64,000 nucleotides of DNA, from the IMG/VR virus record IMGVR_UViG_2939311655_000001, positions 1-64,000 of that record; one strand, given 5' to 3'. The notes under the pieces were generated by a model. It did no database searches. It saw only the letters and a list, made by a program, of their open reading frames with translations, and was not told the origin of the DNA. The translations under genes and the position numbers were made by a program. Shown in pieces: positions 1 through 64,000 of this stretch (its first letter is position 1; every line of letters begins with the position of its first letter). Source of the DNA: a virus. Its lineage: Duplodnaviria; Caudoviricetes.

Positions 1-549
1 ATGACGAGACGAGTTCTGTACCTGATCGCGTGCGCGGCCGGCCCGACCCAATTCGTCGACGAGGGGGTACGGCAGGCGGTGGCCCGCGGCTGGGACACCT
101 GCCTGGTGCTGACGCCGTCGGCTGCGAGGTGGTGGGAGCCGCGCCTGGGCGAGCTGGAGAAGCTGACCGGGCACCGGGTCCGGTCGCAGTACAAGCTGCC
201 GTCGGAGACCGATGCGCTCCCGAAGGCAGACGTGATGTTGGTGGCGCCGATGTCGTGCACGACGCTGAACAAGTGGGGTGCCGGGATCAGCGACACCCTT
301 GCGATCGGGCTGCCGTCCGAGGCGGTGCACATGGGGGTGCCCGTCCTGGCGATGCCGTACTTCAACCGCGCCCAGGGCGCCCAGCCGGCTGTGGCCCGGA
401 GCATCGCGGACCTGCGCGCTCAGGGCGTCGTGTACCTCGACGGCCCCGGCGGCTACGACTCGCACCCGCCGAAGAACGGCGACCCGCGGTCCTTCCCCTG
501 GCATCTCGCCTTGGACGCGGTCGGCGCGGTTGTCGGCCCGGCGTCGTAG
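1..549 (+). CDS. Flavoprotein (HFCD/DFP-like family)
   Basis: Motifs LYLIACAAGP, VLTPSA, ADVMLVAPMSCTTLNKWGAGISDTLA typical of the Flavoprotein (PPC-decarboxylase-like) fold. Confidence 0.85.
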   Translation: MTRRVLYLIACAAGPTQFVDEGVRQAVARGWDTCLVLTPSAARWWEPRLGELEKLTGHRVRSQYKLPSETDALPKADVMLVAPMSCTTLNKWGAGISDTLAIGLPSEAVHMGVPVLAMPYFNRAQGAQPAVARSIADLRAQGVVYLDGPGGYDSHPPKNGDPRSFPWHLALDAVGAVVGPAS

Positions 550-558
550 TCTGTTCGC

Positions 559-735
559 ATGCCCACTCCCCCTACGCCCGGTTCTGCCGTGCGCTCGTTG
601 GCCGCGGTGAACGCGGACATTCGTGCGCTGTGGGCGCGCGGTGGTCGGTTGTCGGCGGAGGGGCGGCGGGAGTACGAGCGGCTCCTCGCGGAGTGGGCGG
701 CCGTGGTGCGCGGCGACGTCGTCGAGGCGGCTTGA
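559..735 (+). CDS. Small hypothetical protein (58 aa)
   Basis: Own translation MPTPPTPGSAVRSLAAVNADIRALWARGG...VVEAA; starts 9 nt after the flavoprotein stop. Confidence 0.6.
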   Translation: MPTPPTPGSAVRSLAAVNADIRALWARGGRLSAEGRREYERLLAEWAAVVRGDVVEAA

Positions 736-849
736 ACTACGCGCGGTAACCGCCAGACCTGATGGGTGCAGAGATAGTTACGCCCAGGTGCAACTATCTC
801 TGCTTCGCTCATCGCGCAGCCGTAACGATGCGTAGCCGAACGCACGAAC

Positions 850-878
850 GCCCGCCCCGTCGCGAGTCGGGGCGGGCG
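850..878. terminator. GC-rich hairpin, probable terminator
   Basis: CGCCCGCCCCG...CGGGGCGGGCG inverted repeat downstream of the + genes. Confidence 0.5.
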
Positions 879-1047
879 TAAGGCTGGGCGTCCACCTCTC
901 GGCAGATGCGGCCCGCCCGGCTTAAGCCGGTGTGCATCCATCCCTGACGGAGAGAGCCGGGTGCCACGGTTTCCCAGTGGCAGACGGGCGAGCCGTGACC
1001 AGCATGGCAGATGCGTCGCTGTCAGTGCTGCCGTTTAGGATCCGGCC

Positions 1048-1278
1048 GTGGCAAATCCGAGTGATGAACTGATTCAGCTGTGCAGGGTGGCCGTCGAGGC
1101 CGAGACCGCGGCGACGTCCGAGCCGTACACGAAAGAGGGCTGGGCGCCGTGGTTGGCGGCGGCAGAGACGTTTCAGCGGGCCGTGACAGCGGAGGCTGAG
1201 GCGACCGAGACGGACCGGGGGAAGTTGGAGCAGGCGGTGAAGAAGGCCGTGCTCTGGCCCGAGCCAGCCGAGAGGTGA
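1048..1278 (+). CDS. Hypothetical protein
   Basis: 76-aa ORF with normal composition and GC3 bias. Confidence 0.65.
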   Translation: MANPSDELIQLCRVAVEAETAATSEPYTKEGWAPWLAAAETFQRAVTAEAEATETDRGKLEQAVKKAVLWPEPAER

Positions 1279-1413
1279 CGCAGCTCCGCCCCCGTCCCGG
1301 GAGCAGCCGGGGCGGGGGCGGGAAGCAATCCCCGACTTGTAGTCGGGGGTTGATGTGACAAGCCTACGGGCGGGCACTGACAACCCGGGCTCAATCCGCC
1401 CTGGCGTGGCGAG

Positions 1414-1647
1414 TCAGCCGGTCTTCAACCCTTCCTGCCAGAAGGGGCCCTCCGCGGCCCGGTCCCATTCACGGTCTGCGACGCGGCCCGCGCGGGTCAT
1501 GGGCTCCATGACTTCGGCAGCGACCACAAGCGCCCGGCGCGCGTCGGCGGCCAGCTTCACCCTCCACTCCGGCACCACCACCGGGACCACATGCCGGTCG
1601 AGCTGGGCCAGGGCGCGATCGACGTTCGGGTACGGGCGGTACGTCAC
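1414..1647 (-). CDS. Hypothetical protein
   Basis: GTGA-coupled to the upstream ORF; GAGGA RBS. Confidence 0.65.
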   Translation of the reverse strand: MTYRPYPNVDRALAQLDRHVVPVVVPEWRVKLAADARRALVVAAEVMEPMTRAGRVADREWDRAAEGPFWQEGLKTG

Positions 1648-1814
1648 GGCTTCCTCCTCGGGTGGGGCCGGTACTCGCCGGGTGCCAGATAGACGAGCGC
1701 TTCGTCCGGGCGCGGCCGGTAAGGCGGGAGCGTGCCACCCCGGGCAGGGCCCGAGAAACCGCAGCGGCGCAGGGTGGCAGCCGCAAAGGATCGCAGCCGC
1801 AAGCGGCGGATCAT
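1644..1814 (-). CDS. Small hypothetical protein (56 aa)
   Basis: Own translation MIRRLRLRSFAAATLRRCGFSGPARGGTLPPYRPRPDEALVYLAPGEYRPHPRRKP; ATGA/GTGA overlaps on both sides. Confidence 0.55.
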   Translation of the reverse strand: MIRRLRLRSFAAATLRRCGFSGPARGGTLPPYRPRPDEALVYLAPGEYRPHPRRKP

Positions 1815-2032
1815 CGGCCGACCGCCAACCGCAGCAGCTGCGCGGTCACGCTGCCCCCGGCGACGATGAGCGCCGCCGCCGTGAAGCCCGACGCCACGAA
1901 GGCCACCGTCCAGACCAGGGCGACGACCGCCAGGACAGACGGCAGATCCCGCTCCACCGCGACCTTGAGGGCCTGGAAGGCGCGGGCGTTGTGCTGCCAG
2001 TAGCTACGCCCAGCGCGGGCGAGTGCGTTCAC
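1811..2032 (-). CDS. Small membrane protein
   Basis: Two hydrophobic segments; GAGGAGG RBS. Confidence 0.6.
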   Translation of the reverse strand: MNALARAGRSYWQHNARAFQALKVAVERDLPSVLAVVALVWTVAFVASGFTAAALIVAGGSVTAQLLRLAVGR

Positions 2033-2116
2033 GACGACCTCCTCGGGGTGCCCCCGTCGACGGGGGTGGCGGCGGGGGCATTGCCAGTGTGGCAGGAGCG
2101 GCCGACAGCGCGGGGC

Positions 2117-2311
2117 CTATCGGTCGTCCGGCCACGACTTCAGCAGCTGCCCATCGGCGGCTTCGTCGGTGAGGGTGATCCGGGCTCCGTCGACACTGCC
2201 GCGCTCACCGATCCATCGCGTGAACTTTCGCTCGGCCGTCGGTAGGTCCGCCCACCAGCCGCGCATGATCTTCCGGTCCCCGACCGACCAGGTCAGGCAG
2301 TAGCGGTCCAC
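2117..2311 (-). CDS. Hypothetical protein
   Basis: 64-aa Trp-rich ORF (MRGWWADLPTAERKFTRWIGE). Confidence 0.6.
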   Translation of the reverse strand: MDRYCLTWSVGDRKIMRGWWADLPTAERKFTRWIGERGSVDGARITLTDEAADGQLLKSWPDDR

Positions 2312-2313
2312 GG

Positions 2314-2640
2314 CTACGCCCCGTCCGTGACAACGGTCAGGGCCACGCCCACCTCGCGGGCGGCATCACGCAGCACGCCCAGGGTGTCTTCCAAGGGGGC
2401 CTGCGCGCCGCTGCGGGGTGTGGCCGCGATGAGGCAGGGCATGCACAGGTCCACCCAGCGGCGGCCGAGGCCGGCCGCGGTGACCGTGTCGGCGACGGTC
2501 GACGGCGCGTCGCAGCCCAGGCACGGAAACCGGCCCCGGAGCCGCTCGATGGCTGCACTTCCGCACGGTGTCCACGGTGGGGCGGGATCCAGCACGGCCG
2601 GGTCGATGCCGAAGGAACGCAGCAGGTCAGCCTCGTGCAT
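2314..2640 (-). CDS. Hypothetical protein with CxxC...WVDLCxxC zinc motif
   Basis: Start reassigned to MHEADLL after GAGGAGG RBS. Confidence 0.6.
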   Translation of the reverse strand: MHEADLLRSFGIDPAVLDPAPPWTPCGSAAIERLRGRFPCLGCDAPSTVADTVTAAGLGRRWVDLCMPCLIAATPRSGAQAPLEDTLGVLRDAAREVGVALTVVTDGA

Positions 2641-2706
2641 GCGGCACCTCCTCGCCTGCCCTGGAACGGTACGCCCGGCGGGAGAGCCCACAGGCGAGGC
2701 GTAAAG

Positions 2707-2722
2707 TAGAACATATGTACGA
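2707..2722. promoter_or_regulatory. Putative LexA (SOS) box overlapping the DUF6233 start
   Basis: TAGAAC-ATAT-GTACGA vs actinobacterial consensus TCGAAC-N4-GTTCGA (2 mismatches). Confidence 0.6.
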
Positions 2723-3050
2723 CCTGCCGCCCGACCTGCCACGCCTCCGCACATTGAGGACCTGGTACGCGATGTGGGTGGTTCGCATCGACGAAGCCAT
2801 TGCCGCAGCTGAGCAACGGGAGAAGGAGGAGCGGCAGGGCGAGGAGCGGCGACCTGCCCCGCCCGACTGGGTGCTGGAGCTCGGGATCGGCGTCGGCGCA
2901 CCACCAACCGAGGTCCACGTCGGCGGCTGCTACGCCGCAGGAAAGCGGCGACGGGCGATCAGTCGGGAGCAGGCGCTCGCCGCCCTCGCCGAAGGGGTGC
3001 GGGCCTGCGCCCACTGCCGGCCAGACACCGACCTCGGGGTGCTCGGCTAG
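2715..3050 (+). CDS. DUF6233-like protein
   Basis: MYDLPPDLPRL..., VHVGGC and ACAHCRPD motifs typical of Streptomyces DUF6233. Confidence 0.75.
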   Translation: MYDLPPDLPRLRTLRTWYAMWVVRIDEAIAAAEQREKEERQGEERRPAPPDWVLELGIGVGAPPTEVHVGGCYAAGKRRRAISREQALAALAEGVRACAHCRPDTDLGVLG

Positions 3051-3953
3051 TCAGGCGCTCTTCGGCTTCTTGGTCGCAGCCTTCTTCGCCGCCGTCTTCT
3101 TGGCTGGGGCCTTCTTCGCGGCCGTCTTCTTGCGGGGCTTCATCTCGTGGACCGTGGCGTCATCGCCCTCACCGCGGGACTCCTTGGCCTTCTGTACGGA
3201 CGCGTTCAGGGCGGCCATCAGGTCAAGGACCTCACCCCGCTGCTGCTCGCCGCCCTCGGCGACCTCCGGGAGTTCCTTGCCCTCCTGCTTGGCCTCAATC
3301 AGCTGCTCCAAGGCGTCCCGGTACTCGTCCCGGTAGCCGCTGATGTCGGCGGTCATCATCGACTCCATCAGCTCCATTGCCCGCTTGATCTCGTCCTCAT
3401 CCACGTCCACGGCATCCGGGGCCAGCTCAGCCGGGTCGCGGATCTCGTCCGGCCATTTCATGGAGTGGAGGACGAGCGCGTCGCCCCGGATGCTGAGCAG
3501 GCCCAACCTCTCCCGGTTGTGCCACGCGAACTTCGCCACGGCGACCTTCGAGGTCCGCTCCAGCGCGCGCCTGAGCAGCACATACGGTTTGGCTGCCACG
3601 GCGCCGTCAGCGGACAGGTAGTAGCTGTCGGAGATGCGCACAGGGTCAATCGACTCCGCGGGGACGAACGCGACGATCTCGATGGCCTTCGCCGTAGGCA
3701 GAGGCATCTCATCCAACTCCTCGTCGGTGACCGGGACGACCTGGTCCTTCGTGAGCTGGTAGCCCTTCCCGATGTCCTCCTGGCCGAGGGCCTTGCCGTC
3801 GATCTCGCACACCTTCCGGGTCCGCACCCGGGCCATGTCCTTCAGGTGGACCTGGTGGAAGTGGATCGAGTGATCCTCGGAGGCGGACGAGACGCGGATA
3901 GGAATGGTCACTAGCCCGAAGCTGATAGCACCGGCCCAAATCGTCGACGGCAT
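3051..3953 (-). CDS. ku: Non-homologous end-joining protein Ku
   Basis: IWAGAISFGLVTIPI, IGKGY, DEYRDAL, DLMAALNAS and Lys/Ala-rich tail. Confidence 0.95.
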   Translation of the reverse strand: MPSTIWAGAISFGLVTIPIRVSSASEDHSIHFHQVHLKDMARVRTRKVCEIDGKALGQEDIGKGYQLTKDQVVPVTDEELDEMPLPTAKAIEIVAFVPAESIDPVRISDSYYLSADGAVAAKPYVLLRRALERTSKVAVAKFAWHNRERLGLLSIRGDALVLHSMKWPDEIRDPAELAPDAVDVDEDEIKRAMELMESMMTADISGYRDEYRDALEQLIEAKQEGKELPEVAEGGEQQRGEVLDLMAALNASVQKAKESRGEGDDATVHEMKPRKKTAAKKAPAKKTAAKKAATKKPKSA

Positions 3954-4151
3954 TCGTACCTCCAAGAGCCCTCTGCGGCTAGCGGGAGGCGGACCGGCCG
4001 CCAATAGGGAGACCTGGTCGAGGCCAGGGGGCGACCGGGCCACCGCCCGTACACCGATCCTCACGCTGCCCGGGCCAGCCCGCATCCGGGGAAGACCGAA
4101 GCGGCGCCCCTCGCACAGGAGGGACGCCGCTGCTGGAGATGCCTGGGCCGG

Positions 4152-4505
4152 TTAGTAGCGCTCGTCGTACACCCGCGTGCCGGGACGCGCATACCTACCG
4201 TCCCGGAGGCGAATCCCGGCCTCGATGCCGCCGTCTTGGCGTCCCGACCGAGTCCTCGTCTCGACCCCGCAGGCCTCTGCGAACTCATAGACGTCAAAGT
4301 TGGGGTCTTCGTAGCCCAGCACCTGGGCCGTCACCCACATGACGTTCATACGGATGCGGTCCGTCTCCGACTCCGGAAGCTGCTTTCCCCGTCCGCCGTC
4401 ATCGGCGCGGTCGTGCCCCGCCCGGTCGGCGCGAAAAGGAGCATCGGACCAGTCGTGGTTTCTGATCTCGGCGGCGTGGAGACGTGCGATGTGACTCAAG
4501 GCCAT
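4152..4505 (-). CDS. Hypothetical protein
   Basis: ORF with DPNFDVYEFAEACG motif; GGAGG RBS before MALSH. Confidence 0.65.
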   Translation of the reverse strand: MALSHIARLHAAEIRNHDWSDAPFRADRAGHDRADDGGRGKQLPESETDRIRMNVMWVTAQVLGYEDPNFDVYEFAEACGVETRTRSGRQDGGIEAGIRLRDGRYARPGTRVYDERY

Positions 4506-4594
4506 GGAGTCCTCCGACAGGACTAGCACTGCGCCATCCCCCGACGGGATGGTCCGCCGATGCTACGCCGACGTAATCCAAGGCCGCATGGAGA

Positions 4595-5251
4595 TCAGTC
4601 GGCCGGCTCGTACTCGATCACCTGCTGGCCGCACGTCTCCGCCAGGTCCGCCAGGGCCGCGGCCTCGGGCTGGTCCACGGTGAGCCCCCAGCGGAGCTTC
4701 GTCGACACCCAGTCTGCGGCGTAGGTGCAGCGCGCGTCTGCCAGGGGCGGTAGCCACGTCGACGGGTCCTGGTCACTCTTCGACCGGTTCGTCTTCGCCG
4801 TCACGGCGACGAGGCTGCGGTCGGCGTCGAGGTCATTCGCGTAGGCCTGGCGGCGGGCTGCGGACCACTGCGATGCCCCGCTATCCCAGGCCTCTGCGAG
4901 GGGGACCATGTGGTCAATGTCCAGGCCGCCGGGTGCGGTGAGGGTGACGCCGTCGTAGTACGAGTACCAGGAGCCGGCGGTCACCTTGCAGCTGGCCTCG
5001 ACGGTGGCCGGGATGCGGGACTCCGCGATGAGAACCTCTGCCCGGGTGTTGCAGGAGTCCTTGTCGGCGTCCACCCAGTGCTTGAACGCGGTGCGCTTGT
5101 AGCCGTCGCGGGACTCGGCGGCAAGCGGCAACTGCTGGACTCCGTCGGCGAAGGTGAGGACGTCCGCCTGAGCTTGGGCGGGGGTAGCGGCGAGCAGGGG
5201 CAGGAGCGTGAGAGCGGCGACAGTAAAGCCCCGCACAGACTTAGTGATCAT
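4595..5251 (-). CDS. Secreted HNH nuclease (DUF1524/GmrSD C-terminal-like)
   Basis: Signal peptide (ATPAQA), CNTRAEVL, DIDHMVPLAEAW, NRSKSDQDP motifs. Confidence 0.85.
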   Translation of the reverse strand: MITKSVRGFTVAALTLLPLLAATPAQAQADVLTFADGVQQLPLAAESRDGYKRTAFKHWVDADKDSCNTRAEVLIAESRIPATVEASCKVTAGSWYSYYDGVTLTAPGGLDIDHMVPLAEAWDSGASQWSAARRQAYANDLDADRSLVAVTAKTNRSKSDQDPSTWLPPLADARCTYAADWVSTKLRWGLTVDQPEAAALADLAETCGQQVIEYEPAD

Positions 5252-5340
5252 GAAGCCTTGGTACCGGCCCTCAGACCTCAACCACCGGAGAAGCGCGCAC
5301 AAGTCACCCGCGGGGACAGCAAGTCGTACAGCAGGCTTAG

Positions 5341-5892
5341 ATGAGCGCCATGAGCCTGATCGCCCTCGCCGCCGGCGAGGTCAACAAGAAGAGTCCCGGA
5401 TACGACGTCACTGAAGGCTGGGGCATGATCGCCGCCGCAGGCCTGACCGTTGTGGGCATGCTGATCGCCGCATGGGTTGCGTATAGCGCAGGACGCCGGC
5501 AAGTCGCCGACCAAGGACTCATCGAGCACCGGCACTGGCGGCGCCAGAACCGCCTGGAGGCGTACAAGCAGTTCATGGTGGCCACCGACGGCTTCACCGA
5601 GGCCATGGACAAGTGGCGAACAGCACGCAGCACAACAGATATTGGGCGCGCCCTGGAGGCACTATCCGCGGCAGCGGCGGGGATCCGACTCTCCGGGCCT
5701 CAAGCTTTGCAACCGCACGCCGACAAGGTCACACAGGCGGCAGGCACCGTATATCGCCGCCTGCGTCACCCCGTACAGGTGGTGCTTCCGATCCCGACGC
5801 AGCTCTGGCTGCAGCTGTCCCGCGGCGTGATAAACGCCCAGAACACGTTCGTCGTCGAAGCCGCCAAGGTGCTCGACGACCCGAACCTTTAG
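5341..5892 (+). CDS. Membrane-anchored hypothetical protein
   Basis: Single N-terminal TM helix followed by a helical domain (RLEAY). Confidence 0.65.
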   Translation: MSAMSLIALAAGEVNKKSPGYDVTEGWGMIAAAGLTVVGMLIAAWVAYSAGRRQVADQGLIEHRHWRRQNRLEAYKQFMVATDGFTEAMDKWRTARSTTDIGRALEALSAAAAGIRLSGPQALQPHADKVTQAAGTVYRRLRHPVQVVLPIPTQLWLQLSRGVINAQNTFVVEAAKVLDDPNL

Positions 5893-6111
5893 GCAGCCGC
5901 CTAGCCCCCCGTGGGGAGCCGGGAGGGCGGCAGGCCCCGCCCGCAACGGGGGCAGCGGGCAGGGCCTGAGCGGGGGAACTGCCTGGGGGGCGAGCTCCAG
6001 CCGTGCGATCAACGATGCACCCGTTCCGGCCACCAAGGAAGAGGGGTGACGCGATTTCTACTATCGGAGATGTGCGTGCGCACGTCAGGGAACCGGAGCA
6101 CAATCCGCTTC

Positions 6112-6417
6112 ATGACTAGCCCTGATCTCCCGCCCGATGTCGACGCGTTCATGGACTTCATTGGCCAGAACATCGAGCTATCCGGTGATCTCGTCTGGCA
6201 GGAGCGAGACCGGCTCAAGTCCGACATGATGCTTGTGCCAAACCGTTGGGCACCGTCACGAGTCTCCCCCGAGGCCTTCCGCAGCAAGTGCGAGGTAGTG
6301 GGCATGACCTCGGAGGACGTAGCCGAAGTCGTCGACTGGCTTCGCAGGGCACAAAGCGGACGGCGACTGCGGCCGCAGCACATCAAGGACTACAGGTGGC
6401 ACCAAGACCCGGCGTAG
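6112..6417 (+). CDS. Hypothetical protein, weak DUF1889/YoaC-like resemblance
   Basis: AFMDFIG...G-M...VVDWLRRAQSGRR pattern recalled from DUF1889; not verified. Confidence 0.5.
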   Translation: MTSPDLPPDVDAFMDFIGQNIELSGDLVWQERDRLKSDMMLVPNRWAPSRVSPEAFRSKCEVVGMTSEDVAEVVDWLRRAQSGRRLRPQHIKDYRWHQDPA

Positions 6418-6422
6418 TGGGC

Positions 6423-6845
6423 TCAGGTGACATCGCCGCGACGCGCAACGTAGTGCCGCTCCACGCGGCCGACAGGGCCGATAAGAGTGTCCTCGCCTAC
6501 TAGGAGCCAGTCCGTCCAGTACGTTCCGCCGCCGTGATGCTCGCCACGGCAGGAGCAGGTGCAATCGCCGCCCGCTGCGGTCTGGCACTTCCGGTCACAT
6601 CGCTCGGTCGTTGAGAACTCCAGGTACACATCGACCTCTCCGAACCGCTTGGCGAGGCTCTCGATGAGCAGGCGGAGGTGCGGCTTGGCGATCTCCCAGC
6701 GGCCGGGCGTCACCGTGTTGTTCCGGCGCGGACGGATGCGCTCGCCAAGCGCGTTGTGTAGCCAGCTCCGGTTGCCAGCCTTGTAGGGCATCCACGCCCA
6801 AAGTCGCGTCTCGTCGTAGCCGCGGCGCACCCAGGGGCGGTTCAC
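6423..6845 (-). CDS. Cys-rich hypothetical protein
   Basis: CDRKCQTAAGGDCTCSCRGEHHG metal-binding motif; GTGA-coupled to endonuclease VII. Confidence 0.7.
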   Translation of the reverse strand: MNRPWVRRGYDETRLWAWMPYKAGNRSWLHNALGERIRPRRNNTVTPGRWEIAKPHLRLLIESLAKRFGEVDVYLEFSTTERCDRKCQTAAGGDCTCSCRGEHHGGGTYWTDWLLVGEDTLIGPVGRVERHYVARRGDVT

Positions 6846-7324
6846 AGTCCGATGTCCTCCGATGCGGCGTCGGTCCACTTGTCAGCCCAATCGACTGCTG
6901 ATGCAGCTCGAGGCTGAGCGCGCTCCCCTGTGATCGGGTCGACATAGGGGATCGAGAAGCCAAGGATCACTGTCGGCGGCCGCTCTCGGTAACGCGCAAA
7001 GATTGTGTCTGGCTCGAGGTTGGCCCCCTCGGCAGTGTTGCATGAGCTGCAAAGCCAGCCGCGAATGAGCCCGGTGGCATGGTCGTGGTCGCAGACGAGT
7101 TCTCGAGCTTTGCCGCAAATTGCGCAGCGGCCCTCCTGCCAGTCGGCCAGAACGACGGCCGCGTCGCCGGTGAGAGATTCAGCTGCACTCTCGAGCTTCC
7201 AGAGCACCTCTGCCTGCTCGAGAGTGCTCCCCTGCCGCTCGGCGTGCTCGAGGAACGTTCGCCTGGCGCGCTCGGGCGAGGCGAGCTCGGAGGGCCAGTA
7301 CCAGCAGAGTGGGTTCGCGGTCAC
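6842..7324 (-). CDS. Recombination endonuclease VII domain protein
   Basis: QEGRCAICG...LVCDHDHATGLIRGWLCSSCNTAEG signature. Confidence 0.85.
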   Translation of the reverse strand: MTANPLCWYWPSELASPERARRTFLEHAERQGSTLEQAEVLWKLESAAESLTGDAAVVLADWQEGRCAICGKARELVCDHDHATGLIRGWLCSSCNTAEGANLEPDTIFARYRERPPTVILGFSIPYVDPITGERAQPRAASAVDWADKWTDAASEDIGL

Positions 7325-7929
7325 GCCGACACCCCCGCAGCTTCGTCGTGCTGGCGGAGCGCCTGCGAGATAGCGCCCACGCTGGGGTTCTTCCCCTTGT
7401 TCGCGCCTTCGGTGATCCGAAGGTGGGGTTGGATCTGCTTGAGGCTGTAGCCCTTGGTGCGCAGCGCGACGGCTTGGACGACCAGCGGTTCGGTCATGAC
7501 CGGGCGCCTGCCGCCGACTCGCCCTCGAGCTCGAGCGGCTTCGAGGCCGTTCTTGGTCTTTTTGACGATGTCGCGTCGCCGCTCGGAGGCGAGTACGAGT
7601 GCGAGCTCGAGGAGCAGGTTCATCTCTGTGTGCTCGCCGGCCCCGACACCCTCGAGGACCTTGACGGAGATGTCCCTCTGGAACAGCTCAGCGAGGGTCA
7701 TGAGGCCGGTCAAGGTGTCGCGGCCGAGGCGGTCGACTTCCTGGACGCAGAGCATGTCGCCGCCGCGGAGGTACTCGAGGGCGGCGGTGAGTCCAGGTCG
7801 TTCGGCGACGGCAAGCTTGCCGGAGACCTTCTCCTCGAAGACCTTGACGCAGATGGGATCGAGCGCGTCGTGCTGGCGATCCACGTTCTGCTTGTCGGTT
7901 GATACGCGGACAAGTCCGACCAGTGCCAT
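7321..7929 (-). CDS. Small serine recombinase (resolvase/invertase)
   Basis: RVSTDKQ catalytic Ser motif, EEKVSG, DRLGR, GLEAARARGRVGGR, C-terminal HTH. Confidence 0.93.
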   Translation of the reverse strand: MALVGLVRVSTDKQNVDRQHDALDPICVKVFEEKVSGKLAVAERPGLTAALEYLRGGDMLCVQEVDRLGRDTLTGLMTLAELFQRDISVKVLEGVGAGEHTEMNLLLELALVLASERRRDIVKKTKNGLEAARARGRVGGRRPVMTEPLVVQAVALRTKGYSLKQIQPHLRITEGANKGKNPSVGAISQALRQHDEAAGVSA

Positions 7930-7939
7930 GCAGCCTCGC

Positions 7940-8069
7940 TTCATCTAAGGGGTTGGGGTGCGTAGTTGAACGGTATCGGTTGGTGAACCCTTTGATGAAC
8001 GGATGGCGGGAATCTACGCTCGAGTTACGCCTCCCGGAGGGGGGATTCATCTATCGACCGATTGATGAA
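7940..8069. promoter_or_regulatory. res-like recombinase binding region
   Basis: Inverted half-sites TTCATCTAAGGGGTT (7940) / AACCCTTTGATGAA (7986) and palindrome TTCATCTATCG-AC-CGATTGATGAA (8046-8069) directly upstream of the resolvase. Confidence 0.65.
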
Positions 8070-9132
8070 CGCCAGATTGCCGCCACGGCCACCGGTGTCA
8101 GACCTCCCAGCTACCATCCGGCGGCAGCCGCAACTAGGGGAGTTCGACATCAACACGCGCCCGATCACGCCGGAGACCATGCAACGTCTCGCCTTCATCA
8201 GACTGCTAGCGCAGCAGGGGATGGAGCAGTCACGACTGCCCGACCCGCTTGCAGCGGGCTCCATCCTGACCTTCCACGATGCAGTGGAGTTCTTCCTCAT
8301 CCTGGCGAGCGAGCACCTCGGCATCTCGGTACCAGATCGTGGTCAGTTCGTCGCCCGCTACTACGACAACATCCATCCAGACAAGGCCGGCCCAGGCGGC
8401 GTCGACCTAGCGGGGCGCATCGGCATCCGGCGACTCACTGATCAACGCAACTCTTTCAAGCACACAGCCGCCCTGCCGGTCGCAGGAGCGATCACGCAGG
8501 CCCGCTCTGACGTAACCCAGTTCTTCGAAGACAACACGCCTCGAGTCTTCGGGCTCCCCTTCGACGGCATCAACATGACTGACCTGGTACCGCAGCCGCA
8601 CACGCGCCACAAGCTCACCGAGGCTGAAAGCGAAGACACCAAGGGGAACCGAACTGCGGCCATGGCTTGGCTTGTCGAGGCGTTCGACGAGCTCCTAGCG
8701 GCATCGACCGCGCCTGACCACTGGCGTGGCACACCCTTCAGCTTCGGGCCTGACCTCTTTCACCAGCTCAGTGAGGGACACGTGGCAAGAGTGCTCCGAC
8801 AGCCGCCGGAACAGGACCGCCACATGCCGGTACGAGGGGCTAGCACACTGGCCAAGGAGTACGTGCAGCTTCGCGAATCAGTTGTCGCACTTCAGCGCGG
8901 GGCCAGGCTGACCGCTCTAGGGATCGACTACTCCGAGTACTGGCGTTTCCACGCCCTCACGCCAACGGTCCACCGACCATTCAACTCCCATAGCCCCAGG
9001 CGCATCGCTACGCCCCCTGGGTACGCGCCTGATGACGAGGAGTTCACCTTCTGCTTGAGGTTCGTGATCTCCGCCGCATTGCGTATTGCGGAGGTCATGA
9101 CGCATCGCCGCCCCCCTTCCTGGCAGGGCTAG
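8062..9132 (+). CDS. HEPN-motif protein, candidate defence RNase (start may be 8179)
   Basis: Helical N-terminal domain with FHDAVEFFL and RNSFKH (R-x4-H); weaker GC3 bias than neighbours. Confidence 0.6.
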   Translation: MMNARLPPRPPVSDLPATIRRQPQLGEFDINTRPITPETMQRLAFIRLLAQQGMEQSRLPDPLAAGSILTFHDAVEFFLILASEHLGISVPDRGQFVARYYDNIHPDKAGPGGVDLAGRIGIRRLTDQRNSFKHTAALPVAGAITQARSDVTQFFEDNTPRVFGLPFDGINMTDLVPQPHTRHKLTEAESEDTKGNRTAAMAWLVEAFDELLAASTAPDHWRGTPFSFGPDLFHQLSEGHVARVLRQPPEQDRHMPVRGASTLAKEYVQLRESVVALQRGARLTALGIDYSEYWRFHALTPTVHRPFNSHSPRRIATPPGYAPDDEEFTFCLRFVISAALRIAEVMTHRRPPSWQG

Positions 9133-9195
9133 AGGAGGGGGGCCTCGACCGGGCCGCGAAGTGGGCCCGCGAGATCGTCTGACGCGCACAAGGAA

Positions 9196-9225
9196 GCGCC
9201 CCGCCCTCGGATGAGAGCGGGGCGC
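9196..9225 (-). terminator. Hairpin terminator at the end of the late operon
   Basis: GCGCCCCGC...GCGGGGCGC followed by TTCCTT on the minus strand. Confidence 0.55.
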
Positions 9226-9301
9226 AGACATGTCGCGGCCAGGCGGACTTGCCCCCAGCAACACCGATCGCCCCCTCCCGCCGTAGCAGGAGGGGGCGCC
9301 G

Positions 9302-9469
9302 TCACTCGGGGCTGTCCGCCAGCGGGATGTCCGGTTCGACGAACAACCCCTCGTACTGTGGGACGGGTTGCTCGTCTGCGAGGCCGAGGTCGACGAGGGT
9401 GGCCATGTCCGCGGCGCCGTCGTCGAGGCGCCGCTGGACCTGGCGGGGCTGGGGGTCGGGCACGGTCAC
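9302..9469 (-). CDS. Small acidic protein of the lysis cassette
   Basis: GTGA-coupled start; MTVPDPQPRQVQRRLDDG... Confidence 0.6.
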   Translation of the reverse strand: MTVPDPQPRQVQRRLDDGAADMATLVDLGLADEQPVPQYEGLFVEPDIPLADSPE

Positions 9470-9825
9470 ACTCCAGTTCGGTTGTACTCGGTCACACGAT
9501 CCGGCGGGGCGGGCGGCTCGATCCGATGGACCCGCATCTGCGTCGTCATCTCGGACACGTACCAGGCGAACGACCGGACGAGGGACCGAAGGGACCTGAG
9601 TTCGGTCTTCGTCTCGTCGAGCTCGTCCTGCAGGTCGTCGCGAATGGCCTGGAAAGCTGCCAGATCTGCCGCCCGTTGATTCGGTTCCGCCTGTGCCCGG
9701 GCGGCGGCCCGCGTCGCGTCCGCCGTGGCTACTGCGGCCGCCCTTGTAGCTCGCGCGGCAAACAGTCCTGCCGCCACCATTCCGACCGTGCCGAATGCGG
9801 CAACGATCCCAGCCCAGATACTCAC
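9466..9825 (-). CDS. Lysis-cassette membrane/coiled-coil protein
   Basis: N-terminal TM plus coiled coil; GTGA-coupled. Confidence 0.7.
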   Translation of the reverse strand: MSIWAGIVAAFGTVGMVAAGLFAARATRAAAVATADATRAAARAQAEPNQRAADLAAFQAIRDDLQDELDETKTELRSLRSLVRSFAWYVSEMTTQMRVHRIEPPAPPDRVTEYNRTGV

Positions 9826-10265
9826 GGGGCCTTGCCTTTCCTGGCGCGGCGCGGCGCTGGGGGGATCGAATGCTCGGGCACCGCGGAGGCCCACAAGATG
9901 ACCCCGACGTGCGAGGTGCAGTACCAGAGTGCGACGAACGCGCCGCGGGAGTACTGGCCGCTGACGGCGGCGGCCAGGTAGGCGATAGCCCAGACCGTGG
10001 GGGGTACGAGCGCTGCGACGTAGCCGAACCAGTCACGGCCGACCCGCAGAAGCGAGCTCGCTGCCGTGACGAGCCCGGCCAGAATCCAGAGCCACGACCA
10101 GTGCCGCAGCGAGCACAGGTTCGTGAGGAGCTGCAGGCCGTCATCGGCAGGCGGGGCGACGAGGAACGACACGCCCCAGCATGTTTTGCCGATGCCGAGG
10201 ATGAGGAGGAATTCGCCGCGGCGGCCCAGCGCACGGTGCAGCCACCGGGCCGCACGGCACGGCAT
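9822..10265 (-). CDS. Lysis-cassette multi-TM protein
   Basis: About four hydrophobic helices; follows the holin. Confidence 0.7.
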   Translation of the reverse strand: MPCRAARWLHRALGRRGEFLLILGIGKTCWGVSFLVAPPADDGLQLLTNLCSLRHWSWLWILAGLVTAASSLLRVGRDWFGYVAALVPPTVWAIAYLAAAVSGQYSRGAFVALWYCTSHVGVILWASAVPEHSIPPAPRRARKGKAP

Positions 10266-10616
10266 CTACACCCCTACGGGACGGGACGGCTCCTTGGCCG
10301 GCGACACCTGGGCGCGGGTCAGGAGAGTCAGGCCGGCGAGGACGACCGTGTTGATGGCGCCGACGGTCTCCTGCGACACCTCGTAGCCGAACGTGGCGAC
10401 GAGGACCGCACCGGCTGCCACGACGGCGGTGAACGCCTGGGGGGCGATCGGGCGGGTCATGGCTGCGGCGACCGCTCCGAGGACTGCGGTGGCGACGCCG
10501 ACGATTGCCCCGGCCGTTTCCGCGCTGAGGCTGGTGAAGCCGAGAGACACGATGAGGCCGAGGACGGCGGCCAGCGTGTTGATGACGACGACGGGCTCTC
10601 TGCCGAAGATGCGCAT
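10266..10616 (-). CDS. Holin
   Basis: MRIFGREPV start, four TM segments, ends TRAQVSP; immediately after the endolysin. Confidence 0.8.
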   Translation of the reverse strand: MRIFGREPVVVINTLAAVLGLIVSLGFTSLSAETAGAIVGVATAVLGAVAAAMTRPIAPQAFTAVVAAGAVLVATFGYEVSQETVGAINTVVLAGLTLLTRAQVSPAKEPSRPVGV

Positions 10617-10619
10617 GGG

Positions 10620-11375
10620 TTAGGACTCCTTGATGGACTTGGCGAGGTCGGCGACGGCCTTGGTGAGGGCATCGACCTTCGCGCGGGTTTCGCGCTGCTC
10701 CTGGCGGACGGTGTTCACCGCGTTGTAGATGGAGCGGATGTAGCTGGCCAGCGTCCAGAACGGGTTCTTCTTCACGTTCGGGTCGTCCGCCGGGGCCTCG
10801 ATGTGGTCCCGGTAGAGAACGGCGTCGCCGATTTCCGCCGTGCTGTATCCCGCCATGGGGTCCTCTTCCTGCTGGGGTTCGGCCACGAGCTGTTTGGCCC
10901 GGGCCACGATCTCGGGGAGCTGGGCGACGATCCGGGGGCCGGGGCACGAGGTGTGCCCGCCCCACGCGGACCCGCCCATCGCGTGATAGCCGAGACCCTC
11001 GTCATCGGGCCCGGCCGCCAGGCGTAGCGGCACGTCGTACTCCTGGTGCGCCCACGCCAGCACCTGCGCGTTGCGGTCCAGTTGGGCATCGCTCAGGACG
11101 TCGCCGCCGACGCCCTCGTTCTCGACGGACAGCCAGGTGCGGTTGCCGGCGGACTGGGCCCACGCCCGGTCATCGGTGTCCACCCACTGCCGCAGAGCGC
11201 CGCCCTTGCCCGTCCCGAAGTGGGACGACGCCTGCGCGGTGGGGTTGTCGAACCATGCCTGGGAGCCTTCGAGGGTCCCTGCCATGATGTGGACGACGAC
11301 CCCTCGGACGGAGTCCTGCCCATCCTTGGTGAAGTTGCCGACGGCGTGCCATGTGGCACCCGGCATTCTGGCCAT
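10620..11375 (-). CDS. Endolysin, N-acetylmuramoyl-L-alanine amidase
   Basis: Amidase_2 motifs VVVH, ASSHF, AWAQ, SVENEG, GYH...HTSCPG. Confidence 0.9.
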   Translation of the reverse strand: MARMPGATWHAVGNFTKDGQDSVRGVVVHIMAGTLEGSQAWFDNPTAQASSHFGTGKGGALRQWVDTDDRAWAQSAGNRTWLSVENEGVGGDVLSDAQLDRNAQVLAWAHQEYDVPLRLAAGPDDEGLGYHAMGGSAWGGHTSCPGPRIVAQLPEIVARAKQLVAEPQQEEDPMAGYSTAEIGDAVLYRDHIEAPADDPNVKKNPFWTLASYIRSIYNAVNTVRQEQRETRAKVDALTKAVADLAKSIKES

Positions 11376-11437
11376 GAGGTCTCCAGATATGACGATGCCC
11401 CGGGCCGGTCGGCGCGGGGCTGATTGAGGGGCGGCTT

Positions 11438-12811
11438 TCAGGAGGCGACGATGTTCGCCCATCGGGCCTTGACGCTGCGTACCCCGAGGTGGGAGTACAT
11501 GTTGCCCCGATGGGTTGCGTCCGTGACCGTGACCGAGTTCGGTGTGCCGATGTTCGTCCGGGTGGCAGTGACCTGGGTGGGTGTCACCTGCACCCGCAGA
11601 TGATTCACCGCCCCCGGCGCGAGGGGGGCGGTGGCCACTCCCCCGAGCTTCGTGGCCGGCGCGGTGCCGTGCGAGGTCCTGTAGATGTCCAGGCCGCCGT
11701 TGCTGCGCATCAGGATGTTGTAACCCGGCTGCCGGAGCCCTCCGAGCTGGTCCACGTCGTCGTCGTATTCGACGTCGTCGACGGTGAGCTGCAGCTGCAG
11801 CGACGCGGCACCGGAGTCCGCCGCATCGAGGACGAAGTCGAAATCGAGCGTAAACGAGTCGTCCAGCGGGCCGAGGTAGCCCTGCATGACTCCCAGGTAG
11901 CTCAGGTTCGCATCGTGCTGGGTGCCTGAGGCGTCGAGGCCGAACCAGTTCGGGGCCTGGAAGAACCCGCGGTCCTCTTTGCCGCTGACGATGCCGAGCA
12001 TCCCGTGGAAGTACGTCTGCGCGGAGAAGATGTCCCGGGCCCGCATCGGGCCGGACGCCTTGACGTGCCACGGGTCGTCAGAGATGACCGCCCACACTGC
12101 GTCCACGGGCAAGGCGTTGTAGTCACTGCGCCGGTTGACGGTGTAGACGATGACCTTCAGCCCGGCCGCCGCCGCCGCCTCAATGCTGGCAACCGGGGTG
12201 AGGGCCGGGTTCAGCCCGATGTACTCCGTGCCGGCAGCGAGGAGCCCGGCGTATGTCTGCCCGTTCAGGGTGCCGTCCTCATCGAGGAGGATCGTCGGTA
12301 TGCCCGCGGCCCGAGCAGCGGCCAGCTCGGTTTCGTTCCACGCCATGATGAGGACCGAGTCAGCGCGTTCGTGCCGCTGCGCCGCGGCAACAGCTGCCGC
12401 GCCAGAGCCGGCGTTGTTGCAGTGGACGACGAGCGGGACCATGCCGCCGAGCTCGGCAAGGACGTCGGCGAAGAGCGGGATGTGCAGGTCGTTGGGCCAG
12501 GTGTTGCAGAACCAGTTCCCGGCGTCAACACGGCCCCGCAGTACGGCCGGGGTGGTCAAGCCGCCAGTGGGTCCAGTCAGGTTACTGGTGCGGGTGGCGG
12601 TGCTGTCGTGCATCACGACGAGACCGTCGTCCTGGAGCAGGTAGACGTCGATCTCGATCGCGTCGATGCCCAGCTCGGCCGCCATGCGGTAGGCCTCGAT
12701 AGTGTTCTCCGGGGCCATGAACCGGCCGCCGCGGTGCGCGATCCAGCGAGGTGCTGGCAGGTCGGCGAGCTCCGCCCACGTGGCTGCCGGGTAGGTCGGG
12801 TCGAGCGGCAC
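11438..12811 (-). CDS. Tail-associated glycerophosphodiester phosphodiesterase (GDPD) with C-terminal beta domain
   Basis: IAHRGG...PENT, IEIDV, VVMHD, VYTVN, VISDDP. Confidence 0.88.
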   Translation of the reverse strand: MPLDPTYPAATWAELADLPAPRWIAHRGGRFMAPENTIEAYRMAAELGIDAIEIDVYLLQDDGLVVMHDSTATRTSNLTGPTGGLTTPAVLRGRVDAGNWFCNTWPNDLHIPLFADVLAELGGMVPLVVHCNNAGSGAAAVAAAQRHERADSVLIMAWNETELAAARAAGIPTILLDEDGTLNGQTYAGLLAAGTEYIGLNPALTPVASIEAAAAAGLKVIVYTVNRRSDYNALPVDAVWAVISDDPWHVKASGPMRARDIFSAQTYFHGMLGIVSGKEDRGFFQAPNWFGLDASGTQHDANLSYLGVMQGYLGPLDDSFTLDFDFVLDAADSGAASLQLQLTVDDVEYDDDVDQLGGLRQPGYNILMRSNGGLDIYRTSHGTAPATKLGGVATAPLAPGAVNHLRVQVTPTQVTATRTNIGTPNSVTVTDATHRGNMYSHLGVRSVKARWANIVAS

Positions 12812-12821
12812 TGGAGTCCCT

Positions 12822-13430
12822 TCAGAGCGTGTACATGATGTTGTTGAGGCTGATCCACGGAGGGGTCGCAGCGGACTTGGCGACGATTTCCACGGTTCCG
12901 TCCGGGTTGAAGTCGATCTTCATCGAGAGCTGGTCGGAGTTGACACCCGAGCAAGCTGCGGTGACGGTACGGCGGTCCGTGGGTCGGGACCCTGCGGGCA
13001 TGGCCGTCGACAGGAACATGCCGCTATTGGCAGGGGTTGCGCCGCTGTACGTGACGCTGATGCCGCCCGACCACATGATGGCGGTCTCCCCGAACAGGTT
13101 GACCCGGCGCCAGCGCACGGTCCCGTTCGCGTTGCCGTTATTGGTGTAGCCGGTAGCCAGGGCAGGCGCTGTCCAGGTCTGCGATCCGGCCGCCACGACC
13201 GTCCACGCCGCCCCGTCGTACAAGGTCAGAAGATTGGTGTCCTGCAGCCACGCCAGCATGCCTTCGACCGGGGCGGCGAGCGTCGCCCCACGTATCGAGG
13301 CTGAAGCGAACCGCATGACGGAGCGAGGGATCACGCCGGCGGCGAGCAGGCCGATGGCATCAGGGATGCTCGGTGGGTCTGTCATCTGGTACAGATCGAT
13401 GCCCTGGCCGTAGCTGTCAGGCGTCGGCAT
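12822..13430 (-). CDS. Minor tail protein
   Basis: Position in tail cluster; PVEGMLAWLQDT motif, ends WISLNNIMY. Confidence 0.75.
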   Translation of the reverse strand: MPTPDSYGQGIDLYQMTDPPSIPDAIGLLAAGVIPRSVMRFASASIRGATLAAPVEGMLAWLQDTNLLTLYDGAAWTVVAAGSQTWTAPALATGYTNNGNANGTVRWRRVNLFGETAIMWSGGISVTYSGATPANSGMFLSTAMPAGSRPTDRRTVTAACSGVNSDQLSMKIDFNPDGTVEIVAKSAATPPWISLNNIMYTL

Positions 13431-13683
13431 TCGGGACCTCCGGGATCTCGGCTGGCCAGTCCAGCGCCACGTCGTTCGGGCGGCCGTAGAACGGGCTCAC
13501 CACCCAGCCCTTCGCCGCATAGAAGTCGCGAAGCATGCCTGCGAGGTCCTCGGAGCTGATCGGCTCCGCCCCCTCTGGCAGGTACTCCGAGAACGCAGAG
13601 AACGAAAGGCTTCCGGTGCCGCCATCGGCGTGCGCCATCTGGGCGTAGAAAGTTGCCTGCGCCGAAAAATCTTCGCCGCGCAT
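13417..13683 (-). CDS. Tail-cluster hypothetical protein
   Basis: GAGGAGG RBS; in operon. Confidence 0.65.
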   Translation of the reverse strand: MRGEDFSAQATFYAQMAHADGGTGSLSFSAFSEYLPEGAEPISSEDLAGMLRDFYAAKGWVVSPFYGRPNDVALDWPAEIPEVPNADA

Positions 13684-13692
13684 GTGGCCTCC

Positions 13693-14325
13693 TCAGAGGT
13701 CGTAGTAGGAGCCGTCCAGGGCGAACCACCGGGTGTAGTTCGGATTGGCCGTGCCATGGATTTGCAGCACGCCGGCAGTGGACACCTCGGCCGCGGTGAC
13801 GCCCTTCGTGTCCGAGCTGGACTGGCGACGGACTGTCCATGTGCGGGCGTATGCAGGTCGGGCTGCCACAGGAAGCGCCGAGGCGAAAGCCGTCTGGGCG
13901 ATGACGTCGGAAGCGCAACTGACACCGCCCCTGAGCTCGACTCGTCCAGATCCTGCGACCGTGACGACCCTGTACTGGGCCGGGCCGAAAATGCTGTACG
14001 GAGTAGTGAACCCGGAGAGGACTGGAATGCTCGTCCACCCTCCGTTGGACGCCGTAGCCCCCGCGTACCGGCCGAGCGCCACAGCCGCCCCGGCGGAGGA
14101 GACGGTCACTCGGATGATGTCGCCGACGGCCGGGGCCTGGTAGGCCTCGTCCCGCAGAGCGATGATGCCGTCCGTTGTGGTGACCGTGCCGTCTGCACCG
14201 ACCGTGTCGACGACCGCTCGGTACCAGTCGCTTCCCCGCACCGCAGGGGTCGTGGCGCCGACCTGAGCCGCTTGCCGTTTCAGGGAGCCGGCTATACCGC
14301 GATTGGATGCACCGTTCGCCTTCAC
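13693..14325 (-). CDS. Minor tail protein
   Basis: Beta-rich; GRVELRG, LPVAARP, WFALDG motifs. Confidence 0.75.
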   Translation of the reverse strand: MKANGASNRGIAGSLKRQAAQVGATTPAVRGSDWYRAVVDTVGADGTVTTTDGIIALRDEAYQAPAVGDIIRVTVSSAGAAVALGRYAGATASNGGWTSIPVLSGFTTPYSIFGPAQYRVVTVAGSGRVELRGGVSCASDVIAQTAFASALPVAARPAYARTWTVRRQSSSDTKGVTAAEVSTAGVLQIHGTANPNYTRWFALDGSYYDL

Positions 14326-15410
14326 CCATCCTCCTTCGCCGAGATTGTTCCGATCGGGAAGTCGCCGCCGATGTCCAGCGGGACGGCAAGACTCGCGATC
14401 TGGTGGAGTTCTCGTAGTCCGTCAGGGTGCGTGACCCGGATGACGTCCCCGGGTTCCAGGGCTGGGTTGGGGAGCGAACCGAGGTCCCCTTTGGTGTTCG
14501 GGGCCTTCGCAGCGATGAGCTTCACGTTCGCCGCCGCTGCGCACGCGACGAGCGTCGTCAGGGTGGAGCTGCTGTATGTCGTCGGCCGGTGCCCGAACGC
14601 GCCATCCCAGTACGTTGGGCTGCCAGGATCCGAATCAACCGCCAGGTACTGCACTGGGGCACCTGCACCCGAGGCCTCGCCCTTCGCGAGGACGCCATTG
14701 AAGACACCGTCGACGCTCATGGCCCGGGTTCCCTTGACATAGACACCCCCCTCAGTTGCCTCGACAGCCCAGACCGGATCCGCCGAAAGGACGTCGGGCA
14801 GGACGCCGATGACGAAGGCGCCGTCCGCGTTTACGTAGCATTCCGCGCCGGCAGCAGCGGCGACTTCCTGGCACGCCGCCCACGGGTCACCGTCGACATC
14901 CCAGGCGCGGGGCCCGATCGGGGTGTCCACGATGAGGCTGATCACTTGGGCGTCCGCGATGGACCGTCTGATCAGAGAGGTGATTGCGCCGACGACGGTG
15001 CCGGTGGCCTGGTACGGGGTGGTGAATTTGTCGTCTGCGACGATCACCGAGATGTCTTTGCCGGTCAGGGTGACCGGCCCGTCGCTGGGGTCACCTTCCA
15101 CCCCATCGAGGCGGAACAGGCCGAGCGGGACCAGTTCTGTGGTGCCGTCGCCGTATTCGACACCGCGGCTGATCAGGAGCCGGGCTCCGTAGGTGGCGAG
15201 CTGGTCGGTAGGGGTGAGCGGGATCAGCGAGACGTCTGCGCTGGTGACGGTGCACGTGCGGCGGATTGCCTGCCCGCGGTCGACCGTGACGCTGCCGCCG
15301 GTGTGCTCAATGGGGACGACCCTGCCGTCCGTCAGGAAGAGCAGCACTTCCGTCACCGGGTTGTGGGACTCGGCCAGTCGGGCCAGGAACCGGGATGTGA
15401 CGGGGTACAT
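14322..15410 (-). CDS. Tail protein (DUF5047-like hub)
   Basis: MYPVTSRF, GGSVTVD, RRTC, VPLGLF, PNPALEPGDVI. Confidence 0.8.
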   Translation of the reverse strand: MYPVTSRFLARLAESHNPVTEVLLFLTDGRVVPIEHTGGSVTVDRGQAIRRTCTVTSADVSLIPLTPTDQLATYGARLLISRGVEYGDGTTELVPLGLFRLDGVEGDPSDGPVTLTGKDISVIVADDKFTTPYQATGTVVGAITSLIRRSIADAQVISLIVDTPIGPRAWDVDGDPWAACQEVAAAAGAECYVNADGAFVIGVLPDVLSADPVWAVEATEGGVYVKGTRAMSVDGVFNGVLAKGEASGAGAPVQYLAVDSDPGSPTYWDGAFGHRPTTYSSSTLTTLVACAAAANVKLIAAKAPNTKGDLGSLPNPALEPGDVIRVTHPDGLRELHQIASLAVPLDIGGDFPIGTISAKEDG

Positions 15411-15413
15411 GGC

Positions 15414-17648
15414 TCACTCCATCCGAATGTCGAGGAGGAGCCCCTCGCAGGTGGCGTAGGTGTTGAGGAGGTCTGCGCAGGTCGCGAACTCGGCGACCAC
15501 GTCTGTCCACGTTCGGCCTGCGGAGCCGTTGACGCCGGTGGTGACGGGCATGTCCTGCTCGGTCAGTGGCAGCGTCCAGGCCCTCATCGGATCCATGGCC
15601 GTGCCGCCGGTCCGGCCTTCGGCGATCTGGCCGACGCTGACGTACATGTCCGTGACACCCATGCCAGGTGCGGCCTGCCACAGGATGATGTGCCCGTCGT
15701 CCAGGAGCCAGTTCAGTGCAGCCCGTTCCTCGTCGGAGACAGTCCAGAGGGTCAGATCTCCCTCCATACCCTGGCGTCGGCCGCCAAGTACGACCTTGTT
15801 GCGGCGGCCCTTGACCACGTAGGCGGACTGCTCGACAGGGCGGGACCAGTCAGGAGGGCGCTGCACGATCGCGGTCGTGTTCCGCAGCGGGTTGCCCGGA
15901 TCCTTCAGCCAGACCCGGTTGATGTCGGTGTGCGGAATCGTGACGGGCGCCGCAGTGCGGGTCTGCAGCGCACCGGTGACGGGGTCCGTCATCTCCACGT
16001 AGTACCCGACTGGCACGCCCAGGGGTGCCTCGTAGTCCTCGATCACCAGGAGGTCCGACGTTGTGGTGGTCGTTCCGTCGTACAGGCCTGACGGGCCCCG
16101 GACCAGGGTCCGGGCGCCGGACTCGCTGACCCGCCAGACCTTGATCGGTAGACCGACGGTTAGCTCCCTCAGTGTCAGAGTGATCGACGCGGTACCGGCC
16201 ACAACGGCCACTGCCGTCACCGGGACGGCCTGCCACAGCGCCACCCCGTCCAGCCTGATCACCGAGTTCGTGGCAGTGGCCGTCAGCGTGATTTCGACCG
16301 CGGCCTGAGTGGCCCCGGCCGGGGCCGTCAAGTCGGCCCCGAGACGCCACCAGCCCGTCGCCGGCGCCGTCGTCGACGGGAATGCGGTCAGACCCAGGTC
16401 GGTGTTGGTGGCGCTGTACCACCGCACGCCGCGGGTGAGGGTCCACCCCCCGGCGGTGACCTGCTCGTAGTACTGCAGCCGGTACGCACTGTCCGTACTG
16501 AGGAGCGGGTACTTTGCGCTGCGGATGGTGCTGGCTGTGGCTGTCGTACTGGTCACGGTCAGGCAATACGTGCCGTCGGCGGCGTAGGCCCCCCACGGCG
16601 TAGAGCGGGCGATCGTTGCAACACCGGACGTCTTCGTCCACGTCCCGACTCCCTGCTCGAAGGACGCGTCGGCGTAGGGCACCACGGATCCGGTCTGGAG
16701 GACGGGGGCCGCCGCAATGACAGCCTGCTCCATCCGCAGCAACTGGCCGGCCGAGGCTCCGTCCAGCCCGACAGCCATCCGGGCAGTGACGGCCCCCGCC
16801 GGGGCAACGGCCGAGGCCCGCTGGCGTTGGAAGCCGGTGCCGGCCGGGGCCAGCTGTGACCGTGCGGCAGCAAGCTGCGTGTTCGCTGCGTCGTAGAAGC
16901 GCAGCTCAACCCAGGTGACCGCCCCACTGGTCGGCGGGGCGAGGTAGGCGTATGCCTGGTACTCGACCCCGGCTGTGACGCCGGGCCTTTCCACCGAGAT
17001 CATGGCAGCGTTTCCTGCTGCGGTGGCGGTCATTGCGAGGACGTGGCCGCCCGCCCAGAACCAATCCACCGCCCATGAGGTGGCCGTCACCTCGCGGCCG
17101 ATCGTACCGTTGACCTCGGAAACCCAGCCCGAGGCGTCGATCTCGCTGGACTCCGTACCGAAACCAAACAGGTTGCCCGTAGTGCGGATCGGGCTGCCGA
17201 GGTAGATGTTCTCCCAGTAGTGGGATACCAGTGCACCAGCCGCCGTCGACGACAGGACGATCCGGACGCGAGTCGCGCCCGCCGGCGCCAGGCCTGCCAC
17301 ACCCACCCGGTGCCACGATGCAGAGGCCGCCGACGTAGTCAGCGACCACAGGATCGACCCGACCGGGGTGTAGGTGTCGTCGAGCCACAGCAGCCCGATT
17401 CGCTCGGCCTCCGTCGCGCTGGATGTGTCCGCGAAGACCTGATAGGTCTGCCCGGCTGTCACCGGATACCCGGTGACGGTTTCCGCCTGCGTTTCGCCAG
17501 CCGCACCGCTCCTCACGGTCAGGACCTTCGGCCCGTTGCGGCCTCCAGCGCCTGACAGGAACGTGCAGTTCAAGCGAGGCCGCCAACCCGTGAAAGTCGG
17601 GTCCATGCTCTCGCTGGCCGCAGAGAGCATGTTGCCGGGGATTGCCAT
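15414..17648 (-). CDS. Distal tail protein with repeated carbohydrate-binding-like domains
   Basis: Three similar beta modules (APAGA motif) plus DYEAPLG Dit-like C-terminus; follows TMP. Confidence 0.75.
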   Translation of the reverse strand: MAIPGNMLSAASESMDPTFTGWRPRLNCTFLSGAGGRNGPKVLTVRSGAAGETQAETVTGYPVTAGQTYQVFADTSSATEAERIGLLWLDDTYTPVGSILWSLTTSAASASWHRVGVAGLAPAGATRVRIVLSSTAAGALVSHYWENIYLGSPIRTTGNLFGFGTESSEIDASGWVSEVNGTIGREVTATSWAVDWFWAGGHVLAMTATAAGNAAMISVERPGVTAGVEYQAYAYLAPPTSGAVTWVELRFYDAANTQLAAARSQLAPAGTGFQRQRASAVAPAGAVTARMAVGLDGASAGQLLRMEQAVIAAAPVLQTGSVVPYADASFEQGVGTWTKTSGVATIARSTPWGAYAADGTYCLTVTSTTATASTIRSAKYPLLSTDSAYRLQYYEQVTAGGWTLTRGVRWYSATNTDLGLTAFPSTTAPATGWWRLGADLTAPAGATQAAVEITLTATATNSVIRLDGVALWQAVPVTAVAVVAGTASITLTLRELTVGLPIKVWRVSESGARTLVRGPSGLYDGTTTTTSDLLVIEDYEAPLGVPVGYYVEMTDPVTGALQTRTAAPVTIPHTDINRVWLKDPGNPLRNTTAIVQRPPDWSRPVEQSAYVVKGRRNKVVLGGRRQGMEGDLTLWTVSDEERAALNWLLDDGHIILWQAAPGMGVTDMYVSVGQIAEGRTGGTAMDPMRAWTLPLTEQDMPVTTGVNGSAGRTWTDVVAEFATCADLLNTYATCEGLLLDIRME

Positions 17649-20600
17649 CAGCCACCCCCGCCCGCGTCCAGGATCTGCGACAGCTGGTCAAACCGCTCCG
17701 TGACGACGCCATGCATGACGCCGAGCATCTGTCCGCCCTCCAAGTACATCGGCCCTTCCAGCATCATCTGGCGCGGGCCGCCGCTACTGCCCCCGCGGCT
17801 CATCAGGGCATTGGCCTGCTGGGTGGTGAATACGGGCTCGGGCCTCCCGGTGCCGTTGTAGGCCAAGTTGAGGCCGGGCTGGAGGTAGCCGCCGGAGTCG
17901 TACTTGCCCTTGTAGGCGTAGTGGGAGGTGAACAGGTTGTTGTTCCAGGCCCGGGCGGACTTTCCGACGGTGACGCCGTCGCCGCCCCGTGATTCGACGT
18001 TGACGCCGTTCAGGGTGCCCGCGGTGTGGCCGACACCAGCATTCGTGATGCCGATCATGTACGGCGACTTGCCGTTCAGGACCCATCCAGGCGGGGCCTG
18101 CTTTCCCGAGAACGCGCCGGTCGCCCAGCGGCGATGGGGCTTCTGGCCTCGGATGACGGACTCGATTGCGGACACGAAACCGGAGCAGTCCCATGACGGG
18201 TTGCCGTTGCCGCCCCACTGGTAATTCTTGCCCGCTTGGGTGCGGGCCCACTTCAGCCCGGACTTGAAACCGCCGGTACCGATTCCGGCCTGGCCAAGCT
18301 TGGTATCAGCCTTGTCGGAGTAGCCGACGATCGTCTTGACCATCTTCTTCGGCACACCGGTGACCATGTCCCGGTACAGGGACGCCGACCCGGAGATCTT
18401 GTCGAGGAGCGGCTTCACGACAGCGTTCAGCCCGGCCTCCGCCGACGCCTTCACACCGTCCTTCAGCCACGACACACCGGACTTCGCGAGGTCGTACCCC
18501 TTCGATGCGGTCGAGCCGACCCAGTCGAAGATGCCGCCCTTCGAGAACCCGCCCTGGAACTGGCCCAAGGGCTTGCCCTTCATCGCCGCCGCGTTCACCG
18601 CGTGGAGACGAGCCCGCTCATACGGGTTCCGCATTGCCTCGGACACGTACACGCCCTCGCCGCGGCGCATCGGAACGAGCTGGTCATCGCCCTGCCGGTA
18701 CGACGACGTGCCCGGCAGAACACCGCCCCGCGCCCAGCCCTTCGTCTCCATCGGCTGGAGCTTGGGGGCGCCGAACGCCTTCGCGATCGTGTTCCACGTG
18801 GGAACGATGCCCGCGTTGTAGATCTTGTCGATGATGAAGCGGACAGGCCTCTTCGCGATGTCCTTGACCTTGTCCCAGGCCTTCCCGATGAAGTCCTTCG
18901 CGTCCTCAAACGACTGCCCGACGGCCTTTATGCCCTTCTTCATCAGGTCGAACTGGGGCTTGAGGCCCTTGTCCCACAGCCACTTGCCCCGGTCCGCGAT
19001 CCACCCGAAGACGGGCTTCGCGTACTTGTCCCACAACTCCTTGATCTTGTCGCCGAGGAGCCCCAGGCCGGTCTTGAAAAGTGTCCAAGCGGGCTGAACC
19101 TTCTTCTGCCACAGCCAGACAGCCTTGTCGCCGATGTACGTGAACACGGGGCTCACGTACTTACTCCACAACTCCTTGACCTTGGCACCCAGAAGGGTCA
19201 TCCCGACCTTGATGGCATCCCACGCGGGCTTGATTGCCACACGCCACAGCCACTTCGCCCTTTCCCCGATCCATCCGAAGACCGGCCCGATGGCCGTTTC
19301 CCACAGCCACTTGGCGTGAGAGGCCAACAGCTTGAACGCCACCACCAGCGGGGCGATGAGGATCGTCAGGACGACCGTCGCGAGAACACGTGCCGCCGCC
19401 CCGATGAAGCCGAACACTGGCGACAGAATCGTGTCCCACAGCCACGAGGCGGCCGTCCCGACCGCCTTGAACGCTGTCACGAACGCGTCGAACGTCGGCT
19501 TCAGAATGGTGTTCCAGACGAACAGGGCGCCCGTCTTCAGCGCCGACCAGACCGCGTCGACCGCCGTTCGGAACCAGCCGAAGTGCTTGTACGCGTAGAT
19601 GACCGCAGCCGTGAGCGCAATGATCCCGATGACAATCAACGTGATCGGGTTCGCGTTCATGACGGCGTTGAACAGGAGCAGGCCGAGGGTCCACACGCGG
19701 GTCGCGACGAACGCCAGGTACATCAACTGGATCAGCCACGGCAACGTCTCAGCGATCGACGCAATTGCACGCGCCACCGCACCCAGAATCTGCAGCACGG
19801 GCCCGGACAACGGTGCCAGCGCCTTCGCCACCTGGAAGAACGCACTGGAAATGTCACCGATCGCCCGGGCCAGGACCGGCCCCTGCTCCGACGCGTAGGC
19901 GAGGAACCGCTCGAACTTGTCGGACCCCTTCAGGCTGGTCCCCCACTTCGCGAACCGGCCCGTGATCCGCTGCATGGTCGCCGAAATCGAGTCCATGTGC
20001 GGGAGGAACGCCTGGATGACACCGGCCATGCCCTTGAAGATCCGGCCGAAGGACGCGCCCAGGCCAACGATCGCGGGCTCGACCGAGCCCGCCAAGTCCT
20101 TCTTGAACGTCTGCCACCACGGCGACTTGAAGCCGGCCGACACCCGGTCCTGCAACGTCTTGATGCCGCGGGCCGCCGCAAGCACGAACGGCGTCAGACC
20201 CGGCAGGCTGTTCTTCAGTCCGATCAGGGCACGGGTGAACAGCGGCATGACCTGCGGCTGTAGCGACGTCGACCACGCCTTGAACGCCGTCCGCAGCGAC
20301 GTGAACGCATCGAACGTGCCCCGCGCGGCCGGCGTCAGCTTCGCGAGCTCGGCCTGGTACTTCGCTTGCGCCAGGGCAGCCTGATCGACGCCCCCGGCCG
20401 CCGACTGCGACGCGGAGGCAATCTGACGCTGAGCAGACGCGATCGAGTCCGCCGCAGATTCCTGCGCGGCGACAAGGGACTCCTGAGCGCGTGCGACGGA
20501 TCGTGCCCCGTCCTCCTGGACCTTCGTGACGTTGCGCTGGGACTCGGCGACCTTCTCCTGCGCCTTCGCAATGTCCTGCTGGTTCGTGACCTGCTGCCGG

Positions 20601-22171
20601 GCCGCCTCATCGCGGGCCTTCGTCAGCGCCTTCCCCTGCTCGGCAAGGTTCTTCTCGGCGTCAGCGATGCGCTCCTGCGCCGCCTTCACCTGGTCGGAGC
20701 CGTCAACCCCGGCCTTGTCGGCAGCCTTCTTCTCATCCGACAGCGCCTTCGTCTCGGCCTGCTGCTCCTTGAGCCGCTGTACCGCCTGGTCGTAGGCCAA
20801 CTGGGCGCGCTGCTGTTCCAGCACCGTCGCCTTGCTGCCCACCGCCTGGGTCGCCCGCAACCGGTCGCGGGCCGCCTGCACATCGAGGACGGCATCCCGC
20901 TCAGACAATTGAGCGTTCGCCACCCGGTCCGAGAGGGCTGCCAGCTCGGCAGCCGCATCCTTCCGTGCCTGCGTCAGGTCCTGCTGTGCCTGCACCGCTG
21001 TGCGCTGAGCGTCAGCAAGGGACTCCTCCGCCTGCGTCACACGCTCAGCCGCAGCCTTCTGCCGGTCCGCGGCCTGCTGTACCGCGTCCGCCAGAGCAGC
21101 CTTGGCCGCCTTCACCTGCTGGGCAGCCTGGGCAGCGGCCTCGGTCGACGACCGAACAGCATCCGCCACCGACTGCTCGGCCTGCTTGATCTGCCGGGCC
21201 GCGTTCCGGTGCGCTGACGCCAGAGCCTGCTGTGCGCCGGCCAATTGAAGTGCCTGGGAGGCGCCCTGCCCATTCGACTGGGCGCCCTTCAGCGTCGACG
21301 CACTCGCAGCATCCTGCGCCGCCTTCTGTGCCTGCAACGCCCCAGCAATTCCGATGATGGCAGGGGCCGCCACAGCAGCCAGAGCGCCCACACCGACAGC
21401 AGCCGACACGGCAGCCGCACCGACCGCACCAATTCCTGCAGCGAGTACAGGGATGGCTGGAATGACGGCCAGCCCGCCGATTGCAACGGTGAGCTGCAGT
21501 ACTGCTGACAGGGCGCCGGACGTGTTCACGTTGACGCGGGCGGTCTTCCCGTCGACGCCATCGATCGCAGCCCGCACCGCGGCCAACTCGCCCAGGGCCG
21601 ACGCAGTATCGGCCCTCACCTGCACGTTGGGGTGCTGGGCGCCAAGACGGGTCAGCTCAGCCTCGATCAGCTTGATCTCAGCCTTCGCGGCGGCGGCGTC
21701 GATATCGATACCGATCCGCTTGTTCGCCAGAGTCTCCATCCGGACCCGGAGCGCCTGCAGATCGGCGTCAGCCTCAGACGTACTCGCATCAATCTTGATC
21801 TTCGGGAGGGAGCGGAACGCCGCCTCCAAACGCGTCTTCAACGCCCGGGAGAACGCGCCACCCGTCTCGCTGCCCTCACGAACCGCGGACGCACGGGCAG
21901 CCGCCCCGCCCTGAGTCACCCCATCCCGAAACGCGCCACGGATCTCGGCCACGATTCGGGCAGCGATCTGCGACCCGATCTGCTGACCGATCCGCAGACC
22001 AATGCCCCCGACCTCGGACTGCATCGCCGGGCCGAAACTCCGCCCCGCCGACCGGCCAGCCTCCTCCCCAGCACGGGTAGCTGCCGGAACGAGCGCCCGC
22101 TGCAACCGCTGGTAGATACCCTGCGTGTTCGGGATGACGTCCACTTCGACGCTGCCGACGCTGATTGCCAC
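17648..22171 (-). CDS. Tape measure protein with C-terminal NlpC/P60-like peptidase
   Basis: 1507 aa, Ala/Gln coiled coil, Trp-periodic repeats, YQWGG...WDCSG...GHT. Confidence 0.93.
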   Translation of the reverse strand: MAISVGSVEVDVIPNTQGIYQRLQRALVPAATRAGEEAGRSAGRSFGPAMQSEVGGIGLRIGQQIGSQIAARIVAEIRGAFRDGVTQGGAAARASAVREGSETGGAFSRALKTRLEAAFRSLPKIKIDASTSEADADLQALRVRMETLANKRIGIDIDAAAAKAEIKLIEAELTRLGAQHPNVQVRADTASALGELAAVRAAIDGVDGKTARVNVNTSGALSAVLQLTVAIGGLAVIPAIPVLAAGIGAVGAAAVSAAVGVGALAAVAAPAIIGIAGALQAQKAAQDAASASTLKGAQSNGQGASQALQLAGAQQALASAHRNAARQIKQAEQSVADAVRSSTEAAAQAAQQVKAAKAALADAVQQAADRQKAAAERVTQAEESLADAQRTAVQAQQDLTQARKDAAAELAALSDRVANAQLSERDAVLDVQAARDRLRATQAVGSKATVLEQQRAQLAYDQAVQRLKEQQAETKALSDEKKAADKAGVDGSDQVKAAQERIADAEKNLAEQGKALTKARDEAARQQVTNQQDIAKAQEKVAESQRNVTKVQEDGARSVARAQESLVAAQESAADSIASAQRQIASASQSAAGGVDQAALAQAKYQAELAKLTPAARGTFDAFTSLRTAFKAWSTSLQPQVMPLFTRALIGLKNSLPGLTPFVLAAARGIKTLQDRVSAGFKSPWWQTFKKDLAGSVEPAIVGLGASFGRIFKGMAGVIQAFLPHMDSISATMQRITGRFAKWGTSLKGSDKFERFLAYASEQGPVLARAIGDISSAFFQVAKALAPLSGPVLQILGAVARAIASIAETLPWLIQLMYLAFVATRVWTLGLLLFNAVMNANPITLIVIGIIALTAAVIYAYKHFGWFRTAVDAVWSALKTGALFVWNTILKPTFDAFVTAFKAVGTAASWLWDTILSPVFGFIGAAARVLATVVLTILIAPLVVAFKLLASHAKWLWETAIGPVFGWIGERAKWLWRVAIKPAWDAIKVGMTLLGAKVKELWSKYVSPVFTYIGDKAVWLWQKKVQPAWTLFKTGLGLLGDKIKELWDKYAKPVFGWIADRGKWLWDKGLKPQFDLMKKGIKAVGQSFEDAKDFIGKAWDKVKDIAKRPVRFIIDKIYNAGIVPTWNTIAKAFGAPKLQPMETKGWARGGVLPGTSSYRQGDDQLVPMRRGEGVYVSEAMRNPYERARLHAVNAAAMKGKPLGQFQGGFSKGGIFDWVGSTASKGYDLAKSGVSWLKDGVKASAEAGLNAVVKPLLDKISGSASLYRDMVTGVPKKMVKTIVGYSDKADTKLGQAGIGTGGFKSGLKWARTQAGKNYQWGGNGNPSWDCSGFVSAIESVIRGQKPHRRWATGAFSGKQAPPGWVLNGKSPYMIGITNAGVGHTAGTLNGVNVESRGGDGVTVGKSARAWNNNLFTSHYAYKGKYDSGGYLQPGLNLAYNGTGRPEPVFTTQQANALMSRGGSSGGPRQMMLEGPMYLEGGQMLGVMHGVVTERFDQLSQILDAGGGG

Positions 22172-22190
22172 GGGAGCCTCCTCCCGCGCG

Positions 22191-22658
22191 TCAGGCCGCG
22201 CCGCCGTTGATCAGCTGGAAGAGGCGTTCCGCCTGTCCCGTGGTGAGCTTGTCGGGCTTCTTCGGGCCGCCCACACCCGGGCGACGCATCGGCTCCGGCC
22301 GCTTCGGCTTCGGACCCTTACCGTCAGAGTTCGCACGGACGAGGATGTACTCGATCTGATGCAAAGAGTCCGTGATCCCGGCCAGCAGCTGCTGATCCAT
22401 CGACCAGCGGCCCTTCTCCGGCTCCCCGTTCCGGGCCTGCTCCTCGTACTCCTCCGCCGACATGGCGAGGCGGAGTGCCGTCATCGTCGCGGACTCCGGT
22501 GGCAGGCGCTGAATCAGCACCCGCAGCCGGCGCGACGTCATCTCGCCCCGCCAGTACGCGTCGATCTGACAGCTCGGGTCCGGGTAGTACCAGGCGAGAT
22601 CGCCCTCTACCGCCTCCGCGTGCGCCTCGACGACGTGGCGGGTCCACGCGATTTCCCC
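22191..22658 (-). CDS. Tail assembly chaperone, -1 frameshift extension (gpT-like)
   Basis: Reading frame open from the slippery site to 22191 (EIAWTRHVVEAHAEAVEGDLAWYY...MTSRRL). Confidence 0.8.
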   Translation of the reverse strand, partial: GEIAWTRHVVEAHAEAVEGDLAWYYPDPSCQIDAYWRGEMTSRRLRVLIQRLPPESATMTALRLAMSAEEYEEQARNGEPEKGRWSMDQQLLAGITDSLHQIEYILVRANSDGKGPKPKRPEPMRRPGVGGPKKPDKLTTGQAERLFQLINGGAA

Positions 22659-23026
22659 AGGCTCTCACCACCGCGCTGTGCGGCCTCCGACACGAACGCT
22701 TCGAACTCGTCGTTCGTGGGGTCGATCTCGAAGTACAGGTCCAGGTCCTCGGGATGCACTACCTGCTCGGCGAAGTACGTGAAGTTCGCGTTGGAGAGGG
22801 CTGTCTGCCACGACTGCCTCCATGCGCCGGGCGGGACGATGCGGATCTCCTCGTCGGCGAGCACGGCCGTGACGTAGTGGCCCTCCGCCTCGATCTCCTG
22901 CGCCGCGGCGGGGCCGGTCTCCTCGTCGAAGGCGTCGTCGCGGGCGGTGGGTGCGAGCTCGCGCGGTGTCCGGACGGGACGGGGCGTGGTCTTGCGGGTG
23001 GATGTGGTGCGGCTGTTCGCGGCCAT
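22607..23026 (-). CDS. Tail assembly chaperone (gpG-like)
   Basis: Between major tail and TMP; ends GESLGK. Confidence 0.85.
   Translation of the reverse strand: MAANSRTTSTRKTTPRPVRTPRELAPTARDDAFDEETGPAAAQEIEAEGHYVTAVLADEEIRIVPPGAWRQSWQTALSNANFTYFAEQVVHPEDLDLYFEIDPTNDEFEAFVSEAAQRGGESLGKSRGPATSSRRTRRR
22652..22658 (-). other. Programmed -1 ribosomal frameshift heptamer GGGGAAA
   Basis: CTG GGG AAA at the end of the chaperone; the -1 frame joins the downstream ORF. Confidence 0.85.
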
Positions 23027-23117
23027 CGGCGCGGGCCTCCAGGGTCAGTGGCGCGGGCAAAGGGGGAAGGGTGGGCGGACCGGGCCCGCGCCAGCAGAAA
23101 TGGCCCGCCCACCCAGC

Positions 23118-23705
23118 TCAGGAGCCCGTGTACACAGGCGTCACGGGCAGCTTGTCGACGTGGTAGACCGTGTTGCCCGCCGCGTCGGGGTACGTAGTGA
23201 TCGTCCACTCGTAGCCGGACATCTCGTCCTGCTTGAACGTCACGTCGGACCGGTCGTTGATCTCACCCTCGGGGACGTAGAACCCCTTGTAGGCGCCTCC
23301 GTCGATGACGAGGAACCAGAACGCCCGCCGGTCCGGGACCGGGCTGGCGGTCTCGGCGTACTTCGTGAGGCCGTCCTCGTCCGGCTCCAGCGCCGCCGCA
23401 TCGAGCCGGTACTGAAGGGACTGAACCGACGTGCGGGACGTCTCCCACACCGTCAGCCCGAACGTCCGCACGCTCTTGGTGATCTGCGTGCGGAACGGGG
23501 AAGACAGCCCCCACGGGGTGAACTCCTGCGAGTCCTCGTCGAACCCGTAGGTCAGGCCGTCGTCCGAGATCGCACCGAGAGGCTCCCACGGATCGAGGGG
23601 CTGCGACAGCGGCGAATCCAGGGCCGGGGTGCCGACCGGGGAAACCCAGCCGCCACCGTTCGCTCCGACGAGCGCCAGATCCGCAGCGCGGGTGATCAGA
23701 ACCAT
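23118..23705 (-). CDS. Major tail (tube) protein
   Basis: LGAISDDGL, FTPWG, TITTYPD; C-terminus YTGS. Confidence 0.88.
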   Translation of the reverse strand: MVLITRAADLALVGANGGGWVSPVGTPALDSPLSQPLDPWEPLGAISDDGLTYGFDEDSQEFTPWGLSSPFRTQITKSVRTFGLTVWETSRTSVQSLQYRLDAAALEPDEDGLTKYAETASPVPDRRAFWFLVIDGGAYKGFYVPEGEINDRSDVTFKQDEMSGYEWTITTYPDAAGNTVYHVDKLPVTPVYTGS

Positions 23706-23771
23706 GATGTTCTCCAGACATGGAAGAGCCCGCGCACGGGCGGGAAGGGCACGGCGCGGGCCCGAAACCGG

Positions 23772-24173
23772 TCAGGAAACCGGGTGACTGTAGATCTGAT
23801 ACGTGGCCCCGACACGTCGGAGCCCCGTGTTCTCGTAAGGCCTCACGGCCGGGGGCGGCGACGACGCGACCCGCCCATACACGGCTCTACTGGTCTGCGC
23901 CCCAGGCAGTTCCGTGAGTAGCCAGCCCCGGATCAGCAGCGCCAGGTCGAACGCGCCGCCGCGAGTCGCCGCATACACGTCGATGTCGACCAGGGCGCGA
24001 TCGAGACGGAAGCCGTCATCGCCACCGGCAGGGATTCGCTGAACCTGAACGGTCGGCAGCTCATTGAGGAGGTTGTTGTCGACCTCGTCACGAACCACTA
24101 CGCCGGCCCCGGCCTTCGCCTGCAGCCAGCCGATCAGGTCCAGCTCGATGTCTACCGATCCCACAGCGGCCAT
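23772..24173 (-). CDS. Tail terminator
   Basis: LPTVQVQR, DIDVYAAT; position upstream of the tube gene. Confidence 0.75.
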   Translation of the reverse strand: MAAVGSVDIELDLIGWLQAKAGAGVVVRDEVDNNLLNELPTVQVQRIPAGGDDGFRLDRALVDIDVYAATRGGAFDLALLIRGWLLTELPGAQTSRAVYGRVASSPPPAVRPYENTGLRRVGATYQIYSHPVS

Positions 24174-24511
24174 CAGTCACCGCCCGCCTGAGCTGCACGA
24201 AGCATCACGTGATGGGCGGTGACCTTCTCCGTGCCGTACTCCACCCACCGGGCGTAGTACGCCGTGTTCGTGACCGTGGCCGTCGCGCGGTCCTTCCGTC
24301 GGCCACCACGGTTCGTCGTCGTGACCTTGAACGACTCCTTGTAGTGTCCCGGCGTCGACTTCCACGGCCCGGCGTAGACGGGGGCGATCGCTATCGCGGC
24401 GTCCTCAATCTTCTCGGCCCGGTGGAGCATGTCCGCCTGAATCATTCGGGACTTCAGGAGCTGCCCGACACCCTTCTTGGACATCTTGAACCTGGCGGGC
24501 ATCATGACCAC
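24173..24511 (-). CDS. HK97 gp10-like tail completion protein
   Basis: PGHYKES, YARWVEYGT motif. Confidence 0.82.
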   Translation of the reverse strand: MVMMPARFKMSKKGVGQLLKSRMIQADMLHRAEKIEDAAIAIAPVYAGPWKSTPGHYKESFKVTTTNRGGRRKDRATATVTNTAYYARWVEYGTEKVTAHHVMLRAAQAGGD

Positions 24512-24532
24512 CTCGACTCATTGGGGGGCGGC

Positions 24533-24859
24533 ATGGACGTCAAGGGCGTACAGGGCAGCATCAGCTTCGACGGTGAATGGATAACCATCACGAAGAAGGA
24601 AGTCGGGCAGCAGCAACGCCAGTTCCGCATCCGGGCCGCGGACGTCACAGGAACCAGGCTCAAGCCCGGCACCCGCCTGTTCCACGGCTACGTGCAGTTC
24701 CTGCTGCCAGGAAGCGCCCCGGCCACGGAGACGAAGGGCCTGATGGCCGGTGGCCGGCCGCCGCAGTCAGACCCGCACAGCCTGTCGATCCGGCACAGCG
24801 CCAACGACGCCGCCGCGAAACTCGTCGCAGCCGTCGAGCAAGCCCGGCCTACCCCGTGA
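24533..24859 (+). CDS. DUF4429 (bacterial PH-like) protein, antisense to the late operon
   Basis: KGVQGSISFDGEWITI...KPG..FHGYVQF. Confidence 0.75.
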   Translation: MDVKGVQGSISFDGEWITITKKEVGQQQRQFRIRAADVTGTRLKPGTRLFHGYVQFLLPGSAPATETKGLMAGGRPPQSDPHSLSIRHSANDAAAKLVAAVEQARPTP

Positions 24860-25211
24860 CCCGGTCGGCAGCGAACTGCACAGGGCCGCGGGTGCCCGTG
24901 AACGGCGACTGATGCCAGTCTCCCGGCTCACCCGTCACCTCGCACACCTGGCCACGGATCCGAAACTGGTCCGTGGTCAGCACGCTCGTGTCCGGCGGGG
25001 CGTACACAGTGAAGCCGACAACCACTGTGTCCCTCTCCTGCTGCTGAGCGCCGCCCACCTGCGGAGTCTCCGCACGCGGCGCCACCACGCAGCCGACGAT
25101 CGGCGTCTCCGTCATCAGCCCGGGAATCGGCTGCCCCCGAGGGTCCCGACCGGGCGACGTGCCGCGGCGGAGCCGCACGATCGTCTCCCCATACGGGTAA
25201 GGAGCAGGCAT
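24849..25211 (-). CDS. Head-tail stopper/adaptor
   Basis: DPRGQP, TVYAP, DQFRIRG, EVTGEP motifs. Confidence 0.78.
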   Translation of the reverse strand: MPAPYPYGETIVRLRRGTSPGRDPRGQPIPGLMTETPIVGCVVAPRAETPQVGGAQQQERDTVVVGFTVYAPPDTSVLTTDQFRIRGQVCEVTGEPGDWHQSPFTGTRGPVQFAADRVTG

Positions 25212-25624
25212 CAGCCATACCCCCAGCCGGGCTCGAACTCGTCCGCGAAGCCAGCATCGTCGACCGGCCACGTCGGCGACGGATCCGCCGTAGCTGGTGT
25301 CGGATCCACCGTGAACGCGCCTCCCCGGCCCGCGAGACTCTTGAGTGCAGCCTTGTCGGCCTTCGTCAGATACAGGCCGCCCGAACCAGACGGGCGCTGC
25401 ACCGACATCGGGCCGATCGTCTCGTAGCTGACCTGCTGCGGATTGACGTAAGCACGCCCCGCCACCGACAGAACAACCGCAGTCGCCTGAGCCGGCAGCG
25501 GCTTCACAACAGACTCAGCGAGAGCTACCGCCTGCTGGATCAGCAGATCCGCCCGGTCCCCCTGGATCTCATCCATACCGAGGTACATGCCGAGCTGCTC
25601 AGCCGTCGGAGCAACGAACACCAT
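25211..25624 (-). CDS. Head-tail connector (Gp19/Gp15-like)
   Basis: RAYVNP, ETIGP, GGLYLT, AFTVD. Confidence 0.8.
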   Translation of the reverse strand: MVFVAPTAEQLGMYLGMDEIQGDRADLLIQQAVALAESVVKPLPAQATAVVLSVAGRAYVNPQQVSYETIGPMSVQRPSGSGGLYLTKADKAALKSLAGRGGAFTVDPTPATADPSPTWPVDDAGFADEFEPGWGYG

Positions 25625-25633
25625 CGAGACCTC

Positions 25634-26665
25634 CTACCGGGTCAGCCCTTCGACCGCATCGCACCACACGGACAGTTCGGCCTCCGGATCCAGCTCCGCG
25701 CTCCGGGCCTTCGCCCGCTTCGACGCCAGCCGGTACTCGGCCGGCGCCAGCAGCTTGCGGATGACCGCCTCGTAGCCCTCGACGTCCTCACGGTCGACGA
25801 AGACCCCGGCCTCACCCAGCGACTCGCACAGCCCCGGGGTGGGGTGCGCGACGACGGGGATACCTGAGGCGAGCGCCTCACAGCCGGCCCGCCCCCACGA
25901 CTCGTAGGAACTGGGCATGAGCAGCACCTTCGTGCGGGCGTACACCTTCTCCCGCATCTCCTCGCCACGGACGTGCTCGACGATCTCCACGTTCGGCAGG
26001 TCCGGGAGGATCTGCTCGCCGTAAGCGCCCCGGACCGCCAGGAACTCCTGGTCAGGCATCCGCTCCGCCAAAGCCCGAAGGACCTTTCCGCCCTTCTCAG
26101 GGTTGCAGTTCACCAGCGTGATGGCCTTGCCGGGCTTCGTTGCGTACTCGTCGGCGAACACCGGAGGACGCACGATCAGCTCGCTGCCCGGCCGGACGCC
26201 CTTCGGGTACTCGGCAAAGAAGAGCTCCGCCTCCCTCTGCATCCACTCTGAGTTGTAGACAGCCAAGGCCGTGCCGCCAGCCGCAGCATCACGGAACGTC
26301 GGACGGTGCGTGTTGTGGCAGACCACCACCAGCGGGGCCCCGTAGCCGCGGGCCATCGCAGCCGTCGACGGAACGGTCTCCAGATGGGCGATCAGGGCGT
26401 GCGCCCTTTTCACCGCCGTCGGAAAGTCCAGGCGGGCTTCCAGGGGAACCACCTGAATCCCCCGGTAGTCGTACACCTCGTGAGCCTTCCCGTACCGGGA
26501 CAGCCACACCTGCACATCGTGCCCGCGCTCCGCCAAAGGCCGCAGCATGGAGACGAGCATGTGCTCGGCCCCCGCATTGTGTTCCGGCGGCATCGCATGA
26601 ACACGGGCCACGATGCGCAGCGGCTTCGCGGTCCCGCCCGGCGCGGAGGCCGGGACCGCAGCCAT
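25634..26665 (-). CDS. Glycosyltransferase family 4 (GT-B)
   Basis: GAEH, NPEKGG, PSSYESWGRAGCEALASGIPVV; TGATG overlap with the capsid stop. Confidence 0.9.
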   Translation of the reverse strand: MAAVPASAPGGTAKPLRIVARVHAMPPEHNAGAEHMLVSMLRPLAERGHDVQVWLSRYGKAHEVYDYRGIQVVPLEARLDFPTAVKRAHALIAHLETVPSTAAMARGYGAPLVVVCHNTHRPTFRDAAAGGTALAVYNSEWMQREAELFFAEYPKGVRPGSELIVRPPVFADEYATKPGKAITLVNCNPEKGGKVLRALAERMPDQEFLAVRGAYGEQILPDLPNVEIVEHVRGEEMREKVYARTKVLLMPSSYESWGRAGCEALASGIPVVAHPTPGLCESLGEAGVFVDREDVEGYEAVIRKLLAPAEYRLASKRAKARSAELDPEAELSVWCDAVEGLTR

Positions 26666-27621
26666 CAGCTACCGCTCGGGGTGCCGGTGAACTTCACGAA
26701 CGCCTGCGCGTCGCCCTGCACGTAGCCGTAGTACGCCTCCGCGAGGATCAGCACCAGGTTCTCCTGGAACGCGGAGTGCACGCCGCCCTCCTCGTCGACG
26801 TAGGTCGCCTCCTTCGAGATCCGCACGGTGATGTCCATGCCGACCCCGTAGGCCGCCTGCGACCAGTCGCCACCGATCGCCCGCAGCCCTGAGTCCGAGC
26901 TGGTGGACTGACGGCGCTGCTTCCCCGACACGCTGCGGGAGTACGCCAGCGGCTCCCCGATCAGAGTGCCTGCCGACGCCATCTGCGTCCCCGGCACCGT
27001 CGTGTCGACCAGGATCGGCCGGCCCGTCGTGTCCGTGGCCAGCAGCAGCTTCGGCTTCAGGCGGTGGTCGGCGATCGTGCCGGTGTAGTCCCAGTCCTCG
27101 TCGATGACCTCTTCCATGCCGGTCACGAGGTCCGCCCAGATGCCGCCGTTCGCCTGAGCGGCCGTACCCAGCGTCACCGAGTTCGTGGTCATCGCCAGGT
27201 AGTCGGTGAACGGGCCCGCCGCGCCCTTCATGGTGAGGCCGTGGATCGCTGCGTGGTCGAAGGCGCGGGCGAACGCCGTCGGCAGGTCACGCTGCAGCTG
27301 CTCGTACAGACCGCCCGCGTTGGTCATCGCGACCTCTTCGGCGACCGGAATGAGGACGGCGACCTTCTTCGCCGTCATCTGCTTGATGCCGACGCTGGAC
27401 GTCGACAGGGGCTTCTTCGCCGCCTGCCCCACCCAGTCCGCGGTCGGGACATCCATCGGGATCGGGACGCTGGTCGTCGCGTCGATCGCCAGCGGCGCCG
27501 GCCGCGCCAGCGCCATCACCGCCGACTGCTCGACGGACTTCTCGAAGATCGGCGCCGTGATCGTTCGCGGCAGCAGCGCGGCATTAACATCGGACAGCTT
27601 CAGGGGAGCGGTAACCGCCAT
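26665..27621 (-). CDS. Major capsid protein (HK97 fold)
   Basis: ADWVG, KKVAVLIP, AFDHAAIHG, DTTGRP, GGDWS, FQENLV; C-terminus TPSGS. Confidence 0.93.
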   Translation of the reverse strand: MAVTAPLKLSDVNAALLPRTITAPIFEKSVEQSAVMALARPAPLAIDATTSVPIPMDVPTADWVGQAAKKPLSTSSVGIKQMTAKKVAVLIPVAEEVAMTNAGGLYEQLQRDLPTAFARAFDHAAIHGLTMKGAAGPFTDYLAMTTNSVTLGTAAQANGGIWADLVTGMEEVIDEDWDYTGTIADHRLKPKLLLATDTTGRPILVDTTVPGTQMASAGTLIGEPLAYSRSVSGKQRRQSTSSDSGLRAIGGDWSQAAYGVGMDITVRISKEATYVDEEGGVHSAFQENLVLILAEAYYGYVQGDAQAFVKFTGTPSGS

Positions 27622-27640
27622 GATCGTCTACTCTCTGCAG

Positions 27641-28276
27641 CTACTTGAGCTGCGACTTCATCCACCCGGCGAACTCATCCGCCGGGGTGAGGGGGCGTGT
27701 CTTATTGGCACCGGACGCCTGAGTGCGATCCGGTGCAGGACGCCGCGGGCCCTCCTGGGGCTGGACTCGCGCCCAGTGCGGCTTGCGCTCCAACAGCGCC
27801 TGAAGGTCGGCCTCAATGGCCGCCTCGTCGATGTCGCCATCGCCGTCGATGTACGAGTCGAGATCCAACGCACCGACCGCATCCTCCGGGTCCGCGAACC
27901 CGGCACCGGCCAGCGCCTGCACCTGGGACTTCACCAGGCGCTTCCGGGTCGCCGCGATCCGTTCCTCCGCAGCCGCGAGCTTGTCCGCGAGACGCTCGGT
28001 GTCCGTCTTCTCCGCGTCCTTGATGGCCTGGAGTTCGACCTGGGCCGCCTCGGCCTTCTTGAGGCGTTCGCGAAGGTTCTTGGATTCCGAGTTGGCCTTG
28101 CGGATCTTCGCTTCGGCCTGCTTCCGGTCGAACGGCTTCTCCTCGCCGCCGGCGTCCGCCTCCTGGGCGTCCTCCGGCGACTCGGCGCCATCCGTCTCCT
28201 CGGCGGTCGTCTCGTCGACGACCTCCTCAGTGCCGGCCTCGGACTGCTGCTCGGTGCTCTCGTTGTTCTCAGGCAT
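27641..28276 (-). CDS. Scaffolding protein
   Basis: Acidic N-terminus, coiled coil, FADPEDA, KPHW; upstream of capsid. Confidence 0.82.
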   Translation of the reverse strand: MPENNESTEQQSEAGTEEVVDETTAEETDGAESPEDAQEADAGGEEKPFDRKQAEAKIRKANSESKNLRERLKKAEAAQVELQAIKDAEKTDTERLADKLAAAEERIAATRKRLVKSQVQALAGAGFADPEDAVGALDLDSYIDGDGDIDEAAIEADLQALLERKPHWARVQPQEGPRRPAPDRTQASGANKTRPLTPADEFAGWMKSQLK

Positions 28277-28362
28277 GACGAATCGGCCCTCCAGGGGCTG
28301 TGGAAATGAGAAAGGCCGCCACCAGGGCAGCCATGGGTCAGAAAGTTCAGAGAGCCCGGCGC

Positions 28363-29118
28363 TCAGCCGTGCTCAGCGAGAGCGAGACGGAAACGCCTCA
28401 GCTGATCGCCGGAGTAGGGGGCCGCATACTCGCGGTACAGCCGCTCCCACACCTTCGCCTTGTCGGACAGCTCGAAACGCTGCCCGCGGAAGATCGGAAG
28501 CACGCCGCAGTGGCAGCCGTCATGTGCTTGGAAGTCCGCCGTGTCCTGCTTGTACACGGCGCCTCTTACGGCGAGCATCTTGCAGAACGCGCACGCCCCG
28601 AGTGCCGCAGCCCGCGCCCACGCCGTGGCCTGACGGTCCTGCCGCACCGCCTCCTGGACAGTGCCGCGGCCCGTATCAGCCACAAGCTTCTGCGCGACCG
28701 CCTCGGCCTTCTTCTCGGCCTGCTCCAACCGCACATCAAGCGGCTGGCGCTGCGCCTCAGTAGTCCGTGGGTCGTCTGGGTCTCTCTCCCAGACATCCTT
28801 GGTGGCCCACCGAAGCGACGACTCGGTCTGCTCAGCCGGCGGCGGATCCAGCACCGGAACCGTGAACGAATCCAGTACCCCCGCCGCGGTCCGCTGGGCG
28901 TCGTAGAACTCGGCCCCCAGCGCGGCCGAGGTGCGGGCGTACTGGTCGACGACCTCCTGCATCGCCGTGAACCAGTCCGGCATCGAAGTCGGCAGCTGCG
29001 ACGGAATGATCAACCGCCTCAGACGGCGAACATCTCTCACCAGCAGCCTCGACAAACCGCGTTGCGCCGCCCGCAACCGGTCGGCGTCACCACCACCGTC
29101 AGAGACCGTCGCCGCCAC
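28363..29118 (-). CDS. Minor capsid / MuF-like (VG15-type) protein
   Basis: WAR, ACAFCKMLA.RG.VY, HDGCHC; between portal and scaffold. Confidence 0.78.
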   Translation of the reverse strand: MAATVSDGGGDADRLRAAQRGLSRLLVRDVRRLRRLIIPSQLPTSMPDWFTAMQEVVDQYARTSAALGAEFYDAQRTAAGVLDSFTVPVLDPPPAEQTESSLRWATKDVWERDPDDPRTTEAQRQPLDVRLEQAEKKAEAVAQKLVADTGRGTVQEAVRQDRQATAWARAAALGACAFCKMLAVRGAVYKQDTADFQAHDGCHCGVLPIFRGQRFELSDKAKVWERLYREYAAPYSGDQLRRFRLALAEHG

Positions 29119-30562
29119 CGTCGACCTCCACCACACCCGGAAGCCCAGCAGTTGGCGCATCCCCCATAGCGGCCAGTCGGTCCAGCAGACCGCCGCCAGT
29201 AGCCGCGGCGCTAGTACGCCTCCGATCGGCACGGACACGCTGCCGCTGGTTCTCGCTGAGCCCAGCCATCTCCAGTGCGACGTCAGAGTCCGCAGGGACA
29301 ATGCCCGCTTGGACCAGCTTGACCGTAGCGTCCGCCTGAGCAGCCACCGTCGGAGTCGCCGGATTACGGAACACCGTCTCAATACGGCGAGTCTTCTCCG
29401 GCGGCTCCCCATCGCGGATCCACAGGGCCAGGCGCATCGCCTGCTGCCACGCAGACCCGAACCGGCGAATCCTCCGCTCGGAGCGCTTCACGAGCTTCGC
29501 CTCGGTCGACCGGATCGCATCAGCAGACGCCGGATTGTCCGTGGTGTAGCCGAGCATGTGCGGCGGCAGACCGAACTGGGCCGACATGATCCGCGCATAC
29601 AAGTCGATGATCTTCGTCATGCCAGTCGGATCATGCGCCGAAAACTGGCCCACCGTCGGAACGTTGCCGTCCTCATCCCGCTCCAAAGCGAGCATGCGGC
29701 CGATATACGTCTCCCACGCCGACTTCGCCGTCCCGTCAGCGTCCTGGAACGCCGACTCGCTCACACCCAGCAGGTAGCGCTGCGGCGCCCCGAAGAACTC
29801 GGCGGCCACCTCAATACCCATCAGACGCCGGCACGCCGCATCCGTAATCGACATGACCTCCGGCGTGATCTCCGACCGACCAACCCGGTCCGCGGTCCGC
29901 TGCCGATTCGCCATCCGCACGACCGGAACCACACCGAGCCGGTGCATGTCCCGCTCAATGACCTCCCAGCCACCCGACGGGGAAGGCAGGCAAGTAATGG
30001 TCTGATCGGGGGTGTACAGGACCAGCATCCGCTCCTCAGGGCCCGACTCGATGTACGAGTCCGCGGCGCACTCCCTCAGGGCGGCGGTGCCCATCCGCAG
30101 ACGGGCGTCCCACATCAGCGTCATGTCCAGCGGCGATTCCACCGTGATCAACGGCGGGCAGTCCTCCCCGCAGTCACCCGATCCGACCGCAAGATACTCG
30201 CGGCCGTAGATCAGCGCATCCGTGTGGGCCAGGCTCGACTCCTCGATCAGTTCGTTCGCCTCGACGATCTCGTCCAGCTCCGCACTGTCCGCCCCGTCCG
30301 CCCACCGGACCGCCTCCAGGTCAATCCGCTCCTCCAGCGACTCAACGCCGACCCGCGGCCAACCGATGATCGTGTGCAAACCCCTGAGCTGCGGAGGGAT
30401 CGAAATGCCCAGGTCCCGGACCAGCTGCTCGCCGTTGAAGTACGCATCCCGCAACAGCAGGCTCCAGCGGTCCCGCAGCATGTCGCCGCGCAACATCTGG
30501 ATCAGGGCGTGCTCGTCATCGGAAAGGTTCACCAGCGGCAGCTCAGGAATGGAAATGGTCAT
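29099..30562 (-). CDS. Portal protein (SPP1 gp6-like)
   Basis: IGWP, GRSEI, FFGAPQR, NPASADAI. Confidence 0.92.
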   Translation of the reverse strand: MTISIPELPLVNLSDDEHALIQMLRGDMLRDRWSLLLRDAYFNGEQLVRDLGISIPPQLRGLHTIIGWPRVGVESLEERIDLEAVRWADGADSAELDEIVEANELIEESSLAHTDALIYGREYLAVGSGDCGEDCPPLITVESPLDMTLMWDARLRMGTAALRECAADSYIESGPEERMLVLYTPDQTITCLPSPSGGWEVIERDMHRLGVVPVVRMANRQRTADRVGRSEITPEVMSITDAACRRLMGIEVAAEFFGAPQRYLLGVSESAFQDADGTAKSAWETYIGRMLALERDEDGNVPTVGQFSAHDPTGMTKIIDLYARIMSAQFGLPPHMLGYTTDNPASADAIRSTEAKLVKRSERRIRRFGSAWQQAMRLALWIRDGEPPEKTRRIETVFRNPATPTVAAQADATVKLVQAGIVPADSDVALEMAGLSENQRQRVRADRRRTSAAATGGGLLDRLAAMGDAPTAGLPGVVEVDGGGDGL

Positions 30563-32190
30563 CGCAGTACCACCACCCGTCCCGACTTGCCGGTCTTCTT
30601 CTTGCCGAGACCCTTGGCCATGGCGTCGACTCGGGCCTGCCAGGCGAGCACTGCGGCAATGGCGACGTCGATCTTCTTCGAGCTGTCCGGGTGTTCCTTC
30701 ATGATCTGGATTCCGCTACGCGACTCGCGGCGCCGCGCATTGAGGATGTGCCTCGTCATGACGCTCGACCCGTCATGGGTGAGCTCGCCATCTACGACGC
30801 TGGAACGGAACTTCTCCAGAGCGCGCACGATGTGGCCGGAGCGGCCACCAGTCATCCACCACTCGATGGGGTGCTGGGTCGACGCCTTGAGCTTCAGCCG
30901 GCGGCCGTGATCAGCCTCCCACTTCGCCACATGCGACTCCCAACGGGCCGGGTCGGCGTACATACCCACCACCTTGTACTCCCGGAACGCGTCCTCCACC
31001 GTGGCAAGCACCTCCACTGTGGGCACCTGCCAGTCCTGGCCGAAGGGCCCGTCCGGCTGCTCCCAGCAGCCCAGCAGGAACAGGTGACCGTCCGAGACCC
31101 GGCAGCCGACCAGGGCCGTCGCGTCCGTGACGCCACGATTGCGGCGCCGTGACCCGTCGAAGCCGATCACGATCTCCTCGCCGCGCCCTACGACCTTGTC
31201 AGCCGCAGCCACACCCGCCCATTCAGGCTGGGAGATCCACGAGTCAGAGGCGTGGGTGATCTGGTTCAGGAAGTCTGCGCGAGCGGTCTGCGGGTCGGTA
31301 CTCGGATCCCAGATCGTCGCAACGATCGTGTCCAGGTCGACATGCCCGCCATTGCGATCCGCAGAGTCCCCGTAGGTGTAGGCGAGCCCGGCCGTAAGGG
31401 ACTGCCGGTCGGTCATGTCGGTCTCGGGAGGAGCCTCACGGTGGTCGTAGAAGAGGCCGTCGTCCTTGGCCCGCCCCTCACGGATCTTCGCCCAGAAGGC
31501 TGCCGACTCCTCAGCCACGCTGCCCTCGCCCGGGATGAAGGCGTTCGGCGACTCGATCGTCGTGCCGCCCACCTTCGCGGCGTTGATCCGCATCGTTTCA
31601 GCAAGCCGGTTCCCGCGGTTCGAGCGAACCCATTCCTCTGTCTGGTCCAGCACGGCGAAGACGGGCTTGTTGCCCTTCACCGTTCGTGCCGACGAGGTGA
31701 TCGGCTCGATGCGACCGCGCGGCAGGTTCACGAAGGTGTCCAGTGGCTCAAGGCCCGGGTACTCGTCAAGCACAGGGCCCTGCAGCATCTCCAGCAGCGG
31801 CGTCCACGTGTTCTTGGTCTGCGTCTCCGACACCGCCGCAATCTGCACCAGCGGGGTACGAACCTCCGACCACGGCTTACCGACCGGCTGCCCCTCCGCG
31901 TCCCAACCATCCGGGACCACCGGGCCGAGAGCCTCAACGATCGCCAAGGCTGCCAGGAAGGGCGACTTCCCCCAGCCGCGCGGCCGACTGATAACGCCGC
32001 GCCTGAAGCGCCGCTTCCCTGTCTGCGGATTCAACTCGTAGTAGCGGAGGACGAAATCCTCCTGCTCCGGGTACAGCAGGAAGGGCTCGTAGTCCCCGCG
32101 GTCCGGGGCGGCCAGCATCTCCGAAATCCAGTCGATAACCTCGTAGCCGAGGGTCGGCACCGCGCCCGGCTCCGGCGGCATCCAGGGCAC
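30559..32190 (-). CDS. terL: Terminase large subunit
   Basis: Walker A RGWGKS, VLDQTE, GFDGS...DATAL, KIDVAIA. Confidence 0.93.
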   Translation of the reverse strand: MPWMPPEPGAVPTLGYEVIDWISEMLAAPDRGDYEPFLLYPEQEDFVLRYYELNPQTGKRRFRRGVISRPRGWGKSPFLAALAIVEALGPVVPDGWDAEGQPVGKPWSEVRTPLVQIAAVSETQTKNTWTPLLEMLQGPVLDEYPGLEPLDTFVNLPRGRIEPITSSARTVKGNKPVFAVLDQTEEWVRSNRGNRLAETMRINAAKVGGTTIESPNAFIPGEGSVAEESAAFWAKIREGRAKDDGLFYDHREAPPETDMTDRQSLTAGLAYTYGDSADRNGGHVDLDTIVATIWDPSTDPQTARADFLNQITHASDSWISQPEWAGVAAADKVVGRGEEIVIGFDGSRRRNRGVTDATALVGCRVSDGHLFLLGCWEQPDGPFGQDWQVPTVEVLATVEDAFREYKVVGMYADPARWESHVAKWEADHGRRLKLKASTQHPIEWWMTGGRSGHIVRALEKFRSSVVDGELTHDGSSVMTRHILNARRRESRSGIQIMKEHPDSSKKIDVAIAAVLAWQARVDAMAKGLGKKKTGKSGRVVVLR

Positions 32191-32666
32191 TACGCCCCCT
32201 CCGCCTTCGGGTCCGGCAGAGCGCGGAGCACTCCGCGCCGTTGCCGCGCCGAGCCCGCCCCCTCTGGCCGTTTACTGTCCGCCTCGTCCGCCTGGGCGAA
32301 CTGCATCCGCAGCCGCGCCCGGTCCTCAGGAGTCGCACCGAACTTCGCGACCCGGAGCCGCAGCTCGCCCGCCGCGGACATCTCGCCGGACCACAGACGG
32401 GCATGCACCACGGCCGTGTCGAGGAGGAAGTCCCAGTCTGTCGAGGAGAAGTGCTCTGCCTGCGGAGAGGCCTTCCACATCTCCCACCAGTCCAGGGTGC
32501 GCGCCGGCCAGGCGTACTCGATCAGGTCACCGTCCTTCATCACCGACAACGTCGGCAAGTCAGGAGGCTCGGCCTGCTCGAAGCGGAGAACCGTCTGAGC
32601 CTGAGGGTCCTTGTTCTGACGAGCCCGCCGCGAGGGGTCCTTCGGGGCGGGACCTTGACCGGCCAC
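32190..32666 (-). CDS. terS: Terminase small subunit
   Basis: GQGPAPK, ELRLRVAKFGATPEDRARLR. Confidence 0.85.
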   Translation of the reverse strand: MAGQGPAPKDPSRRARQNKDPQAQTVLRFEQAEPPDLPTLSVMKDGDLIEYAWPARTLDWWEMWKASPQAEHFSSTDWDFLLDTAVVHARLWSGEMSAAGELRLRVAKFGATPEDRARLRMQFAQADEADSKRPEGAGSARQRRGVLRALPDPKAEGA

Positions 32667-32689
32667 GGCGACCACCCCCACTCATGATC

Positions 32690-32780
32690 CAAATTCCCCA
32701 GGCCCGTAGGAATCCTTAGCGCGTATACGTCCCCGATGGGCATAACTCCAGGTCAGGGGCATATCCCCAGGTCAGAGGCT
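32690..32780 (-). other. Candidate cos/packaging site region
   Basis: Non-coding gap upstream of terS with CCAGGTCAG x2, GGGGCATATCCCC near-palindrome and CGGGGACGTA (32726-32735, minus strand). Confidence 0.4.
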
Positions 32781-33014
32781 TGATCAGTTCGACCTCGCCG
32801 GCCGAGTCCCCGACAGGCGCGAGCGAGATCATCACTTGTCCAGCCAGGTGTTCGATCGGTCATCGAATCGACCTTCGTCTCGATCTCGATTCGGTGATCT
32901 TCGAGTGTTGGTCACGCAACGTCGATGACCATCGCCAGCCGCAACGGCGCAACCACCGATGCGGCTCACCCGCCGACCTGCCGGCCGCAGCCCTGGGTCC
33001 GCCGACTGCTACCC

Positions 33015-33989
33015 CTATGCGACTGCGGACCACCCGTCGACCAGGTCTCGCTTGACGCTGTTGCAGTAGAAGTGAGCTGTCTTGAGGTTGTCCTCGGTGT
33101 GGGATCCGCCTCGCGCGATGGGGGTGACATGGTCAAGCGTGGGTGCGGCAAGATCGGGAACCTGGGCGTCGCGGTCTACCGGATCGCCGCAGATGTGACA
33201 GGTCCAGCGATCCCGCTCGAAGATCTGCCAGCGGGCAACTGCTCGCCCCTGGGCCCCTGCTTGAAGTGCCCGCCGAAGTGATGCTGCTGATCGAACCCTG
33301 CATCGACGCGAGCAATACCCTGTTGGCTCGCCGGTGCTGTGCCGCGTGAAGTGCTCACCGCATCGCCCGCACCGCCCGGAGCTCCATACCCCTGCGCCCT
33401 TCACGCCGGCCGCCGCCCGCTCCAACACGCGTTGCGCTCTGCGTCGGCGGGTCTTCTTGCGCTCCCGAGCTAGGTGGTCGGATTTTGTCATTCCGACGTA
33501 GCTTTCTTGCGGCCGGCCCAAGCCGTACCGGGAGTCGTAGAAGCATTGGTGCGAGCAGTACAGGGCGGTGGTCTTGGTGACTACGGCTTCTATACCGCAG
33601 TGAGCGCAGGCGATCGGGTACGCCTTTGTCCGCGGCCGGTCGTACAGCCGGGTCTGGTAGTACCCGTGCTTCTCCTTGTACTGCCGTTGATAGTCGCGCA
33701 TTCGCTCTGCGTTGAACGCTCGCTTGCACTCCGAGGATCCACATTGTTTACGGCGGGGATGCGTCATCGGAGTTTGGCAGTACGGGCAGGGACGCGCGCC
33801 GCTTGTCCGCCTTCGTACCGTGCTCTGCCGTTCGCGCGCCAGAGCTTCCTCGTACCGACCGTCTTGCCGCATTCGTCTGTGACTAGCGGATCTTCGGCAG
33901 GCGGCCGAGCAGTACGTCGGTACAGGGCCAGTGGGGGCGATGGCGCTCTGGTTGCCGCAGTGGGCACAGAGGATGTGCGCGGGTCTCAT
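33015..33989 (-). CDS. HNH endonuclease with multiple Cys4 zinc fingers
   Basis: Several CxxC...YCSxxC units; ERDRWTCHICG...TLDHVTP...GGSH...AHFYCN. Confidence 0.88.
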   Translation of the reverse strand: MRPAHILCAHCGNQSAIAPTGPVPTYCSAACRRSASHRRMRQDGRYEEALARERQSTVRRRTSGARPCPYCQTPMTHPRRKQCGSSECKRAFNAERMRDYQRQYKEKHGYYQTRLYDRPRTKAYPIACAHCGIEAVVTKTTALYCSHQCFYDSRYGLGRPQESYVGMTKSDHLARERKKTRRRRAQRVLERAAAGVKGAGVWSSGRCGRCGEHFTRHSTGEPTGYCSRRCRVRSAASLRRALQAGAQGRAVARWQIFERDRWTCHICGDPVDRDAQVPDLAAPTLDHVTPIARGGSHTEDNLKTAHFYCNSVKRDLVDGWSAVA

Positions 33990-33991
33990 TC

Positions 33992-34040
33992 TGTCTCCAG
34001 GCATGCGGAAGGCCCGATGCCTGGAGACATCGGGCCTTCC
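33992..34040 (-). promoter_or_regulatory. Mutually exclusive hairpins over the HNH RBS
   Basis: 13-bp IRs 34007-34019/34028-34040 and 33992-34004/34017-34029 overlap. Confidence 0.6.
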
Positions 34041-34084
34041 TTCCCGCAGGAGCTACCTGCGGGTGTCTTGGGTTGGGGCGCGGG

Positions 34085-34339
34085 TCAGCGCTTCCGTTTG
34101 GATCCGCGGTTGGCCTTCGATCCTGGCCACTTTCCTGTGGCTTCGTGGAAGCGAAGCGCGCAGTATCCGCGCGCTCGCGGTCCCATGAAGCGTTGCACGC
34201 GGCTCACGCAGCGGGTGAACGAGCCGGAGCGGAGGGAGTAGCCGACGCCGGCTGCTTTGCCGCCGCTGGTGGGTCGGTCGCTCCAATAGCGGCGGCCTTC
34301 GCGGACGATGCGGCGGTTGAACTTGGCGCGGCTTGCCAC
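34085..34339 (-). CDS. Small basic protein with FTRCV...GYCA..FHEATGKWPG motif
   Basis: AAGGAG RBS; motif recalled from actinophage head-region proteins. Confidence 0.7.
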   Translation of the reverse strand: MASRAKFNRRIVREGRRYWSDRPTSGGKAAGVGYSLRSGSFTRCVSRVQRFMGPRARGYCALRFHEATGKWPGSKANRGSKRKR

Positions 34340-34345
34340 GTTGGA

Positions 34346-34567
34346 TCACTCCTTCGTTGGCGCGGGCTCCTCGATGTCGTCTGCCTCGATGTCGTCGACT
34401 CGTTCGATGTGGGCGCCGGCGTGGGCGGGTATGGCGAAGCAGATCCCGTTGGCGTCTTTGAGGGTGGCCCAGCCGTTGGTGAAGCCGAGGGTGAGGTGTG
34501 GGTCGGCGATGAGGATGTCGTCGATGGGCTTGCCGGGGCGGCGGATGAGGTAGGCGGGCACAGTCAC
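34346..34567 (-). CDS. Hypothetical protein
   Basis: GTGA-coupled start MTVPAYLIR. Confidence 0.65.
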   Translation of the reverse strand: MTVPAYLIRRPGKPIDDILIADPHLTLGFTNGWATLKDANGICFAIPAHAGAHIERVDDIEADDIEEPAPTKE

Positions 34568-34812
34568 CACAGCTTCACGGGCTGGCGCGTGAAGGCGTAT
34601 TCCACTGCCCACGGATCGAGAGCAGCCAGGCCTTCGGGGATGTCTTCTTCGTCCCCCTCGCCGCAGAAGGTAGTGACCAGGCTGATTGAAAGTTTCGGTT
34701 CCTTCGCCAGGACGAGTCCGTTGCTCACGCTATGCCTGAGCGCCGCAACGAGGGCAGCGCTCTCGGAGAGCTCGCGCCCCTCGTCCGTGAACACGAGAAG
34801 AGACATGCGCAT
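34564..34812 (-). CDS. Hypothetical protein
   Basis: 82-aa ORF in operon. Confidence 0.55.
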   Translation of the reverse strand: MRMSLLVFTDEGRELSESAALVAALRHSVSNGLVLAKEPKLSISLVTTFCGEGDEEDIPEGLAALDPWAVEYAFTRQPVKLW

Positions 34813-34816
34813 GAGG

Positions 34817-35110
34817 TCACCTCAGTCCAGGGTGTTGTTCGGGTGGCCGTGTTCGTCCGGGCCGGCCTTTCGCTTTGGCGGCGGCTGCACCTTCACGTGC
34901 ACTCTTCTGGTCATGGCATGGTCCACACACGCCTTGAAGATCCGAGTCCTCATTCAGGTCAGCCTTGGCGATGATGTGGTCGCAGAAGGCGCTGGGCCTC
35001 ACGCCGCACAGGACGCAAATCCTGTCCCGTTCGAGAATCCGAGCTCGGATCTTCGACCACCCAGAGGGCAGCCGGCTGCGCCGGTCGGACCCTGTCCAGC
35101 CTCCGCTCAT
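34817..35110 (-). CDS. Small HNH endonuclease (terminase-associated, gp74-like)
   Basis: WSKIRARILERD..CVLC...DHII...LQGVCGPCHDQKS. Confidence 0.85.
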   Translation of the reverse strand: MSGGWTGSDRRSRLPSGWSKIRARILERDRICVLCGVRPSAFCDHIIAKADLNEDSDLQGVCGPCHDQKSAREGAAAAKAKGRPGRTRPPEQHPGLR

Positions 35111-35112
35111 GG

Positions 35113-35760
35113 CTACTCCTCGGGGCTGCGTTCGGTGTTGCCGTTGAGCGCGCGGAGGGTGCCGCACTGTTCGTAGGCGACGGGCGCGCTATCGGTCGTC
35201 TGCCCGGGGAAGTCGTAGTCGGAGCATTCCCAGCAGATCGTCTTGCCGCGGTGCTCGACCGGCTGGTGTAGTCGGCGGACGCGCTCGATGGCTTCAGCCT
35301 TGTCGTCGCAGTCGCGCCGGATACCGGCGACCGCGTTCCGGATGTCGTCCCAGTCGCGGAGCCGGTCCATGCCGAGTGCGTCGGTGAGGGCGGCCTTACG
35401 GTCGCCCTGGTTCTGTCCGACCGCTTCCACCACCTTGGTCTGCGCGGAGACCGCTTCGGCCATGACCGTGTCCGTGAAGCCGGTGAGGTCGGGTTCGACG
35501 CGGAGCCGGACGACATTGCCGTCTGCGGCTTCCTGGACGTGAGTGAGGGTGATCTCGTTGGCGGGGATGTCGATGGTGTCGTCGAAGACGAGGACGCCTC
35601 GGGCACCGATCTTGTCGGCGAGCTGCTGCCAGTGATCCTGCCATGACGAGTCGAGGCCGACCACGATGCGCTGGGGCATGCACTCATCGACGACGAGGAC
35701 GAATGGCGGCCGGTCGTCTCCGCTGCCTTCGGGGAGTTCGAGGATCTGCAGGCGGGCCAT
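35113..35760 (-). CDS. Hypothetical phage protein
   Basis: MARLQILELP, PPFVLVVD; C-terminal CxxC...C-TLRAL. Confidence 0.7.
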   Translation of the reverse strand: MARLQILELPEGSGDDRPPFVLVVDECMPQRIVVGLDSSWQDHWQQLADKIGARGVLVFDDTIDIPANEITLTHVQEAADGNVVRLRVEPDLTGFTDTVMAEAVSAQTKVVEAVGQNQGDRKAALTDALGMDRLRDWDDIRNAVAGIRRDCDDKAEAIERVRRLHQPVEHRGKTICWECSDYDFPGQTTDSAPVAYEQCGTLRALNGNTERSPEE

Positions 35761-36080
35761 CAGCCGGTCACCGCTTCGTAGGTGGCGGCGAAGATGTCGG
35801 GCTTGCAGGGGTAGAACTCGCCCTGAACGCCGCGGATGACGTAGTCGCCGAGGCTGACCTTCATGTCGCCTTCGAGGGTGCGGATGACGATGAGCCCGTC
35901 AGCCGGGTCGATCGTGACCCCGGCGGCGACCGGGCTGTATCCGGGGCCGTCACCGGCGGGTTGGGTGGATCCGATGTAATTCTCGACCCACTGGTAGACC
36001 TCCATGCCCTGGGTGGGGGTGGCGTCAGCGGGAAGAAGCATCGCTTCGATCTCGACTGGCTTCTTGCGGTATCGGGCCAT
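35760..36080 (-). CDS. Hypothetical protein (PGDYG-like)
   Basis: YRKKPVEIEA...IRTLEG...GDYVIRGVQGEFYPCKPDIF. Confidence 0.8.
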   Translation of the reverse strand: MARYRKKPVEIEAMLLPADATPTQGMEVYQWVENYIGSTQPAGDGPGYSPVAAGVTIDPADGLIVIRTLEGDMKVSLGDYVIRGVQGEFYPCKPDIFAATYEAVTG

Positions 36081-36102
36081 GGCGCGGGCTCCTGGTGGTG
36101 AG

Positions 36103-36360
36103 TTACGGCTGTTCAATGAGGTGCCAGACAAGTTGTCCGCCGGGCGCGATGACCGTGCCCCGGTAGCAGGTGTCGTCTGGGATGGGGTGTCCGGTGCCGT
36201 ACACGCGGTAGTGGCGGGCGGGGAGGTCGTCACGGCTCCAGGCCCAGAACTCAACGACGCGTGGGTCCCGGCAGTCGACGTGCAGTGGGGTGCTGCACCC
36301 GGTGATCTCGTGCCAGCGGTCGTCAACGGGAACCTCGTAGCGGAAGATCCGGCCGGTCAT
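36103..36360 (-). CDS. Hypothetical phage protein
   Basis: IFRYEVPVDD...VYGTGHP...LVWHL. Confidence 0.7.
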   Translation of the reverse strand: MTGRIFRYEVPVDDRWHEITGCSTPLHVDCRDPRVVEFWAWSRDDLPARHYRVYGTGHPIPDDTCYRGTVIAPGGQLVWHLIEQP

Positions 36361-36716
36361 GTCAGATCCTCCCCGGGCAGTTCGACGTTCCGTCCGGCCC
36401 GTGTGCAGCGGGGGCAGATGCCGACGCTGCGGCCGGAGCCGGGCCCGTACTCGGGGTCGGGGATGCTGCCGCCGAACTGGTGCCCGCCGTAATAGCAGGT
36501 GCAGAGGAGACAGGGCAGCCAGAAGAAGCCGTGCTTCCCGGCGTAGTCGCGGTGGATGCGGGCCCACCGTTGAGGGAGGAGCCGCACCCATTTCTCGCTC
36601 GACAGGTCGCGGGTGGTGCCGACGGACAGCGGTGGGTGGATCCCGAGACGCCAGTACCAGAGGCACTCGATCAATCCTGGGGGCCGTATGCGCATCGTGG
36701 CGGAGTACCGAGTCAT
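36357..36716 (-). CDS. Hypothetical Cys-containing protein
   Basis: FWLPCLLC...ICPRC; GGAGG RBS. Confidence 0.6.
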   Translation of the reverse strand: MTRYSATMRIRPPGLIECLWYWRLGIHPPLSVGTTRDLSSEKWVRLLPQRWARIHRDYAGKHGFFWLPCLLCTCYYGGHQFGGSIPDPEYGPGSGRSVGICPRCTRAGRNVELPGEDLT

Positions 36717-36730
36717 GGCGCGGTCCTCCG

Positions 36731-37600
36731 TCAGTCGTCGAGTGCCCGCCGGATGCCCTCTTCCAAGGTCACCGCAGGTTGGTAGTAGCCGAGCATTCGC
36801 GTCGGGTCGCACACCCGGTGGTGGACGCCTTGGAGTGCGGCTGGCAGGTGCTTGATCCGGGGCGTGTAGCCGGCTGCGGAGGTGACGTATCCGGCGAGCT
36901 GGTCGAAGCTGGTGGCGCGACCCCAGCCGAGGTTGACCGGGCCTGTGACGTCTTGGTCGACGGCGGCAAGGGTGGCGCCGACGACGTCGTCGACATGGAT
37001 CCAGTCCCGCGTGCTGCGGCCGTCGCCCCAGACTTCGAACGGGTCGTCGCGGCGCTTGGCCCGGGCGATGAACGCCGGGAACGGGTAGCAGTCGTCCTGA
37101 TCCTCGCCGTAGCCACTGAATGGCCTGAGCACGTGGACGCGGCACCCTTCGGCTTCGGCGACCTTGGCGAGCTGTTCGCCGACGACTTTGGCGATGCCGT
37201 AGGTGTTGTCGGGCCGGCTGATGAGGTCGAGGTCGATGTCGTCCTCGGCGAGGCGGTGGATGTCACCGGGCTGTTGCAGGTCGACGGGGTACGCCGCGCT
37301 GCTACTGAAGTACACGGCGCGCGGGGTACCGGTGCGTATGAGCCACCGGAAGTACCAGGCGTCCAGCGCGAGGTTCGTAGCAACGCCGAGGGGGCTGCCG
37401 TCGATGCTGGCACGGCCGCCGACGATGGCCGCGCAGTGGATCGCGAGGTCGTAGCCGCCGTTGTCGTAGCGGAAGAAGTCGAGGGCGTCGGAGTGGCGGC
37501 GTTCGTAGTCGACACCGAGGACGTCATGGCCGCAGGCTTCGAGGGCCTGGTGCAGGTGGCGGCCGATGAAGCCTTTGTGGCCGGTGAGCAGGACGTGCAT
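36731..37600 (-). CDS. NAD-dependent sugar epimerase/dehydratase
   Basis: TGHKGFIG, FSSSAAY, YGIAK, WGDG..TRDWIHVDD. Confidence 0.9.
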   Translation of the reverse strand: MHVLLTGHKGFIGRHLHQALEACGHDVLGVDYERRHSDALDFFRYDNGGYDLAIHCAAIVGGRASIDGSPLGVATNLALDAWYFRWLIRTGTPRAVYFSSSAAYPVDLQQPGDIHRLAEDDIDLDLISRPDNTYGIAKVVGEQLAKVAEAEGCRVHVLRPFSGYGEDQDDCYPFPAFIARAKRRDDPFEVWGDGRSTRDWIHVDDVVGATLAAVDQDVTGPVNLGWGRATSFDQLAGYVTSAAGYTPRIKHLPAALQGVHHRVCDPTRMLGYYQPAVTLEEGIRRALDD

Positions 37601-38199
37601 CAGCTGTCCACCTTCACTGCCCGGTAGACGCCCCACGGCAGGTCGGACTCGACGGGTTCGAGCCCGAGCTCGGTGCACGCTTCGCTCTGCTGTTGCGGGG
37701 ACCAGGTGGTGACGCCGATCCAGCTGTCTGCTTCGGCCGGCGTGTCGGAGAGGGGCCAGTCGAGGACGAGGATCCCGCCGAGCTTGGTGGCGGCCCGAAG
37801 CTTGCCGATGATGTGTAGGCAGTCCTGGTGACTGTGGTGGATGAGGACGGCGAGGCTGTAGACGGCGTCCATGCGGCGGCGGCCGAGGTGCCCGGCGATG
37901 CCGTCGGCGTCGGCCTGGACGGTGGTGAGGTCGGGGGCGCGCTCTGTCAGCCGGTCAAGCATGTTCTGGGAGGAGTCGACGGCGGTCACCTCGTAGCCCA
38001 GAGCGGCGAGCGGGATGGCGACACGTCCGTCACCGGCGCCGAAGTCCATGACCTTCACCCCGTCGGGGATGACGGTGGCGAGCATGTCGGCCTGCGCCCG
38101 GCCGGAGTCCCAGTAGGCGTCCTCGGAGACCTGCCGCAGGGGGTGGATCGCGGTGGGGTCGGCCTGGTCCCACGCCTTGATGACGTCGTCGGCGGACAT
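37600..38199 (-). CDS. Class I SAM-dependent methyltransferase
   Basis: VMDFGAGDGR, VTAVDSS, VLIHH, GGILVL. Confidence 0.88.
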   Translation of the reverse strand: MSADDVIKAWDQADPTAIHPLRQVSEDAYWDSGRAQADMLATVIPDGVKVMDFGAGDGRVAIPLAALGYEVTAVDSSQNMLDRLTERAPDLTTVQADADGIAGHLGRRRMDAVYSLAVLIHHSHQDCLHIIGKLRAATKLGGILVLDWPLSDTPAEADSWIGVTTWSPQQQSEACTELGLEPVESDLPWGVYRAVKVDS

Positions 38200-38210
38200 G
38201 CTGTGCCTCC

Positions 38211-38552
38211 TCAGACGGGTTGGGCGAAGGATCGGCAGCCGATGATGGTGCCGCTGCTGTTGCGGACCTCGCGGTACGGGACAAGGAGGTCACTGCGCCG
38301 GTCGGCCAGGGCGAGGGCGACGACGAGGGACACGATGTACTGGTAGCCGTCCCGCTTCGGCGGCAGGTTCTGGGCGTGCCCGAACTCGACCAGCACGGGC
38401 CACATGCCGCTGCTCACTTCGTTGGTGGCGAGCCGGGCCGGGGTGGGTTCGGGCTCGTAGACCTTCATGAGGTGCGCGTCGAGGTCGTCGCTGCCGTCTT
38501 CGCGTTCGTTCCAGTAGAGACGGATGGGGTGTGGTGTCAGGTTGAGGATCAC
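38211..38552 (-). CDS. Hypothetical phage protein
   Basis: NLTPHPI...LPP..DG..YIVS...VRNSSGTIIGC. Confidence 0.72.
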   Translation of the reverse strand: MILNLTPHPIRLYWNEREDGSDDLDAHLMKVYEPEPTPARLATNEVSSGMWPVLVEFGHAQNLPPKRDGYQYIVSLVVALALADRRSDLLVPYREVRNSSGTIIGCRSFAQPV

Positions 38553-39259
38553 GGTGCCTCCTCGACGAGCTTCCGGAGCTTGGCCAGGTCGGCTTCGAGT
38601 CCGCCGTTGTCCCGGTAGTCGTAGTAGGCGGCCGAGTCGGCGGACACCATGGCGTCGGAGTTGACCTCTTCGTACCCGGCGTCGAGCTCCGCCTTGCCGT
38701 TCGCGGGATGCAGGTGCTCGATGACCATGTCGTCGAGGTACGTGATCCGCCCCATGCCCTGCCCCCAGTCGAGCCAGCAGAGGTCGAGGCAGAGGTGGAC
38801 CAGCGCCGGGGGCGCCATGTAGCCGAGCGTGTCGACGATGTCGGAAGTCATGGCCACGGCAGTGGCCATGACCTCGCCCTGCAGAAGGTCGTTGCCGTAG
38901 ACGATGCCGGGCCCGCCGGACAGGCACTCCCGGATCCGGGCGTCCCACGGCATGGCCGCCGGTCGGGGCCGGTGGTCGTCACCCATGAAGGCGAGGTACC
39001 GGTGCCGCTTCGACGCCTTGACCGCCTGCTGGTTCAGCGTGCCGCAGAGCCGGAGCCGCTTGCCGTACACGAACCGGAACCGGCCGTCGCCCTTCAGCTT
39101 CGCCGCTTCCGCCTTGTACCCGGCGAGCTCCGGATCGTCGGTGTCGACGGCGAACAGCAGGTCTGCGGTTGCCCCGGTGTCAGTCCATGCCTCCACCAGC
39201 GCGGTCACAGCCTGGGGTCGGCCGCGGGTCGGGATGATGACGAGCAGGTCGTCGGCCAT
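38549..39259 (-). CDS. Glycosyltransferase family 2-like (GT-A)
   Basis: VIIPTRGRP, VDTDD, FMGDDH (DxD-type), IEHLH. Confidence 0.85.
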   Translation of the reverse strand: MADDLLVIIPTRGRPQAVTALVEAWTDTGATADLLFAVDTDDPELAGYKAEAAKLKGDGRFRFVYGKRLRLCGTLNQQAVKASKRHRYLAFMGDDHRPRPAAMPWDARIRECLSGGPGIVYGNDLLQGEVMATAVAMTSDIVDTLGYMAPPALVHLCLDLCWLDWGQGMGRITYLDDMVIEHLHPANGKAELDAGYEEVNSDAMVSADSAAYYDYRDNGGLEADLAKLRKLVEEAP

Positions 39260-39272
39260 GGCGCGGGCCCTT

Positions 39273-41483
39273 CTACAGCTGGGTGATGACGAGGTTCCGC
39301 CAGAACGGGCGGACAGCCACGTCGGTGATGCTGCCGTTCGACAGCCCGAAGTAGGCGCCACGGTTGGTGACGTCGGCGACGACCCCGGTGGTCCAGAGGG
39401 GGTTACCGAGGCGCCGGGACTCCACCGTGGTCGGGGTGATGTCGATCTGGAACGACATGGACTGGCCGGCGACGGGCGCATCGGTCTGGACGTCAGCGCC
39501 GATCGTGATGCCGCCGGTCTGTGTGCTCAAGTGGCGGGAGAACCGCATGAACCCGTTCTGCCGGATCAGCCAGTGGTAGCCGTTGCTGGCGTTCAGGGTC
39601 GAGAATTCGTACACGTCGTCGGACGCTTTGCCGAGGTAGATCCCGCCGTGAAGGGTGAGGTCGCTGGCGCTGAGGGCGTCGTACTTCATGTCGAAGCTGA
39701 TGCGATACCCGCCGGCCCCGGGGACGATGGGGCAGTAGCGGCCGAGCCCGTAGGTGCCCTTGGATCGGTTGATCGACACCCAGCCGAGGTTGGCGCCATC
39801 CTCGAATTTGAGGGATGACGAGCTGTCGTAGTCCGTCATCGGGGTGCCGCCGGAATCCTTGATCTGGAGGTCCCAGCGGCTCGCGGTGGCCTTCGCGGTG
39901 GCGTCTCGGACGTACACGGGGTCGCTGGACATCAGCCCGACGACTCCGTCAGCCTCCAGCGCTGCACGCTGCGAGCGCCGGTAGGCAGGCCACGAGAAGA
40001 CGGGCTTCCCGCGGGCAACGATCTGCTGTCGGCGCGCGGAAGGCATCGTGGTCTGAACGCCCCAGTAGTCGACTTGGGCGTCCTTTCCGTTGATCGTGGC
40101 GTCAGTGGTGGCGTCGTCGAGATAGCACCAGGTGCGGAACCCGTTCGCCTTCGGCCAGGTGAACGACGTCCCAACGTGGGCCTTCCAGATCACGGACTGG
40201 TTGGCCTGTGGATACGACGTGGCCAGCAGGTTCTGGAGGGGGACGACGGAGTCGTTGCCCTTCGGCTCCAGGAACAGGACGACGCCGCGGCCGAGGTACT
40301 TGTCGAGGATCTTGCGGAGCGGTACGAGCGGCTGGTCCGTCCAGCCCTGCCCGAGCATGACCCGTCCGTTCGTCAACACCTTGTTGGCGAGCCCGGTCGA
40401 CGGGTACGTGTTCAGGGCGCCGGCGCTGTACGTCGTGCGGTCGAGCGTGGTGTCATGGATGCACCACAGTTGCCCCTCTGAGTCGACGTTCACGGAGATC
40501 TCGAAGGCCTGGATGCCGTGGGCGACGGCGTAGTCGTAGGCGGCCTCGGTGTGTTCCGGGGCGACCATGCCGGCCCCGCGGTGACCGAAGATTTTCGTGC
40601 CGGGCTGGGCCATGAATGCGTCTACGGTGAGCAGCGCCTTGGGGAGGTAGAGGGCTGCTGCGGATGCTGCTGCTGCGCTGGTGGCCGCGGTCTGTGCTGT
40701 CGCCGCCTTGGTCGAGGCGTCGGATGAGGCCGTGCCAATCGCGGCCGTGCGAGCGGCATCAGCCTTGTTGGTCGCGTCGGTGGCCGCGGCGCTGATGGCG
40801 GCGCTTTGGGCGCCGGCGGCTTTCGCTGTGGCGTCGGTCGCGGCTGCGCTGATCGCTGCGGTTTGGGCGTTGTTGGCTTTGGCTGTGGCGTCTGTAGCTG
40901 CGGCGTTGATGGCTGCGACACGGGCGGTGGTTGCGGAGCCGGCGGGGTCGTATGCGGTGTTCGAGCGTGCGACTTCTGCGGTGATGGCGTTGTCGGTGTA
41001 CTGCTCGGCATCCGCGTTGGATCCGTCGGCACCGTCGGCACCGGCGGGGCCGGCGGGGCCGGGGTCGCCTTGCGGTCCGGGCTCCCCGTCGACTCCTGGT
41101 GGGCCTTCGGGCCCGGTGATGATGATGTAGTCGCCTTCGTTGGAGGAGGCGGGGGTGATCGCGGGGAGCTTCACTGCCGGCGCGCTGGCGGGGAGTTCGG
41201 TGTAGAAGTCATCGCCCGCGGCGTCGGGAAATGCAATGACGACGCGGTAGGTGAACCCGGTGGGGTTGATGCCGGGGGCGTCGGTCGCGAGGACGGTGAG
41301 GCTGACTGCACCGTTGGCGTCGAACTTGGCCTTCGCCCGGCCCTGCACGGTGTAGCCGGTGTCAGCGGAGACGACCTTGCCGGGTACGGGGGTGATGCTG
41401 ACGGACCCCTTCATGGGAGATCCGTCGGGGTGGGTGTAGGTGCCGGTGAGGGTGACGGTAGGGAGGTCGTCGGGCAGCGCCAT
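39273..41483 (-). CDS. Fibre-like protein: anchor domain, collagen repeat, Ala-rich stalk, GDPD, beta domain
   Basis: G-X-Y repeats, 19-aa repeats, FGHRGAG..APEHT, CIHD, MSSDP. Confidence 0.85.
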   Translation of the reverse strand: MALPDDLPTVTLTGTYTHPDGSPMKGSVSITPVPGKVVSADTGYTVQGRAKAKFDANGAVSLTVLATDAPGINPTGFTYRVVIAFPDAAGDDFYTELPASAPAVKLPAITPASSNEGDYIIITGPEGPPGVDGEPGPQGDPGPAGPAGADGADGSNADAEQYTDNAITAEVARSNTAYDPAGSATTARVAAINAAATDATAKANNAQTAAISAAATDATAKAAGAQSAAISAAATDATNKADAARTAAIGTASSDASTKAATAQTAATSAAAASAAALYLPKALLTVDAFMAQPGTKIFGHRGAGMVAPEHTEAAYDYAVAHGIQAFEISVNVDSEGQLWCIHDTTLDRTTYSAGALNTYPSTGLANKVLTNGRVMLGQGWTDQPLVPLRKILDKYLGRGVVLFLEPKGNDSVVPLQNLLATSYPQANQSVIWKAHVGTSFTWPKANGFRTWCYLDDATTDATINGKDAQVDYWGVQTTMPSARRQQIVARGKPVFSWPAYRRSQRAALEADGVVGLMSSDPVYVRDATAKATASRWDLQIKDSGGTPMTDYDSSSSLKFEDGANLGWVSINRSKGTYGLGRYCPIVPGAGGYRISFDMKYDALSASDLTLHGGIYLGKASDDVYEFSTLNASNGYHWLIRQNGFMRFSRHLSTQTGGITIGADVQTDAPVAGQSMSFQIDITPTTVESRRLGNPLWTTGVVADVTNRGAYFGLSNGSITDVAVRPFWRNLVITQL
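40689..40916 (-). repeat. Four 57-bp (19-aa) tandem repeats AAIxAAATDATxKAxxAxT
   Basis: Visible in the translation of 39273..41483. Confidence 0.8.
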
Positions 41484-41511
41484 AACGCACCTCCTGCCGC
41501 GGTTTCAAGAA

Positions 41512-41580
41512 ACGCCGCCGTTCCGGATTCGAACCGGTGCTGGCCAGCTATGGGCGACAGCCTTCGCCTGCCGGCGGCGT
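41512..41580 (-). ncRNA. tRNA-like structure (acceptor stem plus T-arm, no D-arm)
   Basis: ACGCCGCCG...CGGCGGCGT closing stem, CCGG-TTCGAAT-CCGG T-arm, GGCTG-TCGCCCA-TAGCT stem-loop. Confidence 0.5.
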
Positions 41581-41762
41581 CCTCGTTCATGGGGTGGTGT
41601 GTCCCGCCGCCGGACGGGGGTTGACCGGCGGCGGGACGTGTCGGGGCCGGAGCGGGTCCCCGAGTCTGTGTCCGCCCGGACCCTCGACCGGGCGGACAGA
41701 GTGGGCCGAGCGCGTGGCGCATCGAGGCCCTACCTGCGCCCACCAGCGCAGGGGTTCATGGG

Positions 41763-42119
41763 TTATGCGGCATGGACGTGCGGACCGCGACTGTTCGCTG
41801 CCGGGTCGGCGGGCTTGTACTTGGCACCGCCCGCTGCTGCCCGTTCGACGGTGGGGAGGTGGAAATATGTGCCAGCCTCGCCGTCGAGTACGGGCTCGAT
41901 CTTGCCTCGGGATACCCAGACGCGGATGGTGCCGGGCTTCACGCCGACCGCTCGGGCCGCCTCCCAGAGGGTGGCGAGCTGTTCGTCTCCTTGGAGCCGT
42001 GCGAAGTGGATGTCGAGGGGGTCGGGGTTGGCGTAGGCAACCATGGCAACCTCCCGCAGGTACGCGACAGCCCCCACCGGTGCGTTCACGGTGGGGGCTT
42101 CGGAAGCGTGGTGTGACAT
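41763..42119 (-). CDS. MerR-like HTH DNA-binding protein (possible late regulator)
   Basis: EAARAVGVKPGTIRVWVSRGKIEP; upstream of the late operon. Confidence 0.7.
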   Translation of the reverse strand: MSHHASEAPTVNAPVGAVAYLREVAMVAYANPDPLDIHFARLQGDEQLATLWEAARAVGVKPGTIRVWVSRGKIEPVLDGEAGTYFHLPTVERAAAGGAKYKPADPAANSRGPHVHAA

Positions 42120-42221
42120 GTGTGCCACGATCAAGAACAGGTTTACAGCTCGGGCCCGCTTCCGTCAAGCGAGACACGCGGTCTGGGGTGTCGACCGGCA
42201 AGCGGAGTGAGCCGCGTCGGT

Positions 42222-42605
42222 CTAGGTCAGTACGGATTCGGCCCAGCATTCCTCAGTGCAGGTGTCGCCGTCGTGCGGCAGCCCGGCATCGTCGATGTCG
42301 CCGAACGGCACGATGCGGGCGGCGTTGAGGAACCATGCGCCTTTCGGAGTGAGCCAGGATCCGTTGATGGTGGAGCCGTGCTCGATGAGGCCCGCGGTGT
42401 CGAGTGTCGACATGACGATGTGGTGGACGGCGCCACCGCCGGTGAGGGTTTCGGCTTGGTGCCAGCGCTGGTCTTCGTAGAGGGGGCAGAGCGCGAGCAG
42501 GTCTCGGACGAGGTTGTAGGCGTCGTCGGGGTTGCCGCATCCACACAGTCCGAGGTCCACGTAGACGATCAAATTCAGGTGCTCAAGCGTGCTCTCGTTG
42601 CTCAC
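42222..42605 (-). CDS. Hypothetical protein
   Basis: LCGCGNP...GLIEHG...SWLTPKG. Confidence 0.7.
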   Translation of the reverse strand: MSNESTLEHLNLIVYVDLGLCGCGNPDDAYNLVRDLLALCPLYEDQRWHQAETLTGGGAVHHIVMSTLDTAGLIEHGSTINGSWLTPKGAWFLNAARIVPFGDIDDAGLPHDGDTCTEECWAESVLT

Positions 42606-43024
42606 GGCGCCCACTCCTCGCCTTTGTGGTCGGGGTGGTTGATGAACGATCGCGCAAGGATGCGGAGCGTTCGACAGGGCCAGTCCGTGGGGTATTCGTT
42701 CGGCTCGCCGCTGCCGCAGGTCTTGCAGTACTGCCGTGGGCTGCCGGGCCAGTAGCGGCCCCCGGGACTGTGCTCCTCGACGATGGCGAGCTTGACGCCG
42801 AGGTCGGCGATGACGTCGGCCGGGTCGTTGGCGGCGATGAACGTGGCGGTGTTCCGGGTCTGGTTGCTGCTGAGGGCGAAGACGTCGGCGACGAGGATGC
42901 CGTCGTGGGCGAGGACTTCTTCAGCATCGTCCGGGTTGACCTTCCACGGCCAGGGGGCTGCGGCTTCGGCGATGGCCCGCCGCTCCGCGTACCGGTCGCG
43001 GAGGAACTGGACCAGGTCGGTCAT
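42602..43024 (-). CDS. DUF6221-like protein
   Basis: DLVQFLRDR, NDPADVIAD, PCRTLRILA..F..HPD. Confidence 0.75.
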   Translation of the reverse strand: MTDLVQFLRDRYAERRAIAEAAAPWPWKVNPDDAEEVLAHDGILVADVFALSSNQTRNTATFIAANDPADVIADLGVKLAIVEEHSPGGRYWPGSPRQYCKTCGSGEPNEYPTDWPCRTLRILARSFINHPDHKGEEWAP

Positions 43025-43281
43025 TGGTTCGCCACGCGCACGGCGTTGAAGCAGCCGAAGCAGAGGTCAATCCACCGCTTGTCGTGCGCCGCGATCTCTG
43101 CGAGGAGAGCCGTGTCTGCCGACTTGCCGCAACTGAGGCAGATGTGGGGTTCGTCGCGGCGTGCGTCGATGTCGCTACCGTCAACGTCGACTGGCGCGGG
43201 TGGGAGCAGGGTGGGCTCGGCTTTGAGTAGGTGCAGCATGCCGGTGGCGTCCATGTCGTTATTCTCTCTCGCGGGTGTCAT
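43021..43281 (-). CDS. Small zinc-motif protein
   Basis: CLSC...RWIDLCFGC; ATGA-coupled. Confidence 0.62.
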   Translation of the reverse strand: MTPARENNDMDATGMLHLLKAEPTLLPPAPVDVDGSDIDARRDEPHICLSCGKSADTALLAEIAAHDKRWIDLCFGCFNAVRVANQ

Positions 43282-43979
43282 GCCGCGACCCCTGCTGCTT
43301 CGGCGAGCACAGCGTCCTGCTGCTGTCGGAGTTCCCGCCATGCTCCGAGGTCACCCCATTCGGTGCCGCACGTTCCGCACCTGATGCGGTGGTTGGTGGC
43401 GACGGCGGTGAGCTGGGCCCGGCACAACTGGCCGTCAACACGGACGGGGCAGAGCCCAGTCTTGACCCGGCCGGGCTTCCGTTCGTTGGCGACCGCGGCC
43501 GCGCATTCGGCGTGGAGTCGGCGGATGTCCTCGACGTCCTGGGCGACGGAGTCGTAGGCGTCGGCCGCCCACGGCAGGTTGTTGAGGAGGAACCTCACGT
43601 GCTCGGGCACGGCTTGGCGGGGGCTCCCGCGCCACGGGGCGACGGTCCAGCCGAGCCGGTTCCGCCACGCGTCCTCAATGTCCCGCAGTCGGGTCGCCAT
43701 GCCGCCGGCTGCGACGAGGTTGAGGACTTCGAGCCGAGGCGGGATCGGCGGCGTCTTGCTGCCGGATGTCGGTGCTCCTCCCCCGCTGGCACCGCGCATC
43801 AACGCCGCGGTGGTGTCGAGCTGGGCGAACAGGCCGGGCAACTCCTGGAGCCGCACCCGCGTCTTGTCCTCGCACGGCCGGCAGATCTGCCGCTCGTACT
43901 CGTTCTCCCACAACGGCTTGCGGCAGGCGGTGCAGGTCGGCCATTCGTACTGGGTGAGGTCTGCGGTGTGGTCGTGCAT
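43278..43979 (-). CDS. Zinc-finger phage protein
   Basis: CTAC/CRPC at the N-terminus, CP...C...CGTC at the C-terminus. Confidence 0.7.
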   Translation of the reverse strand: MHDHTADLTQYEWPTCTACRKPLWENEYERQICRPCEDKTRVRLQELPGLFAQLDTTAALMRGASGGGAPTSGSKTPPIPPRLEVLNLVAAGGMATRLRDIEDAWRNRLGWTVAPWRGSPRQAVPEHVRFLLNNLPWAADAYDSVAQDVEDIRRLHAECAAAVANERKPGRVKTGLCPVRVDGQLCRAQLTAVATNHRIRCGTCGTEWGDLGAWRELRQQQDAVLAEAAGVAA

Positions 43980-44106
43980 GGTGGGCTCCTCGGTGCGGCG
44001 GTACAGAGGTGCGGGTGCTGCGTCAATTGTCGCTGAGGGTGATGACAACTGGCGGGCACGGCAAAGGCCCGCCCTGGATGGGGCGGGCCCGAGTCGGGCT
44101 GGGTGG

Positions 44107-44400
44107 TCACGGGCGTCCCGGGGCGGTGACCCATCGTTGCCATGCGGCGAGGCCTTGGGCCGCTGCCTTCTCGCGGGTGGGTTCGGGCCGGCGTTGGGTG
44201 GGGGTGCCGCCCGCCAACCGCCAGTTCCATCCGTTGCGCCCGGTGCGGCTGGTCCCGCCGTAGGACGGTTCGACGATGATGAGGGTCTGCCCGCCGGATG
44301 TGACGTGCCAGGTGCGGCTGTCCGGCCAGGTGGGGGCTTTGACGAGTTCGGCGGCGTTGATGAGGGCGCGGGCTGCTTTCGCGGTCAGTGGCCGGGTCAT
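44107..44400 (-). CDS. Hypothetical protein
   Basis: GAGGA RBS; PTREKAAAQGL. Confidence 0.62.
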   Translation of the reverse strand: MTRPLTAKAARALINAAELVKAPTWPDSRTWHVTSGGQTLIIVEPSYGGTSRTGRNGWNWRLAGGTPTQRRPEPTREKAAAQGLAAWQRWVTAPGRP

Positions 44401-44402
44401 GG

Positions 44403-44546
44403 TCAGTCCTCGTCGTCGTTGTCGTATCGGGCGTCCCAGTACCGGTCATCGGCGGCTGCGGCTTCGGCGGGGGTCTCCTCCCACGGCGAGGGCTGGATGG
44501 GCCCGCCATCCACCGGCGACGGGCCCAACACGGCGGGGGCGGTCAC
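44403..44546 (-). CDS. Small acidic protein (47 aa)
   Basis: Own translation MTAPAVLGPSPVDGG...DNDDED; GTGA-coupled. Confidence 0.5.
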   Translation of the reverse strand: MTAPAVLGPSPVDGGPIQPSPWEETPAEAAAADDRYWDARYDNDDED

Positions 44547-44926
44547 GGTGCGACCTCGGGGTGCGTGTACCGGATGGGCTTGCCGAGTTCGCGGGCGTAG
44601 GCGATCTCGGAGCGGGTGCTCGTGCCGATGTAGTCACCGACGACGATGACGCGGTCTGCAAGGCGGATCTTCTGCTTGTGCTGGTCGTCGAGCCGGGCCT
44701 TGAGCGCTTCCGCTTCGACCGGGTCAGCCCACAAAGGGTGCGGCTCCTTCATGTTGCAGTCGGGCTTGAGGACGAGAGCCCCGATGACGGACTGCTCGAT
44801 CGCGACCTCCGCCATATCGGCGGCGAACCGCATCGAGCCGCAGAGAACGACGACGTCACGGATACCGAGGCCGGCCTTGCCCTGCGCGAGCTTCTCTTCC
44901 GGGGTGAGCAGCTGGGGGTACGACAT
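44543..44926 (-). CDS. Hypothetical protein (nucleoside deoxyribosyltransferase-like fold)
   Basis: VLCGSMRF...HKQKIRLAD...YIGTSTRSEIAYA..LGKPI. Confidence 0.65.
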   Translation of the reverse strand: MSYPQLLTPEEKLAQGKAGLGIRDVVVLCGSMRFAADMAEVAIEQSVIGALVLKPDCNMKEPHPLWADPVEAEALKARLDDQHKQKIRLADRVIVVGDYIGTSTRSEIAYARELGKPIRYTHPEVAP

Positions 44927-44939
44927 GGGGGTCTCCTTG

Positions 44940-45461
44940 TCAGGCGGGCAGGTAGTGGATGTGGATGGCGTGGTCGGCGTCCGCGTCGGCGAAGCTCATG
45001 AGCCACGGGCATTCGGCGTCCTCGGGCTGCCACTCGAACACCACCCACCGGAGCACCAGGTCCGCCGGGTCCGCGTAGTCCGGGGCGATCTGCATGTCCG
45101 CGGCGAACTCGGCCAGGGCCTCACCAGCCTTGATGTTGTCCGCTGTCAGGAGGACGATTTCGCCCTCCTCGAACTGGACGACGGGGATGCTGGCGTAGCG
45201 ACCGTCGAAGTCGGCGGCGGTGGGGGTGAACCGGCCCATCGGGAGGTCCGGGACGGGGACGACGTCGTCGAGGTACCGGATCCACTCGTAGTCCGGCCGG
45301 CACGCCACGGGGTACCTGTCCCTGTCGAGGCGGATCCGGAGGCTCGCCGGGTCGTCCGCGATCTCGGTGATGACGCCGGGGAGGTAGGTGTCTTGGTCGC
45401 GGTAGTACGCGAACTCGACGCGGCGGCCTACCACGGCCTGGGCGTTCAGGGTGTCGGGCAT
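44940..45461 (-). CDS. Hypothetical protein
   Basis: AAGGAG RBS; good codon bias. Confidence 0.68.
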   Translation of the reverse strand: MPDTLNAQAVVGRRVEFAYYRDQDTYLPGVITEIADDPASLRIRLDRDRYPVACRPDYEWIRYLDDVVPVPDLPMGRFTPTAADFDGRYASIPVVQFEEGEIVLLTADNIKAGEALAEFAADMQIAPDYADPADLVLRWVVFEWQPEDAECPWLMSFADADADHAIHIHYLPA

Positions 45462-45463
45462 GG

Positions 45464-46012
45464 TCAGGTCTCCTTCTGGGAAGCTACGGGAAAGACGTCA
45501 GGGTGCTGGGCCTTCCAGTCCGTCCAGTGCTTCATCGGGTCACCGACGACCGTGTGGACGCGGTCCATGACCTGCACCAGGGACAGAGGCTCGTCCTCGC
45601 GCTCGGAGTTTGCGGTTGGCGGCCCGGGAACGAACGTCGGCCCGTATGTCCAGGAGCAGCGCCGGTAGCCCCAGTCATCCGGCCCGTACTTGATGAACAC
45701 GACGGTGTTCCACCCGCCGTCCACGTCGAGCGGCCGCTTGTCCATCTGCCGGGCGTACCCAGAGCCGCCGAACCAGTAATGGCGGTGCTCCTGGAGGTAC
45801 GAGACCAGCATTTGCGCTTCGGTGTCGGTGGGACGCTCCGTGCTCGCGAACGGCCATGGCGGGTCGAACGTGTTGCCGGTGTCGGCACTGGTGCCGAGGT
45901 AGGCGGCGACGTAGCGCCAGCTGGGGTTGAAGCTGGTAACGACGGGGATACGGAAGGCGGTGAGCGGATCGTCCTGCTTGGCGTCGGATCCGAACGGCCA
46001 GGCGTCGGCCAC
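45464..46012 (-). CDS. Hypothetical protein
   Basis: Start reassigned to MADAWPF after AAGGAG. Confidence 0.68.
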   Translation of the reverse strand: MADAWPFGSDAKQDDPLTAFRIPVVTSFNPSWRYVAAYLGTSADTGNTFDPPWPFASTERPTDTEAQMLVSYLQEHRHYWFGGSGYARQMDKRPLDVDGGWNTVVFIKYGPDDWGYRRCSWTYGPTFVPGPPTANSEREDEPLSLVQVMDRVHTVVGDPMKHWTDWKAQHPDVFPVASQKET

Positions 46013-46064
46013 GGTCAGGTCTCCTTCGGGGTGCGGGCTGCGCGGCGTGCGTGCATGCGGGCGG

Positions 46065-46487
46065 TCATCGGCGGTCCCCGCCCTGGTAGGTCCACCAGCC
46101 GTCATAGCCGGGCGGGATGGCGGGGAAGTTCGCCAGCATCGGTTCAAGGAGCGTCAGGTGCAGGGCCTGTTCGAACGGCTTCTGCGACCCCCAATAACGC
46201 TCGCCGTCCCACCGCCCGTCGGGGTCGCCTCCGTACCGGCTGTCGAGGCGATTGCCAAGGATCGCCTGCGGGGTGGACACGTCCGGCTCATCCCTGAGCC
46301 AGTGGGCCCACAGGTTCAGGGCGCCGAGGCACGCGTAGGTGGTTCCGTTCTTGCGTCGGAACCAGACGGCGTTGCACTGCCCGGCCAGCCAGTACGCGTC
46401 GTGCTGGTGGGTGACGTCGACGGCGACTGTGGATAGGTCGATGGCGAACGGCTTGCGACTGATGAGGAACCGGTTTTCGCGGATCAC
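46065..46487 (-). CDS. Hypothetical protein
   Basis: GTGA-coupled start MIRENRF. Confidence 0.65.
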   Translation of the reverse strand: MIRENRFLISRKPFAIDLSTVAVDVTHQHDAYWLAGQCNAVWFRRKNGTTYACLGALNLWAHWLRDEPDVSTPQAILGNRLDSRYGGDPDGRWDGERYWGSQKPFEQALHLTLLEPMLANFPAIPPGYDGWWTYQGGDRR

Positions 46488-47020
46488 CGGCGCCCCTCCT
46501 CGGCCTGACAGGTGCAGTCGGGGCCGTCGGGGACTCGGCACGGGGAGGGGTGGTCCGCACGCATCGCGTCCAAGCCGGCCAGGCCCTCGGCGTGCTCGGC
46601 GGTCATGCTCGCCTTGAACGCGCAGACCGTGCACGACTGGCCGTATTCGTACCCCGCGCCGCACTTCTGACAGTCCTGGAACCGGGCGGGCTTCAGCTCC
46701 TCCAGCTCGGCAACCCGGGCTTCGGCCTTCTCCGCCCGACTCCGCCACCGCGCCTTGCTGTTCTGGTGGTGCTGGTTCTCTCGACGGAGGCGGTCCAGCT
46801 CCGTGTGGACTCCGCCCAGCTCGTCGTCGCGCTCGGCAACCTGGTCCGCCGCGCCCGACAGTGCTTTCCGCAGCCGGTCGACCTCGGCCAGCAGCTCCGG
46901 TACCGCGTCTGCCGCGTCGTGCGCGGTGCAGCAGGCGAAGCCGAGGACCGGGTGCTCGCCAAAGACGCGGGCGGCCTCCCGGATCTCCGCCAGGCGATCC
47001 GGGGTCATCGGGGTGTTCAT
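46484..47020 (-). CDS. Coiled-coil phage protein (ead/Ea22-like)
   Basis: VPELLAEVDRLR, AEARVAELE, C-terminal Cys motifs. Confidence 0.65.
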   Translation of the reverse strand: MNTPMTPDRLAEIREAARVFGEHPVLGFACCTAHDAADAVPELLAEVDRLRKALSGAADQVAERDDELGGVHTELDRLRRENQHHQNSKARWRSRAEKAEARVAELEELKPARFQDCQKCGAGYEYGQSCTVCAFKASMTAEHAEGLAGLDAMRADHPSPCRVPDGPDCTCQAEEGRR

Positions 47021-47388
47021 GCGGCACCGCCCCACTGCACGGCCGGGATGCCACGCTCGGCACGGAAGGCGTCAACCGCCTTGGCGCAGCACATCGGCTC
47101 CCCCTCGACGCTGTGCTCATCCTGGCGGCACGAGGCGATCAGGGCTTCGACGGCGCCCAGCGCTTCGAACTCGGCGCGGCAGTACGTGCACAGCACGATG
47201 TCGTCGGCCGTGAATGCGGCACTGAATCCGGGCCAGTTCTCGGCGAGGAACTTCTGCACGGCAGGCCAGACCTCCTTGCGGAGAACCTCGGTCTCGTGCG
47301 CGTAGTCCGCTGCTGTCCAGAACGGGGACACCGGCGGGGTGATCGTGGCGCGGCCATTCGTCTGTGCGGACTTCGGGGTGTTGGTCAT
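47017..47388 (-). CDS. Hypothetical protein
   Basis: GAGGAG RBS; Cys motifs. Confidence 0.62.
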   Translation of the reverse strand: MTNTPKSAQTNGRATITPPVSPFWTAADYAHETEVLRKEVWPAVQKFLAENWPGFSAAFTADDIVLCTYCRAEFEALGAVEALIASCRQDEHSVEGEPMCCAKAVDAFRAERGIPAVQWGGAA

Positions 47389-47390
47389 GG

Positions 47391-47531
47391 TCAGTTCTCC
47401 TCGGTGGTGCGGCGGGTCATGTTCCAGGCGGTGCGGCGGGCGGAGGCTTCGAGCCGGGTGCGGGCGTAGGTGCGGGCCCGGCGTTCGGCGAGCAGGGCGC
47501 GGACCGCGGCGCGAATGTCCTGGTCGGTCAC
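47391..47531 (-). CDS. Small basic protein
   Basis: MTDQDIRAAV; GAGGAG RBS. Confidence 0.5.
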   Translation of the reverse strand: MTDQDIRAAVRALLAERRARTYARTRLEASARRTAWNMTRRTTEEN

Positions 47532-47541
47532 GACGGGCTCC

Positions 47542-47832
47542 TCAAAGGGTGGGCTGGTGGTCGAGTTCCGGGGCGGTGACGACGACGTGCGGGACAAGGG
47601 AGATCCAGTCGCACCCGCCCTCGACGTGAACGGAGCCGTCGTCGTCCTGGCGGACGTCGCTGATCTCGAACCGGTCGTGCAGGCGCTGCGCCCTGTCGGT
47701 GAGTGCTCCCCGGGCGAGGTTCCGGTCGAGGTAGACGTCGACGATGTTGCCTCCCTCGTGCATCTCGCCCTCGGAGAGGATCCAGACGACCGGGCCGGAC
47801 GCGATCGGGGTGATGAGGTCGGGCAGGTTCAC
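47542..47832 (-). CDS. Hypothetical protein
   Basis: GAGGAG RBS; 96 aa. Confidence 0.62.
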   Translation of the reverse strand: MNLPDLITPIASGPVVWILSEGEMHEGGNIVDVYLDRNLARGALTDRAQRLHDRFEISDVRQDDDGSVHVEGGCDWISLVPHVVVTAPELDHQPTL

Positions 47833-48113
47833 GGAGGCTCCTCAACGAACGGTGGCGGGTTGGTGGGGCCGCGCCCTCGAAGGGGGTGAGGGCGCGGCCC
47901 GGGGGTCTCCCTGGGGGCGGGAGACCGGTCAGGGGGTCAGTCGTTGCGTGCGGTGCGCTTCCAGTTCTGGCGTTCGCTGCGCTTGGCCCGTCGCCGGGCC
48001 GTTTTCCGCTGCCGGCCGGGCGGCTGCCCGCAGCAGGCACAGTCACGGCCACCGGGGCCGTCGGGGCAGGTACGGCCGAGCATGCGCCCGGTCTTCTGCG
48101 TCGTGAAGTTGGT

Positions 48114-48509
48114 CTAGGCCGCCTCCGTGTAGGCGGCCTGGAAGAAGGCGGGCTGGGCGAGGAACGCGGTCTGCTTGTACGTGGCGAGCCCGATGTACAG
48201 GGCGATGTCGAAGGGGCTGTACGCGGCGACGTGAATCCACTTGCCCGTCGTCCGGTGACGCGCCCAGACCATGACCGGGGGCCGGCCGTTCGCGGCGACG
48301 TAGGCCTTCTTGACGTGCCGGCCGTACCAGGACTTGAACCCGTCCTTGAGGTCGTCGGCGCCGAGCCGGTCCAAGAGGTCCCCGGTGCGGATCAACGTGC
48401 CCTGCTCGACGGCTGCTGCGATGAGGCCGGAGCGGGTGCGGTACGCGAGGGCCTTGCTGACCTGGCGGGCGGCGGTGTGGATGCGGCGGAGCTGGGCGGT
48501 GATGCGCAT
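48114..48509 (-). CDS. Hypothetical protein resembling an antirepressor C-terminal domain
   Basis: YGRHVKKAY...GRPP...HVAAY pattern recalled from actinophage antirepressors; unverified. Confidence 0.55.
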   Translation of the reverse strand: MRITAQLRRIHTAARQVSKALAYRTRSGLIAAAVEQGTLIRTGDLLDRLGADDLKDGFKSWYGRHVKKAYVAANGRPPVMVWARHRTTGKWIHVAAYSPFDIALYIGLATYKQTAFLAQPAFFQAAYTEAA

Positions 48510-48544
48510 TGGGTCCCCCTCGGGTGGCTCCACCCCTTGTTCGG

Positions 48545-48649
48545 GGTGTAGCTACACCTTAGACTCGGGTGTAGCTACACCGCAAGCCGTTCGGCCCAAA
48601 TTCTGTAGCTACACCAGAAGGAGCAGAAGATGACGCAGGTAGCTACACC
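48545..48649. promoter_or_regulatory. Four palindromic operators (GG)TGTAGCTACACC
   Basis: Copies at 48545, 48568, 48604 and 48638 in a divergent intergenic region. Confidence 0.8.
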
Positions 48650-48665
48650 CGGATACGGTCGGCGC

Positions 48666-48893
48666 ATGTCGCCGAACGCACCCAAGACCCCCGCCCGCCA
48701 GATCCGCATCGGGGACACCTGGTACGACTTCGACGCCGGCGCCAAGGCCATGGACACGGAGCGCGCGGCCGTAATCCGCGAGCTCATCGACTGGTACATC
48801 CGCGAGCCTGGGGCCAAGCTGCCCGCTCGACCCGATCGTGAGGTCATTGAGTCGGCCCGCGAGGCGCGCACCATGAAGGTGGTGTCCGAATGA
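48666..48893 (+). CDS. Ribbon-helix-helix DNA-binding protein
   Basis: TPARQIRI...W..F...A......RAAVIRELIDWY. Confidence 0.75.
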   Translation: MSPNAPKTPARQIRIGDTWYDFDAGAKAMDTERAAVIRELIDWYIREPGAKLPARPDREVIESAREARTMKVVSE

Positions 48894-49438
48894 TCCGCCG
48901 CAAGACTCTTGTCGAGGTCGACGTTTTCGCCTCCGAAGCCCACACGGGCCAGGTCGACAAGATCGGCGTGCCGTACATCGAGCACGTGCGCGCAGTGGCC
49001 GCCGGACTCGCATCGTTCGGTGACGAACTCGTCATGGCCGGGCTGCTGCACGATGTCATCGAAGACACCGACTGGACGGCCGAGCAGCTGCGCGAACAGG
49101 GCATCCCGGATCGCGTCGTCTCTGCCGTGGAGGCTGTGACGAACCAGCGGGGTGTGCCCTATGAAGAGAAGATCCGCCGCATCATGACGAACAGCGATGC
49201 CACCCTCGTGAAGATCTCGGACAACGCGCACAACAGCCGCCCCGACCGGGCCGCACAGCTCCCCGACGAGAAGCGGGCCCGCCTCGCCGCGAAGTACCGG
49301 GCCGCACGCGATGTCCTGTGGGCGGCTGCCGACGACCGGGACATCGAAGCCATCATCACGATCGTCAACCCGTCGCTTCTCGCGGAACTCAGCGACCGAA
49401 AGTCCCCCGCCCAGCCCGACTCGGGGAGCAGCAAGTGA
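48890..49438 (+). CDS. HD-domain hydrolase, RelA/SpoT small alarmone hydrolase (Mesh1-like)
   Basis: AHTGQ.DK.G.PYIEH, AGLLHDVIEDT, VEAVT, LVKISDNAHN. Confidence 0.85.
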   Translation: MIRRKTLVEVDVFASEAHTGQVDKIGVPYIEHVRAVAAGLASFGDELVMAGLLHDVIEDTDWTAEQLREQGIPDRVVSAVEAVTNQRGVPYEEKIRRIMTNSDATLVKISDNAHNSRPDRAAQLPDEKRARLAAKYRAARDVLWAAADDRDIEAIITIVNPSLLAELSDRKSPAQPDSGSSK

Positions 49439-49650
49439 CCGACGCCCAGGATCGGATCGATGTCGTGCTCGACGTCTACTCCGAGCCCGACGCCTACCGA
49501 GTCGTCGTGGTCGGCGTCTTCGAGCCTGGCCAGCCGGTTCCGCCCGCCCCTGAGGGCGCGACACGGAATGTCGTGCAGTCATTCATGGGGGTAGCGATGA
49601 ACACCCGCGCCTTCCGCCTGGGTGTACCCCGAGCCGAGGAGTCCGCATGA
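49435..49650 (+). CDS. Hypothetical protein
   Basis: GTGA/ATGA coupling on both sides. Confidence 0.55.
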   Translation: MTDAQDRIDVVLDVYSEPDAYRVVVVGVFEPGQPVPPAPEGATRNVVQSFMGVAMNTRAFRLGVPRAEESA

Positions 49651-50147
49651 CCGACGACCTGGTGCAGTTCATTCGCGCCCGCCTCGACGAAGACGAGCGG
49701 GCGGCGCAGCGCGCCGACCCGGGGTCATGGACCCTTCGCACCCTCGGCCGTCACGACCTGGCCGCTGTCAAAACAGAGAGCGGGTTGATGCAGCTGGACG
49801 GATCCCGCGCCACGGCCAACGCCGTCCACATCGCCCGCCATGACCCGGCCCGCGTCCTCCGCGAGGTGGAGGCCAAACGTCTGCTGCTGGAGCAGGCGGT
49901 CACCAGCCGCCACCTCGTCACCGGGGACCAGTTCATGGATTGCCCGCTCGTCACCGAAGCCGACGCGGATCATGTAGAGCGCATCCAGGCACTCAACGAC
50001 ATGTACCGCGAGGAGCTCGGCCGAGAACCGAGCTGCATCGAAACCTGCGGCCGGGACGCCCGAGTCCGTCGCACCCTTGAGCTACTGGCCATGCCGTACA
50101 GCGATGACCCGGGGTATACACAGGCCCTGGCAGCCAACCGGGCGTAG
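49647..50147 (+). CDS. DUF6221-like protein
   Basis: DLVQFIRARLDEDE, HIARHDPARVLREVEAKR, LAMPYSDDPGY. Confidence 0.8.
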   Translation: MTDDLVQFIRARLDEDERAAQRADPGSWTLRTLGRHDLAAVKTESGLMQLDGSRATANAVHIARHDPARVLREVEAKRLLLEQAVTSRHLVTGDQFMDCPLVTEADADHVERIQALNDMYREELGREPSCIETCGRDARVRRTLELLAMPYSDDPGYTQALAANRA

Positions 50148-50349
50148 CTTCCCCGGTTCTCCCCGCACCACCCCGGTCCCCGCGTCAGACTGTTGGCGTG
50201 GGGATTCGCTATGTGGTGCTGGGTGAGACACGGCAGGAGTGCGAGGAAGGCCTCGCCGGGCTGTGCGCGGACGTGGGCGCCCGGGTGGTGCAGCAGCCGG
50301 CGCAGTTGGCGGGGCCGCGGTGGATCGGGCGGGCTGTACCGCACACGAA

Positions 50350-50376
50350 AGCCCCGGCCGAGGAAGGCCGGGGCTA
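50350..50376. terminator. Hairpin between convergent genes
   Basis: AGCCCCGGCC-GAGGAA-GGCCGGGGCT. Confidence 0.6.
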
Positions 50377-50388
50377 AGCCGTGCGGGG

Positions 50389-50652
50389 TCAGGCCGCGGA
50401 GGACCAGCTGGCCCCATGGATGGCACGGAGTGCGCTGGCTGCGTCGTCCGACTCCATGAGCACTTCGCGGCCGGTGGAGCGACGGTCGGGGCCGACGATC
50501 CCGGCGTCGTGCATCTGGTCGAGAAGGCTGAGGGCGGTCTTGAAGGTGACTCGCACACCGTGATCGTTCTTCAGGCGTCGCTGGAGCATGGCGGGTGAGC
50601 CGTGTCGGGTGCTGGTGACGAGTTCGGTGGCGGCGTACAGCAGGTCGATCAT
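50389..50652 (-). CDS. Stand-alone FtsK gamma (winged-helix) domain protein
   Basis: ATELV...GSPAMLQRRL...A..LLDQM..AGIVGP....GREVL. Confidence 0.82.
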   Translation of the reverse strand: MIDLLYAATELVTSTRHGSPAMLQRRLKNDHGVRVTFKTALSLLDQMHDAGIVGPDRRSTGREVLMESDDAASALRAIHGASWSSAA

Positions 50653-50679
50653 GGGTTCTCCTGGTTCAATCGGGGCTTC

Positions 50680-51177
50680 TCACCGGGCGTTCTGATTACG
50701 AGTGTTGGCGATGACGCCGCGGGCCTGGGTGTGGATGCTGCGGGAGTCCTGGGTGACGGGCCCGTGGTAGTGCTGGTGGATGGTGGGCGGGGCCGCTTCG
50801 ATGGCCGCCTTCGCTTTGCCGACGAGACGACTGATTGCGAGGACGAGGACGGTGGGGGCGCCGACGACGATGGCGCAGACGATGGGGTCGGCGTACCCGG
50901 AGGCCAGCATGACGACGGATGCGGTCCCGCCGACCATGACGGTGGTCGCGCCGCCGGCCAGCATCAGGGCGGAGGCGTCCGTCGCCTTCTGCGACATGGG
51001 CGGCCGGCCTTGCTGCGGTACGGGCGGGGTGGGGCCGACGACCGGGAGCGGACTCGGGTCGCGGTATGCGGTGGCCTTCTCGATCTCGTTGATGGCGGCC
51101 ATCAACTGGTCGGCGTTGCGGCGGATGACGGGGTCGGGCCGCCCGGGGCGGGTGGGCTGCTGCTCGGGCAGCTGCAT
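50680..51177 (-). CDS. Two-TM membrane protein (Spd-like)
   Basis: PPVPQQGRPPMSQKATD, two TMs, HQHYHGPVTQD. Confidence 0.68.
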   Translation of the reverse strand: MQLPEQQPTRPGRPDPVIRRNADQLMAAINEIEKATAYRDPSPLPVVGPTPPVPQQGRPPMSQKATDASALMLAGGATTVMVGGTASVVMLASGYADPIVCAIVVGAPTVLVLAISRLVGKAKAAIEAAPPTIHQHYHGPVTQDSRSIHTQARGVIANTRNQNAR

Positions 51178-51206
51178 GACGGGGTCTCCTTGGGGTGTGG
51201 GGTCGG

Positions 51207-51305
51207 TCAGCCGCAGCCGATGCAGCGCTTGTCTTTCTTGCCGTTCCAGGTGTCGCATCGCGTGCAGCGCCATCTGGCGAGGGTGGTGATCAGGCTGTAG
51301 AGCAT
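51207..51305 (-). CDS. 32-aa zinc-finger peptide (RanBP2-like W-x-C-x2-C...C-x2-C)
   Basis: MLYSLITTLARWRCTRCDTWNGKKDKRCIGCG; AGGAG RBS. Confidence 0.55.
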   Translation of the reverse strand: MLYSLITTLARWRCTRCDTWNGKKDKRCIGCG

Positions 51306-51315
51306 TCGGGCTCTC

Positions 51316-51510
51316 CTATCGGTTGCGGCGGCGGGTGGAACGCCACCCGAGGGGTCCGGGCAGGTCCATGGATGTGGTGCGGCGCCCGGTGGAGCTGATC
51401 GTGTGACGGGGGCCGGGGCCGCCGCCCAACGTGATCGACCAGGAACGGCGGTTGATGTTGAGCCGGACCCCAGGGAAGATCCGGAAGCTCTTGCGGAACG
51501 TGAGCGGCAT
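51316..51510 (-). CDS. DUF4236-like protein
   Basis: FRKSFRIFPGVRLNI...S.T.G. Confidence 0.78.
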   Translation of the reverse strand: MPLTFRKSFRIFPGVRLNINRRSWSITLGGGPGPRHTISSTGRRTTSMDLPGPLGWRSTRRRNR

Positions 51511-51519
51511 GCGGGGCTC

Positions 51520-52296
51520 CTACGCTTCGGCGGGTTGGTTGGCGCGGTGCTTGCCGGTGCCCAGGCAGATCGGGCAGACGGTCGTGGTGTGGACGCTGTT
51601 CCGGGCGGAGTAGAGGGCACCCTTGCCGCCGCAGCAGAAACAGACGCCGCGGTTCTCGGCGGCCTTCTGGCCGAGCGGGGTGTTCTGGGCCTCCCACTCC
51701 TCGTCGGTCATCGACGACGTGGTGTCGGTCTTGGTGACGGGCTCGGCCTGGGTGACGGGCTTCGCTTCGGCTTCGGCGGCTTGCCCGTACCAGGCGCCGC
51801 CGACGGATTTGCCGTGCTTCTTCTTCTCGTGCTCGCGCAGGGCCTTCGTGGCCTCCTTGGCGTCCCTGAACTTGGGCTTCTCCTTCTTGCCGCAGGGGCA
51901 GGTCCAGCCGACGAGCCCGGTCCGTTTGTCGGGGCTGAACCGGGCGGCCACGGCGACCTTGAACCGGCCGGCCTTCGCCTTCGTCGGCTTGGCCGGGCAG
52001 GGCTTCGAGCCGGTGAATGAGCCGTCCTTGCCCTTGGTGAAGAGCTGCCCGTTGCCCTTACAGGTGGTGCAGCCTTCGTGGGTGAGGCGGAGGATCGCGG
52101 CGTCCTTGCGGGACATGACGACGGTCTTACGGGCATCCATCTGCGACGCGGCCTGGAGAGCCAGCCACATACCCATCCGGGCGTGAATCGGGACGGTCTT
52201 GGGGACTTTGAGGCCTTTGCCGACTCGGGCGCGCGGGACGGTCTTCCGGCGGCGGGCGGCCGTGGCTTTGCGGGCGGTCGTCGTCTTCGCGGGCAT
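51520..52296 (-). CDS. Basic zinc-finger protein (DnaJ-like CxxCxGxG motifs)
   Basis: CTTCKGNG, CFCCGGKG, CPICLGTG; GAGGA RBS. Confidence 0.68.
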   Translation of the reverse strand: MPAKTTTARKATAARRRKTVPRARVGKGLKVPKTVPIHARMGMWLALQAASQMDARKTVVMSRKDAAILRLTHEGCTTCKGNGQLFTKGKDGSFTGSKPCPAKPTKAKAGRFKVAVAARFSPDKRTGLVGWTCPCGKKEKPKFRDAKEATKALREHEKKKHGKSVGGAWYGQAAEAEAKPVTQAEPVTKTDTTSSMTDEEWEAQNTPLGQKAAENRGVCFCCGGKGALYSARNSVHTTTVCPICLGTGKHRANQPAEA

Positions 52297-52351
52297 GATC
52301 GGCGGGTCCTCTCGTCTGAACTGCACATATATGGATCAATAGGGCGGCAGG

Positions 52352-52481
52352 CACCCGGCGGGACCCCGGCGCTAGCCCGGCGGATGCCCGGCGACCTGCG
52401 GTGATGCAAGCGGGTCCCGCCGGGTGTCTGCCGGGTCTACGCCGCCCTCTTGCCGAGGTTCTGCCGGGTCTCCGCCGGGTC
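52352..52481. repeat. clt-like array of 8-bp TraB-recognition repeats (consensus GACCCGGC), 11-bp period
   Basis: Forward copies at 52352, 52363, 52374, 52385; reverse copies at 52419, 52430, 52452, 52463, 52474. Confidence 0.75.
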
Positions 52482-54545
52482 GAGAAGGCCAGCGGCGGCC
52501 TTCTCGACGTCGTCTCGGCGCCACCCTCGGAGGTAGGCCCCCTCGGGGCAGTCCGTGCGGTCGGACTTGACCCCGGGGGCGTGCTTGCGGAGCTTCGTCG
52601 ACAGGCTCGTCGCGTCCACGCCCTGAATGCCCGCGTCCGCGATGGCGGGGAGCAGCACCTCGTTGGTGGGCAGGAAGTCGCGCCCCGTCTCGTCGAACGC
52701 GCGCATAAGGGCGGCCACGAGGTAGGCATCGTCCACGCCGCCCTGCTGGGCGAAGGCGTCGAGCCGGTCGGCTAGGTTCACCCGCTGGCCACTGGCAGCG
52801 AGAGCGACTCCGGCCTTGAGGAGGGTCTCGGAGTCCATGGTGGTGATGCCGGCGGCGACGCGCGCGGGGACTGCCCCGGCGATCTGGTCGCGGGTGTACT
52901 TGGCGAACTGGTAGCGGATCGCCCGGTTGAACGGCCCGCCCATGATCATGGCTTGGCCTGCATCGTTCGCAACGGGGCCGACTGCGGGTTTCATGCGATC
53001 GGGGCGCCATCCTTCCTTTCCGGCCCCAGGACCAAAGGCGATCTTGACGTCTTCGAAGCGGCAGGCCATGAGGAGTCGGTAGGCAATGATCATCGCGACG
53101 GCGTCGCCGAGGGCATCAGCGGTCGCCTCCTGTCCGGCCATGATCAAGTAGATGCCGTACTGGCGACCGGTCCGCAAGATCTTGACCGCCAGCTCCTTAC
53201 CCTTGGGGCTGAGCTGAATGAACTCGTCGATGTTGATGTACAGGTTGGGGTGCTTCGCAGTGGCGTGCCACCGGTCGCCCATCTTCAGGCTGTCCATGAG
53301 GTTGCGGCGGGCGGACACGTAGGAGAGGGCCTCTTCAAGGGCCGCCTCGCACTCCTCGGGCGTTCGAGCCCGGCGGGACATGAGATCCCCAAACTCGGAC
53401 AGCCCGCCCTTGATGGGGTCAAGGTCCCAGACCGTGGCGTCCCGGCAGGCGGTCAACGCCTCGTTGATCGCCCGCAGCGCACCCAGCGTCTTCCCGGCAC
53501 CCATCGCCCCGATGATCAGGGCACAGAACCCGTCCAGGGTGATCTCGAACGGCGACCCGTCCATGGTCCGCCCCATAGCGACCACGTCGTGCACCGACAG
53601 GGACCGCGGCGCGTGAACCGCCGGGGTCGGCATGTCGGCGAACGGGTTGGACTGAACCAGGCGGGCGGTGATTCGGGACTTATCCGTCGTGTCGGGCTCC
53701 ATCATGAACCCGCCGTCAGGCAGCCCGAGGTCGGACTCCAAGTCGTCCGCCACAGCCATGACCTTGCCGGGAGTGGATCCCTTCAGGGTGACGTCGAGCT
53801 CCCACCCCCACCCCTTCGCGCCAACGATGGTGATCGCCCGGGTACCGATCCCCTGAGCGGCCAGGGCGCGGGACACGCATTCGATGACCTGCTCGCCGCC
53901 GACGCAGTACGACAGGGGGAACGGGTCGTCGGAGTCGAGGGCGTCCTGCTCGGCCACGACCTGGTCGGCCTCGATGCCGGGCGCGTTGAGCCGGTACCGC
54001 CCGTACAGGGCGGTGGCGGTGGCGGCAAGCAGCCCGGTCGTGGTGGGGGGTACAGCCCAGGAGTAGTCGAGGGCGGTCATTTCGGCACCGGCGACGAGCG
54101 CCCACCAGCCGGCCAGGTTGAGGGCGGCGGTGGTGATGGCGGAGTAGCCGAGGAACTTCCACCGGGAGTGGCGTTCCCGCTTGACGTAGTTCAGGTCCGC
54201 CTTCGAAGTGACACCGCCGATGTACTCCATGGTGTCGCGGCCGCGCACGTACCGGTATCCGAGGTAGCTCCCGGCTTTGAGCCCTGCCCAGAACCAGCCG
54301 CCGGCGACCACGGATCCGTAGGCGGTGAGTCCGACGGCCCGGCCGGTGACGGAGGCGACGACCATGGCCGCGGAACGGGTGTGTCGGATCACGGGGCGGC
54401 GGTCCGGGAACGGGAGGAGAACACCGGGGGCAATGTCGTCGTCGCCGTCCACGGCGGTCGGCTCGGCCGGGTGGATTACCTGCCCGGGGATGACCTTCTC
54501 GAAGCCGTGCGGGTTCGCCGCCTCGGTGGCGTAGTCGGTACTCAC
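52437..54545 (-). CDS. traB: FtsK/SpoIIIE-family conjugative DNA translocase (TraB-like)
   Basis: N-terminal TMs, Walker A GAMGAGKT, DPIKG, Walker B INIDE, RTGRQYGI...GQ, C-terminal winged helix ending RGW. Confidence 0.85.
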   Translation of the reverse strand: MSTDYATEAANPHGFEKVIPGQVIHPAEPTAVDGDDDIAPGVLLPFPDRRPVIRHTRSAAMVVASVTGRAVGLTAYGSVVAGGWFWAGLKAGSYLGYRYVRGRDTMEYIGGVTSKADLNYVKRERHSRWKFLGYSAITTAALNLAGWWALVAGAEMTALDYSWAVPPTTTGLLAATATALYGRYRLNAPGIEADQVVAEQDALDSDDPFPLSYCVGGEQVIECVSRALAAQGIGTRAITIVGAKGWGWELDVTLKGSTPGKVMAVADDLESDLGLPDGGFMMEPDTTDKSRITARLVQSNPFADMPTPAVHAPRSLSVHDVVAMGRTMDGSPFEITLDGFCALIIGAMGAGKTLGALRAINEALTACRDATVWDLDPIKGGLSEFGDLMSRRARTPEECEAALEEALSYVSARRNLMDSLKMGDRWHATAKHPNLYINIDEFIQLSPKGKELAVKILRTGRQYGIYLIMAGQEATADALGDAVAMIIAYRLLMACRFEDVKIAFGPGAGKEGWRPDRMKPAVGPVANDAGQAMIMGGPFNRAIRYQFAKYTRDQIAGAVPARVAAGITTMDSETLLKAGVALAASGQRVNLADRLDAFAQQGGVDDAYLVAALMRAFDETGRDFLPTNEVLLPAIADAGIQGVDATSLSTKLRKHAPGVKSDRTDCPEGAYLRGWRRDDVEKAAAGLLDPAETRQNLGKRAA

Positions 54546-54569
54546 GGGAGTGTTCCTTTCGTGCGACGG

Positions 54570-55919
54570 CTAGTCGGCGGACAGCTCGGTCTTGACGGCG
54601 TCGCGAAGGCGGACGGCGTATTCGTTGGACCCGCCGCCGATGACTTCTCGGACCTTGCGGGCGGACAGGCGGTCGATGTCGCCGAGGGCTTCGGCGAGTT
54701 TGCGGACCGCTGCGAGGTGGGTTGCTTCGAGGGGGCGCAGCGGTGTCTTTCCGGAGGTGCGGCCAGATGCCTGCTTCCCTTTACGCCCAAGGGGTCCAGG
54801 CCCCTTGGAGGCGTCCGGGCGGCGAGCCTTCGACCCTCCCCCCGCACCACCCTTCGGGCCGCCCTCTGGAGGCGCCTGGGACGGCCCGGCGTCGCCGCCG
54901 TCGGGGCGGAAGATTTCAGCGAGGAGCCGATCCACCGCTTCGCTCTCCGGGCTGCGATCGACGTCCGACAGGACCGCGTTGATTGCTGCGCGCGCATCCT
55001 CCCGGCCGGCCAGCGTGTCGGCCGTGGTGGCGAGCGGAAGGAGGTGGAGGTTGTCCCACGCCTGCTGCCACGCAGCCTCACGGGTGATGGCCCCGGTGGG
55101 GTGCGCAACGATGATCCGCTCGTACTCGGCGAACTCCAGCGGGAGAAGCTTCCGGCGGCGCTTGTCCTCCGCGTCATGAACCTTCTTCTGTGCCCGCCCC
55201 GCCTTGGCGGCCTTCTTCGCTGCCGCCTTCTCGGCGGCCCGCTGCTCCACACTTCGGGTGTCTGCTGCGGCGCGGCCCTCCAGGAAGTCCCGCACCTCGG
55301 CAAGCACCGGACCGATCACCGATGTTGCGGCGAGCGCCACGCCAGCGACGATCCCGTACTCGTCGACGCCGTGCGCCAGGTTGATGTACCCGGCGATCGA
55401 GGCGAGAGCGGCGGTGAGAATCCAGAACGGCCACCGCGGCAAACCCTTGCGGTGCGCCCACCTGGTGCCAAGCACGCCGACCCAGGCCAACAGCTCCAGG
55501 AAGAACGGGATCGGGCCGAGAAGCCATGCCCTGCCCGGGTCCTCCTCGCCCTTCTTGTGCAGGCCGAGGAAGTACGACAGCTGGGCGGGGAGTGCGGCCA
55601 GAAGTCCGAGGACGACAGCCACGTTGACGAGCCGCTTGAATCCGGCGCCATTGTCCGCGCTGGCTTCGCGGCGCCGCTGCTTCAGTTCGGCCTGCTCGTC
55701 CTTCGCGGACTCCTTGACCGCGTCGAGCTTCTTCTTGAGACCGGCCTGCTTGACCTGTTCGGCCAGGAGGTCGGTGGCGGTCTTAGCTGCGCCGGCTTCT
55801 GCTGCCTGGGCGCTGACTGAGCGGGCGGCGTCGGCTTCGGCGGCGATCCGTGCCGCTTCGGCACGGGTCTTGGCGGCCGCGGCCTCACGCTCCTCCCAGG
55901 AACGGTAGTCGGCACTCAT
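54570..55919 (-). CDS. Spd-like spread protein (coiled coil, 4 TM, C-terminal HTH; DUF2637-like)
   Basis: Four TMs with LPAQ/LE/INLAH, C-terminal SARKVREVIGGG; immediately upstream of traB. Confidence 0.7.
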   Translation of the reverse strand: MSADYRSWEEREAAAAKTRAEAARIAAEADAARSVSAQAAEAGAAKTATDLLAEQVKQAGLKKKLDAVKESAKDEQAELKQRRREASADNGAGFKRLVNVAVVLGLLAALPAQLSYFLGLHKKGEEDPGRAWLLGPIPFFLELLAWVGVLGTRWAHRKGLPRWPFWILTAALASIAGYINLAHGVDEYGIVAGVALAATSVIGPVLAEVRDFLEGRAAADTRSVEQRAAEKAAAKKAAKAGRAQKKVHDAEDKRRRKLLPLEFAEYERIIVAHPTGAITREAAWQQAWDNLHLLPLATTADTLAGREDARAAINAVLSDVDRSPESEAVDRLLAEIFRPDGGDAGPSQAPPEGGPKGGAGGGSKARRPDASKGPGPLGRKGKQASGRTSGKTPLRPLEATHLAAVRKLAEALGDIDRLSARKVREVIGGGSNEYAVRLRDAVKTELSAD

Positions 55920-55952
55920 GGGGTGTCCTTCCGGGACGGTGGGGGCGGTGGG

Positions 55953-56195
55953 TTAGGCGTTGGTGTCGGCGTCGATTCGCCGGTTGCCCGTCGCGACGAG
56001 GGCGGAGTTGAGGTATTCGAGGGCGTCGGCCTCGTCGATTCGGAGCCGGCTGCGGCCGAAGATGAGCGCTGCGAGATCGGCTGGCTCAACCTTGAGCTGC
56101 CCGGTGCTGGGGTCCCTGTCGGCTCGGGCGATGAGGTGGCAGGCCGCCCTCATGGCCGCGTTGTGGCGGTGTCGGGTGCGGATCTGCTTCAACAT
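55953..56195 (-). CDS. Hypothetical protein of the transfer operon
   Basis: MLKQIRTRH; in operon. Confidence 0.55.
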   Translation of the reverse strand: MLKQIRTRHRHNAAMRAACHLIARADRDPSTGQLKVEPADLAALIFGRSRLRIDEADALEYLNSALVATGNRRIDADTNA

Positions 56196-56211
56196 GGCGT
56201 GTCCATTCGGG

Positions 56212-56619
56212 TCAGGCGTGGGTGGGCTGGTTGTTGCGAAGCCAGGTTTCGACGTCGAGGGCGAGTCCGCCGTCGTCGTCCGGGTCATCGGGGTCTGCCT
56301 CGTCGTCGCCGTCGTCGGGGGCGCCGCCGCAGCACTGGCACTCGGCACCGGGCCAGATCCGCCCCGACTCCCACAGGCCGTGGGCGAGGGAGCCGACCAG
56401 GTCGAGGACCCAGCTCGGGCCGGCGAGGATCAGGGCCGGAGTCAGGGAGCCGGCGCCGAAGCCGGGGGCACCAGTGACTGCGAGCGCCGCGATGAGAGCA
56501 ATGAATCCGGCGGCCCGCCACTGGTGGTGGCTGCGGTTGAGCAGCGTCTCGCGCGGGTGACGGGCAAGGTCGGACCAGAGGCGGATCAGGTCGGCTACGG
56601 GTCGAGGCAGGCGCTTCAT
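56212..56619 (-). CDS. Membrane protein with acidic tail
   Basis: Two TMs, ECQCC, DDGDDEADPDD. Confidence 0.62.
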   Translation of the reverse strand: MKRLPRPVADLIRLWSDLARHPRETLLNRSHHQWRAAGFIALIAALAVTGAPGFGAGSLTPALILAGPSWVLDLVGSLAHGLWESGRIWPGAECQCCGGAPDDGDDEADPDDPDDDGGLALDVETWLRNNQPTHA

Positions 56620-56924
56620 CGGTGGCTCCCGGCGGTTGCGGTACGGCGTGCGCGGTGAAATTCGGCGACGAACTCGTCGGTGAGGCCGGATCCGACCGCC
56701 GCCCCGAACGGGGGAAGGCCTGTGTGCTGGGAGGCCCACAGTTCGAGCCAGGCGGCCCGGGTCGCCGCGTAGTTGATGAGCGGCCGGGCACAGCGAACGA
56801 TCAAAACTGCTGCGCCCAGCACGGTCATGACGGTCAGGGCGAGGATCCGCAGCACGCACACCCGCACACAGACAGCGGTGCGCCGGATACGGCCCGGCTT
56901 CGCAGTGATCAAGTACGGGTGCAC
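56616..56924 (-). CDS. Membrane hypothetical protein
   Basis: TM segment; GAGGAG RBS; ATGA-coupled. Confidence 0.6.
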   Translation of the reverse strand: MHPYLITAKPGRIRRTAVCVRVCVLRILALTVMTVLGAAVLIVRCARPLINYAATRAAWLELWASQHTGLPPFGAAVGSGLTDEFVAEFHRARRTATAGSHR

Positions 56925-56950
56925 GGTGCGACTCCTCTCGGGTTGACCGG

Positions 56951-57133
56951 TCAGCGGTTGCGGCGTGCGGCCTTTGCGGCCTTTGCGGCCTTCTTCGTGG
57001 TGACGACCCGATCGTGGGAGTCGAGGTACTCGGCACTGCCGGGGTCGGTGCTGTCGTTGTTGAACCGGGCGTTGTGCTGGGCCTGGGCCGCCTTCGCGGC
57101 GACGGCCTCGGGGCTGCGGTTACGTCCGAACAT
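56951..57133 (-). CDS. Small hypothetical protein
   Basis: MFGRNRSPE; GAGGAG RBS. Confidence 0.58.
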   Translation of the reverse strand: MFGRNRSPEAVAAKAAQAQHNARFNNDSTDPGSAEYLDSHDRVVTTKKAAKAAKAARRNR

Positions 57134-57162
57134 GGGGATCTCCTCGAAATTGGGTGATGGGG

Positions 57163-57543
57163 CTATCGGTTGACGACCGGCAGGTGGAGGTCGCGGTGCT
57201 GAACGGTGACGGTGTGTCCGTCGGTGGTGAGCTGGTCGGCGAGGGCCTGAGCGAACGTTGGTGCCCGGTGTCTGCCGCCAGCGCATCCGTCGGCGATGGC
57301 GATGGGCCCGGCACTGGGGCCAGCGGCGAACGCGTTCACAGCGGCAGCGGTTGCCGCGACCAGGTCGGTGATGCCCGGCGTCGCGAGCACCGCGGCTCGG
57401 ACAGGTTCGTCGTTCGCGGTCATGTGCCTGAGTTCCGGGCTGACGTGCGGGTCCCGGAAGTGGTGGCGAAGATCGATGACCAGGTGAGCGGCAGGCGGGG
57501 TGTTGTGGAGATAGCCGAACGAGGTGATCTCGACCTGGGCCAT
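57163..57543 (-). CDS. RapZ C-terminal-domain-only protein
   Basis: ITSFGYLH, DLR..FRDPH, IADGCAGGRHRA, VQHRD. Confidence 0.8.
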   Translation of the reverse strand: MAQVEITSFGYLHNTPPAAHLVIDLRHHFRDPHVSPELRHMTANDEPVRAAVLATPGITDLVAATAAAVNAFAAGPSAGPIAIADGCAGGRHRAPTFAQALADQLTTDGHTVTVQHRDLHLPVVNR

Positions 57544-57574
57544 CGCGGTGTGTCCTTCCGGGGTATCGAGTGGG

Positions 57575-57787
57575 TCAGGCGTGGCTGGGGGTCCAGGTGC
57601 CGTTGTCGAGGTCGTTGAGCTCGTCGATTGCCTCGTCTGCGGCCTGTCGCATGTTCTCGGCGAGCCGGTGCTGGCCGGCGGCCTGGAGGTCGCGCTGGGC
57701 GGTGCGGGAGTTCGTGATGTCGGCCTTGATCTCGGCGCGGGTCTGCTCGGCCGACTGGCTCTTGAAGAAGTGACGGGCGCTTGCCAT
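57575..57787 (-). CDS. Small helical protein
   Basis: MASARHFF; GAGGAG RBS. Confidence 0.62.
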   Translation of the reverse strand: MASARHFFKSQSAEQTRAEIKADITNSRTAQRDLQAAGQHRLAENMRQAADEAIDELNDLDNGTWTPSHA

Positions 57788-57873
57788 GGGACGCTCCTCG
57801 GTTCGGGCTCCTGTTGGTCCGGGCCTCGCCACCGCCACCAGCAGGTTGCTGGCAACGATGGGGCGGGCCGGGG

Positions 57874-58176
57874 TCAGGCGGCGGCGAACAGGTTGAGGGC
57901 GTCGAGGGTGTCGAGCTCGTCGACGAGGCGCGGCCCGAACGGCTGGGCGGCGTCCGCCTCCGCGGCCAGCTCCCGCAGCCACACCTGGATCCGGTAGTCA
58001 TCGCGGGCGGCGACGTACCGGGTGACGATCTCCGCCGGGGCGATGCCCTCCGCCTCCTGGTGGGCGAGGTCGATGTCGGCGATGAGGATGTCCCGGCCGG
58101 TGCTGCGGATCGTCGCGGAGATCGTGGCGAGGTCACCGGAGAACAGGGACGTGACGTTGGAGACGAACGGAGACAT
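57874..58176 (-). CDS. Hypothetical protein
   Basis: MSPFVSNV; good codon bias. Confidence 0.62.
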   Translation of the reverse strand: MSPFVSNVTSLFSGDLATISATIRSTGRDILIADIDLAHQEAEGIAPAEIVTRYVAARDDYRIQVWLRELAAEADAAQPFGPRLVDELDTLDALNLFAAA

Positions 58177-58280
58177 GGGGGTACCTATCTGTGAGTAAGG
58201 GGGTGAAGCGGAGGGGTGGAAAGCCGCGGTCACGGGGGCTACGGGGGAATGGGCTCCCCGTGACCGCGGCGGTCTGTGGG

Positions 58281-58421
58281 TTAGCGGCGGGTGCGGGCCT
58301 GCTGCCGGGCGGCAGCGGCGCGCACGTCGACGCCGTTCTCGTAGTCGCGTCGGCACGCCGCAGGGGTGGCCGGCTCGGCGACGATGGGGTTCTCGCGGGG
58401 GGTGGTCGGCTTCGCATCCAT
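58281..58421 (-). CDS. Small hypothetical protein (46 aa)
   Basis: Own translation MDAKPTTPRENPIVAEPATPAACRRDY... Confidence 0.5.
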   Translation of the reverse strand: MDAKPTTPRENPIVAEPATPAACRRDYENGVDVRAAAARQQARTRR

Positions 58422-58423
58422 GG

Positions 58424-58651
58424 CTACCAGTCCCCGAAGGTGCAGACGGGGCCGCACTCGCCGCGGGCGTGAGAGCTGCCGGGGGCAAAGTGGGCGTTGA
58501 TGCTGTCCCGGCGCTGCTCGTCCAGGCGAACGTCGTTCCGGATGTTCCAGCTGACAGGTGTCGCGCCGGCCTTGAGCTCGTCACAACGTGGGCAGCCGTC
58601 GACCTTCTTGCCGAAGTTCGGCTTGTGCGAGTGCCTGGTAGCCACGGTCAC
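58424..58651 (-). CDS. Small Cys/His protein
   Basis: GCPRCDEL...H...H..GECGPVCTFGDW. Confidence 0.62.
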   Translation of the reverse strand: MTVATRHSHKPNFGKKVDGCPRCDELKAGATPVSWNIRNDVRLDEQRRDSINAHFAPGSSHARGECGPVCTFGDW

Positions 58652-58827
58652 CACTCCCAGTCGGGCTGCTCGGCGTGCGCGGCAGCCTCTTCGAACGCGG
58701 TCCGGATGCTCACCCGGTACAGCGGCAGCGACTCCCAGTTCGGATTGGACGCGACCTGCGCCGCCACGAAACCGACCAGCTTCTCGGCGCGGCGCTCCTC
58801 CTTCAGAGCAAGCGCCTGGGCGATCAC
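58648..58827 (-). CDS. Small hypothetical protein
   Basis: GTGA-coupled on both sides. Confidence 0.55.
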   Translation of the reverse strand: MIAQALALKEERRAEKLVGFVAAQVASNPNWESLPLYRVSIRTAFEEAAAHAEQPDWEW

Positions 58828-59054
58828 CGGACACTCCCGGCGGTCAGCCGGTCGAGCTCGGCCTGCGCCTCGGCCAGCCGATCGACGTCGGCCGGCGTCA
58901 TCGAGCGGGCGTCCTTGCCGGACAGCTCGACGATGGTCTCCTGGCAGATCCGGGTGCGGACCGCGGTACGGCTGGTGCGGATGTAGGAGCCGGCCTCGTG
59001 GGCGGCGGTGTCGGCCGGAGTGAGCGTGGACGCCGGGGCGATCGAGGGGGTCAT
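58824..59054 (-). CDS. Hypothetical protein
   Basis: ATGA-coupled to the Xis-like gene. Confidence 0.6.
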   Translation of the reverse strand: MTPSIAPASTLTPADTAAHEAGSYIRTSRTAVRTRICQETIVELSGKDARSMTPADVDRLAEAQAELDRLTAGSVR

Positions 59055-59296
59055 GCCGCCACCTCGCTCGGGGTGATGACCGAGCCGGACAGGTAGGCGA
59101 CGACCGCGGACTCCGGGACCCGCAGACCGCGGGGGCGGATCTTGCCGGTTCCGTGCCGGTGACTCCGGAGGTCACCGCTGCGAACGAGGCGGTAAACGGC
59201 GGTCAGCGAGACATTCAGGGTCTCCGCGACCTCGGCCGCAGTGAGCCGCCTCTCGGTCTTCAGTTCCAGGGCCGGGGCGGGGGCGGTGTCACTCAT
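59051..59296 (-). CDS. Excisionase-like HTH (HTH_17) protein
   Basis: LTAAEVAETLNVSLTAVYRLVRSGDL...LRVPESAV. Confidence 0.82.
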   Translation of the reverse strand: MSDTAPAPALELKTERRLTAAEVAETLNVSLTAVYRLVRSGDLRSHRHGTGKIRPRGLRVPESAVVAYLSGSVITPSEVAA

Positions 59297-59340
59297 CGTT
59301 CTCCTTCCAGGCATGAGAGGTCTGTAGGCCCCGGATCCGG

Positions 59341-59404
59341 AACCTGTCTAGGACCAGTAGAGCAGCTTAGGCAGCTCTGAGCAAGCACTGGTCCTAGACA
59401 GGTT
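59341..59404. promoter_or_regulatory. Perfect 18-bp inverted repeat, probable Kor operators at the transfer-operon promoter
   Basis: AACCTGTCTAGGACCAGT (59341-59358) and ACTGGTCCTAGACAGGTT (59387-59404). Confidence 0.75.
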
Positions 59405-59420
59405 GTGGCGCCACAAGAAA

Positions 59421-59443
59421 GCCCCCGGCGATCAGCCGGGGGC
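59421..59443 (-). terminator. Terminator after the GntR gene
   Basis: GCCCCCGGC-GATCA-GCCGGGGGC followed by TTTCTT on the minus strand. Confidence 0.65.
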
Positions 59444-59463
59444 CTGTCAGGGAAGTGCGCAGC

Positions 59464-60216
59464 TCAGGAGGGGAACGTGTACACCAGGCGGTAGCTATCC
59501 GCGTCAAGCATCATCTCGTTGACCTCAACAGGTCGGTCCTCGGCGTCATAGGCGGTGCGAACAATCAGGATCACTGGAGTGCTCATCGTGATCCCGAGCG
59601 TCTTCGACTCACTCGGAAGCGGGAGTCGAACCTTGATCTCCTCGCGGTAGCGCGCCGGCCCGTGCCCGATCTCATCGAGTCGCGCATAGACGCCGCCCGG
59701 GCCAGTATTCGGCTCGGTGATCGCCGTGCCATCAGCCAGATCTGCGGGGTACCAGGCGGTCGACTGCTGCACCGGCCGCCTCTCGGCCTGGTAAACCCTG
59801 CTTCGACGCCAGACCTTCTGCCCCTTAACGCCCAGCGTGCCAGCGATGCCGTCCGGCGCGTCGACCTTGTCGATCTCAACATTCTCCTGGCGGTCCCTGC
59901 CATGGAGGTCGGAGTCCCAGACGGCTCGCCCTGCACCCCAATGCTTGCGAGACAACCGCTCTACAGCATCGCGGCCGATGCGGGAGAATGTGCGAAGGAA
60001 GACACCAGATCCGCCGCGGGACTCGATGAGGTCTTCGCCGCGCAGTATCTGCAACGCGTCCCGCACGGTGTTCCTTGCGGTGTCGAACTCTTCCGTCAGC
60101 GCGCGCTCGCTGGGCAGCTTGCCAGTGGCCGCGTAATCGCCAGCCTCGATCCGCGCGCGCAACTCATCCGCGATCTCGACGTAGCGCGGCTTCTTGCTCT
60201 GCGCTGGATCCTTCAA
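59464..60216 (-). CDS. GntR/HutC-family repressor (KorSA-like)
   Basis: YVEIADELR...KLPSE...TVRDAL..L...GSGVF wHTH plus UTRA domain (GPGGVYARL, RPVEV). Confidence 0.9.
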   Translation of the reverse strand: MKDPAQSKKPRYVEIADELRARIEAGDYAATGKLPSERALTEEFDTARNTVRDALQILRGEDLIESRGGSGVFLRTFSRIGRDAVERLSRKHWGAGRAVWDSDLHGRDRQENVEIDKVDAPDGIAGTLGVKGQKVWRRSRVYQAERRPVQQSTAWYPADLADGTAITEPNTGPGGVYARLDEIGHGPARYREEIKVRLPLPSESKTLGITMSTPVILIVRTAYDAEDRPVEVNEMMLDADSYRLVYTFPS

Positions 60217-60315
60217 GGCGTTCCTCCTCAGGTGGTTGGTGAATCAAATGTACCGGTCTACCTGGCGAGATCCCCTTGACCTGTACCGCCTGGCAGCAGT
60301 GACAACTCAGACCGC

Positions 60316-60344
60316 TTGACATTGGTCCTATACCAATGAACGAT
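60316..60344 (+). promoter_or_regulatory. Promoter with embedded Kor-like operator
   Basis: TTGACA at 60316 overlapped by near-palindrome ATTGGTCCTATACCAAT (60321-60337), similar to the 59341/59387 boxes. Confidence 0.55.
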
Positions 60345-60470
60345 GTGGTCTATAGCCAACCGAACGGATGGACGTTCATGGTCACAGCCAGGTCCGAGCG
60401 CACCGCGCTCTATCGCCAGCACGAGACCGACTACCAACCCGCAGGCAGCTCCAGAGGTGAGAGCCCTCCC

Positions 60471-61565
60471 GTGACAACAACAGAGAACCTCTCGCCGCGC
60501 TCGCGGGCGGCATGGGACTTGTTTCGGAAGCGGATCGTCCGACTTGGTGGCCAGGTCATCGAGCCAGAATGGCGAGGAGCGACCGCACGACATCGAGTGA
60601 AGTGCCCCGCAGGTCACGACTCTCTCGTTAAACCTCACCTAATCCTGCGGCGGCGCAGGCTATGCCTTGAGTGCCCACTTCCCTCATCTATCGAAGCCTG
60701 GGAGAAGTTCCGGGCGCGGGTGGAGGGACTGGGTGGGGAAGTCCTCGACACGACATGGCAGGGAAGTCGACAAACCTATGCGGTCAGATGCCCTGCGGGC
60801 CATGTGAATCAAATCTGGCCCATCGGGCTGCATCAGAGCCACGGCATCTGCCTCGCATGCGTCGGAAACAGCCCTAAGGCGGCATGGGAGGGCTTTCAAT
60901 CTCTCGTCAAGCAGCTAGGTGGAGTGGTTGTCGAGGAAGCCTGGAAGGGCAAAGACGAACCGCACGCGTGCCTGTGCCCTCAAGGGCACGAGTGCGCCCC
61001 CCGCCCCGGACACTTACGCAGAGGGACCGGCATGTGCCTCACGTGTGCTGGCAGGGATCCCGATGTCGCCATGGCGGCGTTTCGCGCCCGGGTCAAAGAG
61101 CTTGGCGGCGAAGTGCTTGAGCCGGCCTGGCTTGGCAACGTGACGCCGCATCGGGTTCGTTGCTCCAAGGGCCACGAAACCACGCCCGCCCCGAGCTCCG
61201 TACAGCAAGGGAACGGCATCTGTCGCAAATGCGCCGGCAAAGTGTGGGATGTGTTCTATGTTGTCGCCGACGAGGTCCACGACACCGTGAAGTTCGGTAT
61301 CACGTCAGGAGATCCGCGCCCCCGACTCAAGACCCATGGGCGGGATGGCTTTGAGCGCGTCATCCGTCTGGTCGAGAACCTCCCAGGAGACCTTGCGCCG
61401 CGACTGGAACGAGTTGTTCTCACAGCATTACGCGACGCCCGGGAGTCACCCATCCGTGGCGCTGAGTACTTCCCTGCCCGCACTCTCGGCCTGATCCTCG
61501 ACTTGGTCGACGGCTGGACAACGACGGTGGAATCAGCCAACGCCTCACCGAATGCCCGCCCCTGA
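60471..61565 (+). CDS. Zinc-ribbon repeat protein with C-terminal GIY-YIG-like nuclease domain
   Basis: Four LGG.V....W.G......C..GH...CxxC repeats, then YVV...VKFGIT...RLKTH...LE...EYF. Confidence 0.72.
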   Translation: MTTTENLSPRSRAAWDLFRKRIVRLGGQVIEPEWRGATARHRVKCPAGHDSLVKPHLILRRRRLCLECPLPSSIEAWEKFRARVEGLGGEVLDTTWQGSRQTYAVRCPAGHVNQIWPIGLHQSHGICLACVGNSPKAAWEGFQSLVKQLGGVVVEEAWKGKDEPHACLCPQGHECAPRPGHLRRGTGMCLTCAGRDPDVAMAAFRARVKELGGEVLEPAWLGNVTPHRVRCSKGHETTPAPSSVQQGNGICRKCAGKVWDVFYVVADEVHDTVKFGITSGDPRPRLKTHGRDGFERVIRLVENLPGDLAPRLERVVLTALRDARESPIRGAEYFPARTLGLILDLVDGWTTTVESANASPNARP

Positions 61566-61661
61566 AACGCAAACGGCCGGGCGCTGATACGCCCGGCCAG
61601 TTCAACCAGCGAGTCATCAGCTCGCCAGTCAGAGATGCATCCCAATCAGAGGAGTACCTCG

Positions 61662-62078
61662 ATGAACACTGTAGCAACCTCCCCTGCCGTCGTCGCGGCC
61701 CCTGTCGTATCGGCTCCGATCCCTCCGCATATCCGCCCGGCTTTGGTGAACGGTGTCCGCATTTTCGTGGAGTGCGAGCCGTGGTGCATTGAGGATCACG
61801 TGGCGGCGAATGAGCGCCACCTGGACGACCTGGATCACGGCGGGGAGATGGTGGACTTCCTGGTGCCGGATATGGATGGAGAGGCCCAGCTGCTGGGTCA
61901 TGTCCGGTTGAGTGCGGAGCCGGGCAGTTCCCGTCCCGAGCTGCGCCGCCCGCATCTGCTGGTCGAGGACGGCAGCGGCTTCACTGTGTTCGTGGCCCTG
62001 AAGGATGCCGGCGGGTTTGCGGATGGTCTGGTGGCTGCCGCGGAGCAGGTGCGCGCGATGGCGCGGGCCGCCCGCTGA
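61662..62078 (+). CDS. DUF6907-like protein
   Basis: CEPWCIEDH...DLDH, FADGL; GAGGAG RBS. Confidence 0.68.
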   Translation: MNTVATSPAVVAAPVVSAPIPPHIRPALVNGVRIFVECEPWCIEDHVAANERHLDDLDHGGEMVDFLVPDMDGEAQLLGHVRLSAEPGSSRPELRRPHLLVEDGSGFTVFVALKDAGGFADGLVAAAEQVRAMARAAR

Positions 62079-62202
62079 GCTCCTGTGGTTTCTCTTGGCC
62101 GGGCGGCTTCTGCTGCCCGGCCGTTTCCAGATCGGCTCGTTCTCGGGAGCTCTGTGTTTCAGCAGGTGTACGCCGCATGCGGCGGCGTGAAGGAGGTGAG
62201 TC

Positions 62203-63306
62203 GTGGGCGTTCGTTTGATCGTTGAGGTGTTGGATCATTGGCGGGATGCCGGGCTCACCGCGGGCGAGCGGGACGACTTGGTCGTGTTGGCGGAGAACGC
62301 GAACGATGGGAGCCGGTTGACGTGGGGGCCGGTTCATGAGCCGTACATTCTGCGGCGTGCCAACAAGTCGGCGGCTGGGTGGAAGAACTCGATCGGCAAG
62401 CTGATCAAGAAGCAGGTTCTTGTTCAGCACGTTCAGGGGCATGTTGGCCAGGCCGCCGTCTATCGGCTGGCGCAGCTCTGTCCGGAGGCTCCGCATGACG
62501 GGTGGAAGGGGCATTGCACCCGGCCGGAAAGGGTCACCTCAGAGGTGACCCTTTCGGAAGGCGACCAGGAAGAGGGTCACCTCTCAGATGACCCTCAGGG
62601 TCACTCCGCAGGTGACCCTCTCGGGCCAAAGGGTCACCTGACAGGTGTGGAAAGGGTCATCTCTCAGGTGACCCCTACTCCTCCTGTCTCCTCTTTAAAG
62701 ACCCCCTCAAAGACCTCCTCCTCCCCCGCGGCGCCGTCGCCGACTGCGAACGTCGGTCCCGAGGACGGCGGCGGTGGCGGTGTTTCTCCTTCGGAGCAGA
62801 ATCCGCAAGCCGAACCCCTGGTGGCTGCTCTTGACTTCCGGGGCCGGCCGCCGGGAGTGAAGCAGCGACGGCAGCTGCTGGCCCTTGTGGCTGCCGCTTT
62901 GGACGCCGGCTGGGTGGAGCAGGATTTGAAGGCGTACCTGGATTTGGGGGGTGCCGCGGTGAATTCGGCTGCGGCTGTGTACGCGCACCGGCTGGACTCG
63001 GGTGAGCTCCCGGACCCGGTGACGTTCCGGGAGGCCGCCAGCAGGCCACTGGTGGGCACTGACGCCGCGGTGGATGGGTGGATGGCCCTGAGCCGTCAGC
63101 TTGGCGGGCACAAGCCGTACACGGACACGTGGCGGCAGCTGGATGAGGACGCCCGGTCCGGGGTTCGGCCGGCTGGGTGGGAGCGGGTGCCGCACTGCGG
63201 GGGCCCGGACTGTGACGAGGTCACCCGAACGCATGAGGTGCTGGACGGGCAGGGGCTGCCGTCGTTGCGGATGTGCTCGGCGTGTCATCCGGCGATGCGG
63301 TTCTGA
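62203..63306 (+). CDS. Phage replication initiator-like protein
   Basis: N-terminal wHTH (LVVLAENAND), internal iteron-encoded linker, C-terminal HCG..CD...CSACHP; GGAGG RBS. Confidence 0.72.
   Translation: MGVRLIVEVLDHWRDAGLTAGERDDLVVLAENANDGSRLTWGPVHEPYILRRANKSAAGWKNSIGKLIKKQVLVQHVQGHVGQAAVYRLAQLCPEAPHDGWKGHCTRPERVTSEVTLSEGDQEEGHLSDDPQGHSAGDPLGPKGHLTGVERVISQVTPTPPVSSLKTPSKTSSSPAAPSPTANVGPEDGGGGGVSPSEQNPQAEPLVAALDFRGRPPGVKQRRQLLALVAAALDAGWVEQDLKAYLDLGGAAVNSAAAVYAHRLDSGELPDPVTFREAASRPLVGTDAAVDGWMALSRQLGGHKPYTDTWRQLDEDARSGVRPAGWERVPHCGGPDCDEVTRTHEVLDGQGLPSLRMCSACHPAMRF
62531..62674. repeat. Five 21-bp palindromic iterons GGGTCA-N9-TGACCC (putative origin)
   Basis: Copies at 62531, 62574, 62598, 62631 (degenerate) and 62654, followed by a pyrimidine-rich strand-asymmetric tract. 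Confidence 0.78.
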
Positions 63307-63327
63307 GGGTTAATGGTCAACGTCCAG

Positions 63328-63373
63328 CTATGGCACCCCCACCATTGACACACTATGGCAGGGGTGCCATAGT
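63328..63373 (+). promoter_or_regulatory. Promoter with palindromic operator
   Basis: TTGACA 63345, 17-bp spacer, CATAGT; CTATGGCA-GGGG-TGCCATAG (63353-63372) plus half-site CTATGGCACCCC at 63328. Confidence 0.65.
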
Positions 63374-63420
63374 CATGGATGTCGGGAGGCGCAAGGCCCC
63401 CCATGACGAGGGGACAGGCC

Positions 63421-63936
63421 ATGCGACCGATCACCGGCACCGACATCATCGACTTCTACAACTCCCGCGACGGCGGCATCCTCTCCCTCAGCGCAGGCGG
63501 TGAGTACGTCAGCATCAACGCCGCTTGGATCACCGAGGGCACCCCCTCCGCCTACGCCTACGTCACCACCGACGAAGGCGAATTCCAGACCCTCCTCAGC
63601 GCCAGCACGATCACCGATGGCGACTGGTACCCCGACGCGCTCGACGACAACGGCAAGCTCCTCCCGGCCGTGGCCGACGAGATGGCCGACATCATCAACC
63701 GGGACGGCATCGTTCCCAGCCGTGCCCGCAAGGCCATTCGCGCTGGCGAGGAGTGGACGAAGGCTGACCAGGAAGCCACGAAGCTCGCCGCCCAACGAGC
63801 TGCGGCCGTCACCGAAGTCGTGGCCTACTGCGGCGGCAACCAGACCAAGGCCGGCATCGTCCTCGGCCTGGACCAGTCCACGGTGAACAAGCTCGTCGCG
63901 AAGCACCGCCGGGCATCCGCCGCGGAAACCGTCTGA
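63421..63936 (+). CDS. Protein with C-terminal HTH (probable autoregulator)
   Basis: GGNQTKAGIVLGLDQSTVNKLV. Confidence 0.72.
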   Translation: MRPITGTDIIDFYNSRDGGILSLSAGGEYVSINAAWITEGTPSAYAYVTTDEGEFQTLLSASTITDGDWYPDALDDNGKLLPAVADEMADIINRDGIVPSRARKAIRAGEEWTKADQEATKLAAQRAAAVTEVVAYCGGNQTKAGIVLGLDQSTVNKLVAKHRRASAAETV

Positions 63937-63940
63937 CCCG

Positions 63941-63998
63941 CCCGCACACAGCTGCGCCCCCGCCCGGTCTCCCGGTGCGGGGGCGCAGCGCTGTGCGG
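63941..63998 (+). terminator. Long GC hairpin
   Basis: GCTGCGCCCCCGC...GCGGGGGCGCAGC. Confidence 0.55.
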
Positions 63999-64000
63999 GT

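Follow-up and report, generated by a model that had tools for sequence, protein, structure and literature searches.

A putative clt-type loading site of phased 8-bp repeats at the end of a TraB-like translocase gene in a Streptomyces prophage

An array of short repeats at the 3′ end of a TraB-like DNA translocase gene in a Streptomyces prophage is, judging from sequence comparison, probably a clt-type cis site, i.e. the specific docking or loading site of the pump whose gene it overlaps. The array lies in a stretch of 64,000 nucleotides, referred to here as the window, which corresponds to positions 1 to 64,000 of the IMG/VR record IMGVR_UViG_2939311655_000001. Streptomyces exchange genes mainly through TraB, which transfers double-stranded DNA, and to our knowledge experimentally defined clt sites are few. 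The array described here is carried by a prophage and has a conserved inverted second arm.

Position and phasing of the repeat array

The record is an integrated provirus, in agreement with the first-pass annotation, which had spoken of an integrated element. Its host element is, however, a complete siphophage-type tailed Streptomyces prophage, with genes for a terminase, portal, tape measure, integrase, Ku-like protein and antirepressor, and this gene content rules out a classical AICE context. The array and the elements associated with it are as follows:

52341-52481, ~140 bp: array as a whole, at the 3′ end of the TraB-like translocase gene
52408..52481, (-), the gene's strand: first arm, seven slots at 11-bp steps
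52474-81, (-): first-arm slot GACCCGGC, inside the coding end
52463-70, (-): first-arm slot GACCCGGC, inside the coding end
52452-59, (-): first-arm slot ACCTCGGC, degenerate, inside the coding end
52441-48, (-): first-arm slot AGGGCGGC, degenerate, inside the coding end
52430-37, (-): first-arm slot GACCCGGC, just past the coding end
52419-26, (-): first-arm slot CACCCGGC, just past the coding end
52408-15, (-): first-arm partial copy, degenerate but in phase
52393..52406, (-): central element CATC-N4-GCAGGTC, between the arms
52341..52392, (+): second arm, carrying the word on the other strand in five slots, 11-bp steps
52385-92, (+): second-arm slot TGCCCGGC
52374-81, (+): second-arm slot AGCCCGGC
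52363-70, (+): second-arm slot ACCCCGGC
52352-59, (+): second-arm slot CACCCGGC
52341-48, (+): second-arm slot AGGGCGGC, degenerate but in phase
52326..52340, (-): conserved box ATTGATCCATATATG, flanking the second arm on its outer side

Read on the window strand, the first arm gives GCCGGGTG, GCCGGGTC, GCCGAGGT, GCCGGGTC and GCCGGGTC from 52419/30/52/63/74. Together with the copies at 52352/63/74/85 in the second arm, these are the nine good 8-mers of the array (7 + 5 in-phase slots in total), and a check of the sequence places all of them exactly where the first-pass annotation had put them. The 11-bp register that it had described is likewise recovered, both a repeat search and TRF returning a period of 11 for both sets; the register is kept inside each set, while among relatives no fixed multiple of 11 separates the two sets. 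The proposed overlap with the coding end of traB was also borne out. The stop codon of the gene occupies 52437-52439 and four slots (52441-52481) fall within the last 45 bp of the open reading frame; two more (52419-52437) lie just past the stop, and the remainder of the array is contained in the next 100 bp downstream. The site therefore adjoins and overlaps the end of the translocase gene.

The 88,576-bp record contains 254 copies of the core CCCGGC/GCCGGG, but 52354/52365 is the sole place in the record where at least three of four copies follow one another at 11-bp steps. No triples of this core at other periods from 7 to 16 were present in the record, and none of 200 second-order Markov simulations produced any such triple. 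Across the window, neither a KOPS-like polarity nor extra clusters of the word were seen (29 matches vs. 19.3 expected, the array accounting for five). A blastn comparison of the array with plasmids gave short chance-level matches only, none of them from a Streptomyces record, and the sole match in Rfam was sub-threshold and chance-like (16.8 bits vs. a gathering score of 79).

The central element is class-independent, being conserved in an alignment of classes A to C of the repeat word (see below), and a related sequence, CCGCAGGTCAG, is found in both arms of class D loci and of two plasmids. The box at 52326-52340 precedes the ribosome-binding site of the next gene (52307-52313) and forms the right boundary of a cassette that is swapped between relatives.

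The translocase, its tail and the neighbouring genes

The array stands among the following genes, and the surrounding module includes an SpdB2-like membrane protein as well as a regulator of the GntR/UTRA type:

52437..54545, (-): TraB/FtsK-like DNA translocase gene, encoding P0001 (702 aa), identified by phrog_12531, a Walker A motif and a fold match
52440..52760, (-): last ~107 codons of this gene, the coding part of the specificity cassette, predicted to encode a winged-helix DNA-binding domain and a short tail
51520..52296, (-): next gene in the operon, a 258-aa Lys/Arg-rich protein with Cys-X2-Cys motifs and a weak DnaJ_CXXCXGXG match
50389..50652, (-): stand-alone FtsK-gamma protein, 87 aa, at the operon end (Pfam FtsK_gamma 47.5 bits, cut-off 30.6)
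54570..55919, (-): upstream gene, 449 aa, described from hydropathy and sequence, without a match in Pfam or PHROG
59467..60216, (-): GntR/UTRA regulator (Pfam GntR 63.8 bits, UTRA 83.4 bits)

P0001 matches the FtsK/SpoIIIE-like family phrog_12531 with an E-value of 3.5e-85 and has a Walker A motif, GAMGAGKT, at residue 346; the Pfam FtsK_SpoIIIE score (22.6 bits) is just under the cut-off of 24. A sequence search of the PDB gave no matches, but a Foldseek search with the full-length model had the FtsK motor 6t8b as its best match (E 7.6e-11), with 2ius at 2.7e-09. It should be noted that this model is poor (mean pLDDT 57) and was used for the motor match only. By these comparisons, the motor of P0001 is of the RecA type and homologous to the FtsK alpha/beta domains. 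The equivalog model for plasmid TraB (NCBIfam NF041214, plasmid_TraB) scores 30.2 bits against a cut-off of 800, over residues 262-479 only, and the best plasmid matches (pFP1 and NZ_CP108056.1) have ~36% identity over 53-57% of the protein. On sequence grounds, P0001 is thus TraB-like in architecture, outside the plasmid_TraB equivalog. Two hydrophobic stretches near the N-terminus (residues 62-80 and 136-154) reach Kyte-Doolittle values of 1.28 and 1.33, no segment attaining the usual threshold of 1.6, and long helices cover residues 60-153 in the low-confidence model.

The C-terminal residues 575-702 gave a better AlphaFold model (pLDDT 85.7), with elements in the order H-H-b-H-H-b-b-H-H, a predicted recognition helix at residues 645-655 and a wing at 662-676. 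The top structural neighbours are all winged helices, TubR among them, although the matches are weak (lowest Foldseek E 0.12, VIA Z no higher than 5.8). FtsK-gamma is not among the neighbours listed by Foldseek or VIA-align, Pfam PF09397 (FtsK gamma) has no match on P0001, and an hhalign alignment of the tail with the phage's own gamma protein has a probability of 0.18%. The winged-helix fold would therefore make the tail gamma-like in its working, without placing it in the gamma family. The tail is accordingly taken as a winged-helix domain, which would read the 8-bp word (G/C)ACCCGGC.

Two of the neighbouring proteins were considered as readers of the repeats. The 258-aa protein keeps 77-92% identity between classes A, B and D and was rejected in this role, 0 of its 258 columns separating class A from class B. 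The stand-alone FtsK-gamma protein is a possible second reader of the 8-bp words; as a conserved reader it was also rejected, being matched at just one of the 24 related loci within the flanks examined. The 449-aa protein has an Ala/Glu/Lys-rich N-terminal part (coiled-coil-like by eye), 3-4 hydrophobic helices and a C-terminal domain, and in architecture, though in architecture only, is laid out like the pSVH1 spread protein SpdB2 as described in passages of PMC4447253. The same passages describe the kil-kor relation of traR and traB, and the GntR/UTRA regulator is of the type of the TraR/KorA repressors of Streptomyces transfer modules.

Variation of repeat word and tail among related loci

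Twenty-four relatives of the locus were fetched, one of which (L024) was excluded because of a broken gene and the lack of an array, leaving 24 intact loci including that of the window. The array is found at the 3′ end of the translocase gene in all of them. Conservation of the periodicity beside homologous traB genes was one of the points on which the first-pass annotation had staked its claim, and it is kept throughout: the best self-match lag is 10 to 12 bp in 24 of 24 intact loci, and 11 in 22 of them. For 21 of the 24, none of ~200 random 180-bp windows of the same locus matches the score of the array. Both arms are present in 23 of the intact loci, L009 being without a clear second arm. 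The word patterns used to tabulate the slots were picked after seeing the sequences, and the lag analysis serves as the unbiased check. A phage gene outside this set, the FtsK-like gene of the lytic BE-cluster phage Samisti12 (1 of 89 matching phage records examined), has no array at its 3′ end.

The repeat words fall into four classes, CCCGGC, CCCGTCT, CCGTCC and CTGCTC, and a change of class alters every copy in both arms together. In class D loci, as in the plasmids, the repeats form a near-perfect palindrome directly after the stop codon. The clearest case of exchange is L003, which is 85-95% identical to the window on both flanks and 45-70% identical across the last ~107 codons and both arrays; its identity to the window or to L002 drops only between ~52340 and ~52760. 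L002 (class A) and L003 (class B), with pumps ~86% identical outside the tail, are a near-isogenic pair, different only in the tail and the repeats.

The columns that separate class A from class B are concentrated in the tail (14 of 112). The remaining 590 columns of the protein, with the motor, contribute a single one, and none was seen among the 258 columns of the next gene or the 197 of another gene. Those in the tail correspond to residues 620, 636, 646, 650, 665-672, 679 and 691, some of which fall in the predicted recognition helix and wing. These data suggest that the repeat word is matched to the tail and that the tail and both arrays are exchanged jointly. The word classes mostly track the phylogeny of the motor (4 changes, with a minimum of 3), and the independent evidence for co-exchange is consequently the one clean recombinant, L003. 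Moreover, since the tail adjoins the array, linkage alone could carry both together. The proposal of a clt-type TraB array by the first-pass annotation thus stands as far as the periodicity is conserved and the word changes with the C-terminal domain, but needs amending with respect to the protein, which at 30 bits vs. 800 is not a plasmid_TraB equivalog.

The window and its 23 intact relatives amount to a natural experiment, with four words (five with the plasmids) on one fixed architecture. Residues 646, 650 and 665-672 are predicted to set specificity, and the word classes, the L002/L003 pair and the residue list open the recognition code to direct testing, as well as the part played by the second arm.

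Among the genomic relatives, a portal gene lies within ~6-20 kb of the locus in G001, G002, G004 and G005, and probably in G003, for which the contig identity is unsure; the portal family PF04860 was not found near the locus in G006 and G007. Relatives of the prophage also occur as 88-92-kb plasmids. One of these, the 88-kb NZ_CP108705.1, has a portal 86% identical to that of the prophage, with a match to P0001 being absent. In the 8.6-Mb genome G001, which has a class A locus, the triple-phased word is found at the array only, a backwards control giving 5 chance matches, and there are no chromosomal clc-like clusters of the class A word beyond the array itself. The locus adds weight to the view that tailed Streptomyces prophages possess a working-looking plasmid-type transfer site, so that inter-hyphal spread without virions may occur.

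Proposed mechanism, comparable systems and rival explanations

We propose that a membrane-bound FtsK-like hexamer would use its winged-helix tails to read the 8-bp word (G/C)ACCCGGC. With a spacing of one helical turn, all copies face the same side of the DNA, where several tails could bind next to each other. The same word in a second row on the other strand would present a mirror-image docking surface, at which a second pump, oppositely oriented, could therefore load. After loading, the motor would drive the double-stranded genome of the phage, whether excised or integrated, into a recipient hypha or the adjoining hyphal compartment, in the way that TraB moves Streptomyces plasmids. The two-way loading that the first-pass annotation had raised may occur here and gains support from the head-to-head design being conserved in four repeat classes and two plasmids; mobilisation of the flanking chromosome, which it had also raised, might occur.

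One of the closest parallels is the clt locus of pSVH1 of Streptomyces venezuelae. The consensus of its TraB recognition sequence (TRS), which the first-pass annotation had cited, is confirmed as GACCCGGA in passages of PMC5133688, and the prophage word GACCCGGC, present in three slots, is identical to it at 7 of 8 positions. Passages of PMC5133688, PMC4447253, PMC3583192 and PMC10191066 describe the pSVH1 clt as clustered 8-bp repeats, as at the prophage site, which are read by a hexameric, membrane-associated pump of the FtsK kind through its C-terminal winged helix. pSVH1 TraB and P0001 are only distantly related, however (30 bits against the plasmid_TraB cut-off of 800), and P0001 is encoded by a tailed prophage. 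The inverted second arm is a conserved part of the prophage site, the pSVH1 side of this comparison being limited to the passages cited. The clt of pWTY27 also begins in the 3′ end of the tra gene and continues downstream: according to passages of PMC3583192, it comprises 16 bp within traA and 159 bp downstream, with several short direct and inverted repeats, and TraA footprints two regions of it. Its words, TGACACC and CCCGCCC, differ from that of the prophage, it belongs to a plasmid rather than a phage, and the strict one-turn phasing and mirror-image arms of the prophage site are not reported in those passages.

The Streptomyces plasmids pFP1 (NC_006912.1) and NZ_CP108056.1, 2 of 54 matching plasmid records, have head-to-head arms of short repeats and CCGCAGGTCAG after the stop codon of the translocase gene. 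Here, the word is CTCTAC/GTAGAG, the period is nearer 12 bp and the site, unlike that of the prophage, is wholly downstream of the gene. The plasmid-phage pZL12/ZL12 (GQ919031.1) resembles the prophage as a virion-forming Streptomyces element of ~90 kb and, by annotation, in its glycerophosphodiesterase tail-fibre-type gene, ~4.56-kb tail gene and GntR gene of its own; its conjugal transfer needs a tra gene and two neighbours (passages of PMC3583192). Nevertheless, its FtsK-like gene pZL12.71c is unmatched by P0001 and has a 3′ end without phased repeats, and pZL12 is a plasmid with ParAB whereas the prophage record is an integrated provirus. In the literature searched, with most subscription journals outside its coverage, we found neither mirror-image TRS arms, nor exchange of a tail-plus-clt cassette, nor a paper on the TraB type of P0001 in prophages. 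Among chromosomal pumps, SpoIIIE reads SRS and the gamma domain of FtsK reads KOPS, which are dispersed and strand-skewed over the whole chromosome, in contrast to the prophage word, which is clustered in the array. FtsK gamma shares with the prophage pump a C-terminal winged helix and a polar 8-bp word, and a KOPS-type word sets the loading place and direction of an FtsK-family pump (passages of PMC4447253, together with general background).

Binding of the tail to the repeats could serve regulation instead, the array being an operator or roadblock that acts on read-through from the pump gene into the genes downstream, or on a promoter of those downstream genes, rather than a transfer origin. 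The arms lie exactly between two genes of one operon, the second arm borders on the strongly conserved box at 52326-52340 and on the next gene's ribosome-binding site, and the co-variation data would fit any function that needs binding by the tail. We nonetheless think this unlikely: a simple sigma-70 scan found no promoter at the box, an ATP-driven pump with a putative membrane anchor would be an odd repressor, 4-7 phased sites per arm exceed the needs of an operator, and the known regulators of such modules are GntR proteins, one of which is present here. In characterised relatives, moreover, repeats of this kind serve as clt (passages of PMC4447253 and PMC3583192). Since the two arms necessarily form a stable hairpin, a structural role must also be weighed, in which the 8-mers would be incidental to a DNA cruciform or to a long RNA hairpin that terminates or stabilises the pump transcript at its end. 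The minimum free energy is -97.1 kcal/mol (z -2.56, with 1 of 200 shuffles folding as well), RNAalifold pairs the arms in 10 of 10 aligned loci with both-side changes at 7 of 36 pairs, and the palindrome of class D loci and plasmids directly after the stop codon is in keeping with such a role. Pairing is, however, limited to the repeat cores, the 3-nt spacers being unpaired at every turn; the covariation term is +0.59, i.e. none, and the both-side changes all stem from one class A to B change of word. A hairpin needs neither strict 11-bp periodicity, nor unpaired extra slots (seven vs. five), nor degenerate slots in phase, and would leave the recognition-helix and wing columns that change with the word unexplained. 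A scan of 52150-52650 for intrinsic terminators was empty, the hairpin potential being present and the T-run absent. We consider a primarily structural function quite unlikely.

Plasmid centromeres such as R1 parC and tubC consist of blocks of phased repeats, and the two blocks seen here, with their ~11-12-bp phasing, resemble them. A partition centromere, or replication iterons, bound by another prophage protein would also be in line with the weak likeness of the tail to TubR and with the 88-92-kb plasmid relatives of the phage. This seems highly improbable, however, as no partition ATPase/GTPase or Rep family was found among the scanned ORFs (GC3-picked, ~44-63 kb), no co-variation with the word is seen in the neighbouring proteins, 23 of 24 related loci lack the stand-alone gamma protein within the flanks examined, and the array always follows the pump gene, even in plasmids with their own ParAB elsewhere.

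The clt-type loading site can be extended to a broader reading, which we offer tentatively as one possibility: mirror-image arms might be the general rule by which pFP1-type TraB sites are built, in plasmids as well as in prophages. Each arm would load one pump hexamer, in opposite orientations, and uncut circular or integrated double-stranded DNA could therefore be fed as a loop from both sides; if true, this would explain how TraB can move circular DNA that has not been processed, a topological puzzle of long standing. Both arms and the winged-helix tail would then form a compact, swappable cassette of ~420 bp that gives each element a 'transfer specificity' of its own, and conjugative prophages and plasmids residing together would not move each other. 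Under the same extension, orphan arrays would be ride-hitching sites, for example the one extra class B site found in G004.

A phased, two-armed repeat array at the end of the pump gene

The array at the 3′ end of the gene for the pump, a TraB/FtsK-like translocase (P0001), is real, highly non-random and conserved. Upon re-reading window 52200-52640, all the 8-mers and coordinates of the first-pass annotation, which had proposed a transfer locus acting in cis (clt) at this site, were recovered. On the plus strand, NNCCCGGC starts at 52352, 52363, 52374 and 52385; the inverse word, GCCGGGNN, starts at 52419, 52430, 52463 and 52474; 52452 holds a degenerate copy, and three extra degenerate slots lie in register at 52341, 52408 and 52441. 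A repeat search and Tandem Repeats Finder concordantly gave a period of 11 for both sets. Across the full record of 88,576 bp there are 254 occurrences of the array hexamer and its complement; at least three of four copies at 11-bp spacing are found at the array site only, and hexamer triples at other periods from 7 to 16 are absent from the record. None of 200 second-order Markov simulations yielded an 11-bp triple. The pump ORF (52437..54545, minus strand, 702 codons) ends at 52437-52439 and is followed, after a 140-bp gap, by a minus-strand gene with its ATG at 52296; four slots are thus coding, and the others lie in the gap. An inverted repeat with perfect 12-bp halves 6 bp apart (window 52479-52490 and 52497-52508) overlaps the first slot in the coding end, but is probably incidental, since it is not preserved as an inverted repeat in five class A relatives (L004-L008).

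To follow the array in relatives, we used 11 related loci from a scan of viral contigs (53-86% identity) and 13 more, all Streptomyces, from a search that took a single genome for each species; no difference separates L005 from L006 in the array region. The intact set (n = 24, including the window) leaves out L024 as a broken gene without an array. In this locus (NZ_CP106795.1, 1285549-1292568) the pump gene is decayed, with only residues 352-695 matched, and the reading frame continues into unrelated sequence. As an unbiased test, the 180 bp surrounding the stop codon were compared with themselves by 5-mer matches at lags from 6 to 19; of the 24 intact loci, 22 scored best at lag 11 and the remaining two at 12 and 10. 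The first-pass annotation had named loss of periodicity beside homologous genes as evidence against a clt; with a best lag of 10-12 in all 24 loci, the clt reading is not refuted on this count. The array score was reached by 0 of about 200 random same-locus windows in 21 of the 24 loci, and by at most three in the other three. Both arms were found in 23 of 24 loci, with gaps of 11, 22 or 33 bp, using word patterns picked after the sequences were seen; L009 has a clear first arm only.

Repeat words and the pump's C-terminal tail

The repeated word varies between loci and falls into four classes, all copies in both arms of any one locus having the same word.

Repeat-word classes and the loci in which they occur
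Class A: CCCGGC; window, L002, L004-L008, L012, L016; variant in L009
Class B: CCCGTCT, some CCCGGCT; L003, L010, L017, L019-L021
Class C: CCGTCC; L018
Class D: CTGCTC; L011, L022, L023, L025-L028

In class D, the entire site lies past the stop codon as a near-palindrome, and its gaps are mirror-symmetric (11, 10, 21, 12, 12, then 11, 12, 21, 10, 11). Independently of the repeat class, CATC-N4-GCAGGTC stands between the arms (window 52393-52406). The related element CCGCAGGTCAG occurs once, at the centre, in classes A-C, and once per arm in class D (L011/L022-L028) and in the plasmids pFP1 and NZ_CP108056.1 (L030/L031). These elements may provide the site of a factor that all classes share. 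In classes A-C a box, ATTGATCCATATATG (gene strand, window 52326-52340), is near-invariant just ahead of the next gene's ribosome-binding site.

In a tblastn identity table, word class tracked the pump's final ~110 residues alone. Compared to the window, L002 is 85% identical over residues 1-590 and 91% in this tail, and has class A repeats, while in L003, which has class B repeats, identity falls from 86% over residues 1-590 to 44% in the tail. By sliding identity, L003 has its mosaic boundaries near 52760 and 52340 (85-95% outside vs. 45-70% inside). What was replaced is precisely the tail together with both arms, up to the conserved box. Class A and class B have no residue in common at 14 of the 112 tail columns vs. 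1 of 590 columns elsewhere in the pump; the next gene has 0 such columns of 258, and another gene 0 of 197. Among the 14 are T646 and T650, in the predicted recognition helix, and 665-672, in the predicted wing. On a tree of the N-terminal and motor regions the word classes need 4 changes, against a minimum of 3, leaving L003 as the single clean, independent swap; judging from this tree, the other class differences are confounded with descent. Since the tail adjoins the array, linkage also contributes to the co-variation. In its tail, L021 has a recognition helix resembling class A (RLRKHAP) next to a wing resembling class B, and CCCGTCT and CCCGGCT words are intermixed in its arrays; this locus may be a natural specificity intermediate.

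The tail model (pLDDT 85.7) has a helix-helix-strand-helix-helix-hairpin order, and its top structural neighbours are all winged-helix domains (MepR, TubR, Cdt1, Rex, ORC/MCM), although these matches are weak (best Foldseek E 0.12; VIA Z at most 5.8). No profile similarity to the FtsK gamma domain was detectable in the tail.

A candidate loading site and its alternatives

The feature is best explained as the probable clt-type loading site of the prophage's TraB-like pump. The arms could instead pair as a hairpin or terminator, and they are indeed able to do so (-97.1 kcal/mol, z -2.56). However, the consensus fold pairs the repeat cores only and leaves the 3-nt spacers open, the covariation term is nil, with all double changes deriving from the single A-to-B word change, and a scan found no terminator and no T-run. 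Pairing accounts for neither the one-turn periodicity nor the protein co-variation. For a centromere or iterons bound by another prophage protein, no adjacent partition or Rep gene was seen among the ORFs scanned between about 44 and 63 kb, and no protein other than the pump co-varies with the word. A regulatory role, in which the same putative binding event would make the array an operator, is possible because the second arm adjoins the conserved box and the ribosome-binding site, but a simple scan detected no promoter at the box.

The loading-site reading has parallels in published accounts, cited here from excerpts. Streptomyces plasmid clt regions contain direct 8-bp repeats recognized by their own TraB (PMC4447253), via helix alpha-3 of a C-terminal winged helix (PMC3583192, PMC10191066). 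The prophage word is identical at 7 of 8 positions to the pSVH1 consensus, GACCCGGA, which is found on the chromosome of S. coelicolor in 25 four-copy clusters (PMC5133688). The clt of pWTY27 takes in 16 bp within the tra gene and another 159 bp, with direct and inverted repeats footprinted by TraA (PMC3583192). The closest plasmid translocase matches, NZ_CP108056.1 and pFP1, have head-to-head arms like those of the prophage, placed right after the stop codon, with the word CTCTAC/GTAGAG in ~12-bp steps. From this shared design, in the 2 plasmid records examined out of 54 that matched, the mirror-image layout would be ancestral to the pump's TraB lineage and not a phage peculiarity. The candidate site belongs to a known kind of system. 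What goes beyond the literature searched is the prophage setting of the TraB lineage, the conserved two-arm, one-turn-phased architecture with four to five word classes, and the exchange of a compact tail-plus-array cassette as a unit.

The pump, its prophage setting and further arrays

P0001 matches PHROG 12531 'FtsK/SpoIIIE-like' (E 3.5e-85), scores slightly below the cut-off for Pfam FtsK_SpoIIIE (22.6 vs. 24 bits) and far below that of the NCBIfam plasmid_TraB equivalog (30 vs. 800 bits), and has a Walker A motif at residue 346. Its full-length AlphaFold model is poor overall (pLDDT 57); FtsK motors rank top for the motor of this model (6t8b, E 7.6e-11, and 2ius), with TcpA and EccC next. 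By tblastn, P0001 is ~31-37% identical to Streptomyces plasmid translocases such as that of pFP1, over 53-60% of its length; its identity to the FtsK-like proteins of lytic Streptomyces phages of the cluster-BE type is 32-40%. The array is absent from one lytic phage used as a control, Samisti12.

The source record, of which the window is the first 64 kb, is classed as a provirus by IMG/VR. It contains genes for a large terminase, a portal and a 1,520-aa tape measure, as well as a P22-type antirepressor, recombination genes, a cytosine methylase and, at the far end, a tyrosine integrase. This classification and gene set indicate an integrated tailed prophage; an AICE as host element is ruled out by the tailed-phage genes and integrase. 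Other genes of note are:

3051-4151, minus strand: Ku-like DNA-end-binding protein (phrog_4873, E 2.4e-63), near the record's left end
50389-50652, minus strand: stand-alone 87-aa FtsK gamma domain protein (Pfam 47.5 bits), closing the pump operon
57163-57855, minus strand: 230-aa protein with a RapZ C-terminal domain (Pfam 90.7 bits), inside the module
Near the pump gene: GntR/UTRA regulator and excisionase-like HTH protein
Near the pump gene: 449-aa protein with a coiled-coil-like head, 3-4 hydrophobic helices and a C-terminal domain

The regulator and HTH protein, the 449-aa protein and the gamma protein, all lying around the pump gene, are further components of a transfer-type module. The 449-aa protein resembles the spread protein SpdB2 (PMC4447253, excerpt) in layout. 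Within the flanks examined, the gamma protein was matched in only 1 of 24 related loci, which points to an accessory of this phage. The 57163-57855 gene has short DNA matches to 'nucleotide-binding' and 'RNA binding' genes of Streptomyces phages Geonosis and Abt2graduatex2.

In the literature, the plasmid-phage pZL12 is the precedent of an element that forms virions and has a tra gene (excerpts of PMC3583192 and PMC4487206). Its structural genes resemble those of the prophage by annotation, but its FtsK-like gene is of another lineage (no P0001 match) and has no array. Two Streptomyces plasmids of 88-92 kb, NZ_CP108705.1 (L013) and NZ_CP109578.1, have a portal 86% identical to that of the prophage. 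NZ_CP108705.1 is circular and lacks a P0001 match; like pZL12, it encodes ParAB and a PhlD-type polyketide synthase. These likenesses mean that one virion module travels with different transfer modules, both as a plasmid and as an integrated prophage.

In an 8.6-Mb genome with a class A locus (G001), the triple-phased word occurs solely at the site itself. In G004, a genome whose class B pump lies on a different contig, there is a second, very regular class B head-to-head array (L043, 9102-9400; G004:C19, ~181100-181400), with six plus six copies of the word at 11 bp. No module protein, the pump included, was matched in this 10.6-kb locus (9 kb upstream and 1.4 kb to the contig end), and the array could be an orphan, mobilisable site. 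Directly after it lies a head-to-head array of CTGCTA / TAGCAC with its own CGCAGGTC element.
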